Shown here in pieces: positions 1-64,000 of a DNA stretch of 64,000 nucleotides (positions within the stretch are counted from its first letter, which is position 1; each line of letters opens with the position of its first letter). The notes beneath the pieces were generated by a model. That model was given only the letters and a program-made list of their open reading frames with translations, did no database searches and was not told the DNA's origin. Origin of the DNA: a virus; the IMG/VR virus record IMGVR_UViG_3300034166_000560, one strand, 5' to 3'. The position numbers and the translations under genes are program-made.

Positions 1-1059
1 AAACTTCTTTTGGAAGTATAGGACGTCGTCCATTTGTCCCAGTGTCTGGCCACCTGGTAGGGTAGTAACCTCCGTACCTCTACCACCTTCACGGCGTGGT
101 AGCCAATAGTCTTCAAGCATCGTCATGAACTTACGATCGTCACGAATGTCACCAGTCTGTGCGTCGTAAATTAGACGGTTTTTATGCTTAACCATAATGT
201 CACGAACATACTGCTCTGCCTTCATTTTAGGAAGATTACCAACGTCAATATACCAAATACGACGTTCTGGCGCACGAGCAAGACGATAGATAACTAGAGC
301 GTCTTCCAATGTTCTTAACTGGTTAAGTGGCTTGATTGCTTTATGTAGATATGAGAGAACCATCGTTCCCTGATTGTCAGTAAGACCTGACACAATATGT
401 AGAACTGAATCCTTTGCGACCTTCAAACCAGTGGTTGATGGACCAACTGCCTTATTACCAAAGTTGAAACCCTTGTCATTGAAAATAAAATATTCGTTGA
501 CTGTCTTAGTTACAACTGCATCGCCAGGATTATTGGCTTGAATACGTTTCTTTTGAACTTCACGGACTTTACGGATCTTACGTGGATCAACGTAACGAAG
601 TTCTTTGATACCTTCATTTGGCGTTTTATCGTTGATAACGACATGATAATATAAACGACCGTCGATATACCAACGACGATAAATTTCATAAGCATATTTG
701 TTGAACTCTAACAAATTAAGACAATAATTAAACTCATCAGTAATCATTTTCTTAATATTGTCTGCAATTTTAAGATCGTCTAGATTAATAGTTACAACAT
801 GCTCTTCGTCAATCGCAATAGATTCATTAACAATTTCGTCAATAGCAGCGTCACATTCTGGCTGCAGAGACATTTCACGATATTTTGTAACAAGTTCTGC
901 TTCTGATCTTACTGTACCATCAAGGTCAACATACGTTCCGAATGCACCGCCTGCAGATACGACTACTGCTCCATCATCCGTATTACTTGGTGGGGTAAAG
1001 GATGGGAGTTCTTCTTCTTTAACTTTTTTACGGAATTCGAAACCGAAAAATTCTGCCAT
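1..1059 (-). CDS. gp20: Portal vertex protein, 5' part (runs off window start; absent from ORF track)
   Basis: Manual translation from ATG at 1059: MAEFFGFEFRKK...TYVDLDGTVRSEAELVTKYREMSLQPECDAAIDEIVNE...SYLHKAIKPLNQLRTLEDALVIYRLARAPERRIWYIDVGNLP; GGAG RBS; follows gp19 in T4 order. Confidence 0.95.
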   Translation of the reverse strand, partial: MAEFFGFEFRKKVKEEELPSFTPPSNTDDGAVVVSAGGAFGTYVDLDGTVRSEAELVTKYREMSLQPECDAAIDEIVNESIAIDEEHVVTINLDDLKIADNIKKMITDEFNYCLNLLEFNKYAYEIYRRWYIDGRLYYHVVINDKTPNEGIKELRYVDPRKIRKVREVQKKRIQANNPGDAVVTKTVNEYFIFNDKGFNFGNKAVGPSTTGLKVAKDSVLHIVSGLTDNQGTMVLSYLHKAIKPLNQLRTLEDALVIYRLARAPERRIWYIDVGNLPKMKAEQYVRDIMVKHKNRLIYDAQTGDIRDDRKFMTMLEDYWLPRREGGRGTEVTTLPGGQTLGQMDDVLYFQKKF

Positions 1060-1069
1060 TTATTTCTCC

Positions 1070-1100
1070 AAAAAACGAGGGGAGAGTTACTCCCCTCTTC
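1070..1100 (-). terminator. Rho-independent terminator after gp19
   Basis: Minus strand GAGGGGAG-TAACT-CTCCCCTC followed by GTTTTTT. Confidence 0.75.
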
Positions 1101-1117
1101 ATCTTATACTTATAATA

Positions 1118-1732
1118 TTACGATGGACCGTTTGGACCGTCGATGACTGACTGCGGACCATATAGGTTTACGCCACCAGCCTTCTTATCGGAAGCCTCAA
1201 TTACTGGAACCCAATAATCGTAAGCAAATGCGACAGTAAATTCTTCAATTGCGTTTGCAGAATTCCAGTCAACACCAATACCGCTAATAGCAGTTGGGAA
1301 AGCGCCAACTAGAAGATAAGAACGAATGTCAGAACCATCGACACTATACTGAATAATTTCTAGATCGGCTTTATACTGCTCCTGAGCGACAGCTGGATCA
1401 CGAACGTTAGCAACCATACGATTGATAGCGTTTGACCATGCTTCGAACATAGAACGAACAGCGAAATCTTCGTCGTTCATTACAGTTACTGACCAATCAG
1501 AGAAAGTTCTTTCGCCAGCAACCTTAACCTTACGACCAAAATATGGAACGTCGATTGAGCTTACTGTTGATTCTGGTAGTTCCGCTGCACGACAAACGAA
1601 GCGGAACTTGTCTACTGAAACCAAATCAATGCCAATCCCAACAGGAACTGATAGGAAAACATTGAAGAGGGATGGTCTGGCACCACCATATACCAGACCA
1701 TTTGATTTGAAAGCTGCGATATTAAATGGCAT
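1118..1732 (-). CDS. gp19: Tail tube protein
   Basis: GGARPSLF, CRAAELP, VPYFGRKVKVAGERTFSDW, IEEFTVAFAYDYW; synteny. Confidence 0.95.
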   Translation of the reverse strand: MPFNIAAFKSNGLVYGGARPSLFNVFLSVPVGIGIDLVSVDKFRFVCRAAELPESTVSSIDVPYFGRKVKVAGERTFSDWSVTVMNDEDFAVRSMFEAWSNAINRMVANVRDPAVAQEQYKADLEIIQYSVDGSDIRSYLLVGAFPTAISGIGVDWNSANAIEEFTVAFAYDYWVPVIEASDKKAGGVNLYGPQSVIDGPNGPS

Positions 1733-1762
1733 CTAGTTACTCCTTTGAGTTTTATCTATTTA

Positions 1763-4339
1763 TTAAAACTTGCCAACAACTTCAGAGAACTGTACTCCAG
1801 AAGGAACAGCAACGAAGTTAAGCTGGATGAAGTTGATGCTTCTCGCAGGTTTAATATAGATGTCGCCAACAAACTGGTTACTATCGATAACCTGTGGAGT
1901 ATTGTTGGTGTCATCACATACAACTAGGAAGTCAGTGATACCACGACGACCCTGAACAGTTCTTAGGTATGGTGTTACAAGGTTCTTGAACTGTGCTCTA
2001 GTGAATGCATCGTTGAACTCGAATAGTGAGTACTTAGCAGATACAGAGATAGCCTTTTCAAGAACGATAAACAATCTGCGAACGTTAATACGATCGAATG
2101 CAGATGGTTTAGCCTGTAGAGTCTTATCACCGAATAGAACAGTTCCCTGTCCAGGTGAAGTAACAACTGGGTTAATACCGTTTGAATAAATTACATCACG
2201 TTCAGCCTTGCGTGGGTTCCAAGCAAGTTTGATTACGTTCTTGATCTGACCACGGTTGTAACCAGCTGGCGACCACCAAGCGTCGTTTGTGTTATCAGTG
2301 CGTACGCATGTACCAGCGATATCACCATTGAGCGGAACCCAACGATATAGATCGTTATACTTATCATACTGATACTTATAACCTGAATCCATCACAGCGT
2401 ATGAAGAACTATGAAGAGCGTTTCTCCAGTTCTTTAGGCTTGATGCTTCGTTACCAAGGTTATTAAGAACCATATTCTTGTCTGGTGAAATCAGAACAAT
2501 ACAATCTTTTCTTGTTTCAACTAGGTTATCGATTAGATAATTTGCTAGCTGATAATTTTGGATTGTCTGACCACCAACAACAGTAGTTCCACCAATTGGT
2601 TTACCCTGAAGAACTAGGCTGATATCGATATCTTCTGCTGATTGGAACAAATCATAAGCAGCACCGACAATTGACAGAGTTGCTGTAGATTCATTAAGAC
2701 CGTCAGCGCCTAGTGAGAAATTGGCGTTCAACGGAGCAGTAGCTGAAGAATTTGTTAGGTTTAGACCAGTATTTGAAGTGGCCTGTGAACGGTCATGAGC
2801 CCACCAAACATATTCAGAAACCTGATTAATTACATCTTTATAATAATTAGATGTACCGTCAGCAGTCTTTGCGTCTGTAGCACGTGATAGACCCTTGAAA
2901 GTTTCTAGAACTGTACCTGGAGTTCCGCTGAACAAACCGTCTTCGTCAACAACTACGACGTGAAGTTCGTCGTGAGCAGAAGTGTTACCGTTATAAAGCT
3001 GCCAATCTGACTGACCTGGAGCAGTTTCAACAACGTTGAAGAACTCCCAATTACGCTGAATTGTGTTTGAAACATAATTCTCACGAAGTCTATATGGGTC
3101 TTCGAAATTAATCTTTAGAACATTAGTGTTTGATACAAATGTTCCAGAAGCATTCGAAGCAGCTGCTGTTACGCTAACAACGCTTCCATATGAAGTAGTT
3201 GAAAGTTTGAATCCAGAACTATTAGCATGAACAATGTAGTAGTTAGTTCCTGAAGTCAAACCAGTAATTTCAGAATTGCCTGCAGCGTTAGCGTAAACAA
3301 CTGTTTCACCGTTACTGAATGGGTGTCCAGAAGCTGTAATGAATCCAGTATTGCTATTGATGTCTGTATCAGTACCAGTAACAGAAGCATTAGCTACAAC
3401 GTTGCCGTTCAAGACATAAGTGTTTGAAACAGTAACACCAGTAACCTGTAGATACTGCATACCAATAGAAGCATTTCCAGCGAGAATCTGATCGCCAACA
3501 GAAATTAGAGCAGAAACAGCATTAGCCGAAGCGTTAGTTGTTCCTGTGAACATAACTAGACCTGCATTAGAGCCAACTCTAAAATCAATCATAGTAGTTA
3601 TAGAAGAGTTAGTAACAGCAATGTTTGACTGGAAGCTGCTTGCGTTATCACAAACACCAATTCTTAGAGAGTTACCAAGAGCTCCTGGGTATTTCGCCAC
3701 ATAGGTAATATCGTAATCAAAAAGACCATCTTTTGTTAGATAATGTTCTTCGTTTTTTACGATTTGATTAACTAGGTTAGCGACAATACCGTTAGAAGAA
3801 GCAGTATTAGAATCGAATGCAACCGCTGTATAAGCAGTTTCAGGACGACCAAAATAGAAAGAAGTAATACCGTTTGCTAATGGATTTGCAGAAAGAACGA
3901 TAGCTGAAGTGTTCTTAGAAAGAACTGTGATGTTTTCTCCAGCAGGTCTAACAGTATTATTTGAAGACTGTGTTACATACATTCCAACTTCAATATTATT
4001 AAGAGAAGTAGAATTAGCTATAGTGTAAGCATTGATTGCAGTATTACCAACAGCCAATGCCCATGGAGTTGATCCACTAGTATTAGCGGCACGTGAAACC
4101 CATAGACGGTTGGCGTATGAAAGGAAGTTAGCAGCTGTGAACCAAGTCTCAGCATTAAAATTGGTTGGCTTTGCGAATCTTGCTACTAGCTGATTTTCGG
4201 AATCGACTAGTACTCTTTCGCCGATTGGACCCCAACGGAATACGCCAGCAAAAGCGCCATCTGAAGTGGCTACTGCTGGAACGACTGTTGTAAGATCGAT
4301 CTCTGATACGTTAACACCTGGGCTTAGTTGAAATGCCAT
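1763..4339 (-). CDS. gp18: Tail sheath protein with inserted outer domains
   Basis: SPGVNVSEIDLT N-terminus; WWSPAGYNRG, FDRINVRRLF, IYIKPARSINFIQLNF C-terminus; 858 aa, longer than T4 gp18. Confidence 0.95.
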   Translation of the reverse strand: MAFQLSPGVNVSEIDLTTVVPAVATSDGAFAGVFRWGPIGERVLVDSENQLVARFAKPTNFNAETWFTAANFLSYANRLWVSRAANTSGSTPWALAVGNTAINAYTIANSTSLNNIEVGMYVTQSSNNTVRPAGENITVLSKNTSAIVLSANPLANGITSFYFGRPETAYTAVAFDSNTASSNGIVANLVNQIVKNEEHYLTKDGLFDYDITYVAKYPGALGNSLRIGVCDNASSFQSNIAVTNSSITTMIDFRVGSNAGLVMFTGTTNASANAVSALISVGDQILAGNASIGMQYLQVTGVTVSNTYVLNGNVVANASVTGTDTDINSNTGFITASGHPFSNGETVVYANAAGNSEITGLTSGTNYYIVHANSSGFKLSTTSYGSVVSVTAAASNASGTFVSNTNVLKINFEDPYRLRENYVSNTIQRNWEFFNVVETAPGQSDWQLYNGNTSAHDELHVVVVDEDGLFSGTPGTVLETFKGLSRATDAKTADGTSNYYKDVINQVSEYVWWAHDRSQATSNTGLNLTNSSATAPLNANFSLGADGLNESTATLSIVGAAYDLFQSAEDIDISLVLQGKPIGGTTVVGGQTIQNYQLANYLIDNLVETRKDCIVLISPDKNMVLNNLGNEASSLKNWRNALHSSSYAVMDSGYKYQYDKYNDLYRWVPLNGDIAGTCVRTDNTNDAWWSPAGYNRGQIKNVIKLAWNPRKAERDVIYSNGINPVVTSPGQGTVLFGDKTLQAKPSAFDRINVRRLFIVLEKAISVSAKYSLFEFNDAFTRAQFKNLVTPYLRTVQGRRGITDFLVVCDDTNNTPQVIDSNQFVGDIYIKPARSINFIQLNFVAVPSGVQFSEVVGKF

Positions 4340-4382
4340 CTCTATATCTCCCTATTGCGAGAACTTGGTTATTATTTCATTA

Positions 4383-4390
4383 TATTTATA
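4383..4390 (-). promoter_or_regulatory. T4-type late promoter TATAAATA upstream of gp18
   Basis: Exact TATAAATA on minus strand in the intergenic gap; gp33 is present in the window. Confidence 0.8.
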
Positions 4391-4402
4391 AAATAAGCCT
4401 CT

Positions 4403-6043
4403 TTAGAACATGTCAGGGGTGTTCCACATCCAGGCATCAGGGACATATTTCTCATAATCTTCTTCGATAAAATCGTCTCTACCGGAGTCGATAAAACCAA
4501 ATGGAGCCATGTCCTGCTCCATATCATCTTCTGTTTTATCCCTCAAAGAATTGAGGGTGTTAATATTAGTGTAATCTTTAAAATATTGTTGGTCTGACAA
4601 CCAAGCAAAAAGAACCAAACACATTACCAAGTCGTCGTGTTTTCCTGGTTCAGCTTCATAGGAATTTCCTTTTTTCGAAAAGGTTCCTAATTCGCTGATA
4701 GTGTTTACTTCGTTGACGATAAGCTGATTCTGTTCCACCAGAAGTTTTAAAATCGAACAACCGACTGACTTAACGATTTTGGTAGTTCTAATTCCCTTAT
4801 CAACATTCGTTCCACCGAAACCAGCAGTGATTCTTTTTCCAGATCGACCAGCGTTTTCGGTAAACAAAATATGCTCATAACCAAAATCATAATGAAGCGA
4901 GTGAGAAACCTGCTCGCCGATATCGTTTACCTCGACCAGAACAGAAGCATTATTATAGGCTTTTGCTACTCGGTGGATAACGTCGGCGTAGTCGACTGGA
5001 GTGATATTATTATTTCTATAAACCGCCGCCTGTTGATAAGGCATTTTAGTAACATCAACTAACTGAAAAGCTGAATAGTCCAAACCTTTACCACGAGAAA
5101 CGTCGCAGACCATCATATATATGCGACCCTCTTCTGGCTTAAAAAACTGTGTAAGTCCATCTTTTTGTAGAATAGGAGCTTGAGCCACTAGTTCTTTCAG
5201 TTTCCAACCAGCAATAAGCGAACCTGACGAACCCAAGAACTCACAGTTATATTCCTGATCGAACTTCTCGAGATCGAAGTTCATACCAGCAAGAGTGTCT
5301 TGTTTCCACTTTTCGTCTCGACCTGGAACGCTAGTCCAGTGAACCAAGATCGGATGATATCCATTTTTACCAAGTTGAGCGTTAGCCCAAGTAGCATGGA
5401 AGTGGTTTAGACCGTTCGGCGTGGAAACTAGAATAATTTTAGAATCCAAACCAGAAGAAATCGTAGGGTAAACTGAGGTGAAGAATTCATCCCAGTTCTC
5501 AATGAACGCCGCTTCGTCGATGAATAGAAGGTTGATGGTGTAACCACGAATAGCAGAAGCAGAAGTCGCAGCAGCCAAAACACGGCTGTTATTTTCAAGA
5601 ACGAATGAACCTTTATTCCATTCAACAACGCCTTGCTGAAGCCATTTAGGAAGATGCTGGTAGGCAAGCTGGACACGACCAAGAATTTCTCGAGCCGTAT
5701 CGCCCTTATTGGCTAGTAGAGCGACAGTTTTATCAGCATGGAAAATGATATACCAAAGAATAAAAGCGCAGGTAGTAGTTGACTTACCTGCCTGACGAGC
5801 CGTAGTAACGATCGTATAACGATTGTCTTTGAAGGATTTAACCATATCCTTCTGATATTCATACATATGAAAGCTAGTAAGACCCTCGTTGATCGAGATA
5901 ATCTTCATATAGTTTTCTGTAAAATATACGGGATCGTTCTGACACTTAACGTATTCCTGGAGTAATTCAGGAGTCCATTCAATATTCTGATTTGTTTTCT
6001 TTAGAAGAACATTACCCTTATAACCACCACTCAAATCATTCAT
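4403..6043 (-). CDS. gp17: Terminase large subunit
   Basis: ARQAGKST Walker A, LLFIDEAAF Walker B, DVSRGKGLDYS and HDDLVM nuclease motifs. Confidence 0.97.
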   Translation of the reverse strand: MNDLSGGYKGNVLLKKTNQNIEWTPELLQEYVKCQNDPVYFTENYMKIISINEGLTSFHMYEYQKDMVKSFKDNRYTIVTTARQAGKSTTTCAFILWYIIFHADKTVALLANKGDTAREILGRVQLAYQHLPKWLQQGVVEWNKGSFVLENNSRVLAAATSASAIRGYTINLLFIDEAAFIENWDEFFTSVYPTISSGLDSKIILVSTPNGLNHFHATWANAQLGKNGYHPILVHWTSVPGRDEKWKQDTLAGMNFDLEKFDQEYNCEFLGSSGSLIAGWKLKELVAQAPILQKDGLTQFFKPEEGRIYMMVCDVSRGKGLDYSAFQLVDVTKMPYQQAAVYRNNNITPVDYADVIHRVAKAYNNASVLVEVNDIGEQVSHSLHYDFGYEHILFTENAGRSGKRITAGFGGTNVDKGIRTTKIVKSVGCSILKLLVEQNQLIVNEVNTISELGTFSKKGNSYEAEPGKHDDLVMCLVLFAWLSDQQYFKDYTNINTLNSLRDKTEDDMEQDMAPFGFIDSGRDDFIEEDYEKYVPDAWMWNTPDMF

Positions 6044-6452
6044 TGTTCTTCATTTCCTTAAGAACTTTTTGCAATTCGGCTGTAGAGCCAACGAATAGGT
6101 TGTTATGAATAGTCTGGGCTTTCTCGCTGATCGGAGAATCTTTAGCATCAATCTCACGAATTTTGGTTTGAAGTTCCAGCAATTCTTTGTTGGTGCTTAC
6201 CATTGTATCCATAAGTTTAGCCAAAACTTCGAACGCACGTGGATGCTGAGACTGGCCAGCTATTTCTGCTAGCTTGTCCATAGCTTCTTGACCTGTTGAG
6301 ATTACTTCGTAGAGATTAGCACGTGCCGCTTCGAAATCATTCCTTGCGGAATCATCGTGAGCCTTTGCTATTAAATCGTCAACTTGTTTTTCAAACGTCA
6401 TTGCAGGAAGACCGAGAGCCTTCCCGATTGGATCTTTATCTTCTTCGCTCAT
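6036..6452 (-). CDS. gp16: Terminase small subunit
   Basis: HPRAFEV and NNLFVGSTAELQK motifs; immediately upstream of gp17. Confidence 0.9.
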   Translation of the reverse strand: MSEEDKDPIGKALGLPAMTFEKQVDDLIAKAHDDSARNDFEAARANLYEVISTGQEAMDKLAEIAGQSQHPRAFEVLAKLMDTMVSTNKELLELQTKIREIDAKDSPISEKAQTIHNNLFVGSTAELQKVLKEMKNNE

Positions 6453-7318
6453 TAAATCTCATCATTGTTATAAATCATAGTAATGAAACCGTAGTCATCA
6501 TCAGCTTCAATTTCAGTATATGGTATAGTTCCAGTGCTTGTGTTTGGACCACCAGTCCAGTTTATCGCCACTCCTGTGTTCGATAATCCTGGTTGTATCG
6601 TGATCTTTTCTGCGATTTCAGTGTTGCCAACTGCATCTGAGAGTTTACCATCTGCGACTTGAGGTATATAAAAGTTAGTATTGATGAACTTAATAATACC
6701 AGATTTTTTAACAGGTCCATAGAAGTACCCCTTTAATACGAAGTCCAAAGACCATATGATCATTCTGCGATCTTTATAGTCTCCATCGTATTTATCTTCG
6801 TAATTAATATTTGTTAATATAATAGGAATATCCATTGTAATTTCCATTTCCGGAATTAGATTACAAGTGGTAGTCCAATCTGGAGTAAAATATGGAAGGA
6901 TTTGTTCCATGATTTTAGTTCCATCCTCAACGTTCTTAACGTAGATAAATGCCTTGAAAGAAATATTATATGGAACTGGGTTGTATTGATATTTCAATTT
7001 GCTAGGAGACCCAGCAATAGCAGTATTAACTACGCTTTTTCCGATAGTGTTTAGTTTTCTTGAACCATCATATTTGACTTCACCCATCTCAAAAGAAATC
7101 ATGGGTAATGGACCTACTGCAGTTCCTCTGTCTAAGGCAGGATCCTGCATAATACGAGCAAGCATTTTGTCTTTTGGTCCATATGTAATTGGAACTTTAA
7201 GAAGTGCAGTTGTATTACCAGAGCTATCCGTTCTGGTAATACGAATATTATTAAGCAAAGTACCCATAAGGATAACATATTTGCGCATTAAACTGAAATA
7301 AAACGGAGCGCCGAACAT
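6452..7318 (-). CDS. gp15: Tail sheath stabiliser/completion protein
   Basis: KVPITYGPKDK, PVPYNI, EQILPYFTP, KGYFYGP motifs. Confidence 0.92.
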   Translation of the reverse strand: MFGAPFYFSLMRKYVILMGTLLNNIRITRTDSSGNTTALLKVPITYGPKDKMLARIMQDPALDRGTAVGPLPMISFEMGEVKYDGSRKLNTIGKSVVNTAIAGSPSKLKYQYNPVPYNISFKAFIYVKNVEDGTKIMEQILPYFTPDWTTTCNLIPEMEITMDIPIILTNINYEDKYDGDYKDRRMIIWSLDFVLKGYFYGPVKKSGIIKFINTNFYIPQVADGKLSDAVGNTEIAEKITIQPGLSNTGVAINWTGGPNTSTGTIPYTEIEADDDYGFITMIYNNDEI

Positions 7319-8040
7319 TAAATGTTTCCTTCGCTAAATGGGTCTGCCGAAGTAAAGTCAACGAACAGATCTGATTCTCTTTGGATCTCGTCGCCGTCGT
7401 CAGCGATAACAAGGTCTGATGCAGATTTGCCTTCTAGAATTAGATAATCGTCATCTTCAGTCTTAATTTCTCCACCGAATTCGTCATTAATTGTCCAATC
7501 AAGAACATTAGTGCTATAGTTCTGTTGGATGATATCAATTTCTGGTATGCCTGTGCTGAATTTTTCTCCAGCGTAATCAAACACTTCACAAGTCATTTCC
7601 CATGTTTGTAAAGCGCCCAACTGATAAAACATTTCATATTTGTTAACGTAACGAATAACAAAACAACGTTGATTTAGCGGGAAATATATAATATCACCTT
7701 CGTTTGGTCTCACTTGAGTAGTATATTCGCCAACGTCTTCGCTAAATCTTCTTCTAGCAATAGAGAATACAACTTGATTGCGTATTTCAACGCCAAATTT
7801 TGATAGGAATTCTCCATCACCAGTAAACCCATCAATAGATTTGATATACATTTCTATTGGATAAGCGACTTCGTAACTAGAAACATCATCAGCGCCATAA
7901 ACTTCGTCGTAATTATTTAATTTACGAGGAATATAATATACATCATGACCGTAAATACGAATTGCTTCAATAACTAAATCTTCAAGAAGTAGTTGTTCTT
8001 GCGATGCTTGGAAGTTATTGAAGAAGAAATTAGTGGCCAT
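7318..8040 (-). CDS. gp14: Neck protein
   Basis: EAIRIYGHDVYYIPR, RPNEGDIIYFP, FYQLG motifs. Confidence 0.92.
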   Translation of the reverse strand: MATNFFFNNFQASQEQLLLEDLVIEAIRIYGHDVYYIPRKLNNYDEVYGADDVSSYEVAYPIEMYIKSIDGFTGDGEFLSKFGVEIRNQVVFSIARRRFSEDVGEYTTQVRPNEGDIIYFPLNQRCFVIRYVNKYEMFYQLGALQTWEMTCEVFDYAGEKFSTGIPEIDIIQQNYSTNVLDWTINDEFGGEIKTEDDDYLILEGKSASDLVIADDGDEIQRESDLFVDFTSADPFSEGNI

Positions 8041-8042
8041 GA

Positions 8043-8783
8043 TTATCCGATCATATCAGTTGCAGGCAAGCTGTATGTGTAAATCATTTCCTGTTCAAGC
8101 TGCTGTCTTTCTGCAGTCGCTTCATCATAAATTTGCTGTCCATTGAACTCGATTCCGCCTGGAAGTTTCATTCCACGGAACTTCTTCATATTCTGACCCC
8201 ACTGCTGTTTAATAAGGCAAGAAGCATATCTAGCAAGCCAACGATCGCCCCAAGCATCAGTATAAACGGCAGGGTCGACGACCTGATACGCTTCAACAAT
8301 AAGATAGTTGTCAACAGCGACCTGATCCCAAGACATATCAATATAAAGTTTATTGACATGACGGTTATATCTCAATGGTTGTTTACCAACCAGCATCTGT
8401 TCTAGGAACTGAACATGATTCATGGCCATATAATATGGAACCATAGAAACCGATGTAAGGGTGTAAAGATCGTTAAGAGCGATCTGATAACGAATATTGA
8501 ATAGGTTGTTCAACCCTAAAGCAGAACCAAGATCGAATATATTAACAACACCAATAATGTTTTCTGGCATTGTGATATACTTGTTATCGATATCGGTTTG
8601 GGTAATTACCTTTTTATAATAAGTTTTTTCCGAACCATCGAAGTGATAATCCCAATAATAACGTAGAGCCTCGTCGATACGATCGCCTACCTGGTCCTCG
8701 TCAACGTTGATTTCAATAACTGGCTTGCCTAGTTTTCTAAGGCAATATTCGGTGAACTCTGCTCTTGATGTTGGTACAGCCAT
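8043..8783 (-). CDS. gp13: Neck protein
   Basis: YCLRKLGKPVIEINV, KQQWGQNMKKFRGMKLPGG motifs. Confidence 0.92.
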   Translation of the reverse strand: MAVPTSRAEFTEYCLRKLGKPVIEINVDEDQVGDRIDEALRYYWDYHFDGSEKTYYKKVITQTDIDNKYITMPENIIGVVNIFDLGSALGLNNLFNIRYQIALNDLYTLTSVSMVPYYMAMNHVQFLEQMLVGKQPLRYNRHVNKLYIDMSWDQVAVDNYLIVEAYQVVDPAVYTDAWGDRWLARYASCLIKQQWGQNMKKFRGMKLPGGIEFNGQQIYDEATAERQQLEQEMIYTYSLPATDMIG

Positions 8784-8784
8784 G

Positions 8785-9750
8785 TTACTTGATTCTTTCG
8801 TTTAATTGTTTGATAGCCTCAATTAACAAAGGAACGATTCTTTCATATTTAACGGCTTTAGTTCCATCTGGTCTAGTAGCGACTGCTTCTGGCAGAACCG
8901 CTTCGATCTGATGAGCAAGAACACCAACGTCGTGTTTACGAACGAAATAACCATCTTCGCCGCCGTGCTCTTTAATATATTCGTCTGTCCAATCGAACTC
9001 CACACCATCCAAAGATAGAACTTTTTCTAGTGCGTTTGAAAGGTTTGACACGTTTTCTTTAAGAGAAGCATCTGAAGAATAATAAGCAGTGATGTTATTA
9101 TAGGCACGAATTTCGCCAGTTGTTCCAGAGGCTGGTGTTCCAACGCCAAGAGACTGAATCTGAGAAACACCAGTTGTTACTGAGGTGTTCATAGTCGTAA
9201 CGCCAGAAATAGTGACGTTGTTACTCATATTAACGAGTCTAAGATTTGTAGTAGAACTTGTTACGTTAAGAGTTCCGCCAATAACAGCGCTTCCAGTAAC
9301 ATTAATATCAGAACTGAAACTACCGTTACCGCTAAAACTCATCTGATTGGAGAAAGTAACAGCTCCAGTAACTGTTAATGTATTAGCGAAAGTTGCAGCC
9401 CCGTTTACGTTCAAAGGTCCACTAAACGAACCATTACCACTGAAACTCATCTGATTGGAGAAAGTGGCTTGACCAGTAACTGTTATTGAATTAGCAAACG
9501 TAGTAGCGCCAACAACATTTAAATTACCAGTAACATTTGCAGTAGAAACTGTTGCCACATTTAAAGTAGCGTTTCCTGTAGCTTGGAAATTACCAACAAC
9601 ATTGGCCCATCCGAAAACTTCAGAATTACCATTAACTGTCAGGACTTGACCTGGAGTCAATGTGCCAATACCAACCTTCCCGTTTCTAACAGAAAGAAGG
9701 CTGGTATTTACAATAAGACCATTTTTTACTACGAAATCGTTATTAGCCAT
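8785..9750 (-). CDS. Tail fibre/spike with C-terminal S74 autocleaving chaperone
   Basis: Beta-rich repeats, then YYSSDASLKENV...GVLAHQIEAVLPEAV...VKYERIVPLLIEAIKQL. Confidence 0.85.
   Translation of the reverse strand: MANNDFVVKNGLIVNTSLLSVRNGKVGIGTLTPGQVLTVNGNSEVFGWANVVGNFQATGNATLNVATVSTANVTGNLNVVGATTFANSITVTGQATFSNQMSFSGNGSFSGPLNVNGAATFANTLTVTGAVTFSNQMSFSGNGSFSSDINVTGSAVIGGTLNVTSSTTNLRLVNMSNNVTISGVTTMNTSVTTGVSQIQSLGVGTPASGTTGEIRAYNNITAYYSSDASLKENVSNLSNALEKVLSLDGVEFDWTDEYIKEHGGEDGYFVRKHDVGVLAHQIEAVLPEAVATRPDGTKAVKYERIVPLLIEAIKQLNERIK
9316..9466 (-). repeat. Internal duplication encoding TFSNQMSFSGNGSFS twice
   Basis: AAACTCATCTGATTGGAGAAAGT occurs twice on the plus strand, about 100 bp apart. 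Confidence 0.7.
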
Positions 9751-9783
9751 GGTTCCCTTTCCCCTATGGTTCTTTTAATGTAT

Positions 9784-10374
9784 TTATTTAAACTTTGGAC
9801 CCTCCACCCAAACAGCGATAAATTTTCTGACCCCTTTGGTAACAGGTTTTATTCTGTAATTCATCCAAGAAGGAAACGCAATAACTTTACCTTTGTCTAA
9901 ATTAATCTTTACTGGTCTTTCTACAGAGCCCATAATTAACTCAATTTCTCCGCCCTCAAAATCTATATCTTGCTGATTCAAAGCCATGATCAAAGTAAGT
10001 TTTCTGGTTTCTTTTTTTAGAGATTCAGCGTTTGGAAAATCTTCTAAAACAATATCCATATGCCAATCGCAGCTACCTTTGTTTTCTTGATCGTAAACCC
10101 CGTATTGAAACGTTTTATAACCATTCAATTCAAAGCCATAAAACTCATTATTGATACATGATATTACATTATTTAAACGATTAAAGATCCAAAAAGTGTC
10201 TTCTTCTTTATGGAAGAAATTTATTTTATTGAAATAATTATTTGACCTTTTATTATCGCAAATACCAACTATAGAATCTATTTCTTCTTCGTTAAAAGAA
10301 TTTTCCCACCAAACATAAGGATAAGTTACATGACTTCTTTCATAAGGTTCGTTAGATATACAATTATATCTCAT
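9784..10374 (-). CDS. 2OG-Fe(II) oxygenase, prolyl-4-hydroxylase-like; distal His missing
   Basis: DWHMD, RKLT, FEGGE, FPSWMNYRIKPVTKGVR; paralog of 10390..11016. Confidence 0.85.
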   Translation of the reverse strand: MRYNCISNEPYERSHVTYPYVWWENSFNEEEIDSIVGICDNKRSNNYFNKINFFHKEEDTFWIFNRLNNVISCINNEFYGFELNGYKTFQYGVYDQENKGSCDWHMDIVLEDFPNAESLKKETRKLTLIMALNQQDIDFEGGEIELIMGSVERPVKINLDKGKVIAFPSWMNYRIKPVTKGVRKFIAVWVEGPKFK

Positions 10375-10389
10375 AATAAAATCCTCTAA

Positions 10390-11016
10390 TTATTTAAATT
10401 TTGGTCCCTCTACCCAAATCACTAAAGATTTTCTGACCCCTCTAATTACTGGCTTGACTTTATGCAAAAGAAACGAAGGAAAAGCGACGATTCTTCCTTT
10501 AGACAAAGGTAATACTTCTGCATTATCTTCACGGGAATAATTCAACAAAAAATCTCCGCCCACGAAATCTTTGCTTGGGTCAGACAATAACATCACTAAA
10601 CTCATTTTTCTAGTGTCTTCAGTTTTATTGTCATTTCTACCTAGAAAGGTGTCCATGTGCCAATCATACATTCCTTGATCTTCTGCAGAATAAACAGTGT
10701 ATTGAATTTGATTATAACCGTTTAAATCAAAACCATAAAACTCGTCGTTTATTCCTTTTATAGCGTTATTAAATCTATCGAATATCCAACCAGTTTCTTG
10801 ATTTCTTTGAATGAAATGTATCTTTGATCTTCTTATATCTGGTGTTTCTCTTAACTCTTCAGACCCAAAAGTTTTTGATTCTGTAAAATTAAAATTTTTT
10901 TCTAAAGAAATGATATTTTCCAATTCTTCATCGGAAAAAGGAATATTCCATAAAACGTATGGATATGTAGATTTTCTTCTATCAATCGGGTTATTATAAA
11001 TCATATTATATTGCAT
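10390..11016 (-). CDS. 2OG-Fe(II) oxygenase, prolyl-4-hydroxylase-like
   Basis: YDWHMD...RKMS...FPSFLLHKVKPVIRGVRKSLV: intact HxD...H triad and 2OG-binding Arg. Confidence 0.9.
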   Translation of the reverse strand: MQYNMIYNNPIDRRKSTYPYVLWNIPFSDEELENIISLEKNFNFTESKTFGSEELRETPDIRRSKIHFIQRNQETGWIFDRFNNAIKGINDEFYGFDLNGYNQIQYTVYSAEDQGMYDWHMDTFLGRNDNKTEDTRKMSLVMLLSDPSKDFVGGDFLLNYSREDNAEVLPLSKGRIVAFPSFLLHKVKPVIRGVRKSLVIWVEGPKFK

Positions 11017-11031
11017 GATAAAACTTTCTTT

Positions 11032-11382
11032 TTATACCATTGCTTCGAAACTATTATCTTTGTTTAATAAAGGTTTTGCTGAAATGAGGTCTGTTTTAAC
11101 TTGTGGGTCTAAAACTTCTTCTCTGAGTTTTAACCAATTAACTGGTGCATTTTTCTTTATGAAAAAATCTACTTCCTCTTCTGTAGGAATATTATTTTCA
11201 TAAAAGGTTAAATTATAGTCGGTGACGCATCTAGTTGGCCAACCATGTCTAGATAAACGTATTTTGCCGTTTGATTCGTATTCTGAGGCTAACATTTCTT
11301 CAGTTATTTTATCTGTCCAATATCTAACAACTATAGAATGTTGAGCCTCATCTATATTAAGAACCCTATAATTAATTTTCAT
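11032..11382 (-). CDS. Hypothetical protein, possible adhesin/fibre assembly factor
   Basis: 116-aa ORF coupled directly downstream of the Gly-rich adhesin; function inferred from position only. Confidence 0.6.
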   Translation of the reverse strand: MKINYRVLNIDEAQHSIVVRYWTDKITEEMLASEYESNGKIRLSRHGWPTRCVTDYNLTFYENNIPTEEEVDFFIKKNAPVNWLKLREEVLDPQVKTDLISAKPLLNKDNSFEAMV

Positions 11383-11383
11383 A

Positions 11384-12736
11384 TCACACCTTCGGACCGT
11401 TAATTGTTCCTGAATTTACGTAAATGATATTTGAGTTTCCGCTGATTGCAGAACCTTGAGATCCTGAAGCTCCAGTTGGTCCTGTCGCACCAGGAGATCC
11501 TGATGGCCCTGTCGCACCAGCAGATCCTGTTGGCCCTGTTGCACCCGCTGCACCTGTTGGCCCTGTTGCACCTGTTGGACCAGCTGCTCCGCCAGCACCA
11601 CCTCCAGCACCACCTCCACCAACATAGAATGAGTGAGCATCATACCAAGTAGAATCTGAATAAGTTCCGTGACCACCAGCATTACCAGCACCGCCGATGC
11701 TGCCACCGTGACCACCACCGCCACCATGCGAGTGATAACCATGATCGTTGACGTGGGAGTGTGCTCCACCACCACCGCCACCACCTGAGTGACCGCTACC
11801 AGAAGAACCATGTCCACCACCACGACCTGATGAACCGCCACCACCGACAGGGCTTCCACCACCACCGCCGCCACCGCCTCCGCCAGCGTTGAAGATGTGA
11901 CGACCACCGCCGCCTCCACCACCACCGCCACCGCCTCCGGTGCCGCCTGGACCTCCTGGACCACCTGCTCCTCCTGGACCTCCTGGACCACCAGCACCAC
12001 CTGATCCACCAGGACCACCTGGACCACCTGCGCCTCCAGATCCACCTGAACCACCTGAACCGCCAGTAATAGTGTTAGTGTTATTCAAAAGAATTTTAAT
12101 ACCTGAAACTGTATCAGCTTGTAAAGAAACACCACCAGTGCCACCAGAATTACCTGGACCACCAGCATTACCTGTACCACCTGGTCCGCCAGCGTTACCA
12201 GTGCCTCCAGTGCCACCAGCATTACCTGTACCACCTGTTCCACCAGCAGCACCAGCACCACCACCGCCACCAGCATTACCTGCGTTAACATCGGTATTGT
12301 GTCTATGACCTTCCCAATCTCCGTCCCAATGGTGACCTGTTGGACCATTCCAACCACCCCAGCCTCCGCCACCACCAGCACCGACTGAACCTGTAGAACC
12401 AGTACCTCCAGCGTTTCCTGGTGTTCCTGTGGCTCCTGCATTTCCCGCTGTTCCAGTAGTTCCAGTAGTTCCTGAAGATCCTGTTGTTCCTGAAGATCCA
12501 GTAGCGCCAGTTATAACAGCATTGTTTTTGATGTAAAGCCAAGAACCACTTTTCCAAGAAGTTCCTGTTTTAAATGCTGGATTAGCAGAACTAGAACTAG
12601 CAACGTTTGCATCAACGAAACAATAAACTGCTACGGGGAAAGCAGGATTTGACGCCTTTGAATACAAATCAACGTTGTTTTCAGCGGCGCTAATCTTAAC
12701 AACTTTAGTTGGTCTTGGTAAAGGTACAACAAACAT
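11384..12736 (-). CDS. Glycine-rich gp38-like adhesin with collagen-like G-X-Y segments
   Basis: Beta N-terminal domain (LYIKNNAVITG), polyglycine runs separated by short His/Trp/Tyr-rich loops, GPTGATGPTGAAGATG repeats; directly downstream of a fibre gene. Confidence 0.7.
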   Translation of the reverse strand: MFVVPLPRPTKVVKISAAENNVDLYSKASNPAFPVAVYCFVDANVASSSSANPAFKTGTSWKSGSWLYIKNNAVITGATGSSGTTGSSGTTGTTGTAGNAGATGTPGNAGGTGSTGSVGAGGGGGWGGWNGPTGHHWDGDWEGHRHNTDVNAGNAGGGGGAGAAGGTGGTGNAGGTGGTGNAGGPGGTGNAGGPGNSGGTGGVSLQADTVSGIKILLNNTNTITGGSGGSGGSGGAGGPGGPGGSGGAGGPGGPGGAGGPGGPGGTGGGGGGGGGGGGRHIFNAGGGGGGGGGGSPVGGGGSSGRGGGHGSSGSGHSGGGGGGGAHSHVNDHGYHSHGGGGGHGGSIGGAGNAGGHGTYSDSTWYDAHSFYVGGGGAGGGAGGAAGPTGATGPTGAAGATGPTGSAGATGPSGSPGATGPTGASGSQGSAISGNSNIIYVNSGTINGPKV

Positions 12737-14982
12737 TATTTTACATCCGTTAGATATGAGCCATAAAGATTAGTTCCATCAGAGATAAACGAGAATACGT
12801 CTCTTGCACCAACTGCTGTTGATAGAACTGGAGCGACACCAGCTGGCCATTTGAACACTGAGTTCCAAGTAATTCCATAACTTCCAGAACCGCCTTGGAT
12901 TACATGTAGTATATAGGTTCCCACTTTAAGGTTCGATGGAGCGCCCATGGTTCTTGAAGCTCCAATAGTGACTGTTGCTACCTGTCCAGAAGCAGTGTTC
13001 CAAGAAATAGTGGCTCCATCTGTTAGAGTCTGATTGAGAACGTTTGCCTGTGCAACGCTAACAGTTCCAGTAAAGGTTGGAGAAGCCAATGGAGCATAAG
13101 TGGAAGAAGCAGAAGATGTAGTCAGATAAGAAGCTGCTGCAACTCCACCAAGATATGAAGCGTTATTAGCAGTTAAACCACCAATACTTGAGGTTGTTAC
13201 GTATGAAGCAGCCGCTGTTCCACCCAGATAAGAAGAATTGTTCGAAGTTAATGCACTATTAACATTCAAGTTTCCTTCAGTCTTACCATAAGCAGTAGTA
13301 GCATTATTAACATTTAGATTGCCTTCTGTCTTGCCATATGCAGTAGTAGCATTATTAACGTTTAGATTACCCTCTGTCTTACCATAAGCGTATGTTGAGT
13401 TATTAGCAGTAGCAACGCTCAGAGAAGCCTCTGTCTTACCGTAAGGACCAGTGGCATTACCGATAAGAGTTGAGTTGACATACACACCAGAAGTGTTAGC
13501 TCTGAACCATACAGAACTTGTATTACCAGCAATAAAGTTATTGGCTTGGAAATTAGCTAAATGAAAAGAAGTATTAGTGGTGTCAATATAGGTATTAGCG
13601 TCTGGTTCTGGAAGATAACTATCGAAAACTTTCCAGATACCGTCAGAAGCATCTCTAAAGAATCCAGTATGTTGGTAAGTTCCATCGTTATAATTACCAG
13701 CAAAACCAATATCTGGGTTCGCAATAGTGTTATTTGCGTTCAAATAAATCATGGCGTCGACATATGACACTACGTTCGAGCCGATAATATTAACATTCGA
13801 ACCAACATAAAGATTACCAGAAACAGTAATATTACCGACTGTAATACTATCAGTAGACCTTACGTTCTGGTCCATACGATATGGAAGTCTAGCTTCAGCA
13901 AGAGTTCCACTAGAAATATTAGTAGCATTGGCTGCAAAGGTAGTAGCGTTAGTATATGCTGTTGCAGCATTACCTGTGATCGCAGCATTTGCTGTTAGAA
14001 TCTTGCCATCTACATAGGAAACAGCGTTAGTGTATGCAGCAGCTGCAGCTGTTTGAGCAGAAGCAGCACGAGTGTTAGCATCGATAGCTCTATCGTATGC
14101 ATTCTTAACAGTATTAGCGACTGGAATTAAGCTAATTGAAGTGTTGGTAACGGAGTCAAGTTTTAGGCCATCTACATAAGAAACAGCGTTAGTATAAGCA
14201 GTAGCAGCGTTGCCAGTAATCGCTGCATTAGCAGTTCCAATCTTTGTATCGGTGTACGATACAGCATTGGTATAAGCAGTAGCGGCGTTACCAGTTATAG
14301 CAGCATTGGCAGTTCCAATACTAGTGTCAGTATACGTTACAGCGTTAGAATATGCAGATGCAGCGTTTGTAGTAATCCAAGAAGATACATTAGCCACAGT
14401 AGCTGAAGAATTACCAAGATAGGTTGCTACGTTGGCAGTACCAGTAAAAGTAGCGCCGACAATAGTGTTACCAACCGTTAATGTTCCTGTGCTTGGAACA
14501 AAGGATAATCCAGAAGTTGCGACTACAGCGTTGGTCCAAGACCCAGAAGTTCCGCTAGAAAGTCCAATATAATAAGTTGTTCCATCAGTGTTATTAGCGT
14601 TAAGAGTAGCACCAGCAGTCGCCCAATAAACACTAGAACCATTTGAAAGAAGAGATTGCCCAGAAGATCCAAATCCACCATTAGCGGAAAGCCCAGCTGA
14701 AGTTCCGATAATAATATTAGCGTCATGAGTATGAACGCCTGTTATAGTATAAGAACCAGCAGTGTTCACATAAGAAGCTGCTGCAACGCCGCCTAAATTA
14801 TTGGCGTTGTTAGCAGTTCCTGGGTAGTTAGTATTGTTAACACTTCCACCGCTGATCGAAATACCAGTAGAGTTAATGCTGACGTTGCCGACAGCTATTT
14901 GACTTGTTATGGTTACGGTATTAGCGGCAGTGTTTACTGAAACTACCTGTCCAAAAGTACCTAACTGTTGATTCTGAGCCAT
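12736..14982 (-). CDS. Long tail fibre protein
   Basis: Ala/Asn/Thr/Ser-rich repeats; NPDIGFAGNY..HTGFFRD module; C-terminal domain also present in 28200..29990. Confidence 0.8.
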   Translation of the reverse strand: MAQNQQLGTFGQVVSVNTAANTVTITSQIAVGNVSINSTGISISGGSVNNTNYPGTANNANNLGGVAAASYVNTAGSYTITGVHTHDANIIIGTSAGLSANGGFGSSGQSLLSNGSSVYWATAGATLNANNTDGTTYYIGLSSGTSGSWTNAVVATSGLSFVPSTGTLTVGNTIVGATFTGTANVATYLGNSSATVANVSSWITTNAASAYSNAVTYTDTSIGTANAAITGNAATAYTNAVSYTDTKIGTANAAITGNAATAYTNAVSYVDGLKLDSVTNTSISLIPVANTVKNAYDRAIDANTRAASAQTAAAAAYTNAVSYVDGKILTANAAITGNAATAYTNATTFAANATNISSGTLAEARLPYRMDQNVRSTDSITVGNITVSGNLYVGSNVNIIGSNVVSYVDAMIYLNANNTIANPDIGFAGNYNDGTYQHTGFFRDASDGIWKVFDSYLPEPDANTYIDTTNTSFHLANFQANNFIAGNTSSVWFRANTSGVYVNSTLIGNATGPYGKTEASLSVATANNSTYAYGKTEGNLNVNNATTAYGKTEGNLNVNNATTAYGKTEGNLNVNSALTSNNSSYLGGTAAASYVTTSSIGGLTANNASYLGGVAAASYLTTSSASSTYAPLASPTFTGTVSVAQANVLNQTLTDGATISWNTASGQVATVTIGASRTMGAPSNLKVGTYILHVIQGGSGSYGITWNSVFKWPAGVAPVLSTAVGARDVFSFISDGTNLYGSYLTDVK
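13256..13445 (-). repeat. 48-bp coding tandem repeat (AYGKTEGNLNVNNATT, 3 copies plus 1 degenerate)
   Basis: Visible in both the protein and the DNA. Confidence 0.85.
13950..14360 (-). repeat. Coding repeats ANAAITGNAATAYTNAVSY
   Basis: Three near-complete copies plus partial AYxNAV units in the fibre protein. Confidence 0.8.
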
Positions 14983-15010
14983 GGCTTCCTTTTCCCATAA
15001 AATTCTGTTT

Positions 15011-15018
15011 TATTTATA
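15011..15018 (-). promoter_or_regulatory. Late promoter TATAAATA for the fibre/adhesin/oxygenase operon
   Basis: Exact TATAAATA about 30 nt upstream of the ATG at 14982. Confidence 0.8.
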
Positions 15019-15047
15019 TTTATTCTTTTTAACTTAATGGTTTGAGC

Positions 15048-16964
15048 TTATTCTGGTTTCGCCAAGAATCCATTAAAATACGTTATGTTTCCACCAGCAA
15101 CAGTAATATTTCTATCTGAACCAGACCCTTGTTGAACGAAAACTTCGAAATAATCTCCAGCTCCATTAGCATAAGCCAAAGTGCTGACGCTCATAGACCA
15201 AAAATCGTTTGCAAAATTTGTTCCAGAAGAGTTCCATCCACGTTTATACTCGGAACCATTTTTTCTAATAACAATCATACATTCTCCAGTTCCAGTGCTT
15301 CCATCGAATCGAACTGTAGAATTTAGTTGATAATAACCAGCAACTGTTGGTGTAAATCTCGAATTGGCAAAATTATTGTTGGTATCATAATCTTCTACTT
15401 GGAACAATGCCTTTTGCTGACTTCCCGAAGTTATAGTTTGAGTTATACTAGAATTCGGAGCCGCCGAGAACGCTACTATAGTGCTCTTAGCAACATAATT
15501 TGCTAGATTAGAACTTAGTTGTGCATTAGATACAACATTGGCGGCTGATACCGAACCAACGAAACTAGTATTATTAGATGTTAACGTGGCAACATTCGAA
15601 GACAACCCAGCAGTTGTTTGGTAGTTAGCTAGATTAGAACTTAGTTGTGCATTAGAAACTACGTTAGCAGCTGGTAGAGACCCAACAAATAGAGTTGAAT
15701 TCGCTGTTCCATTAATAGTCTGATTGAACGTTACTGTATTTGTGAACGTATGAGTATTAGTCCAGATAAACTGAGCGTCTGTATTTGCACCAGAAGCTGC
15801 AGGGTTTGAACCCCAATAAACAGCCGAACCATTAGATAGAAGAACTTGTCCAAGAGAACCTAACGAACCATTAGCAGAAACAGAACTGAAAGATACAGTG
15901 TTGCTGAACGTGTGAACGTTTGTCCAAGTATAAGCAATATCAGCGTTAGCAATAGCAACTTCAAGGGCTGTGTAAATTCCGAATGTTTCAATAACAGCGC
16001 CATTTGCTGGAGCTGTTGAGAACACGATACTAGATCCAGAAGCAGTATTTGCTTCTACACTTGACATTCTAACGCCGTTCAGATAAACAGAAAGGCGATT
16101 TGCGTTATATGTATTAGAAGAATTGAATACCGTTGTTACACCGTCTGCAGTAAATACGTCAGAAACATAACTTGCCAGAGGGCTGAGGTCTTTTATTCCA
16201 AATGCATCAATTACAGATCCACTAGTAGGAGCGGTATTGAAAATAATACTATTACCAGAAGAAACATCAATTTCAGAGTTAGAAGCTCTAACGCCGTTTA
16301 AGAAAACATTTAATTTACCAGTGTCGAAACCGCTAGGAAGAGAAAAAGTTGTTTCTGAACCGTCGCCAGAAAAATTATATTTAACGTGAGTTCCGTCTGT
16401 GCCGTCTAATTTATAACCAAAAAATTCAATTAAAGCTCCATTTGCTGGAGCAGTAGTAAACGAAACGTTTGAACCAGAGAAAACGTTTGCTTCTGAATCA
16501 TTTAACCTAATACCGTTGACGTAAACGCTTAAATTCTCGCCGTCGTAACCGCCAGTAATAGAGTATTCTGTTTTTACTCCATTACTTATTTCTGATTGAT
16601 TGATGTGCGGGATATCGATTGTGGCGCTGGGATTAGCCCAGTAAGCAGCAGAACCATTTGAAGTTAGAAATAATCCAGTATTACCGTAAGAATTGGCTGC
16701 TTTTAAATAACCTGATAAATCTAAATTTTTAATTATAGCGCTATTATTCGCTCTCAAATCAACGCTATAAATCAAATTAGCAGTCAATTGACCAGTATGA
16801 ATAATACCAACGTTTGAACCTAATTCGAAAACTGTGGTTCCATCCGAAGAGAATAATTTTCTATCTGTGAGATTGATTGCAAGCTCGCCAGTTGCGAGCG
16901 TAGAAGTATTAGGGAATTTACCTGCGACTGATGAGCGACGCAGTTTAAAAACTGTATTTGCCAT
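15048..16964 (-). CDS. Fibre protein with gp36/37-like N-terminus, three repeated beta domains and C1q/TNF-like tip
   Basis: FKLRRSSVAGKFP..LATGELAINLTDRKLF resembles the T4 gp37 N-terminus; 3x VYxNGVR..FxTAP; C-terminal AFSA..RFTPTVAGYYQL..YFNGFL. Confidence 0.75.
   Translation of the reverse strand: MANTVFKLRRSSVAGKFPNTSTLATGELAINLTDRKLFSSDGTTVFELGSNVGIIHTGQLTANLIYSVDLRANNSAIIKNLDLSGYLKAANSYGNTGLFLTSNGSAAYWANPSATIDIPHINQSEISNGVKTEYSITGGYDGENLSVYVNGIRLNDSEANVFSGSNVSFTTAPANGALIEFFGYKLDGTDGTHVKYNFSGDGSETTFSLPSGFDTGKLNVFLNGVRASNSEIDVSSGNSIIFNTAPTSGSVIDAFGIKDLSPLASYVSDVFTADGVTTVFNSSNTYNANRLSVYLNGVRMSSVEANTASGSSIVFSTAPANGAVIETFGIYTALEVAIANADIAYTWTNVHTFSNTVSFSSVSANGSLGSLGQVLLSNGSAVYWGSNPAASGANTDAQFIWTNTHTFTNTVTFNQTINGTANSTLFVGSLPAANVVSNAQLSSNLANYQTTAGLSSNVATLTSNNTSFVGSVSAANVVSNAQLSSNLANYVAKSTIVAFSAAPNSSITQTITSGSQQKALFQVEDYDTNNNFANSRFTPTVAGYYQLNSTVRFDGSTGTGECMIVIRKNGSEYKRGWNSSGTNFANDFWSMSVSTLAYANGAGDYFEVFVQQGSGSDRNITVAGGNITYFNGFLAKPE
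15497..15675 (-). repeat. Internal duplication encoding AANVVSNAQLSSNLANY twice
   Basis: GCTAGATTAGAACTTAGTTGTGCATTAGA occurs twice on the plus strand. Confidence 0.75.
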
Positions 16965-16981
16965 TCTAGGCTCTCCAATAA

Positions 16982-16997
16982 CTCAGTATATACTGAG
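16982..16997. promoter_or_regulatory. Perfect 16-bp palindrome CTCAGTATATACTGAG upstream of a fibre gene RBS
   Basis: Intergenic, just 5' of the GGAG RBS of 15048..16964; no U-tract. Confidence 0.5.
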
Positions 16998-16998
16998 A

Positions 16999-17526
16999 TT
17001 AAAATTCGTCAATTGGTTTCGGGGATTCCTTAATCTTAGGTTTCTTCCCTTTCAATTCTTCATTTTCTTTGAATAATATATTTAGTTCTTCGGTTTGTCT
17101 TTTATATTCTTGTTTTAATTCGTTTATTTCAGAAACAAGGTTGGATCGTTCTTCTTTACATTTCTCAGAATCATTTCTAATTTCAGAAAGTTTTTTCATC
17201 AAATCGTCATATTCTTTCTTTTTATTAGAAAGCATAATTTCTAAATTAGAAACAGTTTTTTCTAATTTTTGTTTTTCAACTGTAACAGCTTCGACACCAT
17301 TGGCGGCTTGTTGCATCAAATCGTTTTGTATTTCGACCTGTTTCTGAGATTCTTCGTATTTACTAGAAAGCTCGTTAACAGCTCTTGACAAATCTTCTGT
17401 TTTTAATTCATATTCAATATTTCTTCGGAGATGGTCCAGAAGCATTTTTTCTTGCTTCTGGATATATCTCTGTAAAGTATTTACTAGTTCTTCTAATCTT
17501 TTTACTTGACCTTCCACTTCATCCAT
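16999..17526 (-). CDS. Coiled-coil hypothetical protein
   Basis: E/K/L heptad-rich, 175 aa. Confidence 0.7.
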   Translation of the reverse strand: MDEVEGQVKRLEELVNTLQRYIQKQEKMLLDHLRRNIEYELKTEDLSRAVNELSSKYEESQKQVEIQNDLMQQAANGVEAVTVEKQKLEKTVSNLEIMLSNKKKEYDDLMKKLSEIRNDSEKCKEERSNLVSEINELKQEYKRQTEELNILFKENEELKGKKPKIKESPKPIDEF

Positions 17527-17544
17527 AGTATAATATTCCTGTCG

Positions 17545-19185
17545 TTAGAAAGAACCACCATCTAGTACGTCATATATCAATGCTGTTCCATTAGATTGTA
17601 GAACATATCCACTTGTTCCAAGAGCTAGTCTATCGTAACCATTTGATGTGTTACCTACTAGGATAGACTGACTTACTGTATTTTTCCAACCAGTACCACC
17701 CTCTGTTCCTGCAAGAGCAGTAGATAGGGTTAGGGTATTAGCAACAATACCAACAGCAAAAGTAGAATTAGCTACTAGATTTGCTGATGATGAATTGGTT
17801 GTTAGACCACCAGAATTTAAATAGGTATGTAGAACTGCTAGTGTAAATCCATTAGCAGCAGTATTAACATGGTTATTACCTGAAAGCTCTTGCTCAGAAT
17901 TAGTGAATAAACGCCATTCACCGTCAGTGTAAGAACGATAGAAACCAGTGTGTCTTTCAGTAACACCGTCAAAGTAATTAGCAGCAAGACCGATATCTAC
18001 AAGATCGCTAGTATAGTTATTACCAGCTAGGTAGATCATAGGATCAGAGATAACGACTGATTGAACGTTAGTTGTTACTAGATTACCAGTAACAAAGATA
18101 TCTCCGCCAACGTAAACAGAATTATCGAAATGACCTTCCACACCGTGAACATTACCGGCATGCATTTCATTCCATCTAAGCGTATTGTTACCAACATTAT
18201 ATGTTAGATTAGCGGAAGGAATGATGTTTGTATTAACTGCTGCAGTAATTGTAAGAATATCTGAGAAAGAATCACCAATTACAACGTTACCAGTTGTTGA
18301 TAGTTTTCCAGTAACAACATTAGCAAATGTTACACTATCGGAAGTTCCGACTGGCTGACCAATACTAACACCAGTAGAATTTACTGTAACACCAGTTCCG
18401 GCATCAACCCATACACCAGAAGAGTTAGAAACTAGACCACCGTCTAGACCAGCCTTAACTGCAACAGTTGAAGCATTTACTTCAACACCGTTACCAGCGC
18501 CAACATCTAGAGTTACTGTGCCTTCTGTACCACCACCGTTTAGACCGTCACCAGCTACAACTGCAGTGATAACATCAGATGCTGGATCTCTCCAGTATAC
18601 ACTAGTACCATTTGAATGAAGAACTTGACCGTTCGAACCGATAGAACCGTTGGCGTCAATACCAACAGAAGAACCAATGAATAGTCTGGTAGAATTAGCT
18701 ACAAGGGAAGAACCAACCTGGAATGTAGCAGCGTTAACAGTAGTTGTTAGAATTGTGTTCGAAACTGCAAGAGTGTTCGAACCCTTATCGAAAGTAAATC
18801 CAGCAGAAGCATTAGCTACGCCTGAATCGTTGAACTGAACTTGCGTGTTAGAACCAGTAGTACCAGTTCCCCAATAAACTGTAGAGCCATTAGAAACTAG
18901 AACCTGACCAGCTGTTCCAGTAGATCCATTAGCGGAAAGAGCGCCAACGACTGCATTAGCTACAATAACTTTATCGATACCACCAGTAGCATTAGCTACT
19001 AGAGCATGAGAATTGGTAAGTGTACCTGGATACTGAGCACCACCAATACGAAGAACACCAGAACCATCTGGAAGACCAATGTGGAGCGTATTAGAGGCTT
19101 GCGTGAACGCCAATTCACCGTTTGATAAGCCTGATACAACTGCGTTAGCTACCGAACGTTTGATTTGAATCTTATTATTAGCCAT
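17545..19185 (-). CDS. Fibre/structural protein
   Basis: KIQIKRS..LSNGELAF N-terminus; NTQVQFND motif; C-terminal LDGGSF. Confidence 0.75.
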   Translation of the reverse strand: MANNKIQIKRSVANAVVSGLSNGELAFTQASNTLHIGLPDGSGVLRIGGAQYPGTLTNSHALVANATGGIDKVIVANAVVGALSANGSTGTAGQVLVSNGSTVYWGTGTTGSNTQVQFNDSGVANASAGFTFDKGSNTLAVSNTILTTTVNAATFQVGSSLVANSTRLFIGSSVGIDANGSIGSNGQVLHSNGTSVYWRDPASDVITAVVAGDGLNGGGTEGTVTLDVGAGNGVEVNASTVAVKAGLDGGLVSNSSGVWVDAGTGVTVNSTGVSIGQPVGTSDSVTFANVVTGKLSTTGNVVIGDSFSDILTITAAVNTNIIPSANLTYNVGNNTLRWNEMHAGNVHGVEGHFDNSVYVGGDIFVTGNLVTTNVQSVVISDPMIYLAGNNYTSDLVDIGLAANYFDGVTERHTGFYRSYTDGEWRLFTNSEQELSGNNHVNTAANGFTLAVLHTYLNSGGLTTNSSSANLVANSTFAVGIVANTLTLSTALAGTEGGTGWKNTVSQSILVGNTSNGYDRLALGTSGYVLQSNGTALIYDVLDGGSF

Positions 19186-19221
19186 TAGATGGTCCTTTTG
19201 TTATTTTTATCTATTTATTAT

Positions 19222-19482
19222 TTAAAAAGTCCCACCGTCCAGGTCGCCCACGATATCGGTCATATTCAATTTCTGGACTATATATTTGTCGGTGACAGAA
19301 TCGTATACTGGAACCGCTCCAGATGTTTCTCCGCTAGGAGATACGTCTTTAAGCGCATCTAGTCTATCGACTCCAGAATTAATAGTAGGGACGCTTTTTA
19401 ACGTAACTGGGTTTGTGGGGTTAATCACCCCAGTAGAAGATTTTCTAGAAATAGAGACGTTTATGGTTTTGTTTATTGACAT
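19222..19482 (-). CDS. Small structural/connector protein
   Basis: LDALKDV..GAVPVYD repeat-type motif; C-terminal LDGGTF. Confidence 0.6.
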   Translation of the reverse strand: MSINKTINVSISRKSSTGVINPTNPVTLKSVPTINSGVDRLDALKDVSPSGETSGAVPVYDSVTDKYIVQKLNMTDIVGDLDGGTF

Positions 19483-19484
19483 CT

Positions 19485-19817
19485 TTATCTCGTTACATTA
19501 GGCGTTACAGTTACGATACCTTCAATAATTCTAGAAGTTGTATTTCCCGCAGCTTCGGTGACTTCTACATCGTAGACATATCTTCCAGCGGTTAGGTTTG
19601 CAGTCTGTCCGGCTGTTAAAGAAAGAGTTATAGTTCCTGCCACTGTGTTAACAGAAGAAGAAAAAGATATTGAATTAGAAGAAGTATACCATTTTCTCAT
19701 TTGAGAATTAGCAGTGTATCCTGCTAGATTTAAAATATCGCCGTTCTCGTCGGTCAAATCTAGAGTAACTTCGTATGTAGCGCCTTGGTCTATTACTAGA
19801 TTAGCTTTTGTTGCCAT
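19485..19817 (-). CDS. Ig-like virion structural protein
   Basis: ANLVIDQGAT..LAGYTANSQMRK..GRYVYDV..RIIEGIVTVTP pattern. Confidence 0.7.
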   Translation of the reverse strand: MATKANLVIDQGATYEVTLDLTDENGDILNLAGYTANSQMRKWYTSSNSISFSSSVNTVAGTITLSLTAGQTANLTAGRYVYDVEVTEAAGNTTSRIIEGIVTVTPNVTR

Positions 19818-20407
19818 TACACTGTTAACCTTGTTGTCTTGACTGTTAATGGTGTCACAGCTGTATTAACATATAGTCTTACAGTACCAGCGCTAATATT
19901 AGCATTAAATACAACGAATGTGGTGTTAGAACCTATCGTAGCATATTCTGTAGAATAAACGCCAGATCCATCCTGTACCAAAGTTATTTTGGTTGCCATA
20001 ACTTTGCTGTTAGAAGAATCGTTTACAGCGATAACGTAGTCGGCAGCGGAATAATCAGCTGCAGAAAATGAGTCAATAAGAGTCCAACCTGTAGAAGAAA
20101 CAGCTGTAGTTATTTTGGATCCGCCAGTTTCCACCCAACTTCCGTTAGCGTTTAGGTAATATTTTCCAGCATTCTGAATAGTTGAGTTGGCAGGAATAAT
20201 AGCTACGTTGACAGAAGAGTTACCAACAGAAACAACGTTAGCAGTAAATGTGCCGCTAAGAACAGCGTTACCAGAAGTAACGTTATTATTTCCGGTGCTA
20301 TCAGAAGTTAATACAGCGCCAGAAGTATGATACGCTAATTCGTTTACTCTATTAATAAAGTATTCCCAAGTATTCGTATTGGCGGTATTAGCTACTGTAA
20401 TTGACAT
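19817..20407 (-). CDS. Virion structural/fibre-associated protein
   Basis: C-terminal YSAADYVIAV..KITLVQDGSGVYSTEYATIG domain; N/S/T-rich. Confidence 0.65.
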   Translation of the reverse strand: MSITVANTANTNTWEYFINRVNELAYHTSGAVLTSDSTGNNNVTSGNAVLSGTFTANVVSVGNSSVNVAIIPANSTIQNAGKYYLNANGSWVETGGSKITTAVSSTGWTLIDSFSAADYSAADYVIAVNDSSNSKVMATKITLVQDGSGVYSTEYATIGSNTTFVVFNANISAGTVRLYVNTAVTPLTVKTTRLTV

Positions 20408-20410
20408 GTA

Positions 20411-20611
20411 TTATTTTCCGTTTTCTACCAGCTGCAGTAAAAGATTCTTAACTTCGTCTATGCTAGACTCAATTTTCTTAATTCTATCTTCATGAGTGGT
20501 TACATTTCTCATGATTTCCCTTTGACGTTTATAAGCAGCCAATCCAGTATTATCCACATTTATCAGAGCGCCTGGATTGTTTTTCTGTCTAATGTACTCT
20601 TTAGTTTCCAT
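20411..20611 (-). CDS. Small coiled-coil protein
   Basis: GALINVDNTGLAAYKRQR..IDEVKNLLLQL; coupled to neighbours. Confidence 0.65.
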   Translation of the reverse strand: METKEYIRQKNNPGALINVDNTGLAAYKRQREIMRNVTTHEDRIKKIESSIDEVKNLLLQLVENGK

Positions 20612-20614
20612 TTA

Positions 20615-23600
20615 TTACACCATTAGGGCTATGCCACGAAGATCGTCAATCTTAGGTACAAAGACTCCGCTTGTACTTAGTAGAACGATTTTGATGGCGA
20701 AAGTTTTATAATCAATATATCTAGCGCCAGAGTCATTGTAATACTCAATCTGACCAAAATTAGCAGCGTTAGCAAATGCTCTGTTAACACGAGGACCAGA
20801 AATAGTATGAACTTCTCCTGCGCCAGTTCTTGACTCAGTCAAATTAACGTTAGCGCCGCCTGGAGTGTTTGCCAGAGCAATTGCCGAAGAATTAGCAAAA
20901 GAGATATAATAATAACTATTTGCTGTTAGTCCACCAATTGCAGTGTTTGATGCTGGTACAGCGTAGTATACCTTATCGCCCACAGTAAATGTAGAATTAG
21001 CAGCTTCAAGAGCAATTGTTTCGTTTGTATTGCTTACACCAGTTGTATTAGCTGTAATGTTATACGAAGAATAACCTACAGATGTTGGAAGAGTATAAAC
21101 AAATTCCTTGAAATCAAAACGATCGATCGGGCTGCAATATAGCTCGGCGCTATCGTTTGTCATTTTTGTCCATGCCTTATCTTGTAGACCTTCTGGATCT
21201 GAAGAAGATAGGTATTTGACATAAACTTCAACGTCAGTGTTATATGGACGATATGCTGATAGATATAGTTTCATATCTTCAGAATCCTGACCATCAGCTA
21301 GAACAATTGGCTGGCTGATGTAACGACATACAGCGTTACCGTTTCCAGTGTCTTCGCCATAGCTGCTGAAGTTGATTGTGTTATTAAGAATCTTTACGCC
21401 TTTTCTTGAAATATCAATAGCTGGCGAAACATACTTCTGAACACAAGTTAGTTCGTTCTTAATAGTTACAGATTTATCTGTTCCTAGAATTCCAGGCTCG
21501 TTTGAACGGCTGTAAACAACTCTTTCGTAGTCTAGCATTTCTCTTTCAACATCGAAATCTAGAGCGTTGTAATCTGTATCAACGACTCCTGAATTAGAAG
21601 AGCCTTTGAACGAAGTTGTTATTGCTGTGCCAAGAGGAGTAATAGTTGAGAATCTTGGAACAATTGCATGATACGCTTTATTATCAATGGTCGAAATAGT
21701 AGCAGTAGCAATCAATGTATTTGAATTTGCTGATGCTTCTGCAGTATTTCCAGCAGTTCTGAATCTGAAGAAACCAATCTTCTGACCAGCCGCAAAAGTT
21801 CCAGTAGAACTATCAAGTATCATCTGATTATTTGCGATATCAATTGACTGAAGCGAACCATGAATTAATGCTGGGCTATTAATAATAGCGTTTGAAGAAG
21901 CATTAATTACATAAACTTCATCGCCACCAGCGGAAGATGGAATAACCAAAGAGTTAGCCAAAGCGACACCAGTATATGTAATATACTCGTCGTTTTCGTT
22001 GTTAAAATATGCCTGACCTGTACCAACAGTAAAGTTAGCAACGTAAAGGTTGAACTTTACGTCCTCTCTTGGTAGAGCTGTCCAAGTTCTGGCGTTTGAT
22101 GAACGGAATGATTCGCCAGTATATGGATTTAGACCAATCTGCGATTTAGTTGTTACGTCGAAATCGCCAAGCTCTGCAACCCACATTCTATAATCTGGGC
22201 TGCTTGATTCTGGTTCTACCCAGAAGGCGTAATCAGTGTTACCAGATAGATAAATTGGCTCGTTGAACGTAAAGGTTGTAGCTACGTTAGCTGTATCAGA
22301 AACATTAACATTATTAGCATCGAGACGACCCCAACCATAAATCTTATTGTTGTCTGGTAGCCCAGCGTTCATTCCACAGACAACGACACGAATACCGTCG
22401 TTCTGATCTTTAGACTTGAAGAACAGATCAACCTTAGTTGCGAAAACGCCGCTTTCTTGTTGTGGTGATTCTACCTTGAATGACTGAGCGATAGGATCAC
22501 GGAAATAAGTTGTTGTGTAGTTATAGGCATAGCAAGTTCTTACATCAGGAGTAATAGTTGTGATTGTTGCTTCTTGACTTGTTGTTGTAATATTACTTGC
22601 AACATAAGTCCCTGATGCCTTAGAAAGAGCAGCATCGTCGCCGTAAACCAAGCTATCAGTGTCCATAACCATGAATCTTCTCTCACCAACACGGAACTGG
22701 TTGGCAGGAATATTGAAGACGCCGAATACGTTACCAAATTGGTCTGAGTAAATTGGATCGCCAAAGTTTGCAGTTCTTTTAACAACAGCGGCTGGATTTG
22801 TTGTCTGCGCTGCTGCAGATACTATAGCTGAAGTAGTAATTCCTAGACCAACATTAAGAGTTCCTGCTGCACAATAGGCGTCAACAGGGGTCTCGTCAAA
22901 ATAACAATACATTCTTGACGAAGGCTTAACGCCAGTAGCAATAAATGCGATTGTCTTAGACTTAATATATGGCTGAACAGCAATATCAGTTAGGAACTTG
23001 CCTAGCTCCACAGTATTAGTCATTGGAACATACCAATGAGTTGTTACTAGCTGTTGCCAATAAGTTGTTTGACCTGAATAGATATTACCAGTCTGAGCGT
23101 AAACTTGCCATGGTCCGTAATGTGAACCCCAGATGTTACCAGCTTCGCCCAATTCTACGAATGGCTGCATCAAATCTAAAACAGCATCAGCGTTCGGAAT
23201 CTGAGTTTCATCTTTATTCATATCATAATTTGGATAAAGATTTAGAGTTCCATTCCAAGACCAAATATCTTGGTTGTTGTTTCTAAATTTCGTAGCATAT
23301 GGCTGTAGAATATATGCTTCGTGAGTGTATGGTCTAGTAACAAGTTTACCAGTTAATGTTACACCAGTGCTTGTGGTATTGTTATATGCTAGATCAATAT
23401 CGTATTGAGAATATGTTGGACGACCGTGACCGTAACGAACATCAATCGACCATCTGTATCCAGGATCGTCTGCCTGAGCGAACAGGTGAGAAGTCATAGG
23501 ATCAGCAAATATACCGTTCTTGAAACGATTTAGACCAGCAGCGTCTGGAACCTGGATATTCTGTGTTTTCTGTTCCAACTGGTTTAGAGTTGTATAATAT

Positions 23601-26600
23601 TCTAGTCTCTTAATTCTCTGATCAAGCTGTCCAATATCCTTCATAGTATAAACTCTATTTGAAGTGATAGTGGTTCTTACAGCTAGATCTTTTCTCTTGT
23701 AAGTTTCAAGTTCACGAGCATTTAGAGTTGGGAACGGAGCAACGTTAGCTGCTGCGATAACCATAGAATCAATTTCAGGATTTGGATTCTTTGGATCTTC
23801 TGAAGGAACGCCTTGAATAACACCAAGCTGACCAGACTGGCTGATAGTGATAAGATCCATACGCCCTAGGAAGTATTCGATATCAGCCTGGAAATTAGAA
23901 TCAGGCTCTGATAGATATGAGAATGTTCCGCTAATGAATGAGTTAGTTGTGGCTGGATTTACAGTGGCCCCAGCCATAGTGGTTGAACTGTTAGCAGTAT
24001 TGGCTTTATACGCACGGAAATCTACTGAATCTCTTAGATCGTAAGTAGAGCTTCCAGTTTTATAAGTTGGTATTTCAGCCCAAGAAATAGTTGTATTGTT
24101 TACTGCTGAATTTGTAGTTGGATAAGAATCTACAGAGAAGAATCCAATACCGTTGTTTAGATTAGCAGTGAAGTGATCGACTTCGACTGTTAGATATGGA
24201 GTTGAAGCAAGATATCCAGTATATTCTGGTCTTAATATAAGAGTTCCGTGATCATAGTAATCATCTTTTTGACCAGAAGACAACACGAAATATCTTGTAA
24301 TATTTTCGGCTGTTGTATTTGAGTAAGAAGAATTCGTTGAACCCCAAACATTTCTTAACTTGATAACATCAGGAAGACCAAGAATCCATGGCCCTGTAAA
24401 CCCAGAAGCGTTATTTGCTAGGTTTAGCTTAACATATCTATTTTTATTGACGTCTTTTTTAGCCTGTGTTGCTTGACTTCTTCTCATCTTATACTGAACT
24501 GTCATAGCAGTTGTAGATGTAGTCAATGGAAGAGAAGAATTAGCAGAACCAGTGCTAATATCGAAAGTTGTAGAGCTAGTGATATTTACGTAACGACTAC
24601 CTGGATAAGTTGCATCTAGAGGAACTTCATATCCAACTGGATAGAACTTAGCAACATTTGCAGAAGCATTAGTTACGGTACAATTTGCATTTAAGGTCAT
24701 AACAGTGCTATTTGTAGAAACAATTCTACGATAATCCACTGTTCCGGAACCACCAGAGAAAATCTTAATATATTCGCCGTTAGCAAAATAAGTTGTTAGA
24801 TTTGTGCCAGTAAGAGTAGTAGTTGTGCTACTTACACCAAAAGAACCACCAATGTTGATAGTAGTAGCGTTTGCTTTGAATGTTACAATAAATTCATTTT
24901 CTAGCGTATCACCAAGTTGGAATGGATAAGACCCTTGATAGCCAAGAGTGTCTGTTCCACCAGCATAAGAAGAATTTGATGTTACAGAAAGAATACCAAG
25001 ATTTGATAGATTGGCAGTTGATGTTGCTCTGAAATAGAACTCAGAAGCATTAACAGCGCCATTTGAACTTCTAAGAGTTCTTAATGCCTTTTTACCAAAT
25101 GGGAATACTAGATTAGTTCTACCGCTTTGATTTAGAAACGCAGTTGTAGAAGAGTTAGCAATATCAGCACGGAATTCGCCATATGTATTAATTGACGAAT
25201 TGGCGATAATAGCTTTGGCGTCGTTCATGAAGCTCTTGCCGCTATTCATTGCAATATCAGTCAAGTAAATACGGTAAGTTGTTCCTGGAAGACCTGGATC
25301 GCCTTCATCATGAACGACCTGTTTTACCTTGGCGGTGCCGATCTTAGAACCATTCAAAGTGTAATCTGCTACACCAACAGAGATAGTTGACTGCTGAGTG
25401 TCATAAAGATCTACAGTAATGAAGTTAGAAAAGTCAAGCGCACCCATAACTTCATTTGCATATACGAAGTTGCCATAGTTTGTAGTGATTACCTGAGAGT
25501 TTGCTTCTCTTGTAGTGATAGCCTTATCGGTGTCAACTTTAAGAGAAGAAATAAAATCTACTCGTTTACCATGAACGTAGCCTGTGCCTGTTGAAACTTC
25601 ATAGGCAAAAGCGTCTGTGTTTGAGGTGTTGGCTGCATAAGTTGCTTCCACCTGGAATGGTTTGGTTACATAATCACCAGATTCTTCGAAAGTTCTGGTG
25701 TTAAGAAAATCACCAAGAACAGAATATGGATCTGATTCTCTGTTTAGAACGATTTCATTGGTGATATTTGAAAATTCGAAAGCAATAAAGAATGATTCGT
25801 TATTTGCTACTTCTGTTCTTAGTCTTGAAACCAACGTTGGTGTCAACTTTAGACGATGCGCTCCGGGAGCGTTTTCGTTAGAATAACCAAGGGCGTTATC
25901 TAATAGTGATGTGTCTTCGTTTTCTGTTACAATTGATTCAGCTGTCTCGAACCCTACAACATATCCAGAAACGTTTGTACTATAATCACTTACGACTACT
26001 GTCTGTTGGTTAACCTTTTGGAAGAAACCTTTTTGGAACACCCAACCATCTTCGATTGTTAATCCATATCCCTTACCAACAGCGTTAACAGAGGTGTTTG
26101 TTGAAATAACGTAAATTGAATTGATTAAATTGTTAGCGTCAATAACACCGAGTTTAGATTGATTTTCGTCGTAAATATTAATCAATTCGCCATTAGCGAA
26201 TGTAGTGTTTCCGTTAATACCAGTGTTTAAGTATTTTAAATGAAAACGATTAGTGTCTGGATAATTAACTTCTAGGCCAGCTGTGGTAACCATAGCCACA
26301 GCTCTAACGTTTGAAGACTGACCTACAAGAAGGCACTGATTGTTTACAGAAGTAAATACAGCGTTAGCGTTAGCAGTGAAATTGTCAGCTACACGAACGA
26401 AATCGAAACTCTTAATTGTGGTTGGCGCACACCCGTCTACCACGCTACCGTCGCTAAGAATTCTATTACCAAATTTGTCAATTTGGTTTTGGAGCATGGT
26501 CTGAACTTGTGTTAGCTCACGAGCCTGAACCGCTACAGTTGGGCGGAAAAGAATTCTATAATACTGCTTATTTTCGTTATAATCGTCGAAATAAGGGGAA

Positions 26601-26626
26601 GTATTGAAATCAGTTTCTAAAGGCAT
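20615..26626 (-). CDS. Large virion structural protein (VrlC/DUF4815-like)
   Basis: SPYFDDY..YYRILFRP..VQARELTQVQTMLQNQI, NENAPGAHRLK, RTFEESGDY, NRFKNGIFAD, DPIAQSF motifs. Confidence 0.85.
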   Translation of the reverse strand: MPLETDFNTSPYFDDYNENKQYYRILFRPTVAVQARELTQVQTMLQNQIDKFGNRILSDGSVVDGCAPTTIKSFDFVRVADNFTANANAVFTSVNNQCLLVGQSSNVRAVAMVTTAGLEVNYPDTNRFHLKYLNTGINGNTTFANGELINIYDENQSKLGVIDANNLINSIYVISTNTSVNAVGKGYGLTIEDGWVFQKGFFQKVNQQTVVVSDYSTNVSGYVVGFETAESIVTENEDTSLLDNALGYSNENAPGAHRLKLTPTLVSRLRTEVANNESFFIAFEFSNITNEIVLNRESDPYSVLGDFLNTRTFEESGDYVTKPFQVEATYAANTSNTDAFAYEVSTGTGYVHGKRVDFISSLKVDTDKAITTREANSQVITTNYGNFVYANEVMGALDFSNFITVDLYDTQQSTISVGVADYTLNGSKIGTAKVKQVVHDEGDPGLPGTTYRIYLTDIAMNSGKSFMNDAKAIIANSSINTYGEFRADIANSSTTAFLNQSGRTNLVFPFGKKALRTLRSSNGAVNASEFYFRATSTANLSNLGILSVTSNSSYAGGTDTLGYQGSYPFQLGDTLENEFIVTFKANATTINIGGSFGVSSTTTTLTGTNLTTYFANGEYIKIFSGGSGTVDYRRIVSTNSTVMTLNANCTVTNASANVAKFYPVGYEVPLDATYPGSRYVNITSSTTFDISTGSANSSLPLTTSTTAMTVQYKMRRSQATQAKKDVNKNRYVKLNLANNASGFTGPWILGLPDVIKLRNVWGSTNSSYSNTTAENITRYFVLSSGQKDDYYDHGTLILRPEYTGYLASTPYLTVEVDHFTANLNNGIGFFSVDSYPTTNSAVNNTTISWAEIPTYKTGSSTYDLRDSVDFRAYKANTANSSTTMAGATVNPATTNSFISGTFSYLSEPDSNFQADIEYFLGRMDLITISQSGQLGVIQGVPSEDPKNPNPEIDSMVIAAANVAPFPTLNARELETYKRKDLAVRTTITSNRVYTMKDIGQLDQRIKRLEYYTTLNQLEQKTQNIQVPDAAGLNRFKNGIFADPMTSHLFAQADDPGYRWSIDVRYGHGRPTYSQYDIDLAYNNTTSTGVTLTGKLVTRPYTHEAYILQPYATKFRNNNQDIWSWNGTLNLYPNYDMNKDETQIPNADAVLDLMQPFVELGEAGNIWGSHYGPWQVYAQTGNIYSGQTTYWQQLVTTHWYVPMTNTVELGKFLTDIAVQPYIKSKTIAFIATGVKPSSRMYCYFDETPVDAYCAAGTLNVGLGITTSAIVSAAAQTTNPAAVVKRTANFGDPIYSDQFGNVFGVFNIPANQFRVGERRFMVMDTDSLVYGDDAALSKASGTYVASNITTTSQEATITTITPDVRTCYAYNYTTTYFRDPIAQSFKVESPQQESGVFATKVDLFFKSKDQNDGIRVVVCGMNAGLPDNNKIYGWGRLDANNVNVSDTANVATTFTFNEPIYLSGNTDYAFWVEPESSSPDYRMWVAELGDFDVTTKSQIGLNPYTGESFRSSNARTWTALPREDVKFNLYVANFTVGTGQAYFNNENDEYITYTGVALANSLVIPSSAGGDEVYVINASSNAIINSPALIHGSLQSIDIANNQMILDSSTGTFAAGQKIGFFRFRTAGNTAEASANSNTLIATATISTIDNKAYHAIVPRFSTITPLGTAITTSFKGSSNSGVVDTDYNALDFDVEREMLDYERVVYSRSNEPGILGTDKSVTIKNELTCVQKYVSPAIDISRKGVKILNNTINFSSYGEDTGNGNAVCRYISQPIVLADGQDSEDMKLYLSAYRPYNTDVEVYVKYLSSSDPEGLQDKAWTKMTNDSAELYCSPIDRFDFKEFVYTLPTSVGYSSYNITANTTGVSNTNETIALEAANSTFTVGDKVYYAVPASNTAIGGLTANSYYYISFANSSAIALANTPGGANVNLTESRTGAGEVHTISGPRVNRAFANAANFGQIEYYNDSGARYIDYKTFAIKIVLLSTSGVFVPKIDDLRGIALMV

Positions 26627-26643
26627 ATTCGGCTAACCCTATC

Positions 26644-28200
26644 TTATAATTTGATTACCAGTCTAAATGTTTCTGACTGCGTATTTGAACGTTCTGTGTT
26701 ATTTATGTTCTGCACGTAAAGGGGATATAAATCTTCTACGAAAATATCGCCTCTACTTTCGATGGCTATAGAAGTCACAATCTGATTATTTGTATTTAAT
26801 ATATTTTCACCATCGATAAAATATTTATCACCGACATAATGAACTGTCGAACCGTTAGACCAGACGACAGTTGCTCTAGCTTTGCTGTTTGCTCCAATAA
26901 TTACGTCTGCATTACTGAAAGTATATGCTGGAGTACAGGTAGATATTTGGATCTGACTGAACGTATTTGAGCTATATCTAGAACCTTTAGATTGATTGTT
27001 TGCGATCAACGAGTAAGGATTCTTTATCAAACCAATTTTGTTGTAAACAACATTCGAAGAAATAGTATTAGACTCAGTATTAGCAAAAGTAAAAGAGATA
27101 GAAATCCCTTGCATGCCTAATTCTGTTGCTGGATCTCTTCCATGACCACCAGGAGGAGGAACGATCGGATAAACCGTGGCCCCGGAACCATAAGAAGAAT
27201 TACTTACAACAACTGCATTAGCCCAAGTAATCGAAGAGCCTTTATCAAGAACAACAACGCCAGAAATAGAATTGGTAACAGTGTTTACTGTAGTGTAAGC
27301 CGTAGGGTTATTACCAGAAGCAGTGTCGCTCGTAAATAAAATTCTAGGAGAAATTTTATACAGAGAAGCTCCTGCGGTAAGAGCAGTAGTGTTAGCTGCA
27401 GAATCAAGAATTACAGTTCTAACGGGACCGTTTACTGTATAGCCAGTAATGTTAAAAATCTGGTATGCATTATTAGAAGAACTGTATAGATAAATGCTGT
27501 TATTTACATAATGACCTGGACTGATAGATGCATTAGATTCAATAACGAGAGCTGTTGAATTGGTGATGCCTTGTAAAGTCCCATTATGGTAAGTTTCGTA
27601 ACCTGCACCAACGTTAGAAACAACCACAGTTTCGATTCCTGAATACGTTAAAGACGCAGCTTGGATTGTGGTGTTTGGATATACAGGAGCGTAGTGGGTT
27701 GTAGAGAACCTATCAAAATCTTCTGTAGAAACAGAAGTCAAATAACGCCATTTATAACCATCTTCTGTTGTTTCGAATGTAGTTGATTGAGTTGGTGTTC
27801 CAATCGAAGAAGGGTTTTTAATAGAAGCTGCACCGTTAGCGTTATCTATGCACTTATACACATGATAAGCCCCGCCGATAGCTGTAGGCGGAGCAATAAC
27901 ATAAAACATACTATTGGCCATATCTTTAGTATTGTCGTATCTATCGTAAACGGTGTTTGATGTCCAAACATATTTTTTAACAATAGATGAAAAATTATTA
28001 GCTAATAATCTTTTTCCAAAATGCATTTGCCAATCGTTTTCAAAATACACATCATAATCTGTATTAGCTAAAGTTGGTGTATCTCCTGGCCATGGTTCTG
28101 CGCCAGCAGCAAATGCATAATAATGAGAAGTATTTGATGAAATATTATCAACAATTTCGTCAAAAATAGATTTTCTGAATGATGATGTAAGTTTACCCAT
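26644..28200 (-). CDS. gp8: Baseplate wedge subunit
   Basis: WTSNTVYDRYD, VYKCIDN, DGYKWRYL, PPGGHG, C-terminal RSNTQSETFRLVI. Confidence 0.85.
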   Translation of the reverse strand: MGKLTSSFRKSIFDEIVDNISSNTSHYYAFAAGAEPWPGDTPTLANTDYDVYFENDWQMHFGKRLLANNFSSIVKKYVWTSNTVYDRYDNTKDMANSMFYVIAPPTAIGGAYHVYKCIDNANGAASIKNPSSIGTPTQSTTFETTEDGYKWRYLTSVSTEDFDRFSTTHYAPVYPNTTIQAASLTYSGIETVVVSNVGAGYETYHNGTLQGITNSTALVIESNASISPGHYVNNSIYLYSSSNNAYQIFNITGYTVNGPVRTVILDSAANTTALTAGASLYKISPRILFTSDTASGNNPTAYTTVNTVTNSISGVVVLDKGSSITWANAVVVSNSSYGSGATVYPIVPPPGGHGRDPATELGMQGISISFTFANTESNTISSNVVYNKIGLIKNPYSLIANNQSKGSRYSSNTFSQIQISTCTPAYTFSNADVIIGANSKARATVVWSNGSTVHYVGDKYFIDGENILNTNNQIVTSIAIESRGDIFVEDLYPLYVQNINNTERSNTQSETFRLVIKL

Positions 28201-29990
28201 TATTTAACGTCCGTTAGGTATGAACCATACATATTTGTTCCATCGCTTATAAACATTATAATATCTCTAGCGTTAGCATCGGTAGTTAACACTGGAGCCA
28301 CTCCAGCCGTCCATTTGAACACAGAATTCCATGTCAATGATTTGTTTCCAGTACCATCTTGGATGACATGAAGTATATAAGTTCCAATCTTAAGATTGGT
28401 TGGCGCCGCCATGGCTCTGTTCCCGCCAAGAGTTACAGTGGCTACTTGCCCCGAAGATGTATCCCAATTAATAGTAGATGCATCTGTTAGGGTTTGAGAG
28501 AGAACATTGGCTTGGGCGACACTAACTGTTCCCTTAAAAATAGTATTGGCGTTGAAATTAGATACACCATTGCAATTAACCACACCAGTAAAAGTGGAAT
28601 TACCAGTAACATTTAAATTACCAGCAACATTAGCTGTGTTAGAAAGGATAGCAGCCCCAACTACCGAAATAGTATTACTAAAATATGTTGCTTTGGTAAA
28701 TGAAGCGTTTGATGTAAAAGAAACGTTTCCATTAAATGTAGCAGTGTTATTGAACGCCGCCGTTCCAACAATGTTAGCAGAAGCTGTGTTTTCTATCAAT
28801 ACGTTTGCAGCGAAAGAAGTTATGTTTGATATATAAACTGGGCCAAGGGTGTATAAATTAGTGTTTGTGACAACGTTGGCGGCAAAAACAACATTTCCAT
28901 TAAATGTAGCAGAATTGCTCCAAGTATAAGTTGCGTTTGTATTAACGCCAGGAACAGTAGACCAATAAACTGTAGAACCATTAGAAGTAAGTAGCTGACC
29001 TGATGTGCCTACGCTACCATTCGCTTCAAGCGTGATAGTGCTTGGAATTTTGAATATCGAAGAGTTTACTGTAACATTTCCGACAGTAACCGAAACTGCA
29101 TTAACAGTGTTTGCTTGGATATCTTTATTAAAGATATGAGTGTTCGACCAAACAAAATAACCAGCAGTGTTAACAGAGGCAACGCCTGGAGAAGACCAAT
29201 AAACCTTTGAACTTCCATCAGAAGTTAGATACTGCCCTGCAGTACCAGTACTACCATTGGCTTCAACGGGTAATGCGCTTCCAAACGAGAACTGGGAACT
29301 GTTGACAACGAGTTTACCGCCAACCTGAAGTATAGCAGCATTAGCTGTTCCTGAAGTGAACACGCCAGTGCTATTAGCAACTGTGCTAGTTCCAACAGTA
29401 TGGGAAGCAGCGTTTACTGTCCCTGTATGATAAGCACCAGTAGAATTAGCAACGAAATTAGAGCCAACAGTGTGCGATGCAGAATTGATCGTTCCTGTAT
29501 GGTAGATACCAGTGCTATTGCCAACAAGACTAGAACCGACTGTATGAGAAGCTGCATTAATTACTCCTGTGTGATAAACGCCTGAAGCATTACCAACAAG
29601 GTCTGAACCTACAGTAAAAGATGAGGCATTAGCCGAACCGTTTACAGTAAGAACTGTGGAATTTACGAATAGATACTGGGCTACGTTTAATAGACCACTG
29701 ATATTTACGTTTGCTGCAGCGTTAACAAGGGAAGAATTAACGCTGAAGTTCGTAATAGCAATTCTACTATTATTAGCTGTGAACGTGGCGGTAGAGTTAC
29801 CGAAATAATAACCAACTGCATTAGATACAGAAGCATTGACAGTAGAATTACCGACTGTAACCATACCAGTCATAGTGTATGTGGTATATATTTCAGTAAA
29901 ATTATTATTGATCTTGATCATACCGTTTCGAACGGTATCACCAGTTCCATCGTTTGGCGCTGAACCTACGTTAACAACCTGTTGTACCAA
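28200..29990 (-). CDS. Baseplate-anchored fibre with gp9/gp10-like N-terminus (TTG start)
   Basis: VNVGSAPNDGTGDTVRNGMIKINNNF is the gp9/gp10 N-terminal motif; ASHTVG repeats; C-terminal domain shared with 12736..14982. Confidence 0.8.
   Translation of the reverse strand: MVQQVVNVGSAPNDGTGDTVRNGMIKINNNFTEIYTTYTMTGMVTVGNSTVNASVSNAVGYYFGNSTATFTANNSRIAITNFSVNSSLVNAAANVNISGLLNVAQYLFVNSTVLTVNGSANASSFTVGSDLVGNASGVYHTGVINAASHTVGSSLVGNSTGIYHTGTINSASHTVGSNFVANSTGAYHTGTVNAASHTVGTSTVANSTGVFTSGTANAAILQVGGKLVVNSSQFSFGSALPVEANGSTGTAGQYLTSDGSSKVYWSSPGVASVNTAGYFVWSNTHIFNKDIQANTVNAVSVTVGNVTVNSSIFKIPSTITLEANGSVGTSGQLLTSNGSTVYWSTVPGVNTNATYTWSNSATFNGNVVFAANVVTNTNLYTLGPVYISNITSFAANVLIENTASANIVGTAAFNNTATFNGNVSFTSNASFTKATYFSNTISVVGAAILSNTANVAGNLNVTGNSTFTGVVNCNGVSNFNANTIFKGTVSVAQANVLSQTLTDASTINWDTSSGQVATVTLGGNRAMAAPTNLKIGTYILHVIQDGTGNKSLTWNSVFKWTAGVAPVLTTDANARDIIMFISDGTNMYGSYLTDVK
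29370..29620 (-). repeat. Coding repeat of about 21 aa (ASHTVGSxxVxNSTGxYHTG, about 4 copies)
   Basis: Visible in the translation. Confidence 0.75.
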
Positions 29991-30005
29991 TTTCTATCCC
30001 CTTAA

Positions 30006-32783
30006 TTAAGAAATTCTATCTACTGTTGTCGCTGAATCGCAAAGCAATACACCGCTCGAAGACAAGAACTGATATCCAATAGGTAGAATATCTGCTTCTG
30101 TAGGCTCTTCTAGGATTCCCAGTAATTCCTGTTCTTCGCTTATTAATAAGAACTTTCCGAACAATTCAGAGCCTGAAGAATGGAAAGTTTCGTATAAGAT
30201 ATTCTTATATTTATCTAAAGTTCTAGCAACTTGTATTTCATAAGAATAATCTTGATAATAATGACTATCTTGAATATATTTATTAGAATTCAAGAAACCT
30301 TGAGTGTTAAGCCAATAACCCCTTCCTTTACCATAACCTCTCAAAACCACTCTACCAGTTATTTCTGCAGAAACGTTAAAAGAAGAAATAGTGGCTTCGA
30401 GTTTTGCGCCAGAACCGTTAGTTGTCTGAATAGATATATTTGGAATAACATCGTATCCAGACCCAGCAGTGGTCAGAGTTGTAGAAACAATAGAACCGTT
30501 GGCGTCGGTTGTGATATAACCTTGCGCCGTAAGACTAGGAAACCCTCCCGAAAAAATCATTTTTTCATTATTAGCGTAACCTTGCCCAGATTTAATAATG
30601 TTAACATTATTTGAAATAGCGCCATAAAGATACGCTTTTACATATTCTTCTTCTGTATATCCTTTACCAGAACTGTATAGTCTTACTTGCGCAACAACAC
30701 CATTACCGCCTGTATAGTTGGCGTCAATACTCTGATTTTCACCATATACTTCTCCTGCAGGATTAGCCATCAAGGATTCGTAAGTAGCAAACTGAGAAGG
30801 AAGGATAGTTGGCATAACTCTATAAACTGCGGCTGCAGTAGAGTTTAATGTAGGTTTACCATACAAAAACATGCTTGTTGAGTTAACAACTTCTTTGATT
30901 ACAAGAAGCTGTTTGGTGCTTGATAAGCTAGAATTGGCTTGAACTTGAATTACACTATTACCACTGAAAATTGTAGTAAAGGCTGTGTTAACGCCAGTTA
31001 TATAAGGTAAGAATGTAGCTTCGAATTGCGCACCAGATCCAGAAGAATTTCCTCCGGTTGAATTTGAAATCATAATATTAGAAGTTGGAGCAGAGAAATT
31101 TGCTCCGTAATTCGAAACAACTAAACTAGTAATACCACCGCTAGAATTAGTAGAAACAGTGGCAGTGGCGTTTGTGCCTGTTGGATTAACTACAGTAACA
31201 TAATCGGTGTTACTGTATCCTGACATTGTTCCTACCGCAGAAACTGTATAAACTCTAGTATTTGTTGAACTGTAAGAAACATTTCCTCTCATGGTATTTG
31301 AAGCGAGAGTAGATCTTACGAAAGTGTTTGCTCTCTGGACATAGCTGTTACCAATTTTTACATTAGAAAGACTAGCTATTTTTCCGAAAACGCTATTTGT
31401 AAAAGACAAACATCCATTGGTAGTATTAAACGTATATGTCAGTATTGATGTATTGGTGTTTCCATAAGCTGATCCATGAGCTACGTTTGTAATAACAACT
31501 GAAGGATTAGTATTAACGAAAGCTGATCCAACATTAGAAATTGTAAAATATAAAGCTCCACCAGTAGCGTTTGTTAACATGGTAACAACAGCGTTAACAC
31601 CACCTGGTTGGTCGTTCACGAAAATAATAACATCGTTATTGTTGTAACCTAATGGAGTTCCGGAATAAGAAATAGCGTTCAAACTCACATTTGAACCTAT
31701 AGCGGAAACTAAATTGGCTCCTGGGTTGTTTGGGAATCCATAAGAAGTTGCATTAATGGCTGTATTAACGTCAACCATATTACAAATGAGGTCAGTGTTA
31801 TAGGTAACTTCTTGAGGAGAGATAATTGAACCTATATCAAAAGAAGCGCCCTGCCCGTAATTGTCTCTTAAACCTCTATATGTAAATGTTGATGCATTGG
31901 CGGTAAAGCCCCAGCCGCCTTCCAATATATCAAAATACAAAGAACCGTATCCAAGAGCAGTTTCGGTAACTTTGACCATACCTTCCACGCCCTCTGAGAT
32001 ACGAACACCCGTATCAAGGTCGTTAGAAGCGATTTTTAGAATATCACCATTTTTGAAACTCTGGCCACCAGAAGTAATTTCCAAATAATCAAGCGACCCC
32101 AAAACATGAGAAGCTGCAGCTACTGCAGTAGCATTTGCTTCTTGTCCTTTTAGTACAATAGGCTCGTCTACAACGAAATCAATACCTCTTGGTAAAATAT
32201 TGCTTATATAAAGAACGCTAGATATTTTACCAGAAAATGATTCTCTTACGTAATTCTCAACAACAGCAGTTGCGCCAGAAGTAATACCAATAATAGTTTT
32301 ACCAACGTAATTTTGAAGAGCTGGTGAATCGGAAAGTTCTAGATATTTTGGTTCTAACCAAATGCCATCAGAAGCTCTAAGAATATCTTTTCCTGGAAGA
32401 TATACTTCAACATCTTCTCCATAAACAAGTTTGAATAGCAAACGATAACATTGAATTGTACCCTTAGAACGATAAACGTCCAAGATGTGTTTTAATAGGA
32501 ATCTTTTACTTGTAATGGTTTTGAATGGAATACCGTAAAGATATTTTTGTTGGAAATGAATAAGAAAACGCTCTAGTGTGCTATCGATATCACGATAACC
32601 CATAAGCTCACGTGCTTCTACTATTGGACCACCATCAGCCGCTTCGTGAGTTGAACTCTCGGTTTCCATCCATTCGTAATACGCTTTAATGAATAGAATA
32701 AAGTTCTCACCATCTTCCTGATAAAACGCAGGAAGCTGAGACTCAATAAAATTTGATATAAATTTTTCTTGTGAAAAATCCAT
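30006..32783 (-). CDS. gp7: Baseplate wedge initiator
   Basis: FIKAYYEWME, YRSKGT, IQDSHYYQDYSY, HSSGSELFG; follows gp6. Confidence 0.8.
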   Translation of the reverse strand: MDFSQEKFISNFIESQLPAFYQEDGENFILFIKAYYEWMETESSTHEAADGGPIVEARELMGYRDIDSTLERFLIHFQQKYLYGIPFKTITSKRFLLKHILDVYRSKGTIQCYRLLFKLVYGEDVEVYLPGKDILRASDGIWLEPKYLELSDSPALQNYVGKTIIGITSGATAVVENYVRESFSGKISSVLYISNILPRGIDFVVDEPIVLKGQEANATAVAAASHVLGSLDYLEITSGGQSFKNGDILKIASNDLDTGVRISEGVEGMVKVTETALGYGSLYFDILEGGWGFTANASTFTYRGLRDNYGQGASFDIGSIISPQEVTYNTDLICNMVDVNTAINATSYGFPNNPGANLVSAIGSNVSLNAISYSGTPLGYNNNDVIIFVNDQPGGVNAVVTMLTNATGGALYFTISNVGSAFVNTNPSVVITNVAHGSAYGNTNTSILTYTFNTTNGCLSFTNSVFGKIASLSNVKIGNSYVQRANTFVRSTLASNTMRGNVSYSSTNTRVYTVSAVGTMSGYSNTDYVTVVNPTGTNATATVSTNSSGGITSLVVSNYGANFSAPTSNIMISNSTGGNSSGSGAQFEATFLPYITGVNTAFTTIFSGNSVIQVQANSSLSSTKQLLVIKEVVNSTSMFLYGKPTLNSTAAAVYRVMPTILPSQFATYESLMANPAGEVYGENQSIDANYTGGNGVVAQVRLYSSGKGYTEEEYVKAYLYGAISNNVNIIKSGQGYANNEKMIFSGGFPSLTAQGYITTDANGSIVSTTLTTAGSGYDVIPNISIQTTNGSGAKLEATISSFNVSAEITGRVVLRGYGKGRGYWLNTQGFLNSNKYIQDSHYYQDYSYEIQVARTLDKYKNILYETFHSSGSELFGKFLLISEEQELLGILEEPTEADILPIGYQFLSSSGVLLCDSATTVDRIS

Positions 32784-34645
32784 TAGTTTCTTTTCTCTTC
32801 TATGGTAACCGTAACATCATTTGGATCGATCACAAGAATATTTTTTGGGCCAGCAAAAATATCCCTATCAGCTGTTCTAGCGTAAACAGAAATATGACTA
32901 GTATAAGAAGCTATATTAATGCTGTTAAGTTTTACAATACCAGAAATATAATCTACAGTGCCAATAGTTGCTAATTTAGTTACCTGATTACCGACTAGAG
33001 TATATATGTCCATATTTCCATGAGAATCGTCTTCAAAATAACTAAATGGATACGCTACACCGTCAGTATGATTATATGTAAACTGTGAAGAAATCACTGA
33101 TGCATGAGCGTAATGAACATTATAATCAGATCCATGAAATGCAATATGACTCTGAGAATACGTTGGTTGATTCTCTAAGTAAATTGTATTATTGAAATAG
33201 AGCGTCTCATTATAAGTTCTATTCACAAGAGGAGCCATTCTCTTAATAATACGGAAATCTGTCTGATTGCTTACGACGCTACTATCGCTGTCGTCAATAT
33301 GAGCCACAAGACGGCTGTATCTGAGATCGGCAGCAAACATTTCTAAGTGTTGATCGCTGTAAACATTAATAGCCGACAAAACAATATTTCTAAGATCAGA
33401 AACTGTTTTATCTGTTGAATACGGGTCATATTGAACAGATGAATCCAAACGAACATAAAGATAGTCAGGATCGGCTGTTTCTACTCTATTTGGCAGAGCA
33501 ATATAATCCTGAAGATATCTTACGATAGTTTCTTTTACATAATTTGGTGCAATTTCGCCCGCTGTTGGTTTCAGACAAATAATAACTCTACCATATTTCT
33601 TTTCTGGAAGCGTTTCTCCGCCGAACACAGCAACGTCAGCTATCTGACCTTGGAAATTGTTTTTAACTAGCGAAGCGTAATCGTCTGATGAAACTGCTCT
33701 TTGCTGAGTTGCAAAATATCTTGGAGCATTGAAACGAACAGAATCGATACTCTCTTGATTGGCTCCACCAGAAGAATTAGCTGAGACTGTTACTGGAGCA
33801 GAAACAATAGTTCCACCATTGGAAGGACCAATGTCGTCTGAAATTGTAAGCTCGGAAATACCATTACCATCAGAACCGTTTGTTACGATGTATTCCACAA
33901 GAACTGTTGAAGCGTTTAATGGTTTTCTACCGAAATTGCCATCACCGAAAAGAATTTCGTATTGACCGTTTTGAGTAGATTGTAAGAAGTAAACGTTAGA
34001 TGTAGAATCTAGACCAAACAATGTTGGCTTTTTGGTAAATAGTGTGTTTGAAGCTCCAAAATTTTCTACAACATAAACGTTGATAGTGTCAGTGTCAATT
34101 TTTGGGTCTGATAAAATGAATCTTTGATTTTCGATATCGTAATTTACCAAGAATGATTCGTTATTATATGAACCTTCTTTAATTTGTAGATTAGCTACAG
34201 AAAATGTATCATTAGTTGAAGCATAAGTTTGAGTGTCTGTGGTAACGAATTGGAATGTACCGTTTGAGTTTGTCCCAAAAAATCTAGTTCCTTTTGGAAC
34301 TGAAAGAATACCAGTAGTGGTTGAAATACCTGTGGTCTCGAACGCAATATTAACGTTAGAAACAGCAGCAGAATAAGATCTTGGGGTGTAATTTAATTCT
34401 TTGGCGTGAGAAATAATAGAGTCATATTTCTGAGCGGAATCCAAAAACATTTCGGATCCGATCATATTAAGGTAAAACGAATTCAAATATGTGTTATATG
34501 ATAGAACGTCCAAGAGAACGTTCATGTTTGAACCTTCGTAATCGTAGTCTTTAAGAACTGACTGCGACTTTAGAAAGGTTTTTAAATTCTGTTTTAGCGT
34601 ATCGAAATCGAGAGAGCTAAGATTTAGTGAGCTGTTTGCTGCCAT
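32783..34645 (-). CDS. gp6: Baseplate wedge subunit
   Basis: LDFDTLKQNLK, DYDYEGS, EMFLDSAQ, FGDGNFG, QQRAVSSDDY. Confidence 0.95.
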   Translation of the reverse strand: MAANSSLNLSSLDFDTLKQNLKTFLKSQSVLKDYDYEGSNMNVLLDVLSYNTYLNSFYLNMIGSEMFLDSAQKYDSIISHAKELNYTPRSYSAAVSNVNIAFETTGISTTTGILSVPKGTRFFGTNSNGTFQFVTTDTQTYASTNDTFSVANLQIKEGSYNNESFLVNYDIENQRFILSDPKIDTDTINVYVVENFGASNTLFTKKPTLFGLDSTSNVYFLQSTQNGQYEILFGDGNFGRKPLNASTVLVEYIVTNGSDGNGISELTISDDIGPSNGGTIVSAPVTVSANSSGGANQESIDSVRFNAPRYFATQQRAVSSDDYASLVKNNFQGQIADVAVFGGETLPEKKYGRVIICLKPTAGEIAPNYVKETIVRYLQDYIALPNRVETADPDYLYVRLDSSVQYDPYSTDKTVSDLRNIVLSAINVYSDQHLEMFAADLRYSRLVAHIDDSDSSVVSNQTDFRIIKRMAPLVNRTYNETLYFNNTIYLENQPTYSQSHIAFHGSDYNVHYAHASVISSQFTYNHTDGVAYPFSYFEDDSHGNMDIYTLVGNQVTKLATIGTVDYISGIVKLNSINIASYTSHISVYARTADRDIFAGPKNILVIDPNDVTVTIEEKRN

Positions 34646-35068
34646 TTATCGGACTCTTTTTAGGACTAAATTAAGAGTAATAGGTTCTGGGTTATTTATT
34701 ACTTGATAAATCAATGTTATCTCAACAGAATTTTCGTCTTGAGGGTCAGGAAAAAGAACTTCAATTACTTCGGCTCGAGGCTCAAAATTTGATATTGTGC
34801 TTCTAACAAACAATTCTATCTCTGAAGCATAATCTCTGTAATTTGGTTCGAATAACATAGAAGTAATATCGCAACCAACCGTTGGTTGGAACAATCTTTC
34901 GCCAAGGTTAGTGTAAACTAGGTTCTTGATAGATTGTGTTATCGAACGTTCATTGACAACTTTTGTAAGTTCATTGCCAAATATAGTTTTTGTGAACCCA
35001 TTAGGAACATCAGAAAAATATTCTATTTTCTTATTAGAACCTATTAGCGTTTCTGCTCTAGTGACCAT
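34646..35068 (-). CDS. gp25: Baseplate wedge subunit
   Basis: SIKNLVYTNLGERLFQP, FEPRAEV. Confidence 0.92.
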   Translation of the reverse strand: MVTRAETLIGSNKKIEYFSDVPNGFTKTIFGNELTKVVNERSITQSIKNLVYTNLGERLFQPTVGCDITSMLFEPNYRDYASEIELFVRSTISNFEPRAEVIEVLFPDPQDENSVEITLIYQVINNPEPITLNLVLKRVR

Positions 35069-35356
35069 TTAGTTTACCTCTACGAAACCGCTAGTAGAAA
35101 CGGCTTTAGGATTACAATGCTCACCGCCCGCTGTGGGGCACAAATTATCTTGCTGGGCGCTATCGTTATTAATAATGATAGATTTGCCACCTATTTTAAT
35201 AAACGTCTTAGAAGCTATCAGTTCCCCATGACCATGGGTATTTTGATCGTTCTCGACCGCCCACAACTGCCCACCAATCGTAACAAACGACTGTCCGGAA
35301 ACCACCGTAGTGGCTCCGCATGATCTTTGATCGCCGTGTTTATGAGCGTATGACAT
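35069..35356 (-). CDS. PAAR-like spike tip (gp5.4-like)
   Basis: HGDQRSCGATT, HGHGEL, HCNP metal-binding Cys/His pattern; position after gp5. Confidence 0.8.
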   Translation of the reverse strand: MSYAHKHGDQRSCGATTVVSGQSFVTIGGQLWAVENDQNTHGHGELIASKTFIKIGGKSIIINNDSAQQDNLCPTAGGEHCNPKAVSTSGFVEVN

Positions 35357-35363
35357 ATATTTA

Positions 35364-36212
35364 TTATCCTTGCTCGAATTTTATCTGTGGAGACTTGATA
35401 GTAATTGAACCACTTTCGATAGTAATTGTAGAACTACCAACTTTGAGTTCGATTTTAGTATCGCTCTCTATTTTTGTATCGCTTTTAGATTTGGTGCTTA
35501 TTTTCGCCCCAGAATTAGCAGTCATGTCCTGATCGGACTGGAACAGCATGGTGTCCTGAGAAAACGCCTTGAATGCTTGTTTAGACTCTAATTTGATTTT
35601 CTGCTTGGCAAAAGCGTCCCAGTTTTCATTGAAATAATATGCGGTGTCTTTGTTGTTCATTTGGACATATTTGCCCTCATGACCATCTACTGTATCGCCT
35701 TCGACCTTAGTATATTTGTTCTTTTTGAAGGTTTGTCTATGATCGCCATTAACGCCAACATCGTTTGTACCTGAAGATCCACCAGCAATAATTTTTGCAG
35801 AGCCGTCTTTCACAAGCTCGATTTTCTTACCACCGATACCGAACATGCCGTTCATTTTGGCTACAAAAGAACCATCACCACCAGACTCTAATCTAAAAGT
35901 TGACTCTGTATTAAAATCGTAATGACCGTCGACGTGAACAGAATGACCTGCTCCAGCATATGAGTGTTTATTTCCTGGAGTTATTTCAAAATGACCTTCT
36001 TTGACATCATCATCTGCTTCAGTTACTTGATAACCACCAGAAGGGTTTAATTTCTGACGAAAAGTTTTCTTTCCTTCTTCAGCGTTTACATATACCCAAT
36101 CATGACCACCACATTCGTCCCAATTACCATGAACGAAACCGTATTTTGGTTTGGTTTTCTGGTTACAGACTTTAGACTTTGGTGCTTTTTTGTTATAATC
36201 CTTATGCGCCAT
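35364..36212 (-). CDS. gp5 C-terminal beta-helix spike segment (likely start MAHKD at 36212)
   Basis: PKYGFVH, LNPSGGY, 8-residue beta repeats ending KIELKVGSSTITIESGSITIKSP. Confidence 0.7.
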   Translation of the reverse strand: MAHKDYNKKAPKSKVCNQKTKPKYGFVHGNWDECGGHDWVYVNAEEGKKTFRQKLNPSGGYQVTEADDDVKEGHFEITPGNKHSYAGAGHSVHVDGHYDFNTESTFRLESGGDGSFVAKMNGMFGIGGKKIELVKDGSAKIIAGGSSGTNDVGVNGDHRQTFKKNKYTKVEGDTVDGHEGKYVQMNNKDTAYYFNENWDAFAKQKIKLESKQAFKAFSQDTMLFQSDQDMTANSGAKISTKSKSDTKIESDTKIELKVGSSTITIESGSITIKSPQIKFEQG

Positions 36213-37818
36213 TTGTAGTCTCTTCAATTCCTAGTAGTGTTAGTAATGTTTGCATATCTGATATTTCAGTGTTAGAAAGACCGCTGTTGGTTTGTTCCGA
36301 CCATGCACCAGATCCACCAATAGTTGCGTCGGGGAAGCCAGAACCTGCTCCTCCTCCACCACCACCAGAGCCTCCTCCAAGGCCACCAAAACCACCCATT
36401 AGACTGCCCATCATTCCACCAATATCACCTCCGCCCAAAATTCCTCCGAGTGTTCCAAAACCACCCATACCGCCGATTTGAGCAAGACTACCCAATCCGC
36501 CAAGTGCGCCACCGAGCCCACCACCGCCGAGTGCTTGCATTCCGACTTGTAGAATTTGATTGTTCATTCCCATTTGTTTCTGGAAATCTTCCATAACACT
36601 GGCTGTGCTTCCCGCAACCGTTCCGTTTTTTGATCCGATTTGTTCTTGTTGGAACATCTGAATAAGCTGCATCAACAGACCGATTAACATACCCATCATA
36701 GCAGCCATGTTGTTTCCGCCGCCTCCGCCACCAGCATTATTACCAATAATTAAGTTTCCTTGTTGAACTTCAATCTGTTTAATCCATTTATCAAGAACAT
36801 CGTTCAAATAACGTGGGAATAATGGATCTGCTCCCTGACTAATAGTATATTGGGTTGGATCAACATAGAAATATTTGTCAAGATCAGCAGCAATACCACG
36901 TTCAACATTTGAGTAAATTTCCTCTTGTGCAGAAGCAAACGTATAAGTTCCCAATTCTCTTCTAACGTAATAAATTGTAGCTGTTAGGTCGTTGGGATCG
37001 ATCCATTGATCGTAGCCTGGATATGGTTCGTTAGCAGGAGAACCATAATATTGTTTCTGGTAAAAGTCTGGAACTTCTTCTAGTGTAACTAGATTAGTTG
37101 GAACGATATCTCCATAATACGTTTCGTCATAAGAAGAAACTGGAATATTCAATGGTCCATAATAAATTGCTACTTTTAACAGAGCAGAAATCGCTTTAAT
37201 GACGATTGGTTGATACCAGCTGTCTAATTGTTGTAATCCGCCATTAGGTAGAGTAATAAGAACGAACATTTTAATTACTCGTTCGAATCCAAATTTCTTG
37301 ATAAGAATAGCGAGCGCCCCAACGAAACCATCAGTAAGAACGATACTCATTCCTGATGGTGTTCCTGTGACTGTGAAACCGCTATTACCACCACCAGAAC
37401 CACCACCAAGACCAGCGCCCATACTCATAATGCCCATAATCATAGACATGTTTTGGTATAATTGAGGTATTTGCTGTGCTTGACCTTGAGGGTCTACTTC
37501 TTTAACAGCTTTTGGTAGATCTTTAGTTCCCTTTTTAGCAGCAGCCGTTGTTGGTTTGTCACCACTCGGTGCAACTTTCTTTCTTACATCTTCGAGCTTT
37601 TTGGCTTTGTTTTTTTCAACTCCTGGAGACTCTGGATATTTTGGATCTTCGGTTTTTGGTTTTTCCTGACCAAGAAATTGATTAAAGAAAATAGTTAAAT
37701 CTTTGTCAAAGAAATTTTCTTCGTCTGTGCTAGAAAAACCAGGAGTATCTGGACCTGCATTTTTAGGTTCGATCTTACCACCAGTCTTTTGGTCTTTTTG
37801 TTTAATCTTATTTGCCAT
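36202..37818 (-). CDS. Unknown 538-aa protein between the gp5 halves, with Gly/Met-rich hydrophobic segments
   Basis: ORF overlaps both neighbours; no recognisable lysozyme motif. Confidence 0.7.
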   Translation of the reverse strand: MANKIKQKDQKTGGKIEPKNAGPDTPGFSSTDEENFFDKDLTIFFNQFLGQEKPKTEDPKYPESPGVEKNKAKKLEDVRKKVAPSGDKPTTAAAKKGTKDLPKAVKEVDPQGQAQQIPQLYQNMSMIMGIMSMGAGLGGGSGGGNSGFTVTGTPSGMSIVLTDGFVGALAILIKKFGFERVIKMFVLITLPNGGLQQLDSWYQPIVIKAISALLKVAIYYGPLNIPVSSYDETYYGDIVPTNLVTLEEVPDFYQKQYYGSPANEPYPGYDQWIDPNDLTATIYYVRRELGTYTFASAQEEIYSNVERGIAADLDKYFYVDPTQYTISQGADPLFPRYLNDVLDKWIKQIEVQQGNLIIGNNAGGGGGGNNMAAMMGMLIGLLMQLIQMFQQEQIGSKNGTVAGSTASVMEDFQKQMGMNNQILQVGMQALGGGGLGGALGGLGSLAQIGGMGGFGTLGGILGGGDIGGMMGSLMGGFGGLGGGSGGGGGGAGSGFPDATIGGSGAWSEQTNSGLSNTEISDMQTLLTLLGIEETTNGA

Positions 37819-38114
37819 TATGCGTCGTCCAATTCTCCACGTGCAATCGAACCTAATACGATTGGATACAATTCTTCGGTGTCATGTTCCATATAACCAA
37901 CAATAACTCTAGAACCCACCTTCAGCCCGAACGGTGTTGGACCAATTTTATGAGTAGATGCATGAGTTACTGGTTGCATAAGAATAGCCCAAGGAAGGTC
38001 TTCGTCCTTGACTTTCTGTGTGTCGTCTTGATGACCATGTAAACGTATTTTTACACGACCAGATTTTGTTGGGTCTTTCTTATATTCAACTACATAACCT
38101 GTTCTTAATTTCAC
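37818..38114 (-). CDS. Stand-alone gp5 N-terminal OB-fold domain
   Basis: DPTKSGRVKIRLHGHQ, DLPWA, GSRVIVGY, PIVLGSI. Confidence 0.85.
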   Translation of the reverse strand: MKLRTGYVVEYKKDPTKSGRVKIRLHGHQDDTQKVKDEDLPWAILMQPVTHASTHKIGPTPFGLKVGSRVIVGYMEHDTEELYPIVLGSIARGELDDA

Positions 38115-39358
38115 GGTTGACCTCCACCACTTTGATCAAATGCACCACCTTTAATAACTCTAAGAATCATAGTAGCTCTTGGGGTTTGTCCCAGCGGTTT
38201 AATTTTTGTTCTAATTGCAACAACACAAACCTGACCGTTGAATTGTTTTTCTTTACCTGAACCATCAGCAGTTCTCGCAGGAATATCAAGTTTAATCATA
38301 GAACCCAATTTAATCTTTGGGTTGAAATAGGTTTCCAGCTCTGCAGAATTTTGCATCAAATAAGAAAGAAAATTTGCTCTATTATCTCTGGCATCTGCTG
38401 TTTTGTGTTTATCTTTGTCGTTCGCTTTGTCAAAAGTTGTATAATGATGGACAGCGTCAGCGTGTTGAGCCTGACCAGTATATTCTGGCTGTCCAGGAAG
38501 TTTAAACTGTTGAGGCTGATCTGGATCTGGCGAAGAAACTTTATGTGTTGTCAAATTAAACGTTTTCTGCGCTGATTTAGTTAACACTCGAGTCGGGGTA
38601 AAAAACGAATCAGAAGCCTTGAACCACATTATAGAGTTTTGTCTATCTTGATCGCTTGCATTAGAAGCGTCGAGTGTTGTTGTTTGTTTTAATGTAACGA
38701 CTGGTTGTTCTTTGAACAGTTTTTCGAAAGTAGAAAATACATACTTTTGCTGATCGCCTGTTTCCTGAAACAAAACATAACAAGAAGATTTATCTTCCTG
38801 GGAAACGTGTAGACGATTTAAGTGTTTTAATGCATCTAGAGGATGTTTATTATTAAGAATAACTCTTCTTTTACCGTCTGTCTTACTCTTTTTGTCGATT
38901 TGTAATTTGGTCTTGAAACCTTTTTTCACAACATCTTCTACAATATTGTCAGTCGTGTCGTTATAGCTTTTCTGCATATAATTACCTTGAGCGTTTAATA
39001 GCTCAGGACATACTGCACGGATATCATATTGTTTGTGTTTTAGGTTGGAAATATTATGAATCGACTGATCGTTCAGATTTTTATTCTGATACATTTTCAA
39101 CTTATATTTCTTTTGACCGCCGCTGAAACCACTGTCGGCTCCGGACAATGTTATCTCTATGTCTTTATCATACGCTCCTTGGATATTATTTTTACCAAGA
39201 GCGTCACTATGATCTAGGACTCTAACTTCTGCAACTGGACCATATGGATTTAGAATGTCTTCATAGATATTCAAACCAACATAACTAGCTTGTTTGAAAT
39301 TTGTTAAATCCAAATCTCCAATTTTTAGAGAAGATATTTTAATATCACCAGCTGGCAT
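38111..39358 (-). CDS. Baseplate hub protein (gp27-like)
   Basis: LNIYEDILNP, YVLFQE, IKLGSMIKLDIP, FNGQVCVVAIR; between gp53 and gp5. Confidence 0.65.
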   Translation of the reverse strand: MPAGDIKISSLKIGDLDLTNFKQASYVGLNIYEDILNPYGPVAEVRVLDHSDALGKNNIQGAYDKDIEITLSGADSGFSGGQKKYKLKMYQNKNLNDQSIHNISNLKHKQYDIRAVCPELLNAQGNYMQKSYNDTTDNIVEDVVKKGFKTKLQIDKKSKTDGKRRVILNNKHPLDALKHLNRLHVSQEDKSSCYVLFQETGDQQKYVFSTFEKLFKEQPVVTLKQTTTLDASNASDQDRQNSIMWFKASDSFFTPTRVLTKSAQKTFNLTTHKVSSPDPDQPQQFKLPGQPEYTGQAQHADAVHHYTTFDKANDKDKHKTADARDNRANFLSYLMQNSAELETYFNPKIKLGSMIKLDIPARTADGSGKEKQFNGQVCVVAIRTKIKPLGQTPRATMILRVIKGGAFDQSGGGQP

Positions 39359-39359
39359 A

Positions 39360-40337
39360 TTAGAAAGGTTCCTTCATCAAGTTAATTAAATTGTCAACAG
39401 CGACTTCTGAAAGATTCTTTTCCATCACTCTGATGGTTTTGTTGTATTCGTTCTTTTCTTCTTCATAATCGTAATATGAAACGCTTTCCCAATATCTTTC
39501 TTCATCGGCTGCAATGTTATTTGCTACAACTATCACAGAATCATTTGTTGATTCGTTCTCAACAATAGTTATAGCTACGTTTATTTGGCTTTCTGTTCCA
39601 TAAATGTAACTATTACCAGTGACCACAATACCAGCTGTATTATTAGTTTCGTATTGCCCTCTCATGTGTTGCAAATAAACGAAATTAAGGTTAGTGTTAG
39701 TCAAAAGCGAAGAATTGACATATACATTTACTGTGTTCGACATAACAAATTGACCGTTACCAGTATTATAATTATCAAAAACAACTTCAACAATTTCGTT
39801 ATTGACAAATGCGCTTAACTGGTATGCATTAGCAGATACGGAATATCTAACTATCTTATTCGTATCTTTATTCCAATTTGACTCTTTTCTTTTATAAGAA
39901 TATACAACGCCGTTTTTGTAAATTGGTTCCCAGTAATATTGTTGCGCAACAGTTAGTGAGTTATATTCAGCTGTACCAATATTATTACCTTTATCAGACT
40001 CCCAATTATTTCTATAATATTTTATTTTTTGTTGGGCGTCTGGGATAGATCCATATTTCTTTGTTATGAAATCTGTAAATTGTTGGTTGTCTAGATACCA
40101 TTCGTAATAAGGGTCAATTATTTTATTGGAAATGTAGAGAATCCAGCTTTTATAACTGTCCTCATAATATCGATGTGAGAAATGATCAGCCCTTTCAGCG
40201 TTAGAAATATCGTATGGATAAAACACGTATGGGCTTTCAGATACTCTATCCAATAGAGTTACTCTTTTGGTGATATCAACGACTTGATTGTTACTGTAAG
40301 TTATTACAGGAAATTTTTCGAAATATCTTTCTGGCAT
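39360..40337 (-). CDS. gp53: Baseplate wedge subunit
   Basis: YFEKFPVITY, ERADHFSHRYY, WILYISNKIIDPYYEW, YDYEEEKNE. Confidence 0.88.
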   Translation of the reverse strand: MPERYFEKFPVITYSNNQVVDITKRVTLLDRVSESPYVFYPYDISNAERADHFSHRYYEDSYKSWILYISNKIIDPYYEWYLDNQQFTDFITKKYGSIPDAQQKIKYYRNNWESDKGNNIGTAEYNSLTVAQQYYWEPIYKNGVVYSYKRKESNWNKDTNKIVRYSVSANAYQLSAFVNNEIVEVVFDNYNTGNGQFVMSNTVNVYVNSSLLTNTNLNFVYLQHMRGQYETNNTAGIVVTGNSYIYGTESQINVAITIVENESTNDSVIVVANNIAADEERYWESVSYYDYEEEKNEYNKTIRVMEKNLSEVAVDNLINLMKEPF

Positions 40338-41036
40338 TTATGGATCCATCATTCTTATTTGATCTTCTGTCCATAGCTGAATCTCTCTCAGCCTTAGTGT
40401 AAGACCTACTACTGTGGGTGCACCGCTTTTATAAAATGATGGTCCGCCAGCGGCTGTATAATCTGCTGAAACTGTGATTACGGCGCAAGGTTTAAGTGCG
40501 AACAAATAATCTTTTGGGTTAAATGTAACTTGACAAATTTTAGGATATTTATAGGCAGCTCCCATGAGAGCTAATTTTGGCGCTGCACTAGCCTTAAACT
40601 CTTTAATCATTTTCTTCAAATTATTCGATTCAGTTTTATTCGAAGCAGAAAGAGTCCATTGTAACTCGTGTTCTTTATAAGTTGGTCTTTTATAAGTCAT
40701 GAACACTAATGGACTAAGATAAGATGTTCCGCCACCAGCAGCGCCGCCAATTTGAGCCATCTGAAGCAAAGAACTACCCATCGTCGAAGCGTCATATTCG
40801 CTCCATATTTGAGAATTGTTATCAACTATTCTTTTTGGTAAAGGTAGTTTAAATTGACCACCAAAACTGAAATTATATCCTGAACCTCCCCCCAAAAGAG
40901 CTCCTGGATTGGCAGAATAATCAGAGAACGAAATACTAGTGTAATATTGTCTATCGCCTTGAAGCAAATCTGAAGGAAAAACATTACCTCCATTATTTTG
41001 TTTCTGAGGTTGAGTTGGAAAATTAAAGTTGGCCAT
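40338..41036 (-). CDS. gp48: Baseplate tail-tube cap
   Basis: FPSDL, KLPLP, YKYPKIC, KPCAVITVSADY, LRLREI. Confidence 0.7.
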   Translation of the reverse strand: MANFNFPTQPQKQNNGGNVFPSDLLQGDRQYYTSISFSDYSANPGALLGGGSGYNFSFGGQFKLPLPKRIVDNNSQIWSEYDASTMGSSLLQMAQIGGAAGGGTSYLSPLVFMTYKRPTYKEHELQWTLSASNKTESNNLKKMIKEFKASAAPKLALMGAAYKYPKICQVTFNPKDYLFALKPCAVITVSADYTAAGGPSFYKSGAPTVVGLTLRLREIQLWTEDQIRMMDP

Positions 41037-41045
41037 CTTTACCCT

Positions 41046-41080
41046 TTTTAATAAATAAGGTTTTATCTTTATTTATTAGA
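41046..41080. promoter_or_regulatory. Back-to-back late-type promoters (TAATAAATA on each strand)
   Basis: TAATAAATA on plus (about 41048-41056) and on minus (about 41070-41078), between divergent gp48 and gp4. Confidence 0.65.
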
Positions 41081-41089
41081 AATCTGAGA

Positions 41090-41536
41090 ATGGCTACTCA
41101 CAAAGGTTATTTTAATCCAAGAAACCCGAACAAATACAAGGGCGATCCAACAAACATAATCTATAGATCTAGATGGGAATCCGTTCTCATGGCTCGGTTG
41201 GATAAGGATCCCAACGTTATATGGTGGCAAAGCGAAGAAACGATAGTCCCATATCGTTCGCCTCTGGATAATAGAATTCATCGTTATTATGTTGATTTCA
41301 CCGCTAGGTTAAAAACACCGAACGGCGGAACGAGAACTGTTTTGATTGAAGTGAAACCAGCTGCTCAGTGCAGACCACCTCCGCTCATGGAAGGGCGCAA
41401 AACAAAACGATATATAAATGAGGTAATGCGTTGGGGTGTGAACTCTGCTAAATGGAAAGCTGCTCGTGAATACTGTAAAGACAGGGGTTACGAGTTTATT
41501 ATTATGACCGAAAAAGAACTAGGAATCAAATTTTAA
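41090..41536 (+). CDS. gp4: Head completion nuclease
   Basis: PNKYKGDPTNIIYRSRWE, WQSEE, HRYYVDF, IEVKP, NSAKWKAA. Confidence 0.92.
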   Translation: MATHKGYFNPRNPNKYKGDPTNIIYRSRWESVLMARLDKDPNVIWWQSEETIVPYRSPLDNRIHRYYVDFTARLKTPNGGTRTVLIEVKPAAQCRPPPLMEGRKTKRYINEVMRWGVNSAKWKAAREYCKDRGYEFIIMTEKELGIKF

Positions 41537-42099
41537 TGTCAAACAGATTTAGTAAACTTCTGAGATCTACCGCTATGGACTTATCGAATAAGTCCAAAGA
41601 TTCTTCTCAGTGGTATCAAGACACTGTATCGAATATGGGTAAAAGAGACCCTAACAAGATATTCGAGAAAAGCAGCAGCCCTCAAATTGGCGCTCTGATG
41701 TTATTTCTGTATGATCCCAAATATAAAAACACTCTCCCTTTTTATGACGCTCATCCTTTAGTATTTCCTGTTGAGATGTATCATGACGGTTTTCTAGGAA
41801 TCAACCTTCATTATCTGCCTCCTTTGGCCAGAGTTAATATGATGAAGGGATTAGTCGATATTAATGATAACGATAAATATATACAAAATAAAAAATTGGT
41901 TCTTACGTATAGTTTACTAAAATACTATTCTAACCAATTAAGAGGCGTTGAGAACTGCATAAAGAGATATCTCTTCAATCATGTAAGAAGTTCTTTTTAT
42001 CAGGTTGATCCGCAAGATTGGGAAAAGGCTGCATTATTGCCTCTACAAAAATGGAATGTTAACCCAAATAGGCGATATGCAGGTTCGCCTCCATATTAG
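41536..42099 (+). CDS. gp2: DNA end protector protein
   Basis: YDPKYKNTLPFYD, GFLGINLHYLPP, CIKRYL. Confidence 0.92.
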   Translation: MSNRFSKLLRSTAMDLSNKSKDSSQWYQDTVSNMGKRDPNKIFEKSSSPQIGALMLFLYDPKYKNTLPFYDAHPLVFPVEMYHDGFLGINLHYLPPLARVNMMKGLVDINDNDKYIQNKKLVLTYSLLKYYSNQLRGVENCIKRYLFNHVRSSFYQVDPQDWEKAALLPLQKWNVNPNRRYAGSPPY

Positions 42100-42107
42100 G
42101 ATCAGAA

Positions 42108-42800
42108 ATGCCATTTAATATACAAGGCTTCAAAGAAAACCTTAATTCCTACGGTTATTTGGATAACAACAGTTTTGATGTAATAATCAAAACTCCAAAT
42201 ATTCTTCAGAATAAAGTTCTAAACAATCAGGGTACTGATAGCGATATTCAAAGAATCGCCAAGAATTTAAAGTTGAGAGTTGAACAGGTCAGAGCTCCTG
42301 GTATTAATTTAATGACATCGCAAATACAAAGATATGGTATCGGCTCAGTACAAAATATGCCTATTAACGCTCAATTTCAAGACATAAACATGACGTTATT
42401 GATGGATCATTATGGCGAAATATGGCAGTATTGGTATAACTGGTTGAACCTAATATTTGGGTTTAACGGTCTAGAATCCGCTAATGGACCAACAAGTAAT
42501 TCTTTTCCGAATTATCAAGCTGAGTATAAAGATAATTACTCAACTGTAATGCAAATTATAGTCTACGATCATTTTGGTAATTCTATTCAGAAAATAAACC
42601 TCTATGAAGCATTTCCTGTAGCAATGAGAGAAATGCCTCTTTCCTGGGGCGATGGTAGTTTAATGAGATTGAATTTGTCAATTTCTTATACTAGCTATGC
42701 ATTGGTTGGAAGTTCTGTCCAACCACAACCAGCACCACAACCACAAAGACCTTTCAGATCGATCAGAAATACAACTACGATTAGACCTGGCGTAAATTAA
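42108..42800 (+). CDS. Baseplate tail-tube initiator (gp54/gp19-like)
   Basis: Tube-fold pattern VRAPG, YKDNY, LYEAFPV. Confidence 0.65.
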   Translation: MPFNIQGFKENLNSYGYLDNNSFDVIIKTPNILQNKVLNNQGTDSDIQRIAKNLKLRVEQVRAPGINLMTSQIQRYGIGSVQNMPINAQFQDINMTLLMDHYGEIWQYWYNWLNLIFGFNGLESANGPTSNSFPNYQAEYKDNYSTVMQIIVYDHFGNSIQKINLYEAFPVAMREMPLSWGDGSLMRLNLSISYTSYALVGSSVQPQPAPQPQRPFRSIRNTTTIRPGVN

Positions 42801-42817
42801 AATAATGGAGATATAAT

Positions 42818-43531
42818 ATGTCAACTTTGCCAAAACTTGACCACCCTATTCACAATATTGAAATACCTTCTTTGAAGAAAAATTATAAGTTTAGACCATT
42901 TCTTGTAAAAGAAGAAAAACTGTTGCTTATGGCAAAAGAAGGCGGCAGCGATGTTGATGTTTTAGCCGCCATCAAACAAATCGTTAACAATTGTTCGCTT
43001 GATCCAAAGTTAGATATCAGCAAGTTGGCTGTGTTTGATTTAGAGTATATCTTTCTTAAGCTAAGAGCTGTTTCGGTTGACAACATAATCAAAGCATCAT
43101 ACAAAGATAATGAAGATGAAACGGTTTATGAATTCGAAATCAACCTAGACGATGTGAAGGTAGAGTTTCCAGAGAAAATGGATAACAATATCAAGATCAC
43201 TAATAAATCTGGGATATCTCTGAAATACCCATCAGCAGCCCTTTACGAAGATAAAGAGTTTTTGAGTCTGGATAAAGATTATCTGTTTCAATTAATCATT
43301 CGTTGTATCGAAAATATTTACTACGAAGATCAAGTTTATGCAGCGAAAGAATATAAAAAGGCTGACCTAGAAGAATTCCTAGAAAATTTGGATATCAAGA
43401 CATTCCAGAAAATCCAGGACTTTCTAGTTAATGTTCCTAAGATGAAATATGTAATCAATTATAAGAATTCGTTGGAGCACGATCGAGAAATCGTTCTGTC
43501 GTCGTTAAACGATTTTTTTACGTGGCGCTGA
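42818..43531 (+). CDS. gp26: Baseplate hub assembly protein
   Basis: FRPFLVKEEKLLLMA, DLEYIFLKLRAVSV, ends NDFF. Confidence 0.9.
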   Translation: MSTLPKLDHPIHNIEIPSLKKNYKFRPFLVKEEKLLLMAKEGGSDVDVLAAIKQIVNNCSLDPKLDISKLAVFDLEYIFLKLRAVSVDNIIKASYKDNEDETVYEFEINLDDVKVEFPEKMDNNIKITNKSGISLKYPSAALYEDKEFLSLDKDYLFQLIIRCIENIYYEDQVYAAKEYKKADLEEFLENLDIKTFQKIQDFLVNVPKMKYVINYKNSLEHDREIVLSSLNDFFTWR

Positions 43532-43701
43532 GTCATAACTCTTTAGCGAATTACTATAAAACAATATTTTCGTTAGCTCAGCACCATAAATATTCTATTA
43601 CAGAATTAGAAAATTTAATTCCGTTTGAGAGAGATATCTATGTTGAATTGTTGATGGAGTATTTGAAGGAATTAGAGGACGCTAAACAGAGAAGCAAGTA
43701 A
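43522..43701 (+). CDS. gp51: Baseplate hub assembly catalyst (59 aa; GTG start or reached by -1 frameshift)
   Basis: Manual translation VALSHNSLANYYKTIFSLAQHHKYSITELENLIPFERDIYVELLMEYLKELEDAKQRSK; too short for the ORF track. Confidence 0.85.
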   Translation: MALSHNSLANYYKTIFSLAQHHKYSITELENLIPFERDIYVELLMEYLKELEDAKQRSK

Positions 43702-45795
43702 ATGGCATTAGCACCAGAACTTAAAGAAATAACAAGAAACATTTCGTCCGAAATGGGCGGCGTTGTTGGTAATATAAGAAAAACTGCCAGCGATAACCAA
43801 AAAATGTTTTCTGTTATTTTGAAAGACATCGGAAAACATTTCGAAGTCCAAAATAACGGTTTAACAGAAGTTTCCGAATCTGTAGAACAATCTTCTAATA
43901 AAGTTGCTGCAAAGGTAGACTCAACAAATAGTCTGTTACAGGATTCTCTTGGGCTCCTTTCGAACACTTATGCAGAATTAAGAACAATGAACAGCAACAT
44001 CAAGGTTATGAATAATAACCTTGGTGACAATAATAAAAGCCTATTAGAAAGACTGGGTTCTGGTTTCAAAGGGCTTCAGAACGTAATTCTTGGGGCTGCT
44101 GCTTCTGCCGCTCCAGCCATGCTGGGTCTCGCTGGTGGAATGGCTGGTAGTTTTGGAACTGATATTTTTGGCGGCAAAGCCAATCCAATGGACCATAACG
44201 GTAGTTCCAGTGAAGCTATGAGTTTCTTCCAATCAAAAGGTTGGTCAAAAGAACAATCTGCTGGTATAGTTGGAAACTTGCAAGTAGAGTCTGACAATTT
44301 TTCATCTGATGTAATAAGTGGAAGAAGAAAAGGCGACGGCGGACAAGCTGTTGGTATAGCTCAATGGCATCCAGACAGACAAGCAAGATTCCAACAAGTA
44401 ATGGGTAAACCTATAGCTGGATCTTCTTTCAAAGAACAATTAGCATTCGTCGACTGGGAACTTAAAAACAGCGAGAGTAAAGCTGGTGATATATTAAAAT
44501 CCAAAACGGATGCATCTTCTGCCGCAAGCGCAGTAGATGAATTTTATGAGAGATCAAGCGGCGAACATAGAGCCAAAAGAATAGCAAACGCTGTTTCTTT
44601 ATCGGACCAAAAAGGCGATGTAACGCCAGTAAGCGGTGGATCTGGATCAACACCAAAAGCTGATGCAACTCCAGCGTCAAAACCAGAACCAATAACTCCT
44701 GGTTCTGCAGAACAAGCCGAGAGCACAAAAGAACATAATGGTCATAGCGGTCATGAAGGTATTATTTCTGGTAAAACTAAAGAAAGATCCGCAGACGCAG
44801 GCAAAGTAACACAATCGCAATCGGGCACTCGTAATATGCCAATTAACGATAGGTTATTGGGTGTGTTGCAAAAAGCAGCGTCTGAAGCTGGTGTTGCCGT
44901 TGATATTACTTCTGGAGCTCAACCAAACTACCCACAAGGTCCAAGAACAGGCTCTACCAGACACGATATTGGCGTTGGTGCAGCTGATCTAGATCTTATG
45001 CAAAACGGAAGAGTCCTAACGGATCATAATCCTGAAGATGTAAAAGTAAAAAGAAAATTCGTTGAAGCCGCTGCAGCTGCTGGTGCTACTGGTATTGGCG
45101 CTGGCGAAGGTTATATGGGAGCTTCAAAGATTCATGTTGGGTTTGGAAAACCAGCAACATGGGGTGGAGCAGGATGGTTAAGTGGTCTTAATCTTGGTTC
45201 TGCTACAAGCCCAGAATCCGAAAAAGGAACTTCTGGTGCAACTCCATATAGTGGCGGATCTGCTGTGACTCCAGGAATGGGCGGTGGATCGTATGATCAG
45301 AGACTCGCTGCTATTCAAGAAAACATCAATAAACTTGGTGGTGGTGTTACAGGAATCGGGGCTGAAGAATCTTCAGCGCCTGTTGGTCCAAGTCTTGAGA
45401 GTTTACAAATGGGTATACCTGCACATGGAATGATGGGTGCGCCAGTAAACATGCAAAGTTTTATTGAGAACTTAAAATCTCAAGCTGTTCCGCCAGCGCC
45501 ATCTCCTACTGCCAGTATGGTACCAACCCCAGCAGTAACACCATCTCAGACTATTGAACAATCAAGAATTAATGATGAAATAGAAGATTACGAACAAAAA
45601 CAAAAAATGGTTGCGTTCGCAGAACAAACCAAAAAACAAACTACTGATATTATATCAAACCAAAATTCTAGTGGTACACCTTCTAGTTTCGATTACAATA
45701 ATGCTGCTGACACTGGATGGCCTGATTGGGCTGCATTAATTGGTGGTTGGAATTGGGAAGAGACTAAAAAGATAAAACAGAATATGCACTTCTAA
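43702..45795 (+). CDS. gp29-like hub/tape-measure protein with tail lysozyme and M15-like peptidase domains
   Basis: N-terminal coiled coil; AGIVGNLQVES..GIAQW lysozyme motif; ITSG..RHDIGVGAAD..IHVG zinc-peptidase-like motif; follows gp26/gp51. Confidence 0.75.
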   Translation: MALAPELKEITRNISSEMGGVVGNIRKTASDNQKMFSVILKDIGKHFEVQNNGLTEVSESVEQSSNKVAAKVDSTNSLLQDSLGLLSNTYAELRTMNSNIKVMNNNLGDNNKSLLERLGSGFKGLQNVILGAAASAAPAMLGLAGGMAGSFGTDIFGGKANPMDHNGSSSEAMSFFQSKGWSKEQSAGIVGNLQVESDNFSSDVISGRRKGDGGQAVGIAQWHPDRQARFQQVMGKPIAGSSFKEQLAFVDWELKNSESKAGDILKSKTDASSAASAVDEFYERSSGEHRAKRIANAVSLSDQKGDVTPVSGGSGSTPKADATPASKPEPITPGSAEQAESTKEHNGHSGHEGIISGKTKERSADAGKVTQSQSGTRNMPINDRLLGVLQKAASEAGVAVDITSGAQPNYPQGPRTGSTRHDIGVGAADLDLMQNGRVLTDHNPEDVKVKRKFVEAAAAAGATGIGAGEGYMGASKIHVGFGKPATWGGAGWLSGLNLGSATSPESEKGTSGATPYSGGSAVTPGMGGGSYDQRLAAIQENINKLGGGVTGIGAEESSAPVGPSLESLQMGIPAHGMMGAPVNMQSFIENLKSQAVPPAPSPTASMVPTPAVTPSQTIEQSRINDEIEDYEQKQKMVAFAEQTKKQTTDIISNQNSSGTPSSFDYNNAADTGWPDWAALIGGWNWEETKKIKQNMHF

Positions 45796-45797
45796 CG

Positions 45798-45826
45798 AAA
45801 AAAGGGAGCCGAAGCTCCCTTTCTTT
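45798..45826. terminator. Bidirectional Rho-independent terminator
   Basis: AAAAAAA-GGGAGC-CGAA-GCTCCC-TTTTCTTT between convergent genes. Confidence 0.9.
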
Positions 45827-46721
45827 ACTTTGCTAGATTCTTAAAGAATTCCAACGACTCGTCATCATCTTCATCGGAAGATTCAAACTTTGGAGCAGTC
45901 TTTGCCTTGGCAACTGGAGCAGCTTCCTCTTCCTGCCATGGAGCCTCTTCCTCTGCACGAGCACGCTTGGCTGGAGCAGAATCCTCTGCAAGAACCTTTG
46001 CTAGACGAGCAGATAGCTCTTCATAGGTCTTGAAGTTAGATGGAGCAAGGAATTCCTGTAGGGAATGCTCTGACTTCCAAACCTTCTCGAGTTCTTTGTC
46101 GTCATCAAGTAGTGGCGCTGCCTTTTCAAACTCAGACTTATCGTAATTACGATATCCTTCAAGATTACGAATCTTTAGCTTGAAGTTGGCGCCAGCCCAA
46201 AGATCGAATGGGTTTACTGCTTCTTCATCAGCAAACTGTGGTTCCATTGCTTCCTTTAGACGATCAAAGATCTTCTTACCATACTTGAATAGGAAAACCT
46301 TACCTTCGTTTGCAGGATTACCTGAATCGCTAACAACATAAATGTTTGAGATAAAATGCAAACGGCGCTTCTGCTTACGAACAATTTCCTTGTTAGCTTC
46401 GATACCAGAATTCCACAGCTTTGAGTTATACTCTGAAACTGGGTCGTTCTTACCGAGAGTTGTTAGTGAGTTCTCGATATACCAGCCACCTGGACCCTGG
46501 AAACCATGGTCAAACATACGAACGAACGGAACATCTTCGTTCTCTGGCGGAGGAAGGAAACGAATAACAGCATAACCATTACCAGCCTTATCGACTGTTG
46601 GCGACCAGAAACGATCGTCTGAAGACTTACCTTCTCCGCCAGATAGCTTATTGAGTTCGGCTGTTAGTGATTCGAGGGATTTCTTGCCTGAAGCGGCTTT
46701 GAGGGACTTAAAATCTACCAT
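45825..46721 (-). CDS. gp32: Single-stranded DNA-binding protein
   Basis: DDRFW, GNGYAVIRFLP, WYIENSLTTLG, YGKKIFD, GANFKLKIR, acidic tail. Confidence 0.97.
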   Translation of the reverse strand: MVDFKSLKAASGKKSLESLTAELNKLSGGEGKSSDDRFWSPTVDKAGNGYAVIRFLPPPENEDVPFVRMFDHGFQGPGGWYIENSLTTLGKNDPVSEYNSKLWNSGIEANKEIVRKQKRRLHFISNIYVVSDSGNPANEGKVFLFKYGKKIFDRLKEAMEPQFADEEAVNPFDLWAGANFKLKIRNLEGYRNYDKSEFEKAAPLLDDDKELEKVWKSEHSLQEFLAPSNFKTYEELSARLAKVLAEDSAPAKRARAEEEAPWQEEEAAPVAKAKTAPKFESSDEDDDESLEFFKNLAK

Positions 46722-46785
46722 GTATATTTCTCCGTATTACGATGTATAACAATTGTATGGGCTACGTATAACGCCCAATATATTT

Positions 46786-46814
46786 AGTTTACTGCAATAG
46801 CTTATTTTTGTCAA
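46786..46814 (-). promoter_or_regulatory. Sigma70-type promoter for gp32
   Basis: TTGACA-17 nt-TAAACT. Confidence 0.75.
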
Positions 46815-46817
46815 GTT

Positions 46818-47324
46818 CTATTTTAGGTTTGTCAAATCGTAAGTTACTACAGTCTTTCTTTTCATAGAATTATTGATTGGACTTCTATGAAAGAAATTCG
46901 ATGGGAAGGTAAGTATATCACCTTCTTCCAATTTCGGGATAATGATTTCGTCGCTGAATGGCATTTTAATTTCGATGGGAGGACCATCTTCTGGGAATTC
47001 CAAATAATATACATTAGACCATCCACAAAGAGGATGTGTATGCCAAGGATGCTCGCTATTATGTTCGTATTGTTGAAACCAATACGTTTCTATTTGACAC
47101 TCTTTATGCCCTAGTTCTCTGACGACATCCTCGATATATGGGCCAATATAAGGCAAAAGAAACCGAAAATATTCTTTCTGGATTCCTTTACCTACATACC
47201 AATCTGTTCTGGTAATATCGCCACTAGATTCACCAACACTACTCTTAATAAGATCAAGAACTTTATCTTTAACTAATTTGTGTTCTTTAAATTTATTGAT
47301 TTTATAAAACATTATACATTCCAA
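46818..47324 (-). CDS. Putative 2OG-Fe(II) oxygenase
   Basis: WFQQY, HPWHTH, SNVYYL, FPSNFFHRS, RKTV. Confidence 0.8.
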   Translation of the reverse strand: MECIMFYKINKFKEHKLVKDKVLDLIKSSVGESSGDITRTDWYVGKGIQKEYFRFLLPYIGPYIEDVVRELGHKECQIETYWFQQYEHNSEHPWHTHPLCGWSNVYYLEFPEDGPPIEIKMPFSDEIIIPKLEEGDILTFPSNFFHRSPINNSMKRKTVVTYDLTNLK

Positions 47325-47348
47325 AGAAACAGGGACCGAAGTCCCTGT
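47322..47348 (-). terminator. Rho-independent terminator with UUCG loop
   Basis: ACAGGGAC-TTCG-GTCCCTGT-TTCTTT. Confidence 0.85.
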
Positions 47349-47351
47349 ATA

Positions 47352-47516
47352 TTAAACTGAAATTTCTTTGTCTGTATCTACGTGAACTACTTTATCTTTA
47401 ATGATTCTGTAATTATTGTGATCCATCCAAAGAACCCAAATCAATTCAGCCGCTAGTTTGGGTTTGTTAGCTTTAACAATCAATTCCATTGAGTCGATTA
47501 GATCTTCTTTAGTCAT
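47352..47516 (-). CDS. Small hypothetical protein (54 aa)
   Basis: MTKEDLIDSMELIVKANKPKLAAELIWVLW...; AGGAG RBS. Confidence 0.65.
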   Translation of the reverse strand: MTKEDLIDSMELIVKANKPKLAAELIWVLWMDHNNYRIIKDKVVHVDTDKEISV

Positions 47517-47576
47517 CTTTTTCTCCTATAAGATGTGTTTTAAGTATCCCACAAGAAAAACATCATAAAACATTAT

Positions 47577-48158
47577 TTATTCGTCGTAAAATTCTAAGAT
47601 GATTTTTCGGAACTTGTCTTTATCATATTTTATGAAAGGAGTATACTTTTTAACCTTCAGAGAAATTTCGTCCCAGATAAGATCGTATTCCATTTTCTTA
47701 TCGAAATATGGAAGGGCTTCTGTTAACTCCAACAATATACAAAATGTTTCTAAACACAATGCATTTCTAAGATACAGCTTCAATAGAATTGGATGTTCGT
47801 TTGGCTTACATACAAAATTGTAATTGAAAGGCTTGCAGAGATGTTTGTTAGTCTCTTGTTTGAAAACATACGATAGAGACTGATTACGCTTCTTCCATTG
47901 AAGATACGTTTCTTGGGCTACTTCGGAATAAGCGAGATCACGTATCCATAATTTTGGATTAACACTAAAATTAGCAACAAGAAACTCGCATACATTTTCA
48001 TTCTTAGCAAGTTTTTCAAAAAACACCTTATCTTTACGTTTGGCAAATGAAGCTGGTTTTAATCCGGTTTTGCCGTTGTATTTAATGTAGTCGTAGTCGC
48101 TTTTGGTAAAGTGGTTTTTGAGGGCGACATAATTTTGATACGCTTCGAAGGCTGACAT
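47577..48158 (-). CDS. gp59: Helicase loader
   Basis: YVALKNHFTKSDYDYIKYNGK, FAKRKDKVFFEKL, KYTPF. Confidence 0.9.
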   Translation of the reverse strand: MSAFEAYQNYVALKNHFTKSDYDYIKYNGKTGLKPASFAKRKDKVFFEKLAKNENVCEFLVANFSVNPKLWIRDLAYSEVAQETYLQWKKRNQSLSYVFKQETNKHLCKPFNYNFVCKPNEHPILLKLYLRNALCLETFCILLELTEALPYFDKKMEYDLIWDEISLKVKKYTPFIKYDKDKFRKIILEFYDE

Positions 48159-48628
48159 TTTAACTCTGGCTCACCATCTCTTAAATAATTTAAGAACTTG
48201 AAATAAAGTCCTTTTTCACGTCCATAAGCCTCGATCTCCCAAGGCTGTTCCCAATAATCCATTTGTTCGTGAAGATATCTCTCGCCTTGCCACTTGACCA
48301 TTCTGGTTGGTCGCCAAATGTCTTTCATTTCACCTTTGGCGTATTGCTTGAGGTGGACCATTTCATGGGCTAGGGCGAGCAAAGTCTCTTTTTTATTAAG
48401 AGCTCTGTCAATACCTATTACGAATTCTCTGGTATGATGATGGTCATCAGTCCAGTCGCAATAGGCGTAATCGCCCTCGGCTGAATCCATTTTTTCGAAC
48501 TGAAGTGTCAACTTTATATTATTAAAAAGTTTACCCCCTCCAATAAGATATTTTCCGTAGAAATTCGCCGCTTTTTTCACCATAGGCAGAGATATATGCG
48601 AGGGTTTACCAATTGTTTTAATGTGCAT
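48059..48628 (-). CDS. Zn metallopeptidase-like protein (HExxH); likely start MHIKT at 48628
   Basis: LAHEMVHLKQY, QPWEIEAY; GGAGG RBS. Confidence 0.75.
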   Translation of the reverse strand: MHIKTIGKPSHISLPMVKKAANFYGKYLIGGGKLFNNIKLTLQFEKMDSAEGDYAYCDWTDDHHHTREFVIGIDRALNKKETLLALAHEMVHLKQYAKGEMKDIWRPTRMVKWQGERYLHEQMDYWEQPWEIEAYGREKGLYFKFLNYLRDGEPELKCQPSKRIKIMSPSKTTLPKATTTTLNTTAKPD

Positions 48629-48656
48629 ATTAGCCTCCAACAATGGTTTAACCCTG

Positions 48657-48664
48657 TATTTATA
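48657..48664 (-). promoter_or_regulatory. Late promoter TATAAATA overlapping the gp33 stop
   Basis: Exact consensus. Confidence 0.7.
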
Positions 48665-48878
48665 TCGGAAGGCGTGCTCCACGCTTAAGAATATTCAAAT
48701 TCTCGGCTTCTGCCTGGATTTTAGCTCTCATAGCTGGATCCTTTTTAATCCAGTATGCAGCCGTCTCGATCTCCAGATTGTTCTTTTCGCACCAGAAAAC
48801 CACGGCGTCGATATATTCGATGTTCTTTTCTCGACAGAGCTTTTCTACTTCCTCTACGAAGCCTGAATTTTTAAGCAT
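48660..48878 (-). CDS. gp33: Late transcription coactivator
   Basis: YIDAVVFWCEKNNLEIE, KIQAEAENLN, RLPI; near gp59 and gp32. Confidence 0.88.
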   Translation of the reverse strand: MLKNSGFVEEVEKLCREKNIEYIDAVVFWCEKNNLEIETAAYWIKKDPAMRAKIQAEAENLNILKRGARLPI

Positions 48879-49039
48879 TGTTTTTCGTGTTCCTTCAGTT
48901 CGGCGATCCGACGAGTAAGGTACTCTTCTACATGGTTATCATTAAATCTTCGAGCCTTATGTCTATTCAGTTCCTGCTGCAGAGACCAGAGTATAGTGCT
49001 GGCATGTGAATACGAATAATTCTCTTTGATTGTGTCCAT
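48854..49039 (-). CDS. Hypothetical protein (likely start MDTIK)
   Basis: AGGA RBS; helical ORF. Confidence 0.55.
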   Translation of the reverse strand: MDTIKENYSYSHASTILWSLQQELNRHKARRFNDNHVEEYLTRRIAELKEHEKQCLKIQAS

Positions 49040-49043
49040 AGAG

Positions 49044-49493
49044 TTAGTCCTTAATTGTGATCGTCGTATATTCACCTTTGGTCATTTTATAGAGAGTAGC
49101 AGAATTAGTGGGAGATAGACGAACGCAGCCGTGAGAAGCAGGACGCCCAAGAGCACCAACATGAGGAGTAGCATGGATAGCATATCCTCCAGAAAAGAAA
49201 ATAGAATTTGGCATAGGAGCGTTATCGTATTTCTTACTGTAGTGCATAAGCTGGTAAGAATATGGATGAAACGATCCCGTAGGAGTATAATACCCTTTAC
49301 GGGCAGTAGAGACAGGCCATTGGTCAATTAACTCTCCATCTTGAAGAACTGTCATAGTCTGATGACGTTTCGAAACAATAATATCGTAATCTGCTTTTAC
49401 TGGAGTAGAGAAGAACATAGATACAAGAACCAATAAAACTCCAACAACCATAAGTATAACTCCTGCTATGTTAGCAACTCTATCGTTTATCAT
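49044..49493 (-). CDS. L,D-transpeptidase (YkuD family) with N-terminal membrane/signal segment
   Basis: WPVSTA, TPTG, PMPNSIFF, YAIHAT..LGRPASHGCVRL catalytic His/Cys motif. Confidence 0.92.
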   Translation of the reverse strand: MINDRVANIAGVILMVVGVLLVLVSMFFSTPVKADYDIIVSKRHQTMTVLQDGELIDQWPVSTARKGYYTPTGSFHPYSYQLMHYSKKYDNAPMPNSIFFSGGYAIHATPHVGALGRPASHGCVRLSPTNSATLYKMTKGEYTTITIKD

Positions 49494-49696
49494 GAAAGAT
49501 ACCCAAGAATAGCGCCAATAGGGCCAACGAAAACACCAATACAGCGAAGAATGAACTTAGCTGTAATTGGATTATCCATTGTGTTCCAGATTGAGATAAT
49601 GTTCATCACCCAACCTACGGCAAAAACGAGCCAGATTGCGATTAGCGTAAGATAATAGCCAATACCATAATCTTCATGACCATAATGACGTGCCAT
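49490..49696 (-). CDS. Small two-TM membrane protein
   Basis: Two hydrophobic segments; GGAG RBS. Confidence 0.7.
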   Translation of the reverse strand: MARHYGHEDYGIGYYLTLIAIWLVFAVGWVMNIISIWNTMDNPITAKFILRCIGVFVGPIGAILGYLS

Positions 49697-49714
49697 AATA
49701 TACTCCAGTTAGAA

Positions 49715-49791
49715 TGGCGGTCCCGGAAGGATTCGAACCCTCGACCTTGGGAGTAGAAATCCCCTGCTCTATCCAGCTGAGCTACGGAACC
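49715..49791 (-). tRNA. tRNA-Arg(TCT)
   Basis: GGTTCCG/CGGGACC acceptor stem, D-loop AGCTGGATA, anticodon loop TT-TCT-AC, GGTTCGAATCC T-arm, encoded CCA. Confidence 0.92.
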
Positions 49792-49800
49792 ATTATTAGT

Positions 49801-49829
49801 ATTATAACCTAGCAGAATTGAAAAGGCAA
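49801..49829 (-). promoter_or_regulatory. Sigma70-type promoter for tRNA-Arg
   Basis: TTGCCT-17 nt-TATAAT. Confidence 0.7.
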
Positions 49830-50133
49830 GTTGTTTCTGTTTCTAGGGACAACTTGCGAACCCCAATGGATCATGCAGCTAGTGCATAAGCTCCAAATGA
49901 TGCATCATTATCGTTTGCATCTACGTTTCGCCTTTGGTCTCCTTACGACCTTACTGAATCCTGTCGAACCTGAATCGCCCCCATCAAAGATACACCGATT
50001 ATCATATCCCATCGGCTAGCACGATATAAGACCACACAAACGACCTCGGTGGCTGATGTATCTATGGTGGAGGCGGTGGGAACTGCCCCCACGTCCAAGA
50101 AACCTATGTTTCGTCTCTCAACGACCTCGGCAA
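49824..50133 (-). ncRNA. ssrA: Two-piece (circularly permuted) tmRNA, alphaproteobacterial type; tag ANDNDASFGAYALAA
   Basis: Acceptor piece ends GACGTGGGGGCAGTTCCCACCGCCTCCACCA (50065); spacer; coding piece starts GGGGGCGATTCAGGTTCGAC (49982), giving a G3:U70 Ala stem; tag frame 49918..49871; 3' hairpin GCAAGTTGT..ACAACTTGC; outer ends approximate. Confidence 0.93.
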
Positions 50134-50136
50134 ACT

Positions 50137-51702
50137 TTATTTATAAATGTTATCTCTAAGGTATTCGTAGTGATTGGGAAGAGTTTTAATGTATTGTTTC
50201 AACGCTGCTTGATGATTAAGCCAACTATATTTGATATCATGTAACTCATTAGCTAATTTTGGGTTTCGTTTCATATCGATATTATGATCCATCTTAGTAA
50301 CAAAACTGTAATTACCTGCCGCCAGAACTCTATGATAACTAAAGTTGCCTTCTTTCATTTTCAATTTTTCTGGATCAGTTGATTGGTTTTGATCATAAAG
50401 ATCTCTAAACAATTTACTAAAATAATCCCCTTCATGGTTATGATTCATAGCATTGGTTCTATGCTTCCAATAAGGAGAATCTTCTCTTTGAGAGAGAAAA
50501 TATTGCGCTGTTACCCAATCTTTGGCTTCTGAGGCTTCTTTAATTACGTAATGGTTATAATATTCTCTATCAAAGTTTTTTACATGACAATCCGTATTAA
50601 GGAGGATACGAGCAATATTCTCAATCATAGATTGAGTCAAAAATAACCCTGTAGATCTCAGAGGTCCAATGAACGCACAAGAAAGCCCAACTGCAATAAC
50701 ATTTTTATACCAAGGAGCCTTTCTAACTCCTGGAGTGAATTTCATAGAACGAAATTCTAAACCGTCCGCCCTTGAACCATATCTTTTTCTTATACTTTCA
50801 CGTAGTTCCTCTTTAGCCGATTCTTCGTTGGTATGATTACTGCTATAAACATAGCCAGAACCAATTCTATCCCAAATTGGAATATTCCACTCCCATCCAC
50901 TATCTAACGCTACACAATCTGTGAAACTAACCATTTCTTCTTTTTTACATTCGTAAGGAATATTGGTCGCAATCGCTCTATCGTTTACAAGAACTTCTGA
51001 AAAATCTATTAATCCTATTTTCAACCCTTGTTCTAATAGAATAGATCTAAACCCAGAACAGTCAATATAAAGATCTGCAGTTAGTGGTCCATTCTCATTA
51101 GTCTCTAAACATGTGATACCATTGTCATCAGTCCGAATAGCATAAATGTCATCGATGATATGTTTAACACCGTTCGGAATAGCGACAAGGTCTTTTAACA
51201 TCAATCCAAATTTATAAGCGTCGAAATGATACGCTTTTTCTATATTAGGATTCCATTTCATTGGTCCTGGTTTGTCAGTATATTTGTTTTGAAGAACCAT
51301 ATGATAGTTGTCATCAAAAAATTCAGGAAAATCAAAAGGCTGGAATAAATCTGGATATTGATGACAAAGGTTATAGAATAATTTAATATCTCTCATAGGG
51401 ACTGGAGGCGTAATCCCCTTAGTCAAATCATAAAAACTTTTACCCTTCTGATAAAAGTCTGTTAGCCTAATGGTTGTTTTATAAACAGCGTCACACTTTG
51501 GCATCCAAATTTGTTCTGGGATACCAAATGGTTTCATAAACCTATTGATGTTTACTAAACTTGATTCTCCAACGCCAATAATTGGAACGTTTGTGGACTC
51601 TATCAGAGTAATGTTAACATTAGGTACATTTTTAGACAAAAGGGCAGCAGTCATCCAACCAGATGATCCGCCGCCCACAATCATAATACTTTTAACTTTC
51701 AT
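50137..51702 (-). CDS. Flavin-dependent tryptophan-halogenase-family protein (divergent active site)
   Basis: GGGSSG, GVGES, AVYK, YHFDA, DCSGF, WEWNIP; FIGPLRSTG in place of FxEPLESTG. Confidence 0.88.
   Translation of the reverse strand: MKVKSIMIVGGGSSGWMTAALLSKNVPNVNITLIESTNVPIIGVGESSLVNINRFMKPFGIPEQIWMPKCDAVYKTTIRLTDFYQKGKSFYDLTKGITPPVPMRDIKLFYNLCHQYPDLFQPFDFPEFFDDNYHMVLQNKYTDKPGPMKWNPNIEKAYHFDAYKFGLMLKDLVAIPNGVKHIIDDIYAIRTDDNGITCLETNENGPLTADLYIDCSGFRSILLEQGLKIGLIDFSEVLVNDRAIATNIPYECKKEEMVSFTDCVALDSGWEWNIPIWDRIGSGYVYSSNHTNEESAKEELRESIRKRYGSRADGLEFRSMKFTPGVRKAPWYKNVIAVGLSCAFIGPLRSTGLFLTQSMIENIARILLNTDCHVKNFDREYYNHYVIKEASEAKDWVTAQYFLSQREDSPYWKHRTNAMNHNHEGDYFSKLFRDLYDQNQSTDPEKLKMKEGNFSYHRVLAAGNYSFVTKMDHNIDMKRNPKLANELHDIKYSWLNHQAALKQYIKTLPNHYEYLRDNIYK
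50138..50145 (-). promoter_or_regulatory. Late promoter TATAAATA directly upstream of tmRNA
   Basis: Exact consensus overlapping the halogenase stop. Confidence 0.7.
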
Positions 51703-51753
51703 TGAGTTTGTATCTCGTTTTCAAATTCCTCTATTAAAGGAACAGGTGGTTCT

Positions 51754-51876
51754 TTAGTGGCACGGTCTATTAGAACTGTCCCGTACAATGCACTTACCGA
51801 TGGTCGCCAACTCATTACAACCAGTGACGCCCAAACTAAGAAACACCAATGCAATTGATAGATATACTTTCTTCAT
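51754..51876 (-). CDS. Small lipoprotein (40 aa)
   Basis: Manual translation MKKVYLSIALVFLSLGVTG-CNELATIGKCIVRDSSNRPCH; lipobox; ATGA overlap with the upstream gene. Confidence 0.65.
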   Translation of the reverse strand: MKKVYLSIALVFLSLGVTGCNELATIGKCIVRDSSNRPCH

Positions 51877-52097
51877 CCTAAGATCCTTTTTATATCATCT
51901 AGAGTCCCGATATAATGACCATTTCGAAAGGCTACTGGACGAGCTTCGTCGATACCAGCATGCCTGATGAATGCGGCCATGGTAGAATACATAGCAAAGT
52001 ATTTCGGTTCAATACCTGTTTTCTGTATAATATACTGAGATAATTGATCGGTTTCTTCGTTATAAACTTGACCGATAACTGACCATCTATCTGACAC
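51873..52097 (-). CDS. Hypothetical protein, glutaredoxin-like C-terminus without CxxC
   Basis: RPVAFRNGHYIGTLDDIK resembles the glutaredoxin P..F..G.YIG..DDL motif. Confidence 0.55.
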   Translation of the reverse strand: MSDRWSVIGQVYNEETDQLSQYIIQKTGIEPKYFAMYSTMAAFIRHAGIDEARPVAFRNGHYIGTLDDIKRILG

Positions 52098-52098
52098 G

Positions 52099-52356
52099 TT
52101 ACTCTCCTACACCACCTTCTATATTAGGTTCATGATTTTCCAACTGAACACCGTTTATTGAAAACCACTCATCAGAACCTTGACGCTGATACTGGATATC
52201 CTGCATAGGAACCATTACCATTTCCTTGGTCTGTGGGTGAACCATCATCTTCTGAAATACAACCATTCGCAAATCAACGATTGGATTCTTTTTATTTAAT
52301 CCTCCCACTGGAAGTCCACTAGCGGCGACAGCGCCATCTGGTCCTAGAATACTCAT
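52099..52356 (-). CDS. Hypothetical protein
   Basis: ORF coupled to neighbours. Confidence 0.6.
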   Translation of the reverse strand: MSILGPDGAVAASGLPVGGLNKKNPIVDLRMVVFQKMMVHPQTKEMVMVPMQDIQYQRQGSDEWFSINGVQLENHEPNIEGGVGE

Positions 52357-52721
52357 GTCTTTTGTCCTTTATACTTTTCAAGTAGATTCGAGAGAAACTC
52401 AATAGCTGAGTCATTAAATGTTACATCGTTTAGAATACCGGTAACGCAATATTGCTTTGCCTTCAGCGCATTGCCATCCGAAGCCTTATCATATTCAACG
52501 ATATACAGATGACGATCCTTAGACATCATTGCTTCGTTAATCTTACCATTCTTTTCGCCATTATAAAGAGTAACCAACGCCTTCTCGTCGATCATCTTCA
52601 TCATCTCTGCATTAGGATAGCATTTTAAATCTTCCGCCTTGGCCATATTATGGACAACCATAAACCCTAGCGCAAAGAAAAAAATAGCAATCAAACTTTC
52701 TTTAGTTCTGCTCATTGTCAA
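52353..52721 (-). CDS. Secreted/periplasmic hypothetical protein
   Basis: Signal peptide ending AKA-E; two Cys. Confidence 0.65.
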   Translation of the reverse strand: MTMSRTKESLIAIFFFALGFMVVHNMAKAEDLKCYPNAEMMKMIDEKALVTLYNGEKNGKINEAMMSKDRHLYIVEYDKASDGNALKAKQYCVTGILNDVTFNDSAIEFLSNLLEKYKGQKT

Positions 52722-52887
52722 CTCCAGATATAGATTTCATCAGGTTAATATCATAGTCTATTAGTCTAGACAAAGACTGGATTGCATTTTCTTTACTAAC
52801 ACCACCAGCAACCTTATCTCTAGACCACATAACATACTTAATTAGCATGTTAACGTCAATCGCATTTTGATCCTTCAATTCATTCAT
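52702..52887 (-). CDS. Hypothetical protein
   Basis: ORF in operon. Confidence 0.55.
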   Translation of the reverse strand: MNELKDQNAIDVNMLIKYVMWSRDKVAGGVSKENAIQSLSRLIDYDINLMKSISGVDNEQN

Positions 52888-52888
52888 G

Positions 52889-53056
52889 CTACTTATCTAG
52901 CCTCATAACTGCTGATGGGTGCAAACAAACTGCACTACTAAGAGTCAGTGCTGACATACCACCAGCATCATTACACTTTTTTACGAAATTATCATTATAG
53001 CTAACAAAGATGCCAACCATAAAAATAAACGTTCCCCATACTAATAGTTTTGTCAT
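52889..53056 (-). CDS. Small membrane-anchored protein (55 aa)
   Basis: Manual translation MTKLLVWGTFIFMVGIFVSYNDNFVKKCNDAGG...VCLHP; ATGA overlap. Confidence 0.6.
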   Translation of the reverse strand: MTKLLVWGTFIFMVGIFVSYNDNFVKKCNDAGGMSALTLSSAVCLHPSAVMRLDK

Positions 53057-54186
53057 GTCACCACCCTTAACAAAATCGTGTTTTCGTTGATACGATACGC
53101 AAGAGGCTTCTCCGTCTTGATCTCATCAAAGACTTTTCGTAGGACAAGTTTGCCACCCTCGAGTATGCGCTTGAGAAACTCATTTGGATCTTTCCGTCCC
53201 ACAGACCTGGTAATAGAATTAGATTCGCAATAGTTCGTAATGCTAGTGCCCTTGACCTGGAGCCCACCACGATCAATCGCTGTAAGCCTCGTAATCGTCT
53301 TATACTTTGTATTGAAAGTCCAGAGCTCCATTGCGCCGATGACTTTCTCCGGAGATACTGATGCAATCTTGTAAGTTGCATCTTCCTTCTGGTACTTGAG
53401 ATTTTTGATTTTCTTTTCGACCGACACTGCTCTTGGCTTGCGAGTCTTTTTAATTTTCTTTGTGTTCGAAGAATATCTCTCCGCATCCTCGATAAGCGTG
53501 TTGTAGAACGATACAAGATTCTTGATTTCAGCTTTTTTGAGGTGGCGATATCCCTCTTTGAGTTGTTCATCTTTACCCTCATATGCCTCAAGCAATTCAT
53601 CTAATACTGGGGTAAATTTAGAGATGATAGAAGTAGCGTAGGCGGCAGGAATGTTATTCGACTGCAGCCATTCATACAAAGAAAACTCTACATTGTCGTA
53701 GATGTAATCGTCTATCATACCCTCAATTTCGCCAAGAATGTCATGTGTACGCTCACGCATACGGTCTTGAATGGAAACTACTGGCTTACTATCTTCTTCC
53801 TTAGTCTCCTGAACATATTTATATGTTTCTTTGATACGATCGTTTATATAATCTTGTGTATCAGTAGGTAACGTAAACCCTCGAGATAAGAGACGACAAA
53901 CCCAAGCAACAGTAGTAGGTATAAGATTATCTGGAACAGATTTGATTTTCTTGGCGTCATTAACACGTCCTAGATTTTTAAGATAGGTAACAATATACTC
54001 TTTGGCTTCTGAATTGGTGCACATGTAGTTATACCAATTCAAAGCATTGATGTAATCAGTTTTTGACAGAGGCTTTGTAAAATTAGGCTCGTCGCCCAGA
54101 TGCTTCTTATTAACAATGTAAGCCTCCGACTTCGTAACACGAATAGTTTTTGGTTTACGTTTAACAAGAGCAGGGCGACGAGCCAT
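53053..54186 (-). CDS. Hypothetical protein of a type seen in T4-like phages (likely start MARRP)
   Basis: ALNWYNY, SIQDRMRE, ELWTFNTKYK, RINENTILLR; GGAGG RBS and own promoter. Confidence 0.75.
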   Translation of the reverse strand: MARRPALVKRKPKTIRVTKSEAYIVNKKHLGDEPNFTKPLSKTDYINALNWYNYMCTNSEAKEYIVTYLKNLGRVNDAKKIKSVPDNLIPTTVAWVCRLLSRGFTLPTDTQDYINDRIKETYKYVQETKEEDSKPVVSIQDRMRERTHDILGEIEGMIDDYIYDNVEFSLYEWLQSNNIPAAYATSIISKFTPVLDELLEAYEGKDEQLKEGYRHLKKAEIKNLVSFYNTLIEDAERYSSNTKKIKKTRKPRAVSVEKKIKNLKYQKEDATYKIASVSPEKVIGAMELWTFNTKYKTITRLTAIDRGGLQVKGTSITNYCESNSITRSVGRKDPNEFLKRILEGGKLVLRKVFDEIKTEKPLAYRINENTILLRVVT

Positions 54187-54208
54187 ATTATCCTCCAAGG
54201 TTACATAT

Positions 54209-54237
54209 ATTGTACCCTAGTTTTTATAAAAAGTCAA
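54209..54237 (-). promoter_or_regulatory. Early sigma70-type promoter
   Basis: TTGACT-17 nt-TACAAT. Confidence 0.8.
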
Positions 54238-55202
54238 GCTGCTTCTGCCATTTCGACAGCGAGCTCAAGAGCCTTAGTCTTCAGATTCTTGTTGTATCCA
54301 TACCAAGCAGACTGGATACGAGAATCAGCCGAACGACCAATCACGTGATCAGTCATGAAAGTAACAGCGTTGAACGGTTGCCACCAAGTTCCCTCGGCGT
54401 ATTCATGTCCAGGCTGAGTATTGATAATGCTCAGAGCAATATCAGCATTCTTCGAACGCTTACCTTCTTCTGGATTCTTCGTATTAAGAGGAAACACACG
54501 TTCAAAGTATTCAACGATAGATTCAGTCTTAGCCTTCTTAGAACCAAGGAACTGAGCCATCTCCTTATACTTCTGCAACTTGTCGGTAGCAATGCCAAGC
54601 ATATCCTTCACATTAGCAGGATTAAACTGCTTACGGTGGGAAATCTTGACCATACGCTCTACAGTCGACGAGAGAGAAAGTGTAAGAGTATTATTGCACA
54701 CAACACGAATGGGAGTGAAGCGCACGTCAGTAGAAAAACCATACTTATGAAAATTAGAAAAGAGTAGATAAGAGTCAATCTGATCTCCCTTAAAGAGCTC
54801 AAACGACTCCTTAACCTTAGCCAAACCCCAAACGATCTGACCATCCTTCAGAGAGCCAGCAGTATGCATCTCCATATCACCAGCCATAACGAATTCATTG
54901 AAGAAGTCAAACGCCTCGGCATTCTGGACAGGATTCCAGTCGTCAGAAACAACGTCAAGCAATTTCTTGTCCTTACTACGAACAAGAGCAGACTGTTTCG
55001 TCTCAATCACACTGTCCGGATCGTTATCATCAAGAATAGCAAACGTAGGATACTTGCGGACTTCCCAATTCAGACCAGCAGCCTCGAGCATCTGTTCGGG
55101 CGTAAGATCCGCAGGAACCTTAACACCAAGACCGTGCCACGGAACGTCGCCAGCATAAGCCATCTGAGCAACGCCATCAATCTCTTCAATCATATGAGCC
55201 AT
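54234..55202 (-). CDS. DUF932 / phage-plasmid-like protein (TIGR03299 type)
   Basis: MAH..PWHGLG, AGLNWEV, PVQNAEAF, TAGSL, TPIRVVCNNTL, GTWWQPFNAVT. Confidence 0.9.
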   Translation of the reverse strand: MAHMIEEIDGVAQMAYAGDVPWHGLGVKVPADLTPEQMLEAAGLNWEVRKYPTFAILDDNDPDSVIETKQSALVRSKDKKLLDVVSDDWNPVQNAEAFDFFNEFVMAGDMEMHTAGSLKDGQIVWGLAKVKESFELFKGDQIDSYLLFSNFHKYGFSTDVRFTPIRVVCNNTLTLSLSSTVERMVKISHRKQFNPANVKDMLGIATDKLQKYKEMAQFLGSKKAKTESIVEYFERVFPLNTKNPEEGKRSKNADIALSIINTQPGHEYAEGTWWQPFNAVTFMTDHVIGRSADSRIQSAWYGYNKNLKTKALELAVEMAEAA

Positions 55203-55233
55203 TTTAGATCTCCTTCACATCAACCATAAACAT

Positions 55234-55262
55234 AGTATAGCTCTATCTTTTAAAAAAGTCAA
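55234..55262 (-). promoter_or_regulatory. Early sigma70-type promoter
   Basis: TTGACT-17 nt-TATACT. Confidence 0.82.
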
Positions 55263-55271
55263 ACTCTTTTT

Positions 55272-55496
55272 TTAGACCGCAGAGGAGATAATAAGAGCTT
55301 TGTCAAGAGTATCTTTATATTGGAATCTAAACCCTTCTAGCCACTCTTTTTGTCTATAAAGCTCGTTTTGAACTAGTTTCTCATCCTCCTGATCGACAGA
55401 AAGATAATCGTAAGGGCAATCGTCAACAGATCCGCCGTTAGTGTAATGTAGTTTACCTTCTTCGAAGAACTGATTAGTATATTGCCAGTCGTTCAT
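55272..55496 (-). CDS. Rmf/CrpP-like small protein
   Basis: FEEG....G....CPY...WLEGF resembles the ribosome modulation factor pattern G..AG..G....CPY...WL.GW. Confidence 0.55.
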   Translation of the reverse strand: MNDWQYTNQFFEEGKLHYTNGGSVDDCPYDYLSVDQEDEKLVQNELYRQKEWLEGFRFQYKDTLDKALIISSAV

Positions 55497-55499
55497 CTT

Positions 55500-55715
55500 T
55501 TACTCCTCTACGGGCTGCTCTTCTTTTTTAGCGGATTTACGATCTACATCTTTAAAATTTTCTGGATGCTTTAAGACACCAGCCAGAAATTCAACAGCTT
55601 CTTTAATTTCTTCGCTGTTATAATTAGCAGCGATTCTTTCTTCTCTTAGATATGCACTCAAAAGACAATAAGCCTCGTTGACTGCATAATAACTAATCTT
55701 GTCATCAATAAACAT
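55500..55715 (-). CDS. Hypothetical protein
   Basis: AGGAGG RBS. Confidence 0.65.
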   Translation of the reverse strand: MFIDDKISYYAVNEAYCLLSAYLREERIAANYNSEEIKEAVEFLAGVLKHPENFKDVDRKSAKKEEQPVEE

Positions 55716-55726
55716 GAACCCTCCTG

Positions 55727-56047
55727 TTACTTCTTAAAAGAGAAATAAGAATCTATTACTTTGCATAACTGGGGTTCAAGTGCATCATAATGCTCTTTGT
55801 CCATAATACCGCAAAGAATATCTTGATAATCGTCTATATCTAAGAACTGTTTACATAGTTCTAAGAAATCTTGTCTCGTTTTTGGTTCCTCAACAGGCAC
55901 ACCATGAATGTTGGGGCCAGAATAAAATTTAAGATCTTCTGCAATATGTCTAGCAATAACAAGTTTTGCTTTATCGACATACTCTTTCATTGCCTGTAGT
56001 TCTAGTTCTTTTTTAGATTTAGGAAAAGGAATAACCTCTGCAGTCAT
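55727..56047 (-). CDS. Hypothetical protein
   Basis: MTAEVIPFP start; ATGA overlap. Confidence 0.65.
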   Translation of the reverse strand: MTAEVIPFPKSKKELELQAMKEYVDKAKLVIARHIAEDLKFYSGPNIHGVPVEEPKTRQDFLELCKQFLDIDDYQDILCGIMDKEHYDALEPQLCKVIDSYFSFKK

Positions 56048-56280
56048 CGCCCGAACTCCTTAGTGTCTTTGGCGACACATCTCACTTTAATATAATAATT
56101 ATCGCCTATTTTTGGCGAAAAGGCAAGTTTTGCGGCTCGCTCATAAGATTCCTGGATGCATGACATCGGCGTGTTTTTGATCTCTCCCATAACAATCGTC
56201 GTGTCTCTTCCGCCTTCTTTACATTCCACAGGAGAGAGTAGAGAGTTACAAATAAGAATAACTGGAACATATTCGATCAT
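56044..56280 (-). CDS. Small four-Cys hypothetical protein (likely start MIEYV)
   Basis: ATGA overlap with the upstream 50-aa ORF. Confidence 0.6.
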   Translation of the reverse strand: MIEYVPVILICNSLLSPVECKEGGRDTTIVMGEIKNTPMSCIQESYERAAKLAFSPKIGDNYYIKVRCVAKDTKEFGR

Positions 56281-56429
56281 CCTTGACACTTAACGCCGAA
56301 TTTAGCTTCGACACCCATTACTTTACCATGAAGGGTGCCAATATGACAAGCCTTCGGTTCAATCTCTACATGTTGTTCTTGGCAAACACCACTAACGCAC
56401 ATGAATACAATCGCTGCAACTAACTTCAT
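56277..56429 (-). CDS. Small four-Cys hypothetical protein (50 aa)
   Basis: Manual translation MKLVAAIVFMCVSGVCQEQHVEIEPKACHIGTLHGKVMGVEAKFGVKCQG; AGGAG RBS. Confidence 0.6.
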   Translation of the reverse strand: MKLVAAIVFMCVSGVCQEQHVEIEPKACHIGTLHGKVMGVEAKFGVKCQG

Positions 56430-56953
56430 AATAAATCTCCTAATACACGGAACTTGTAAGCAATACTTATCCTCATAGATTTACAATGAACCGTGGGTTC
56501 GAGTGGACAATGCGGCATTTTAGAATCAAACAATACTGCCGAATTGCTTTTTGGAAAGATGTTTTCTATAATCTTTCCGCCATATTCCATAAGAATTAAA
56601 TGCCCACCGTATTCTGGCTTCCAGTTCTTATGGTAATAATACACCAAAGTATAATACTCGCCCTCTGCATTTTCTAACACATCAACATGAGGATGACCAC
56701 ATTGACCATGAGTGTTACCATTAGCGTATATCTTAATAGTTTCTATTTGTTTGTTTAAAAACTTTTGTATTTTTGATTTGAATAGATTTTCTATTATTTC
56801 TGAAGGCAGGGTTTTATCCCAATGGTAAGTAGGCTCTGGGATCTCAGGCACTGATGAGCCCACCAATTCCCAATTATATTTTTTGAATTCTTCGTCGAGA
56901 AGAACCATTTCTTCTTGTGAAAAGAATTCCTCATCGACGAAGATGTTTCGCAT
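56426..56953 (-). CDS. 2OG-Fe(II) oxygenase
   Basis: GHPHVD, WKPEYGG, FDSKMPHC, RISIAYK. Confidence 0.88.
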   Translation of the reverse strand: MRNIFVDEEFFSQEEMVLLDEEFKKYNWELVGSSVPEIPEPTYHWDKTLPSEIIENLFKSKIQKFLNKQIETIKIYANGNTHGQCGHPHVDVLENAEGEYYTLVYYYHKNWKPEYGGHLILMEYGGKIIENIFPKSNSAVLFDSKMPHCPLEPTVHCKSMRISIAYKFRVLGDLL

Positions 56954-57549
56954 TAGACTTGAAACTTAAACGTTCCTGTAATACTTGTTCTATATGTATC
57001 ATTCGCAAAACAAGGTCTAACGCCATGTTGCATTTCACAAGGAAATAAGATAAAATTATTTTCCCAATCTTCATTAACAGGAATAATATATTCCTTCGGA
57101 CGCCCCAAAACATCTGTATAATATAACGAGAAATTAGAAGTCATTTCTTCTGTTGGTTTGACAAAAGAAGGAGGAGCCTTAATACCTAAATTCATCCAAA
57201 TAATGAACGAAAAGATACCATCATGTTTATGTGGGAGATTACATTCATGTCTATCGAGAAAATTAGCCATCAAAGTGTCCAAAACCAATGGCGCTCCATT
57301 CGTTAGGTAATTGATTTCTTTCTCGTAGCCAAACGTGTTAAGATAAGCGGAAACGTATGGCAGCAATAACTTTTCTGCATGATGCTTTGTTCTTTCGAGA
57401 TAGTAATCTTTTTGGATTACTCTTCTTCCAGTAGATCTTAGTTCTTCTTTTACATCCGGTAATTCTAAAATTTCATTCTTAATCGGAGCTAGATCTCCAT
57501 CAGAAAACTCTGACTGAATGAATCCGTAATTAGGAAACGTATTAACAAC
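56953..57549 (-). CDS. Putative 2OG-Fe(II) oxygenase; start uncertain (ORF track extends to 57561)
   Basis: NLPHKHDGIFSFIIW, FPCEMQHGV, RTSITG. Confidence 0.7.
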   Translation of the reverse strand, partial: VVNTFPNYGFIQSEFSDGDLAPIKNEILELPDVKEELRSTGRRVIQKDYYLERTKHHAEKLLLPYVSAYLNTFGYEKEINYLTNGAPLVLDTLMANFLDRHECNLPHKHDGIFSFIIWMNLGIKAPPSFVKPTEEMTSNFSLYYTDVLGRPKEYIIPVNEDWENNFILFPCEMQHGVRPCFANDTYRTSITGTFKFQV

Positions 57550-57563
57550 ATATTCTTGCATAA

Positions 57564-57749
57564 TTATTTTACCTCATTTTTAATTTGCACAAAATACTTT
57601 TTCAGTTCAGGAGAAGCATTAGATAATGTAGATCCACAAACTCCTATACGAATCAATTCTGACAATTCAATTATGTCTTTAACTGTGATAGTATCATCTG
57701 GTTTAAACTCAAACAAATTAGATTGGTTGTATTTTGTTGGTTTCTTCAC
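57564..57749 (-). CDS. Hypothetical protein
   Basis: GTG start with AGGA RBS. Confidence 0.55.
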   Translation of the reverse strand: MKKPTKYNQSNLFEFKPDDTITVKDIIELSELIRIGVCGSTLSNASPELKKYFVQIKNEVK

Positions 57750-57764
57750 AATATATCCTTTTAG

Positions 57765-57840
57765 TGGTGCTGCCGGAGAGATTCGAACTCCCGACCTGAT
57801 GATTACTAATCAACTGCTCTACCAACTGAGCTACGGCAGC
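57765..57840 (-). tRNA. tRNA-Thr(AGT)
   Basis: GCTGCCG/CGGCAGC acceptor stem (G1-C72, C2-G71), anticodon loop TT-AGT-AA, GTTCGAATC T-loop, encoded CCA. Confidence 0.9.
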
Positions 57841-58418
57841 ATTAACACGTCGTCGCTTTTGACCGTCATATCAATTTTATTAAAAAACGCAGTAAAAGTC
57901 AATCTTGAATTTTCATTTTCTCCGAAACCACACATAGCACTATGATTAAATTTAGATTTATACAAGACTAATCTATTATAGATGTTTTCAATATACTCTA
58001 CTTTATTATCGTCTTTAAATATCATCGTTCCGCTATTCAAAGGAGGATTTTTATTAAGATATACCACTCCCGCATATATACATCTAGCGTCTGTGTGTAT
58101 CCAAGAATTCTCAAAAATACAATCTTTATCTAATCTATGGAAGTAAAAAGTCCCTTCCCAATTGTAATTATATGAGAATTTATCATATGCTCCTAAGAAA
58201 CAACCATTAAAAATGTCATGTACCAGAAGATCAGTTTTTTCTTTATTTTCTAAAGAAGTTTTGTGTAAAGGGTATGTTCTTTTACCTTTCCAATATGTTC
58301 TTCTTTCATCATTAAATTTCTGAGTATCATTCTGAAAAAATTTTAAAGTGTTCGCCCACTTAACAATCTCATCAGGATAAAGAAAGACATTATCAATCAC
58401 ATATATGTCTTTTAGCAT
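57831..58418 (-). CDS. 2OG-Fe(II) oxygenase-like protein (DUF6445-like)
   Basis: VIDNVF, WKGKRT, WIHTD, AGVVYL, NRLVLY..FNHSA, SRLT. Confidence 0.8.
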   Translation of the reverse strand: MLKDIYVIDNVFLYPDEIVKWANTLKFFQNDTQKFNDERRTYWKGKRTYPLHKTSLENKEKTDLLVHDIFNGCFLGAYDKFSYNYNWEGTFYFHRLDKDCIFENSWIHTDARCIYAGVVYLNKNPPLNSGTMIFKDDNKVEYIENIYNRLVLYKSKFNHSAMCGFGENENSRLTFTAFFNKIDMTVKSDDVLMLP

Positions 58419-58830
58419 CTATCAACCTTAATACATTTTCAATGTCGTCTTGATCAAATTTCGTAATACGTATCTCGTATTTATCTGGCTCTTCAAATAT
58501 CTTGTTGGTGTCTTCGTATCTACCTTCTTTGATAGTATCCATCCAGATAGTTATGTCTGGTTGGAAGAAACTTCTATACAGATTTCTTGGACAAACAAAA
58601 TCACAAATAGCAATAATATCATTCTTACAACAAATCTCAGCATTCTGGGTCATACGACACAACTGACGAAATCTACCGATGTCTGAGAAATCCCAATCAT
58701 CGTAGAATTCTCTCATCTCATCGCCATTGTATAAAGCGACTAATTCGTTTTTATCGTTAAGGACATCAAACAATTTGTTAGCAAATGTGGTCTTCCCGCT
58801 TCCAGGAAGTCCAGTCACAAGTATTTTCAT
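58393..58830 (-). CDS. P-loop kinase, adenylylsulfate-kinase (CysC)-like
   Basis: GLPGSGKT, DWDFSDIGRFRQ, DFVCP, EDTNKIFEEP. Confidence 0.82.
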   Translation of the reverse strand: MKILVTGLPGSGKTTFANKLFDVLNDKNELVALYNGDEMREFYDDWDFSDIGRFRQLCRMTQNAEICCKNDIIAICDFVCPRNLYRSFFQPDITIWMDTIKEGRYEDTNKIFEEPDKYEIRITKFDQDDIENVLRLIDAKRHICD

Positions 58831-60434
58831 CAGTCTGTACCGTGGATATGTTCTTTTAGATAATCATACATTGTAGGACAATCTTTGACTATTTCCTTCC
58901 ACTCAGCCTTTTTCTTATCTAGGTTATCAGCAGCTAATTTATATTTTTCTTTCCACTCTTCTTTGCATATATCATTATACGCATACAAAGAATTGTTATC
59001 AGTTGGAAAATAATTCATACCAGAAGAAATAAATGGTATACCGCCCAAACCAGTAAAACCATAATTTTCCATTCTAGCGTCTGCAGCCCTAGTAAAACCA
59101 CTTACTTCGCTTGTGTCTACCTTCTTTGTTATTGATCCAAAGTCTCTTTTACCGATATCTCTCCAATATGGAGTATCGTCTCTGTGAGACAAAGCGTAGT
59201 GTAATGCAACGAAATCTGCAAAAGCCTTGAAGTATCTTCTACAAGCATAATTATAAACGTCAATGTCCCACTGGCTCACATAACCTTCTGAATCTCTACC
59301 AAGAATACGAATCATTCTCATCAAAAATTCATGAATGCTAAGAAGTCCATTACTCTCAAGCGGCTCAATGAATCCCGCAGACAATCCAATAGCTGCTACG
59401 TTCTTGACCCAAATGCGCTCGTGGATACCAACACGTGATTTGATATTCTTAAATTTAATTCCTTGGTTATTAAAATCCATCTCGTCATCAAAATGACCAG
59501 TGCTACGGAGATATTGTTTAAACTCTTCTAGAGCATCTTCATCACTGATGTATTTGTCTGAATAAACATATCCTGTTCCCAAACGATTCCACAATGGGAT
59601 TGTCCACACCCAACCATTATTAATAGCGTGGCAGTTGGTATATGTAATCATTTCCTTACGCTTATCAACATAAGGAATCTGAGCAGCCCAAGCAGAATTG
59701 TTTGGTAGAATATCGCTCATAGAAATGAACGGTTCGTTTAGAGCTCCAGCTAAAAGAATAGATTTGAAACCAGTGCAATCAATGAACAAATCGGCGGTGA
59801 CTTTTTCGCCATTATCTAGCTGAAGAAAGTTGATACCGTTCTCATCATCAAAATCAACCATCTTTACTTCAGCTAGTATATTCTTAACACCACGTGGAAT
59901 AGCGTATTCTGTTCTTAACCAATTAGCAAACTTGACAGCATTAAAATGATAAGCTGTGTCTTTTCTGAAATTGAAGTTTGGTAATACACCTTCTGAGTTT
60001 TCAAAAATTTTATTTTCATTAACCAACGCCATGATTGGACACATACAATCTGCATAATCACTATTAGGCGTTTCTGGGTAAAGGAACTTTTTAAAATACC
60101 AATCATTTAATACAGCAACATTACCATCAGTATTGGTAGAACCAAACGGATAATGAAACGCTCCAGCGCCTTTTTTATAAAAGTCCTCGAATCTAATAGA
60201 AAGTTTATACGTTGCATCTGTAATTTTCATGAAATCTTTGTCTTCGATCTCAAGAAGTTTTAACCAAGAATTAATAAAACCTAATGTTGACTCTCCAACA
60301 CCAACAGTTGGAATATTTGGCGATTCAATTAGAGTAATATTTTTATTAGGAAAAACTTTGATCAAAGTGGCTGCAGCCATCCATCCAGCTGAACCACCAC
60401 CAACGATGACAATCTTATCAATTTTCTTAGTCAT
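58830..60434 (-). CDS. Flavin-dependent tryptophan-halogenase-family protein
   Basis: GGGSAG, GVGEST, ATYK (catalytic Lys), DCTGF, WVWTIP, FIEPLESNG, RDDTPYW. Confidence 0.92.
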   Translation of the reverse strand: MTKKIDKIVIVGGGSAGWMAAATLIKVFPNKNITLIESPNIPTVGVGESTLGFINSWLKLLEIEDKDFMKITDATYKLSIRFEDFYKKGAGAFHYPFGSTNTDGNVAVLNDWYFKKFLYPETPNSDYADCMCPIMALVNENKIFENSEGVLPNFNFRKDTAYHFNAVKFANWLRTEYAIPRGVKNILAEVKMVDFDDENGINFLQLDNGEKVTADLFIDCTGFKSILLAGALNEPFISMSDILPNNSAWAAQIPYVDKRKEMITYTNCHAINNGWVWTIPLWNRLGTGYVYSDKYISDEDALEEFKQYLRSTGHFDDEMDFNNQGIKFKNIKSRVGIHERIWVKNVAAIGLSAGFIEPLESNGLLSIHEFLMRMIRILGRDSEGYVSQWDIDVYNYACRRYFKAFADFVALHYALSHRDDTPYWRDIGKRDFGSITKKVDTSEVSGFTRAADARMENYGFTGLGGIPFISSGMNYFPTDNNSLYAYNDICKEEWKEKYKLAADNLDKKKAEWKEIVKDCPTMYDYLKEHIHGTD

Positions 60435-61634
60435 TTAATTTCCTTTATAATCTATAGAACTTTTACGGCTACGTCTAGTTTCTTCAACGCCATTAGTGTC
60501 GGAATCGTATTCTTCATTAACTGATTTTAAAATTGAAACTTTATAATACTGTTCGTTTGGTTTGGATACAGGAACGTTCTCGCCACAAGTTCGGGCGCAA
60601 ACTTTCAATTTTTCTTCTCCCCAATATTCTTTATGCCAATCAATAGATTGCCACTCATAGCCATCCAAAACATCTTTTAAGGATTTAACCCTCAAGTCAT
60701 TTCCAAAATTTTTCTCAATTCTTTCAATAAACTTTAACTTTTGATTATCTATTTCTCTAATCATATTAATAAATCTAGAGTCACGATCATCGTTATTTGG
60801 TAATTTCTTTACTGGAAATTTAGCGCCAACTCCAATATAACAACATGGGAACATTTTCTGCCAAGCATCAATATATACTTCTTTGTTCTGGAGAACAGGA
60901 CAATTAATAACAGATCTATCGATGTAGTCATTATATCTATCACTGAACTCAAAATCAAGATATTTCATGTCTTGATCGGAGGAAGAAGGTTCTAGATAAT
61001 GCGTAACATTTCCTTGTTTATCTACTACTTTCATTTTCTTGGTGTTAAAAAACCTTAGAGTTTTTCTGGCGACAAATCTAGCAAATCCTAATTCTTTGGC
61101 TATTTTCTCACATTCTTGTTCTTGATGTTCGTTATGTTTAAACGATAGAAACACCCATACAGCGTTTCCGCCAGCTTCTATGAAAGATTTAGCATTACGT
61201 ATAATTGTTTCGTATTTTGTTCCGATACGATGTAGATGGTGAGTGTCCTCTAGTCCATCAATTGCGAAATAAACGTCGCTAACCTTTGGCATAACTTTGG
61301 CTAATTGAGCCCACCACTCTGGTTTACGGGCACCACCATTTGTATGGATTCTTATATTAATCTTTGGATTGACAAATGAAGTATATTCGATCATATCAAT
61401 TAGATCGTCGTTTAACATAGGGTCTCCATAATTTCCAGAGAACCTAAGAAATTCCATCTGTTTTAAAACGTCTTCATTGAGAATTCTTCTATAATCTTCA
61501 AATTTCCAAGAAATAATAGGCAAGCCAGGATTTACAATTTCACCATTAATATTTCTGGCGCACATTGGACATGCAGCCTGACAATTACTAGTAATCTCTA
61601 AATGCGCTGCTCGAAGTTGATCAAATCTAAACAT
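60435..61634 (-). CDS. Radical SAM protein with SPASM/twitch-like C-terminus
   Basis: CQAACPMC, GNYGDP, HTNG, FPCC and C-terminal CARTC. Confidence 0.9.
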   Translation of the reverse strand: MFRFDQLRAAHLEITSNCQAACPMCARNINGEIVNPGLPIISWKFEDYRRILNEDVLKQMEFLRFSGNYGDPMLNDDLIDMIEYTSFVNPKINIRIHTNGGARKPEWWAQLAKVMPKVSDVYFAIDGLEDTHHLHRIGTKYETIIRNAKSFIEAGGNAVWVFLSFKHNEHQEQECEKIAKELGFARFVARKTLRFFNTKKMKVVDKQGNVTHYLEPSSSDQDMKYLDFEFSDRYNDYIDRSVINCPVLQNKEVYIDAWQKMFPCCYIGVGAKFPVKKLPNNDDRDSRFINMIREIDNQKLKFIERIEKNFGNDLRVKSLKDVLDGYEWQSIDWHKEYWGEEKLKVCARTCGENVPVSKPNEQYYKVSILKSVNEEYDSDTNGVEETRRSRKSSIDYKGN

Positions 61635-61636
61635 TT

Positions 61637-62374
61637 TTATTCACCGCTGAATGGACACCCTCGTTTTTCATTTCTTTTTAAGATGGTTTTGATTTTTCTC
61701 CATCCATAGAAACTATATGCTGGGGAGTTGACCTTTTTCTGATATTCGCCCTTAGTTAATAGATGAACTTTATGTTTGAGTTTCTTTTCACTAAGTGGTA
61801 TGACATGCACCATAGGCGTACCTATAGGAATTATATACTGATCTTGTTTTCTAGGAACCATAATAAAGAAATTGCCAGAAGAAGCCAAATTAAAATTAAC
61901 AACGCCTGGTAAAACTTTTATATCATATTCACCAAGAGCCCATTCCGCTCCAACAAATAGAAAATTTATGTTTTCTTTACAATTAAACAACCATGGAGAT
62001 CTCATCTTTAAATTGAAATATTTTGAAAATGCATTTCCGTATTGTTCAGGGTTGTGAGAAACTGGATCAGGTGGTGAAGAGAAAAAACACTGAAAGTTGT
62101 TTACGTCAGTCTTAAACCCCATATCACACCATGATTCAATCACAACGCCTTTCTTATAGAATTCTAAAAATCCATAACAAGACCTTAAATTTCTATGTCT
62201 TGATTCTAGATTATCAAAATCTAAATCGACCGGAGTTTCTGGAATTGGAATATTGTTAAACCATTCAGGTTTAGTTAATGAAGCATTCACAATGGGAGTA
62301 TATTTGTTGACATTCCCATCGCTTGTGAAACAATCTAAATGAATTACTGGAGTTTTGTGAAAAAATGTAAACAT
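61637..62374 (-). CDS. Hypothetical beta-rich protein
   Basis: KPEWF, RSCYGF, KMRSPW, GTPMVHVIP, C-terminal GCPF. Confidence 0.65.
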   Translation of the reverse strand: MFTFFHKTPVIHLDCFTSDGNVNKYTPIVNASLTKPEWFNNIPIPETPVDLDFDNLESRHRNLRSCYGFLEFYKKGVVIESWCDMGFKTDVNNFQCFFSSPPDPVSHNPEQYGNAFSKYFNLKMRSPWLFNCKENINFLFVGAEWALGEYDIKVLPGVVNFNLASSGNFFIMVPRKQDQYIIPIGTPMVHVIPLSEKKLKHKVHLLTKGEYQKKVNSPAYSFYGWRKIKTILKRNEKRGCPFSGE

Positions 62375-63189
62375 TAGTAAGCACTTATCTTCACTGTTGG
62401 TTTGGTTTCATTATCTTTTTGTTTACCGAAATAAATTTCAGCAGGTTTATGATCTCTTAATAATTTAAACTTATTGATACCTAGTTCCATGAATGGTTCT
62501 TTTTCCCAGGTATGATTAACCCCATCATAATTGTAGTCATACTTAGGGTCTTTTTGTGAACATTCGTATCGAATACCTTTGTCCCCTCTATTAAACTTAG
62601 AGAAAAACCCATAACACAATTTAGCTGGACATGTAAATGCGCATCCAGTAACTAGAAACAATCTAAGTCGCTGTCTAACTTCCTTATCTAAGGAAGAAAG
62701 CAATTCTAAATTAGTATTAAATGCTGCTGGTAGAGGAACAACAGTATCATATAATTCCAGAGATTTGTGTAGAGTGTAAACGTCTGAAATTTCTTTAATG
62801 ACTGATGCTTCTAGTTTATAGAGAGGAAAATCTCTTCGTATCCATTTGGCCAAATTATTTTTAACACAAATGATTGAATTGCCTTCACGATGATATTTTT
62901 CAAGAAACGGAATGGCTTCTTTATAAAGGTCTTCTGTAACCAACGAGGAAGTCAGCGGAATGCGATAACCAATTCCTTGATTATACATCCACTGTATATC
63001 TTGTTCTACCAATTCTGGTGAATTTTCTAGATAAGGTCTGCCACCGTATATTCTGCACGGAAAATCTGAGAATGCAAATACTGAATCGATTCTATTCAAT
63101 TCAATATCTGGAAATCCTTTTGAAAGGAAATCACTTATATGTTGATTTGGTAATTTAGCTCGACCAGATACGGTATACGTATAATCCAT
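62374..63189 (-). CDS. Hypothetical protein, possibly U32-family Fe-S/TIM-barrel
   Basis: YGGR, LEASVIK, LVTGCAFTCP..C, GINKFKL resemble the U32 Cys pattern; tentative. Confidence 0.5.
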   Translation of the reverse strand: MDYTYTVSGRAKLPNQHISDFLSKGFPDIELNRIDSVFAFSDFPCRIYGGRPYLENSPELVEQDIQWMYNQGIGYRIPLTSSLVTEDLYKEAIPFLEKYHREGNSIICVKNNLAKWIRRDFPLYKLEASVIKEISDVYTLHKSLELYDTVVPLPAAFNTNLELLSSLDKEVRQRLRLFLVTGCAFTCPAKLCYGFFSKFNRGDKGIRYECSQKDPKYDYNYDGVNHTWEKEPFMELGINKFKLLRDHKPAEIYFGKQKDNETKPTVKISAY

Positions 63190-63213
63190 TCACTGCCTCC
63201 ATTGAATATATCA

Positions 63214-63221
63214 TATTTATT
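63214..63221 (-). promoter_or_regulatory. Late-type promoter AATAAATA upstream of the tailoring-enzyme operon
   Basis: One mismatch to TATAAATA; GGAGG RBS follows. Confidence 0.55.
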
Positions 63222-63405
63222 CCTCGAGGCGCTGGACCATAATATGCGAACTCATTGCTCCACAAAGAGCAATCATTGCACATACGAAGTTAATAGTTGA
63301 TTCTGGTAACACAAGCATGAAAAATGCATTGGTTGTCAGAAAGAATACATTAATACGGAACATCCAACGATGGAACCTTGGATCGTTTAGCAATTCTTCC
63401 TCCAT
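63217..63405 (-). CDS. Small membrane protein
   Basis: Two hydrophobic segments. Confidence 0.6.
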   Translation of the reverse strand: MEEELLNDPRFHRWMFRINVFFLTTNAFFMLVLPESTINFVCAMIALCGAMSSHIMVQRLEE

Positions 63406-63608
63406 TACAGGTCAATATCTTCGAAAAAGTCTTCAAGAAGAGCCTGGAACTTCTCAGTAAAGCCATATGCCTTGTAATCTTTATACAGTTCTTTTAACTC
63501 ATGGACGTCACCAAGCTCACCACGAATGACCGTATAACCACGATCCTGGAGCTCATCAACCAGATCATTATCGTCGAATTCGGTCATACTAACTTCTACA
63601 TAAGCCAT
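63405..63608 (-). CDS. Hypothetical protein
   Basis: AAGGAG RBS; acidic. Confidence 0.65.
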   Translation of the reverse strand: MAYVEVSMTEFDDNDLVDELQDRGYTVIRGELGDVHELKELYKDYKAYGFTEKFQALLEDFFEDIDL

Positions 63609-63636
63609 ATTATTTCTCCTTCAAGAAAGATAACCA

Positions 63637-63665
63637 ATCATACTATAGTTTTTGAGAAATTTCAA
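63637..63665 (-). promoter_or_regulatory. Sigma70-type promoter
   Basis: TTGAAA-17 nt-TATGAT. Confidence 0.6.
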
Positions 63666-64000
63666 ATATATTTTTTCCAATCATACTCAACATCTCCATA
63701 ATAAAGATCGTCTTTTTCTCCGTAATCAATTATTAGATGAATACGGTTTTGATCGGAATCGTTTCTACCAGAGTGAGGTATGTTATTATTGAATTCGACG
63801 AGATCTCCAACTTTCATATTCAGAGATTCGTTAACAGAGGGAAACTTAAAAATAACATTTTCGTTTGTAAAAATGGGAATATGAATACGAATTGTGTTTT
63901 CATAATGATACATATAATCTATGTGCTCGGGAATAACGCTATGAGCTTTCATATTATTGAGGGTAATTCTTTTTATCTGTTTATTAGAATAATGACGATT
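63662..64000 (-). CDS. Asp/Asn beta-hydroxylase-like 2OG oxygenase, 3' part (start probably beyond window)
   Basis: IPEHID, RIHIPIFTN, EFNNNIPHSGRN..RIHLIID; frame open to window end. Confidence 0.85.
   Translation of the reverse strand, partial: NRHYSNKQIKRITLNNMKAHSVIPEHIDYMYHYENTIRIHIPIFTNENVIFKFPSVNESLNMKVGDLVEFNNNIPHSGRNDSDQNRIHLIIDYGEKDDLYYGDVEYDWKKYI

Follow-up and report, generated by a model that had tools for sequence, protein, structure and literature searches.

On its minus strand, the analysed DNA of a lytic T4-like phage very probably carries a functional ssrA gene, which encodes a two-piece tmRNA of the alpha type. The DNA, called the window in the following, comprises 64,000 nt of the virus record IMGVR_UViG_3300034166_000560. 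A permuted tmRNA with the tag ANDNDASFGAYALAA was called by ARAGORN on this strand. Two Rfam models scored above their gathering scores, RF04321 (tmRNA_permuted) with 91.5 bits against 47 (E = 2.5e-16) and RF01849 (alpha_tmRNA) with 81.6 bits against 50 (E = 1.5e-20). The best model within its Rfam clan was alpha_tmRNA. The first-pass annotation had listed a T arm, CGCCTCC-ACCA, an 82-nt spacer, GGGGGCG and a tag frame, read from the letters of the minus strand. Every one of them was found at the positions given there (Table 1), and the feature set with its coordinates matches a tmRNA far beyond chance. The identification as a phage-encoded, circularly permuted, alpha-type tmRNA is thus supported by the ARAGORN call with the same tag, by both Rfam scores and by the conserved fold.

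The gene order is permuted. The acceptor 3' half comes first, followed by the intervening segment and by the acceptor 5' strand with the coding part. A complete tRNA-like domain is present, with a 7-bp acceptor stem including G3:U70, a T arm and an encoded 3' CCA. The tag frame has an Ala resume codon, a hydrophobic-AA end and a stop codon. The ends of the intervening segment, AGATACA/TGTATCT, are complementary and belong to a terminal stem of ~10 bp (AGATACATCA.. / ..GGTGTATCT).

Table 1 Features of the tmRNA gene, its promoter box and its neighbours (positions in the window)
Feature	Position	Strand	Details
Flavin (tryptophan) halogenase-like ORF	50137..51702	-	Upstream of tmRNA; stop codon overlaps promoter box
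Late-promoter-type box TATAAATA	50138..50145	-	Overlaps TAA stop (50139-50137) of the halogenase-like ORF
Acceptor piece, ~68 nt	50065..50132	-	P2 3' strands (three-part helix), T arm, acceptor 3' strand, ACCA; from Rfam alignments, RNAalifold and pair counts
T arm	50092-50076	-	Within acceptor piece
Acceptor 3' strand CGCCTCC	50075-50069	-	Within acceptor piece
Encoded ACCA	50068-50065	-	CCA 3' end at 50065
Intervening segment, 82 nt	49983..50064	-	Removal during processing predicted
Coding piece, ~160 nt	49821..49982	-	Acceptor 5' strand, D-loop analogue, P2 5' strands, tag frame, 3' hairpin
Acceptor 5' strand GGGGGCG	49982-49976	-	7-bp acceptor stem with CGCCTCC, including G3:U70
Tag reading frame	49871..49918	-	Resume codon GCA 49918-49916, ANDNDASFGAYALAA, stop TGA 49873-49871
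Tag-end hairpin, 4 bp	49886-49883 with 49877-49874	-	Directly before stop; covaries
Candidate pseudoknot	TTGGGG 49866-49861 with 3' hairpin loop bases 49848-49843	-	Weakly supported
3' hairpin GCAAGTTGT / ACAACTTGC, conserved loop CCCTAGAAACAGAA	49826..49857	-	Compensatory changes in 9/9 stem pairs
tRNA-Arg(TCT)	49715..49791	-	Adjoins tmRNA gene; ARAGORN/Rfam
gp33 late-transcription coactivator	48660..48878	-	PHROG 254, E = 1.4e-15; 35% identity to Melnitz gp33
Downstream block gp33 - ORF - gp59 - gp32	gp59 48158-47577; gp32 46721-45825	-	Synteny with relatives, Melnitz and HTVC008M
TATAAATA before sheath gene	4383-4390		Late structural gene, same genome
TATAAATA before fibre gene	15011-15018		Late structural gene, same genome

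The fold was examined in 16 related viral sequences aligned with MAFFT; register shifts in this alignment blur some of the pair counts. RNAalifold recovered the T arm, the acceptor stem, the stem of the intervening segment, three helices between the pieces, the tag-end hairpin and the 3' hairpin. Pairing was found in 91.9% of the cells, compared with 42-50% for slid partners, and double (compensatory) changes in 30 of the 57 pairs, compared with 10-13 for slid partners. None of 500 shuffles equalled these values. The acceptor stem including G3:U70 is invariant in all 16 sequences, and the T arm, in which one pair covaries, is paired in 100% of cells. For the stem of the intervening segment nine out of ten pairs covary; its interior varies among the relatives in sequence and length (65-89 nt). 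Three P2 helices join 50132-50111 to 49948-49929, with 90.6-98.4% of cells paired and double changes at 7 of 14 pairs. Less clear is the helix P2a beside the tRNA-like domain (81% paired, with a problem of alignment register). For the candidate pseudoknot 72.5% of cells were paired, a count blurred by the MAFFT register shifts, and G-C is changed to A-U at one pair in three sequences. Differences in tag length are multiples of three in 15 of the 16 aligned rows, and the tags of the relatives are conserved at the ANDN start and at the hydrophobic-AA end. Altogether, the comparison indicates that the tmRNA gene is real and conserved.

The position of the gene is conserved as well. Among the sequences compared, this applies to a wide clade of T4-like phages including the cultured phages Melnitz and HTVC008M. 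In most of the 16 relatives gp33-gp59-gp32 follow downstream of the tmRNA, with gp32 identities of 54-88%. A homologue of the halogenase-like ORF was not present in the closest relatives within the stretches compared. The adjoining tRNA-Arg(TCT) is preceded by a sigma-70-like promoter of its own (TTGCCT-17-TATAAT, 49829-49801) that overlaps the 3' hairpin of the tmRNA. This hairpin is not a canonical terminator, and none was found downstream of the tmRNA gene. The neighbours of the locus are replication and late-transcription genes, with no defence or anti-defence gene linked to it.

The tmRNA gene is predicted to sit behind a late-type promoter. Transcription would start at about 50131-50132, and the first paired RNA base follows 6-7 nt downstream of TATAAATA. 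A sigma-70-type promoter was not called at this box (50145-50138), and there is no -35 hexamer. With six copies in the window and 6.6 expected, the count of TATAAATA alone is not above chance. All six of these boxes are on the coding strand. Of the 15 copies in the whole genome, eight lie within 80 nt upstream of an ORF start on the same strand, among them those before the sheath and fibre genes; going by how common such positions are, ~6% would be expected. The motif (N)ATAAATA stands in the same columns and with fixed spacing in 14 of the 16 aligned sequences. Among 114 viral loci with permuted tmRNAs, 55 have the motif as well, 55-75 nt ahead of CCGCCTCCACCA; 31 of these 55 have a near-consensus -35 in addition and so an overlapping early and late promoter. 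The sigma-70 -35 hexamer TTGACA is located 16-18 nt upstream of the box in ten of the 16 relatives and also in Melnitz, where early and late promoters thus overlap, whereas this phage has the late box only. Thus, exclusively late transcription would hold for no more than this phage and a few relatives. The T4 late promoter proposed in the first-pass annotation is supported by the conserved box, its fixed spacing and the encoded gp33, but not as a late-only promoter of the clade. As TATAAATA overlaps the stop codon of a coding gene, read-through from the upstream operon could also yield tmRNA.

Two-piece tmRNAs of T4-like phages were published in 2022 (PMC9004378), and a curated database contains 79 unique phage tmRNA sequences (PMC11915505). 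Hence, the novelty attributed to the locus at first was overstated. The gene is a solid but ordinary new example of a kind already published for related phages. The gene of Methylophilales phage Melnitz (MZ577097.1 45984-46436; Buchholz et al. 2022, PMC9004378) is comparable in many respects. Melnitz is a T4-like myophage, and its tmRNA, likewise permuted and of the alpha type (RF04321, 113 bits), has an ANDN...YALAA tag. The gene lies just upstream of gp33 in the full order tmRNA-gp33-gp59 and has TATAAATA at the equivalent place; a phage SmpB is absent there, too. In contrast, TTGACA is found 17 nt upstream of its box and was read by its authors as an early promoter (PMC9004378), and its intervening segment is much longer than the 82 nt of this phage. 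Furthermore, a glutamine riboswitch follows the tmRNA of Melnitz, while no Rfam match to it was obtained here at E <= 1 in 49400-50500. The two phages are distant (terminase ~50% identical, gp6 ~33%). Melnitz is marine with an OM43 host, whereas the phage described here groups with freshwater pmoC-type phages.

Two further phages of the T4 superfamily exceed the gathering score of RF04321, Pelagibacter phage HTVC008M (NC_020484.1 145161-145370) with 90.6 bits and Stenotrophomonas phage DLP6 (KU682439.2 102838-103059) with 136.8 bits. Both tmRNA genes fall in unannotated gaps of their records. In HTVC008M the tmRNA is likewise followed by gp33, but the acceptor stem is GGGGGTG / CACCTCC, the tag is short (ANFNEYALAA) and no obvious TATAAATA is present. 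DLP6 differs in having a gammaproteobacterial host.

According to PMC9004378, which cites Keiler, Shapiro and Williams (2000), the cellular two-piece tmRNA of alphaproteobacteria was first described in Caulobacter. The phage gene shares with this cellular form the order of acceptor piece, intervening segment and coding piece, G3:U70, the ANDN start of the tag and the ..AACAGAA loop in the 3' hairpin. Nevertheless, cellular tmRNAs of the presumed host group reach 301-306 bits with RF01849, compared with 81.6 bits for the phage gene. The phage RNA is without two P2 sub-helices and ~40 nt after the tag, its intervening segment has 82 nt instead of ~24 nt and its tag ends with ALAA instead of AVAA. 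Unlike the cellular gene, it has a predicted phage late-type promoter.

An alphaproteobacterial host had been deduced from the tmRNA type in the first-pass annotation. This reasoning is unsound: permuted tmRNAs are carried by Melnitz, which infects OM43, and by DLP6, which infects Stenotrophomonas, and thus an alpha-type tmRNA does not identify such a host. The conclusion itself is probably right. In the closest complete relative (G001, 168,653 bp) pmoC is 92-93% identical to genes of alphaproteobacterial methanotrophs. Because this relative carries pmoC, the freshwater lineage probably infects methanotrophs, and an alphaproteobacterial methanotroph is the likely host. The pmoC-phages of freshwater lakes have genomes of 159-527 kb with a GC content of 32-44% and up to 29 tRNAs (Chen et al. 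2020, PMC7674155). The phage fits this group in genome size, GC content (~39%) and number of tRNA genes (27). It differs in that no pmoC was detected in its 146.6-kb record (86% complete) by Pfam search or tblastn. Two other assignments were considered. A cyanophage, suggested by gp32 with ~64% identity to cyanomyophages, was rejected, as psbA is absent and the tmRNA is of the alpha type, and a marine pelagimyophage was rejected on the pmoC of the closest relative.

SmpB was searched for in this record (86% complete), in two relatives (91% and 100% complete) and in Melnitz, HTVC008M and DLP6. None was found in this record or in the five other tmRNA-bearing phages, so the tmRNA would need the SmpB of the host. 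The dependence on host factors assumed before is in line with this result.

From these features we infer how transcription, processing, charging and tagging may proceed and how the phage may benefit. Late transcription by the gp55/gp33/clamp-dependent RNA polymerase would start ~6-7 nt after TATAAATA, which would make the first transcribed base the first base of the outermost helix between the two pieces. The precursor would fold with the intervening segment as a stem beside the acceptor stem, and the 82-nt segment would be cut out by tRNA-processing enzymes of the host. Cleavage by RNase P at G49982 and 3' trimming, leaving the encoded CCA at 50065, would give two pieces held together by base pairing, the acceptor piece of ~68 nt and the coding piece of ~160 nt. 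This RNA may be charged by the host AlaRS via G3:U70 and delivered by host SmpB and EF-Tu to ribosomes stalled on broken mRNAs. Translation would resume at GCA and add ANDNDASFGAYALAA, and the C-terminal LAA would direct the product to degradation by ClpXP-type proteases of the host. Ribosomes would be kept free and amino acids perhaps recycled at a time when the host no longer transcribes and mRNA is broken down. Such a benefit fits the 27 tRNA genes of the phage. We assume full tmRNA activity despite the reduced architecture.

A more specialised function is quite unlikely in our judgement. The phage tag could redirect proteins to another adaptor or protease, or the RNA could replace host tmRNA lost to defence nucleases or to phage shut-off. 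Consistent with this, the presumed host group has the tag ANDNYAPVAVAA (..YAPVAVAA) and the phage ANDNDASFGAYALAA (..FGAYALAA), the tags of the phage clade are diverse in the middle and mostly end with ALAA or RLAA, and host tmRNAs have a fuller architecture. However, the host group in this comparison is derived from the pmoC of a relative, and both tags have retained ANDN at the start and hydrophobic-AA at the end. For ssrA tags these two elements are expected to matter for recognition by proteases. The genes next to the locus, which serve replication and late transcription and include no defence or anti-defence gene, count against a specialised function as well.

The low covariance-model score relative to cellular tmRNAs could also point to a decoy or inhibitor, which binds host SmpB, AlaRS or ribosomes without completing tagging and dampens trans-translation of the host. 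As a precedent, a tag-less tmRNA-like RNA of mycobacteriophage DS6A was reported to inhibit endogenous E. coli tmRNA (PMC11915505). The phage described here has an intact tag frame, whose Ala resume codon and stop are conserved. Among the relatives, 15 of 16 differ in tag length only by whole codons, and the tag-end hairpin covaries. Because a decoy needs none of these features, they count against a pure decoy, and we regard it as very improbable.

A non-functional remnant of host ssrA from imprecise excision, or an attP-like fragment for integration into host ssrA, can practically be dismissed. In its favour, tmRNA genes often serve as integration sites, pieces of ssrA are found in prophages (PMC9004378; PMC11915505) and many of 118 viral contigs with permuted tmRNAs are without T4-like neighbours and may be prophage ends. 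However, this gene is complete, its position, fold and tag frame are kept across phages with gp32 only 54-88% identical, and no integrase was found in the phage, which has T4-like, lytic-type architecture. The integration-site reading was rejected on the missing integrase. A bacterial donor was not detected. In the presumed host family (151 genomes), BLAST found no more than 32 nt of the tRNA-like 3' half, in a single genome, and this exact 32-mer was absent from all 185,579 species genomes searched; both results also count against a remnant. A degenerate pattern gave 120 loci; of these, only a 5.7-kb contig binned as Flavobacteriales, which is probably a mis-binned phage, matches the tmRNA beyond the tRNA-like domain.

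The preferred reading, a functional two-piece tmRNA working with host factors, leaves the current understanding of trans-translation unchanged. To the published marine examples it adds a freshwater lineage with a pmoC-carrying closest relative. The tmRNA type alone is an unsafe host marker, and several deposited phage genomes, such as those of HTVC008M and DLP6, leave the tmRNA unannotated. Going further, the tmRNA of the clade might be regarded as a streamlined, phage-adapted RNA for trans-translation rather than a borrowed host gene, since its 5' end is possibly set by a late or early and late promoter, the RNA is much reduced and the tag is unlike that of the host. We consider this unlikely, though worth stating. 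If true, the phage could reprogramme, late in infection, the set of tagged proteins or their degradation, and it could bypass the loss of host tmRNA. Among the methanotroph-infecting pmoC-phages, this tmRNA would also be the first to be noted; tmRNA and ssrA are not mentioned in the pmoC-phage paper and five of its supplements (PMC7674155). The conserved overlap of early and late promoters leads to a simple, testable prediction on the timing of expression across these phages. In general, the gene confirms that large T4-like phages have kept ribosome rescue repeatedly under their own control, alongside large sets of tRNAs.

The minus-strand layout read in the first-pass annotation as a permuted phage tmRNA (box, T arm, CCA end, spacer, GGGGGCG and tag frame) was matched exactly over the whole locus. 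ARAGORN and Rfam, both among the checks proposed with that reading, were positive. A permuted tmRNA with the tag ANDNDASFGAYALAA was predicted by ARAGORN, and the Rfam scores were 91.5 bits for tmRNA_permuted (RF04321; gathering threshold 47) and 81.6 bits for alpha_tmRNA (RF01849; threshold 50), the best model of its clan. Folding of the single sequence (z = -2.0) recovered the acceptor stem, T arm, intervening-segment stem and 3' hairpin.

Features of the tmRNA locus in the window, and pmoC gene of the closest complete relative, G001
Feature	Coordinates	Strand	Basis
tmRNA locus as read	50145-49821	minus	direct sequence reading
TATAAATA box	50145-50138	minus	direct reading
T arm	50092-50076	minus	direct reading
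CGCCTCC-ACCA	end at 50065	minus	direct reading
Intervening segment, 82 nt, ends complementary	50064-49983	minus	direct reading
GGGGGCG; 7-bp acceptor stem with G3:U70	49982-49976	minus	direct reading
Tag frame GCA, ANDNDASFGAYALAA, TGA	GCA 49918; TGA 49873-49871	minus	direct reading
pmoC of G001	L257 1474-2238 = G001:C1:31450-32214	minus	PF04896 match

In a pattern scan of IMG/VR, permuted tmRNAs with the same acceptor stem came up at no fewer than 118 viral loci; ANDN-type tags were found by ARAGORN in 81 of them. The closest among the loci listed, L072 (80% identity over 328 nt; tag ANDNDASFGVYALVA), belongs to a 100% complete record of 168,653 bp. The window sequence was aligned with 15 of these loci. 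RNAalifold, run on this alignment, recovered the T arm, the acceptor stem (its U:G pair invariant), a stem of 10 bp that closes off the intervening segment, and two hairpins, a small one at the tag end and the 3' one. In addition, three helices joined the 5' part of the acceptor piece to the sequence preceding the tag. With a candidate pseudoknot added, the structure comprised 57 pairs, which were counted with partners slid by 1-3 columns as control. The cells were paired in 91.9% of cases versus 42-50% for slid partners, and 30 of the 57 pairs had changed on both sides versus 10-13. In 500 shuffles, not one of five pairing measures came up to its observed value. The intervening segment, not conserved in its interior, ranged from 65 to 89 nt. 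Tag lengths differed by multiples of three in 15 of the 16 rows, and both tag start and tag end were conserved. The pairing and covariation counts, in-frame tag lengths and conserved tag ends thus indicate selection for fold and tag frame.

The phage is a T4-like myovirus. Its record (146,587 bp, estimated 86% complete) encodes sheath, large terminase, baseplate wedge proteins, gp32, gp59 and the late-transcription coactivator gp33; psbA, integrase and SmpB were not found in it. No close cultured relative was found. The terminase is 56-57% identical to those of Sinorhizobium phages phiM12/phiN3 and about 49-50% to those of cyanomyophages, HTVC008M and Melnitz, gp6 about 33-36% to all of these alike, and gp32 about 64% to cyanomyophages. 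Apart from the tmRNA the record holds 27 tRNA genes, 24 of them on one strand within 7.5 kb outside the window (G000:C1 30781-38253, G000 being the whole record).

Downstream of the tmRNA, no more than a few kb away, most of 16 relatives (gp32 54-88% identical to the window's) have gp33, gp59 and usually gp32. Cultured Melnitz has the same order tmRNA, gp33, gp59, and in HTVC008M gp33 likewise lies downstream. Within one branch of the T4 superfamily the tmRNA gene is hence a long-standing feature, passed on mostly by vertical descent, and no recent capture. RF04321 scored 113 bits in Melnitz, 90.6 in HTVC008M and 136.8 in Stenotrophomonas phage DLP6, and gave no match in phiM12, Cr30, S-ShM2, AG-345-L05 or Pseudoalteromonas phage XG4. 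The exact 32-nt tRNA-like 3' half occurred in none of the genomes of a 185,579-species bacterial collection, and across 151 genomes of the presumed host family BLAST hit nothing but those 32 nt, in a single genome. Both results fit a gene that is no recent capture.

Permuted tmRNAs also lie in unannotated stretches of deposited records, namely HTVC008M (NC_020484.1 145161-145370, L126) and DLP6 (KU682439.2 102838-103059, L252). Second, low-scoring tmRNAs with a phage-type tRNA-like domain and unusual tags were seen in Camelimonas fluminis (G006:C49:343-740, L173/L262; 112 bits, tag ANDNVDMGRALVA; normal alpha copy 288 bits) and Rhizobium rosettiformans (G007:C4:7579-7946, L195; 87.6 bits, tag AKYEASNDNVAFEDIRVAA; normal alpha copy 307 bits); they are probably prophage-borne. 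The best 'bacterial' match beyond the tRNA-like domain, L224 (CAYREL010000072.1, 5,665 bp, tag ANDNVASVDYALAA), is most likely a piece of a phage that was binned wrongly, since this short contig with an alpha-type permuted tmRNA sits in a Flavobacteriales bin.

An alphaproteobacterial host had been proposed from the tmRNA type. This argument is unsafe, because the hosts of Melnitz and DLP6 are OM43 and Stenotrophomonas, respectively, but such a host is likely on other grounds. pmoC was not found in the accessible 146,587 bp of this phage; G001 carries it (E = 1.4e-108), preceded by a fused TTGACT-17-TATAAATA promoter and by a structured leader with a T run at its end. G001 PmoC is 87% identical to a Methylosinus protein, 90-93% to PmoC of five bacterial genomes of the family containing Camelimonas, and about 60% to gammaproteobacterial types. 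These comparisons place the clade with the published freshwater pmoC-phages (PMC7674155), and on this evidence the host is likely to be an alphaproteobacterial methanotroph. From four of the five PmoC-matching genomes tmRNAs were recovered, with 301-306 bits, an intervening segment of 24 nt and ANDNYAPVAVAA as tag. Compared with these the phage RNA is clearly reduced and its tag end differs; the alpha-type 3' hairpin loop ..AACAGAA is kept.

Judged from sequence, the phage RNA is best explained as an ordinary trans-translation RNA, which would use SmpB, AlaRS, RNase P and proteases of the host. The reliance on host SmpB suggested earlier agrees with the search for an SmpB gene, which found none in this record or in five other tmRNA-bearing phages, one a 100% complete relative. 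A specialised function of the differing tag is possible. A role as decoy is unlikely, as the tag frame is conserved. A remnant or att site is excluded for practical purposes by the complete, covarying gene, its conserved genome position and the missing integrase.

The TATAAATA box is not over-represented in the window (6 copies, 6.6 expected). The informative feature is where the copies stand: all six lie on the coding strand, and 8 of 15 genome-wide precede an ORF start on the same strand by no more than 80 nt, those of sheath and fibre genes among them. (N)ATAAATA falls in identical alignment columns in 14 of 16 sequences, and the first paired base of the RNA follows it after 6-7 nt; of the 114 viral loci whose upstream sequence was long enough, 55 had a box 55-75 nt before CCGCCTCCACCA. 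A near-consensus TTGACA lies 16-18 nt upstream of the box in 10 of the 16 sequences of the alignment, in 31 of the 55 loci and in Melnitz, whose tmRNA promoter was interpreted as early by its authors (PMC9004378). Where T4-like phages lack MotA/AsiA, an early promoter overlapping a late one is taken to lead to middle or continuous expression (PMC2984593). Given the early/late overlap in most of the aligned sequences, the T4 late promoter of the first-pass annotation, in the sense of late only, would hold for no more than this phage and a few relatives. At the window promoter no -35 hexamer was found, and the box shares bases with the stop codon of the halogenase gene ahead of it; in L072 and the related locus L006, too, the box runs over an upstream stop codon. 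The best reading here therefore appears to be transcription at late times only, to which read-through from upstream may add.

Directly 3' of the tmRNA lies tRNA-Arg(TCT) (49715-49791, minus) with its own sigma-70-like promoter TTGCCT-17-TATAAT (49801-49829, minus; 10/12 matches), whose -35 hexamer is part of the 3' hairpin of the tmRNA (descending arm and tail). Because of this promoter, early tRNA-Arg and late tmRNA expression may be uncoupled. The gp33 ORF (48660-48878) ends within a second TATAAATA (48657-48664, minus), which stands ahead of the following ORF (PHROG 10499), the same late-box-on-stop-codon layout as before the tmRNA. Two tryptophan-halogenase-like genes (PHROG 2928) were seen at 50137-51702 and 58830-60434, both minus. 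The tmRNA-adjacent one looks like an insertion, since no homologue was found in the stretches fetched from L072 and L006, where homologues of ORFs farther off in the window are found no more than about 1 kb from the tmRNA: those of the 74-aa and 85-aa ORFs (51873-52356) in L072, those of the 85-aa and 122-aa ORFs (52099-52721) in L006.

Two-piece tmRNAs of T4-like phages were described in 2022, with 53 cases in 18,146 phage genomes (PMC9004378), and a curated database holds 79 unique phage tmRNA sequences (PMC11915505). The description of the pmoC-phages never mentions tmRNA (PMC7674155). Modestly new are the occurrence of a tmRNA among the pmoC-phages, the promoter ahead of it with its conserved spacing and early/late overlap, and a covariation-backed structure for the reduced phage form of this RNA.

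What the first reader, a model, noticed from the sequence alone, without database searches (positions are those of the whole stretch)
57831..63221. Late, translationally coupled tailoring-enzyme operon resembling a biosynthetic/modification cluster
Seen: six abutting or overlapping genes behind an AATAAATA late-type promoter: U32-like protein, unknown protein, radical SAM/SPASM, flavin halogenase, CysC-like kinase and a 2OG oxygenase. An Asp/Asn-hydroxylase-like gene and two more oxygenases flank it. No flavin reductase or clear precursor peptide is in the window. Known: these families halogenate, hydroxylate or crosslink peptides and small molecules. Inference: late timing suggests post-translational modification of virion proteins, for example the Trp/His/Tyr loops of the adhesin, rather than general metabolism.
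Basis: partly seen in the sequence, partly recalled or inferred. Interest (0 to 1): 0.8.

Follow-up and report, generated by a model that had tools for sequence, protein, structure and literature searches.

The report
Late phage halogenase–oxygenase tailoring gene module
An uncultured freshwater T4-like phage carries a tightly packed, late-promoter-headed row of chemical "decorating" enzymes; it matches a module of marine cyanophages that follows glycine-rich fibre-like genes, so these viral halogenases may modify phage proteins, which is untested.

Summary
Six abutting minus-strand genes lie at 57831-63189. They encode a U32-like Fe-S TIM-barrel protein (shown by fold only), a 245-aa protein, a radical SAM enzyme, a VirX1-type flavin halogenase, a short APS-kinase-like protein and a DUF6445-type 2OG oxygenase. 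An AATAAATA motif sits 24 nt before the first gene, with the same geometry as before this phage's structural genes. SPASM was not confirmed.

It is not a fixed six-gene pathway. The closest relative lacks the radical SAM gene, and another relative has the halogenase elsewhere.

The 245-aa "unknown" has a dUTPase-like fold, and its family sits next to the halogenase in Syn10, S-CREM1, P-TIM40, S-RIM44 and uncultured phages. In seven cultured cyanomyoviruses a late-promoter motif heads glycine-rich "tail fibre" genes that run without a break into the halogenase(s) and a train of oxygenases. This window has the same layout.

The U32-like family recurs beside sulfotransferases and APS kinases, and this genome holds a sulfotransferase elsewhere.

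Modification of late Gly-rich phage proteins is therefore the leading reading (about 0.4) but unproven. Small-molecule chemistry is the main rival.

The scan had also noted this layout in another genome.

The parts
63214..63221 (-). AATAAATA, a T4-type late-promoter-like motif 24 nt upstream of the p271 start, followed by a GGAGG Shine-Dalgarno
   Evidence: Conserved with the same spacing in relatives L030 and L043. NATAAATA is the published cyanomyovirus late promoter (PMC2984593).
62374..63189 (-). p271: U32-like TIM-barrel protein with four invariant Cys (C183, C187, C192, C210), a probable Fe-S enzyme
   Evidence: No Pfam hit. AF2 pLDDT 92. 5d88 U32 peptidase is the top hit: Foldseek E 5e-8; VIA Z 15.9, rmsd 3.6 over 220 residues. 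Invariant Cys are from a 40-sequence alignment.
61637..62374 (-). p245: phrog_7084 family protein with a dUTPase-like beta-barrel fold; its family recurs next to phage halogenases
   Evidence: phrog_7084, E 6e-19. AF2 pLDDT 86. VIA Z 10.9 to dUTPases. The A2 profile hits the gene after the halogenase in Syn10, S-CREM1, P-TIM40 and S-RIM44, E 1e-15 to 1e-10, and genes in 12 of 31 uncultured halogenase loci.
60435..61634 (-). Radical SAM enzyme with a Cys-containing C-terminal extension (SPASM not confirmed); a cassette absent from the closest relative
   Evidence: PF04055, E 7e-11. C18/C22/C25 are 98% conserved and the C-terminal Cys about 40-60%. No PF13186 hit. Absent in L030, present in L043.
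58830..60434 (-). Hal1: VirX1-type flavin-dependent halogenase
   Evidence: PF04820, E 6e-108. Best PDB match is VirX1 6QGM, E 8e-111, full length. The GGGSAG, ATYK, WVWTIP and FIEPLES motifs are aligned.
58393..58830 (-). Short APS-kinase (CysC)-like P-loop kinase, 145 aa, with a shortened lid
   Evidence: PF01583, E 1e-10, above cut-off. The PDB matches are led by APS kinases (best 2yvu, 7e-11); the P-loop, NGDEMR (for DGDxxR), FSD...R and FVCP (for FVSP) motifs are aligned. NCBIfam equivalog cut-offs are not reached.
57831..58418 (-). ox195: DUF6445-type 2OG/Fe(II) oxygenase-like protein; the end of its ORF overlaps tRNA-Thr by 10 nt
   Evidence: DUF6445, E 3e-6, above cut-off; 2OG-FeII_Oxy_3, E 0.0085. 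H-[TK]-D is conserved in the orthologues, and H159 and R172 are invariant.
58478..58485 (-). GATAAATA motif inside the kinase gene, 59 nt before ox195; a possible internal late promoter
   Evidence: A motif at 56 nt is also present in relative L030.
57765..57840 (-). tRNA-Thr (AGT) directly after the six genes
56426..57561 (-). Two further oxygenase genes on the same strand: ox202 (56953-57561) and ox175 (56426-56953)
   Evidence: phrog_81 2OG oxygenase, E 8e-11; PF13640, E 3e-11.
63217..63608 (-). Two small conserved ORFs upstream: s67 (acidic) and s62 (hydrophobic, probably membrane). s62 precedes p271 in all three relatives.
63662..64000 (-). Asp/Asn beta-hydroxylase-like gene (200 aa; runs to about 64264, beyond the window). 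Upstream of it, outside the window, lie a 195-aa acidic protein, a 228-aa protein with 31% Gly and the loop CTGWCGQFCFFAYCC, and a 69-aa Cys-rich protein headed by another late motif.
   Evidence: PF05118, E 4e-11. Upstream ORFs in L005. Late motif 35 nt before zn69.
50137..51702 (-). Hal2: a second, divergent halogenase paralogue in the window
   Evidence: PF04820 / phrog_2928

Best explanation
This is the local version of a late-transcribed 'tailoring' module found widely in aquatic T4-like phages.

Shown:
- A late-promoter-like motif heads a run of abutting genes.
- The halogenase is VirX1-type.
- The 245-aa protein belongs to a dUTPase-fold family that recurs beside phage halogenases.
- In cultured cyanomyoviruses the halogenase(s) and a train of 2OG/JmjC oxygenases follow late-promoter-headed Gly_rich_2 'tail fibre' genes. 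No late-promoter motif lies before the halogenase or before nearly all genes behind it.
- In this lineage the module has gained cassettes: a U32-like four-Cys TIM-barrel protein, a radical SAM enzyme and a short APS kinase. Its membership and gene order vary between close relatives.

Inferred: the enzymes decorate a phage-made late product. The most likely targets are the Gly/Tyr-rich fibre-like proteins encoded just upstream. The proposed chemistry has three parts:
- hydroxylation, by the Asp/Asn hydroxylase, the 2OG oxygenases and possibly the U32-like enzyme;
- halogenation of aromatic side chains, by Hal1 using host-reduced flavin;
- sulfation, with PAPS made by the mini-CysC and used by the sulfotransferase encoded elsewhere in this genome.

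I put the module architecture and late co-transcription at about 0.8 and the protein target at about 0.35-0.4.
For: - Gene identities.
- Late motif: its geometry matches that before structural genes, and it is conserved before p271 in L030 and L043.
- Cultured phages: in S-WAM1, Syn10, P-RSM6, S-CREM1, S-RIM44, S-SZBM1 and P-TIM40, Gly_rich_2 proteins (PF21722) sit one or two genes before the halogenase. A NATAAATA motif lies 19-52 nt before a Gly-rich gene or the small gene after it. None lies before the halogenase or any annotated oxygenase; the only other motif is before a 73-aa ORF in S-CREM1.
- The p245 family sits next to the halogenase in four of these phages and in 12 of 31 uncultured loci.
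- Gly-rich ORFs occur in 12 of 31 halogenase loci, against 7 of 51 and 0 of 32 control loci.
- S-SZBM1 virion mass spectrometry found the proteins encoded just upstream of its module, ORFs 51-54 (PMC9146016).
- A 2OG oxygenase was found in S-SCSM2R virion preparations (PMC12801897).
- VirX1 has a large open active site that takes bulky substrates (PMC8407142).
- PF13640, JmjC and PF05118 are families that hold protein hydroxylases (my knowledge).
- The U32-like family lies next to sulfotransferase-like and APS-kinase-like genes in several phage contexts and is fused to a sulfotransferase in bacteria.
- The phage's own genome holds a sulfotransferase candidate: PF03567 above cut-off; phrog_3347, E 2.5e-10.
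Against: - No experiment shows any modified phage protein.
- The window's 228-aa Gly-rich protein has no significant similarity to the cyanophage Gly_rich_2 proteins. It is not found within 6.5 kb upstream of the enzymes in relative L043.
- Halogenases lie elsewhere in S-B64/S-H35 and S-MbCM6.
- Synteny near tail-fibre genes could merely reflect a recombination-tolerant region.
- As far as I know, flavin halogenases studied so far act on small molecules, carrier-tethered substrates or peptides, not on folded proteins.
- The dUTPase-like fold of p245 hints at a nucleotide ligand.
- The sulfotransferase candidate is of the carbohydrate type, not a tyrosyl-protein sulfotransferase.
- A sigma-70-like match (10 of 12) lies before s67, so early transcription into the cluster cannot be excluded.
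Confidence: 0.4

Rival explanations
1. The genes are a loose island of independent auxiliary genes that act on small molecules or host metabolites. Examples would be hydroxylation, halogenation and sulfation of an aromatic compound, or redox and 2OG management. They sit near fibre genes only because that region tolerates insertions.
For: - Composition and order vary between close relatives: no rSAM in L030, the halogenase moved in L043, no ox195 in L043.
- rSAM and p271 relatives mostly occur without the other genes.
- VirX1 halogenates diverse free aromatics in vitro (PMC8407142).
- Halogenases and multiple 2OG oxygenases are long-known, sporadically distributed cyanophage accessory genes (PMC3037559, PMC2984593).
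- U32-type hydroxylases, halogenases and sulfotransferases all suit aromatic rings (inference).
Against: - The link Gly-rich gene, then halogenase, then oxygenases is conserved across distant phages under one late motif.
- There are no core biosynthetic genes (NRPS, PKS, prenyltransferase) and no transporter in the window.
- Late timing is odd for metabolic takeover genes.
Confidence: 0.3
2. The enzymes remodel a host envelope glycan or lipid late in infection (sulfation, hydroxylation), for example to block superinfection or to aid release.
For: - The sulfotransferase candidate matches a phage family that PHROGs labels galactose-3-O-sulfotransferase.
- The PF05118 family includes the lipid A hydroxylase LpxO; there is a weak NCBIfam hit.
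- In other phages, rSAM relatives sit among DegT aminotransferase fragments, a PP-loop protein and an APS-kinase/cytidylyltransferase-like fusion.
- Bacterial p271 relatives lie beside large sulfotransferase and GT41/TPR proteins.
Against: - There are no glycosyltransferase or sugar-nucleotide genes within the six-gene run.
- This reading does not explain the halogenase or the conserved position behind the Gly-rich genes.
Confidence: 0.1
3. The module is a nucleic-acid or nucleotide modification set. A U32-like enzyme would hydroxylate a pyrimidine C5, as RlhA and TrhP do. A dUTPase-fold protein would bind the nucleotide, and a P-loop kinase and a radical SAM enzyme would process it further.
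For: - The U32 enzymes RlhA and TrhP hydroxylate C5 of cytidine or uridine in RNA (PMC5727448, PMC6599085; listed).
- p245 has a dUTPase-like fold.
- A tRNA gene abuts the cluster.
- Kinase and rSAM enzymes occur in thymidine hypermodification pathways (my knowledge).
- According to earlier unchecked scan notes, this phage hypermodifies thymine with a separate cassette.
Against: - The kinase is specifically APS-kinase-like, with APS-site motifs.
- By eye, I found none of the dUTPase motifs among the p245 invariant residues.
- The p271 Cys spacing differs from the canonical U32 pattern (against PMC6747719).
- The halogenase partnership of p245, and the late promoter, fit poorly with nucleotide-level DNA modification.
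Confidence: 0.08
4. The module is a RiPP-like pathway in which the radical SAM enzyme and the halogenase mature a small ribosomal precursor peptide.
For: rSAM maturase-like weak NCBIfam hits, all far below cut-off. Small ORFs s62 and s67 lie upstream. Peptide-Trp halogenases exist in lanthipeptide clusters (my knowledge).
Against: - The rSAM is absent from the closest relative, which keeps everything else.
- There is no SPASM hit.
- s62 is a hydrophobic, membrane-like protein and s67 an acidic protein. Neither has a leader/core look, and s67 sits before the halogenase rather than before the rSAM in L043.
- rSAM relatives elsewhere are flanked by hydroxylases, not by peptides.
Confidence: 0.04

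Closest known systems
VirX1, the flavin-dependent halogenase of cyanophage Syn10 (PDB 6QGM)
   Same: Hal1 aligns over its full length, E 8e-111. The flavin GxGxxG, the Lys of the ATYK motif, WxWxIP and FxxPxxSxG are all present. Like VirX1, it is viral and has no cognate flavin reductase gene.
   Different: Identity is only about 39-47% to cultured cyanophage enzymes. The host is probably not a cyanobacterium: there is no psbA, and the terminase is nearest Sinorhizobium phiM12-like phages. The natural substrate of VirX1 is itself unknown.
Kyanoviridae neighbourhood of structural gene, Gly_rich_2 'tail fibre/collagen-like' genes, halogenase(s) and a 2OG/JmjC oxygenase train (S-WAM1, Syn9/Syn10, P-RSM6, S-CREM1, S-RIM44, S-SZBM1, P-TIM40)
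   Same: Same strand and same order. A late motif lies at the head and none before the halogenase. A p245-family gene sits beside the halogenase, and several oxygenases follow.
   Different: Here the Gly-rich protein is not detectably homologous. An Asp/Asn hydroxylase and small ORFs intervene, and a second late motif heads the enzyme run. A U32-like protein, a radical SAM enzyme and an APS kinase have been added; the p271 profile (A1) found no relative in the eight cyanophage loci it was run on, and the rSAM and kinase gave no phmmer hit there. The papers I read treat the cyanophage genes as unrelated AMGs.
Peptidase U32 family Fe-S hydroxylases (UbiU/UbiV, TrhP, RlhA) and the Mk0906 structure 5D88
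   Same: TIM-barrel fold closest to 5D88 (Z 15.9). Four invariant cysteines suit a 4Fe-4S cluster. One homologue carries a precomputed PF01136 hit, and JGI names another a PrtC-family protease.
   Different: p271 itself has no PF01136 hit. The Cys spacing is CX3CX4CX17C, against the usual CX6CX15CX3/4C (PMC6747719). At 271 aa it has no extra domains. Its genomic partners are sulfotransferases and APS kinases, or haem genes, not ubi or tRNA genes.
APS kinase CysC
   Same: The P-loop, the DGDxxR-like motif, FSxxxR and (F/I)(V/I)SP-like motifs align with solved APS kinases. In relatives it lies next to sulfotransferases.
   Different: It is only 145 aa, with a shortened lid region. The Ser of the ISP motif is Cys. 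It scores far below the NCBIfam equivalog cut-offs.
Virus-encoded modification of the virus's own collagen-like or fibre proteins in giant viruses
   Same: The concept is the same: a virus brings hydroxylases that decorate Gly-rich structural proteins of its own particle.
   Different: Those are eukaryotic viruses with different enzymes. As far as I know, halogenation or sulfation of phage proteins has never been reported.

Membership tests
Flavin-dependent halogenase (Trp_halogenase PF04820, VirX1 type) | Pfam score above cut-off and full-length alignment to a solved member | tested here: met
   362 bits against a cut-off of 21. VirX1 6QGM, E 8e-111, residues 4-533 against 3-529.
Flavin-dependent halogenase (Trp_halogenase PF04820, VirX1 type) | GxGxxG flavin motif, WxWxIP motif and conserved catalytic Lys | tested here: met
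   GGGSAG, WVWTIP and the Lys of ATYK align with the same residues of VirX1.
Flavin-dependent halogenase (Trp_halogenase PF04820, VirX1 type) | Halogenating activity and substrate | not testable with these tools
   Needs an enzyme assay. No flavin reductase gene is present in the contig.
Radical SAM superfamily | CxxxCxxC cluster motif and PF04055 above cut-off | tested here: met
   C18/C22/C25 are 98% conserved. 43 bits against a cut-off of 29.5.
SPASM/twitch radical SAM maturases | C-terminal SPASM domain (PF13186) with the seven-Cys pattern | tested here: not met
   No PF13186 hit at E up to 10. Only five C-terminal Cys, 38-59% conserved in relatives. A twitch-like single cluster cannot be excluded without a model.
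Peptidase U32 Fe-S hydroxylase family | PF01136 sequence match | tested here: not met
   No hit at E up to 10. The A1 profile finds no U32 chain in the PDB.
Peptidase U32 Fe-S hydroxylase family | U32 TIM-barrel fold | tested here: met
   5d88 is the top hit: Foldseek E 5e-8; VIA Z 15.9, against about 10 for the next barrels.
Peptidase U32 Fe-S hydroxylase family | Four conserved Cys in the CX6CX15CX3/4C arrangement binding 4Fe-4S | tested here: inconclusive
   Four invariant Cys are present, but spaced CX3CX4CX17C (against PMC6747719).
APS kinase (CysC) | PF01583 above cut-off, P-loop and APS-site motifs | tested here: met
   42 bits against a cut-off of 21. The motifs align with 2yvu and 7yq0.
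APS kinase (CysC) | Full-length equivalog score and complete lid | tested here: not met
   NCBIfam 43 bits against cut-offs of 127-244. Only residues 3-98 align, and the protein is 145 aa against about 175-200 aa.
2OG/Fe(II) oxygenase (ox195) | HxD...H iron triad and 2OG-binding Arg | tested here: met
   H-[TK]-D is conserved in three orthologues, and H159 and R172 are invariant. DUF6445 is above cut-off, while PF13640 is below it.
dUTPase / dCTP deaminase superfamily (p245) | Fold | tested here: met
   VIA Z 10.9, rmsd 2.9 over 126 residues. Ten dUTPases score Z at least 8.6, against Z 3-4 for unrelated rows.
dUTPase / dCTP deaminase superfamily (p245) | The five dUTPase sequence motifs | tested here: inconclusive
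   No sequence or profile match to any dUTPase. The invariant residues (P36, C66, W82, D84, H107, K123...) do not look like those motifs by eye.
RiPP biosynthetic cluster | Adjacent precursor peptide conserved with the maturase | tested here: not met
   No candidate was seen. The rSAM is absent in the closest relative, and s62 and s67 are not linked to the rSAM.
Cyanomyovirus Gly_rich_2-halogenase-oxygenase late module | Gly_rich_2 (PF21722) protein upstream of the halogenase | tested here: not met
   The window's 228-aa, 31%-Gly protein gives no PF21722 hit, no hit to a profile of the cyanophage proteins and no composition-corrected BLASTP similarity. It is a positional analogue only.
Cyanomyovirus Gly_rich_2-halogenase-oxygenase late module | Late motif at the head, VirX1-type halogenase, adjacent p245-family gene and downstream oxygenases on one strand | tested here: met

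The most novel reading that the evidence does not exclude
Aquatic T4-like phages use a late operon to post-translationally halogenate, hydroxylate and perhaps sulfate their own glycine- and tyrosine-rich fibre proteins. That would make virion proteins the long-sought natural substrate of VirX1-type viral halogenases. The dUTPase-fold p245 family would be a dedicated halogenase partner, and a U32-like Fe-S enzyme plus a mini-CysC would form a hydroxylate-then-sulfate branch.
Probability: 0.3. Interest if true: 0.85.

Novelty: new variant of a known kind. Interest (0 to 1): 0.62.

Why it matters
Halogenases and multiple 2OG oxygenases have been listed as puzzling cyanophage accessory genes since the first genomes. 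VirX1 is used as a biocatalyst, yet its natural substrate is unknown.

This work shows three things:
- These genes form a conserved late module behind Gly-rich fibre-like genes.
- A dUTPase-fold protein family travels with the halogenase.
- A freshwater lineage has added a U32-like Fe-S enzyme, a radical SAM enzyme and an APS kinase.

Together they turn an open question into a concrete experiment: mass spectrometry of specific proteins in phages that are already in culture. If confirmed, it would be, to my knowledge, the first halogenated or sulfated phage structural protein. It would also add a new layer of host-range chemistry. If not, the module still defines a recurrent viral toolbox for aromatic tailoring.

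Tried and rejected
- Complex prediction of p271 with p245 returned no answer (score 0.01). This is no evidence either way.
- Pfam and NCBIfam gave nothing for p271 and p245, even at E 10.
- Profiles of both families found no PDB sequence.
- PF01136, PF13186 and PF01613 gave no hit in the phage's own 146.6-kb contig. PF13469 gave none either.
- ox195 has no PDB sequence match.
- Early on I read the cluster as a random accessory island, because rSAM and p271 relatives mostly lack the other genes. I revised this after seeing the cyanophage synteny.
- Similarity between the Gly-rich proteins seen with low-complexity filtering switched off was rejected as compositional. It vanished with composition-adjusted BLASTP and with a profile.
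The six C-termini differ.
- The p271 neighbourhoods with haem genes or replication genes gave no usable functional lead.
- The VirX1 primary paper and the Syn9 transcriptome paper are not in the library, so published expression timing of the Syn9 halogenases could not be checked.

Full report
**What the window is.** The window is bases 63406-127405 of a 146.6-kb IMG/VR virus record, about 86% complete. It is a T4-like myovirus with sheath, large terminase, baseplate and tape-measure-like genes. The terminase is closest to Sinorhizobium phages phiM12 and phiN3 (56-57%) and then to cyanophages (49%). No psbA is present. I therefore treat the host as unknown and probably not a cyanobacterium. Earlier notes of this scan call the phage freshwater.

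**Anatomy.** Six minus-strand ORFs abut or overlap:
- p271, 62374-63189
- p245, 61637-62374
- rSAM, 60435-61634
- Hal1, 58830-60434
- kinase, 58393-58830
- ox195, 57831-58418

The junctions are a 1-nt overlap, a 2-nt gap, no gap, a 1-nt overlap and a 26-nt overlap. A tRNA-Thr follows and overlaps the ox195 stop by 10 nt. More same-strand genes then follow, including two oxygenases, ox202 and ox175.

Upstream on the same strand lie s62, s67 and an Asp/Asn beta-hydroxylase-like gene (PF05118). Beyond the window edge lie a 195-aa acidic protein, a 228-aa protein with 31% Gly carrying the loop CTGWCGQFCFFAYCC, and a 69-aa Cys-rich protein. Tight packing is general in this genome, so on its own it is not special.

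**Promoter.** AATAAATA lies at 63214-63221 (-), 24 nt before the p271 ATG, and a GGAGG follows it. The motif is not over-represented overall: 11 found against 8.3 expected. Its placement is not random, however. About 11 of 24 NATAAATA sites lie 24-47 nt upstream of gene starts on the same strand, mostly of structural genes. NATAAATA is the late promoter described for cyanomyoviruses (PMC2984593). The site and its spacing are conserved in two relatives. A second motif heads the upstream block that starts with the Cys-rich and Gly-rich genes. A sigma-70-like match (10 of 12) lies before s67, so early read-through cannot be excluded.

**Gene identities.**
- Hal1 is a VirX1-type flavin halogenase. 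PF04820 scores E 6e-108, and the best solved match is VirX1 6QGM, full length at E 8e-111, with all motifs aligned.
- The kinase is APS-kinase-like. PF01583 is above its cut-off, and solved APS kinases are the best matches. The P-loop and the DGDxxR-like, FSxxxR and ISP-like motifs align. But it is only 145 aa, has a short lid, and scores below the NCBIfam equivalog cut-offs.
- The rSAM has the CxxxCxxC motif and PF04055. SPASM is not supported.
- ox195 is a DUF6445-type protein with a plausible HxD...H...R set.
- p271 has no family hit, but it folds confidently (pLDDT 92). It is closest to the U32 protein Mk0906: Foldseek E 5e-8; VIA Z 15.9, five units above generic TIM barrels. It has four invariant Cys. 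The spacing, CX3CX4CX17C, differs from the CX6CX15CX3/4C reported for U32 proteins (PMC6747719).
- p245 (phrog_7084) folds into a dUTPase-like barrel (Z 10.9; ten dUTPases at Z 8.6 or more), but no dUTPase motifs were recognised.

**Not a fixed pathway.**
- The closest relative (IMGVR_UViG_3300032308_001297) shares the whole neighbourhood at 58-93% protein identity and has p271, p245, Hal, kinase and ox195, but no rSAM.
- A Logan contig has Hal and a 2OG oxygenase placed before s62-p271-p245-rSAM-kinase, and it lacks ox195.
- rSAM relatives in 24 viral contigs almost never have the other genes nearby. Instead they are flanked by two PF05118 hydroxylase-like genes and often occur as several paralogues.
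- p271 relatives (more than 550 proteins, in phages and bacteria) occur in about 21 different viral contexts.

**A sulfation thread.**
- In six of those contexts, p271 lies next to a sulfotransferase-like gene.
- In five of them an APS-kinase-like gene lies nearby. Examples are sulfotransferase-kinase-p271-JmjC in a 174-kb phage, and p271-sulfotransferase-kinase in two others.
- The Atlas shows the p271 fold fused to a sulfotransferase domain in Pseudomonadota.
- One bacterial homologue sits beside a 1012-aa sulfotransferase.
- This phage has no sulfotransferase in the window. It does have a candidate about 95 kb away: PF03567 above cut-off; phrog_3347, E 2.5e-10; HIPKTGG and RNPxxR motifs.

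I infer that the mini-CysC supplies PAPS and that p271 may create the hydroxyl to be sulfated. This step is inferred only.

**The link to cyanophages.** Looking at where cultured phages keep their VirX1-type genes changed my reading. Seven phages were examined: S-WAM1, Syn10 (Syn9-like), P-RSM6, S-CREM1, S-RIM44, S-SZBM1 and P-TIM40. In all seven the order is:
1. a large structural gene;
2. two to four proteins of about 255-290 aa, Gly-rich; PF21722 was confirmed for the three tested, and the rest share their N- and C-termini; they are annotated as tail fibre, collagen-like or PE-PGRS;
3. a gene of 135-221 aa;
4. one or two halogenases;
5. a train of 2OG and JmjC oxygenases.

In every one, a NATAAATA motif lies 19-52 nt before a Gly-rich gene or the small gene after it. 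None lies before the halogenase or any annotated oxygenase; the only other motif is before a 73-aa ORF in S-CREM1.

A profile of the p245 family hits the gene right after the halogenase in Syn10, S-CREM1, P-TIM40 and S-RIM44, E 1e-15 to 1e-10. In S-CREM1 that gene is annotated 'triphosphate nucleotidohydrolase'.

Among 31 uncultured loci with Hal1 relatives, 12 carry a p245-family gene. In ten of them it lies one or two genes from a halogenase. Twelve carry a Gly-rich ORF of 190-400 aa, against 7 of 51 and 0 of 32 control loci. Near-duplicate loci inflate these counts.

S-SZBM1 virion mass spectrometry found the four proteins encoded just upstream of its module. It did not find the Gly-rich proteins, the halogenase or the oxygenases (PMC9146016). 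Exceptions to the layout are S-B64/S-H35, S-MbCM6 and, in part, Sf-CH11.

**Interpretation.** The finding is a lineage-specific, enlarged version of a conserved late module.

Four points count against it:
- The window's Gly-rich protein is only a positional analogue.
- That protein is missing beside the enzymes in one relative.
- As far as I know, flavin halogenases studied so far act on small molecules or peptides.
- Fibre regions are recombination hot spots.

The main rival is small-molecule chemistry by independent accessory genes. Envelope-glycan, nucleic-acid and RiPP readings are less likely, for the reasons listed under the rivals.

**Literature.** The papers I could read list cyanophage halogenases and 2OG oxygenases as separate accessory genes. 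They suggest roles such as antibiotic protection, DNA repair or 2OG management (PMC2984593, PMC3037559, PMC9964418). I found no description of the module, of the p245 partnership, or of the link between U32-like proteins and sulfotransferases. The library is incomplete, so this absence is weak evidence.

**Earlier scan notes.** Another first-stage note of this scan reports the same layout in another genome. That is not independent support.

Noticed in passing
window 49715-50157 (-): ARAGORN calls a tmRNA, marked with an asterisk, with tag peptide ANDNDASFGAYALAA. It overlaps a tRNA-Arg(TCT) gene directly downstream of the second halogenase. A phage-borne tmRNA could hint at the host group.
   Followed up: no
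window 50137-51702 (-): A second halogenase paralogue (Hal2, 521 aa). It is as distant from Hal1 as the cyanophage enzymes are, and it has no p245 or oxygenase neighbour. Its first 59 bases are 88% identical to the start of a Syn9/Syn10 halogenase gene.
   Followed up: partly
G000:C1 about 28027-28587 (L045:1240-1800, -), outside the window: A 186-aa sulfotransferase candidate (PF03567; phrog_3347 'galactose-3-O-sulfotransferase') lies next to a DUF2828/DUF7788 gene, which is probably the Ro60-like gene of earlier scan notes. It is a possible consumer of PAPS from the mini-CysC.
   Followed up: partly
L055-L063, L092, L099 (marine viral contigs): p271-family genes are embedded among haem synthesis genes: coproporphyrinogen oxidase, p271, ALA dehydratase, porphobilinogen deaminase. 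This association for the U32-like family is unexplained.
   Followed up: no
L006-L029 (viral contigs): Relatives of the radical SAM enzyme are flanked on both sides by Asp/Asn hydroxylase-like genes. In several contigs they occur as three or four tandem paralogues. One locus has an APS-kinase-like domain fused to a cytidylyltransferase-like domain.
   Followed up: partly
L005:1939-2148 (-), just outside the window; also L040-L042, L050, L051, L065, L137: A 69-aa Cys-rich protein (phrog_13558), headed by a late motif, starts the Gly-rich gene block here. It recurs within a few kb of p271 or halogenase genes in other phages.
   Followed up: no
window 58478-58485 (-): A GATAAATA motif lies inside the kinase gene, 59 nt before ox195, and is conserved in the closest relative. 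It may be an internal late promoter.
   Followed up: no
L046, L047 (bacterial contigs): Bacterial p271 homologues sit beside very large sulfotransferase-DUF4915 proteins or TPR-GT41 proteins. Some p271 homologues are themselves fused to TPR repeats (446 aa).
   Followed up: no
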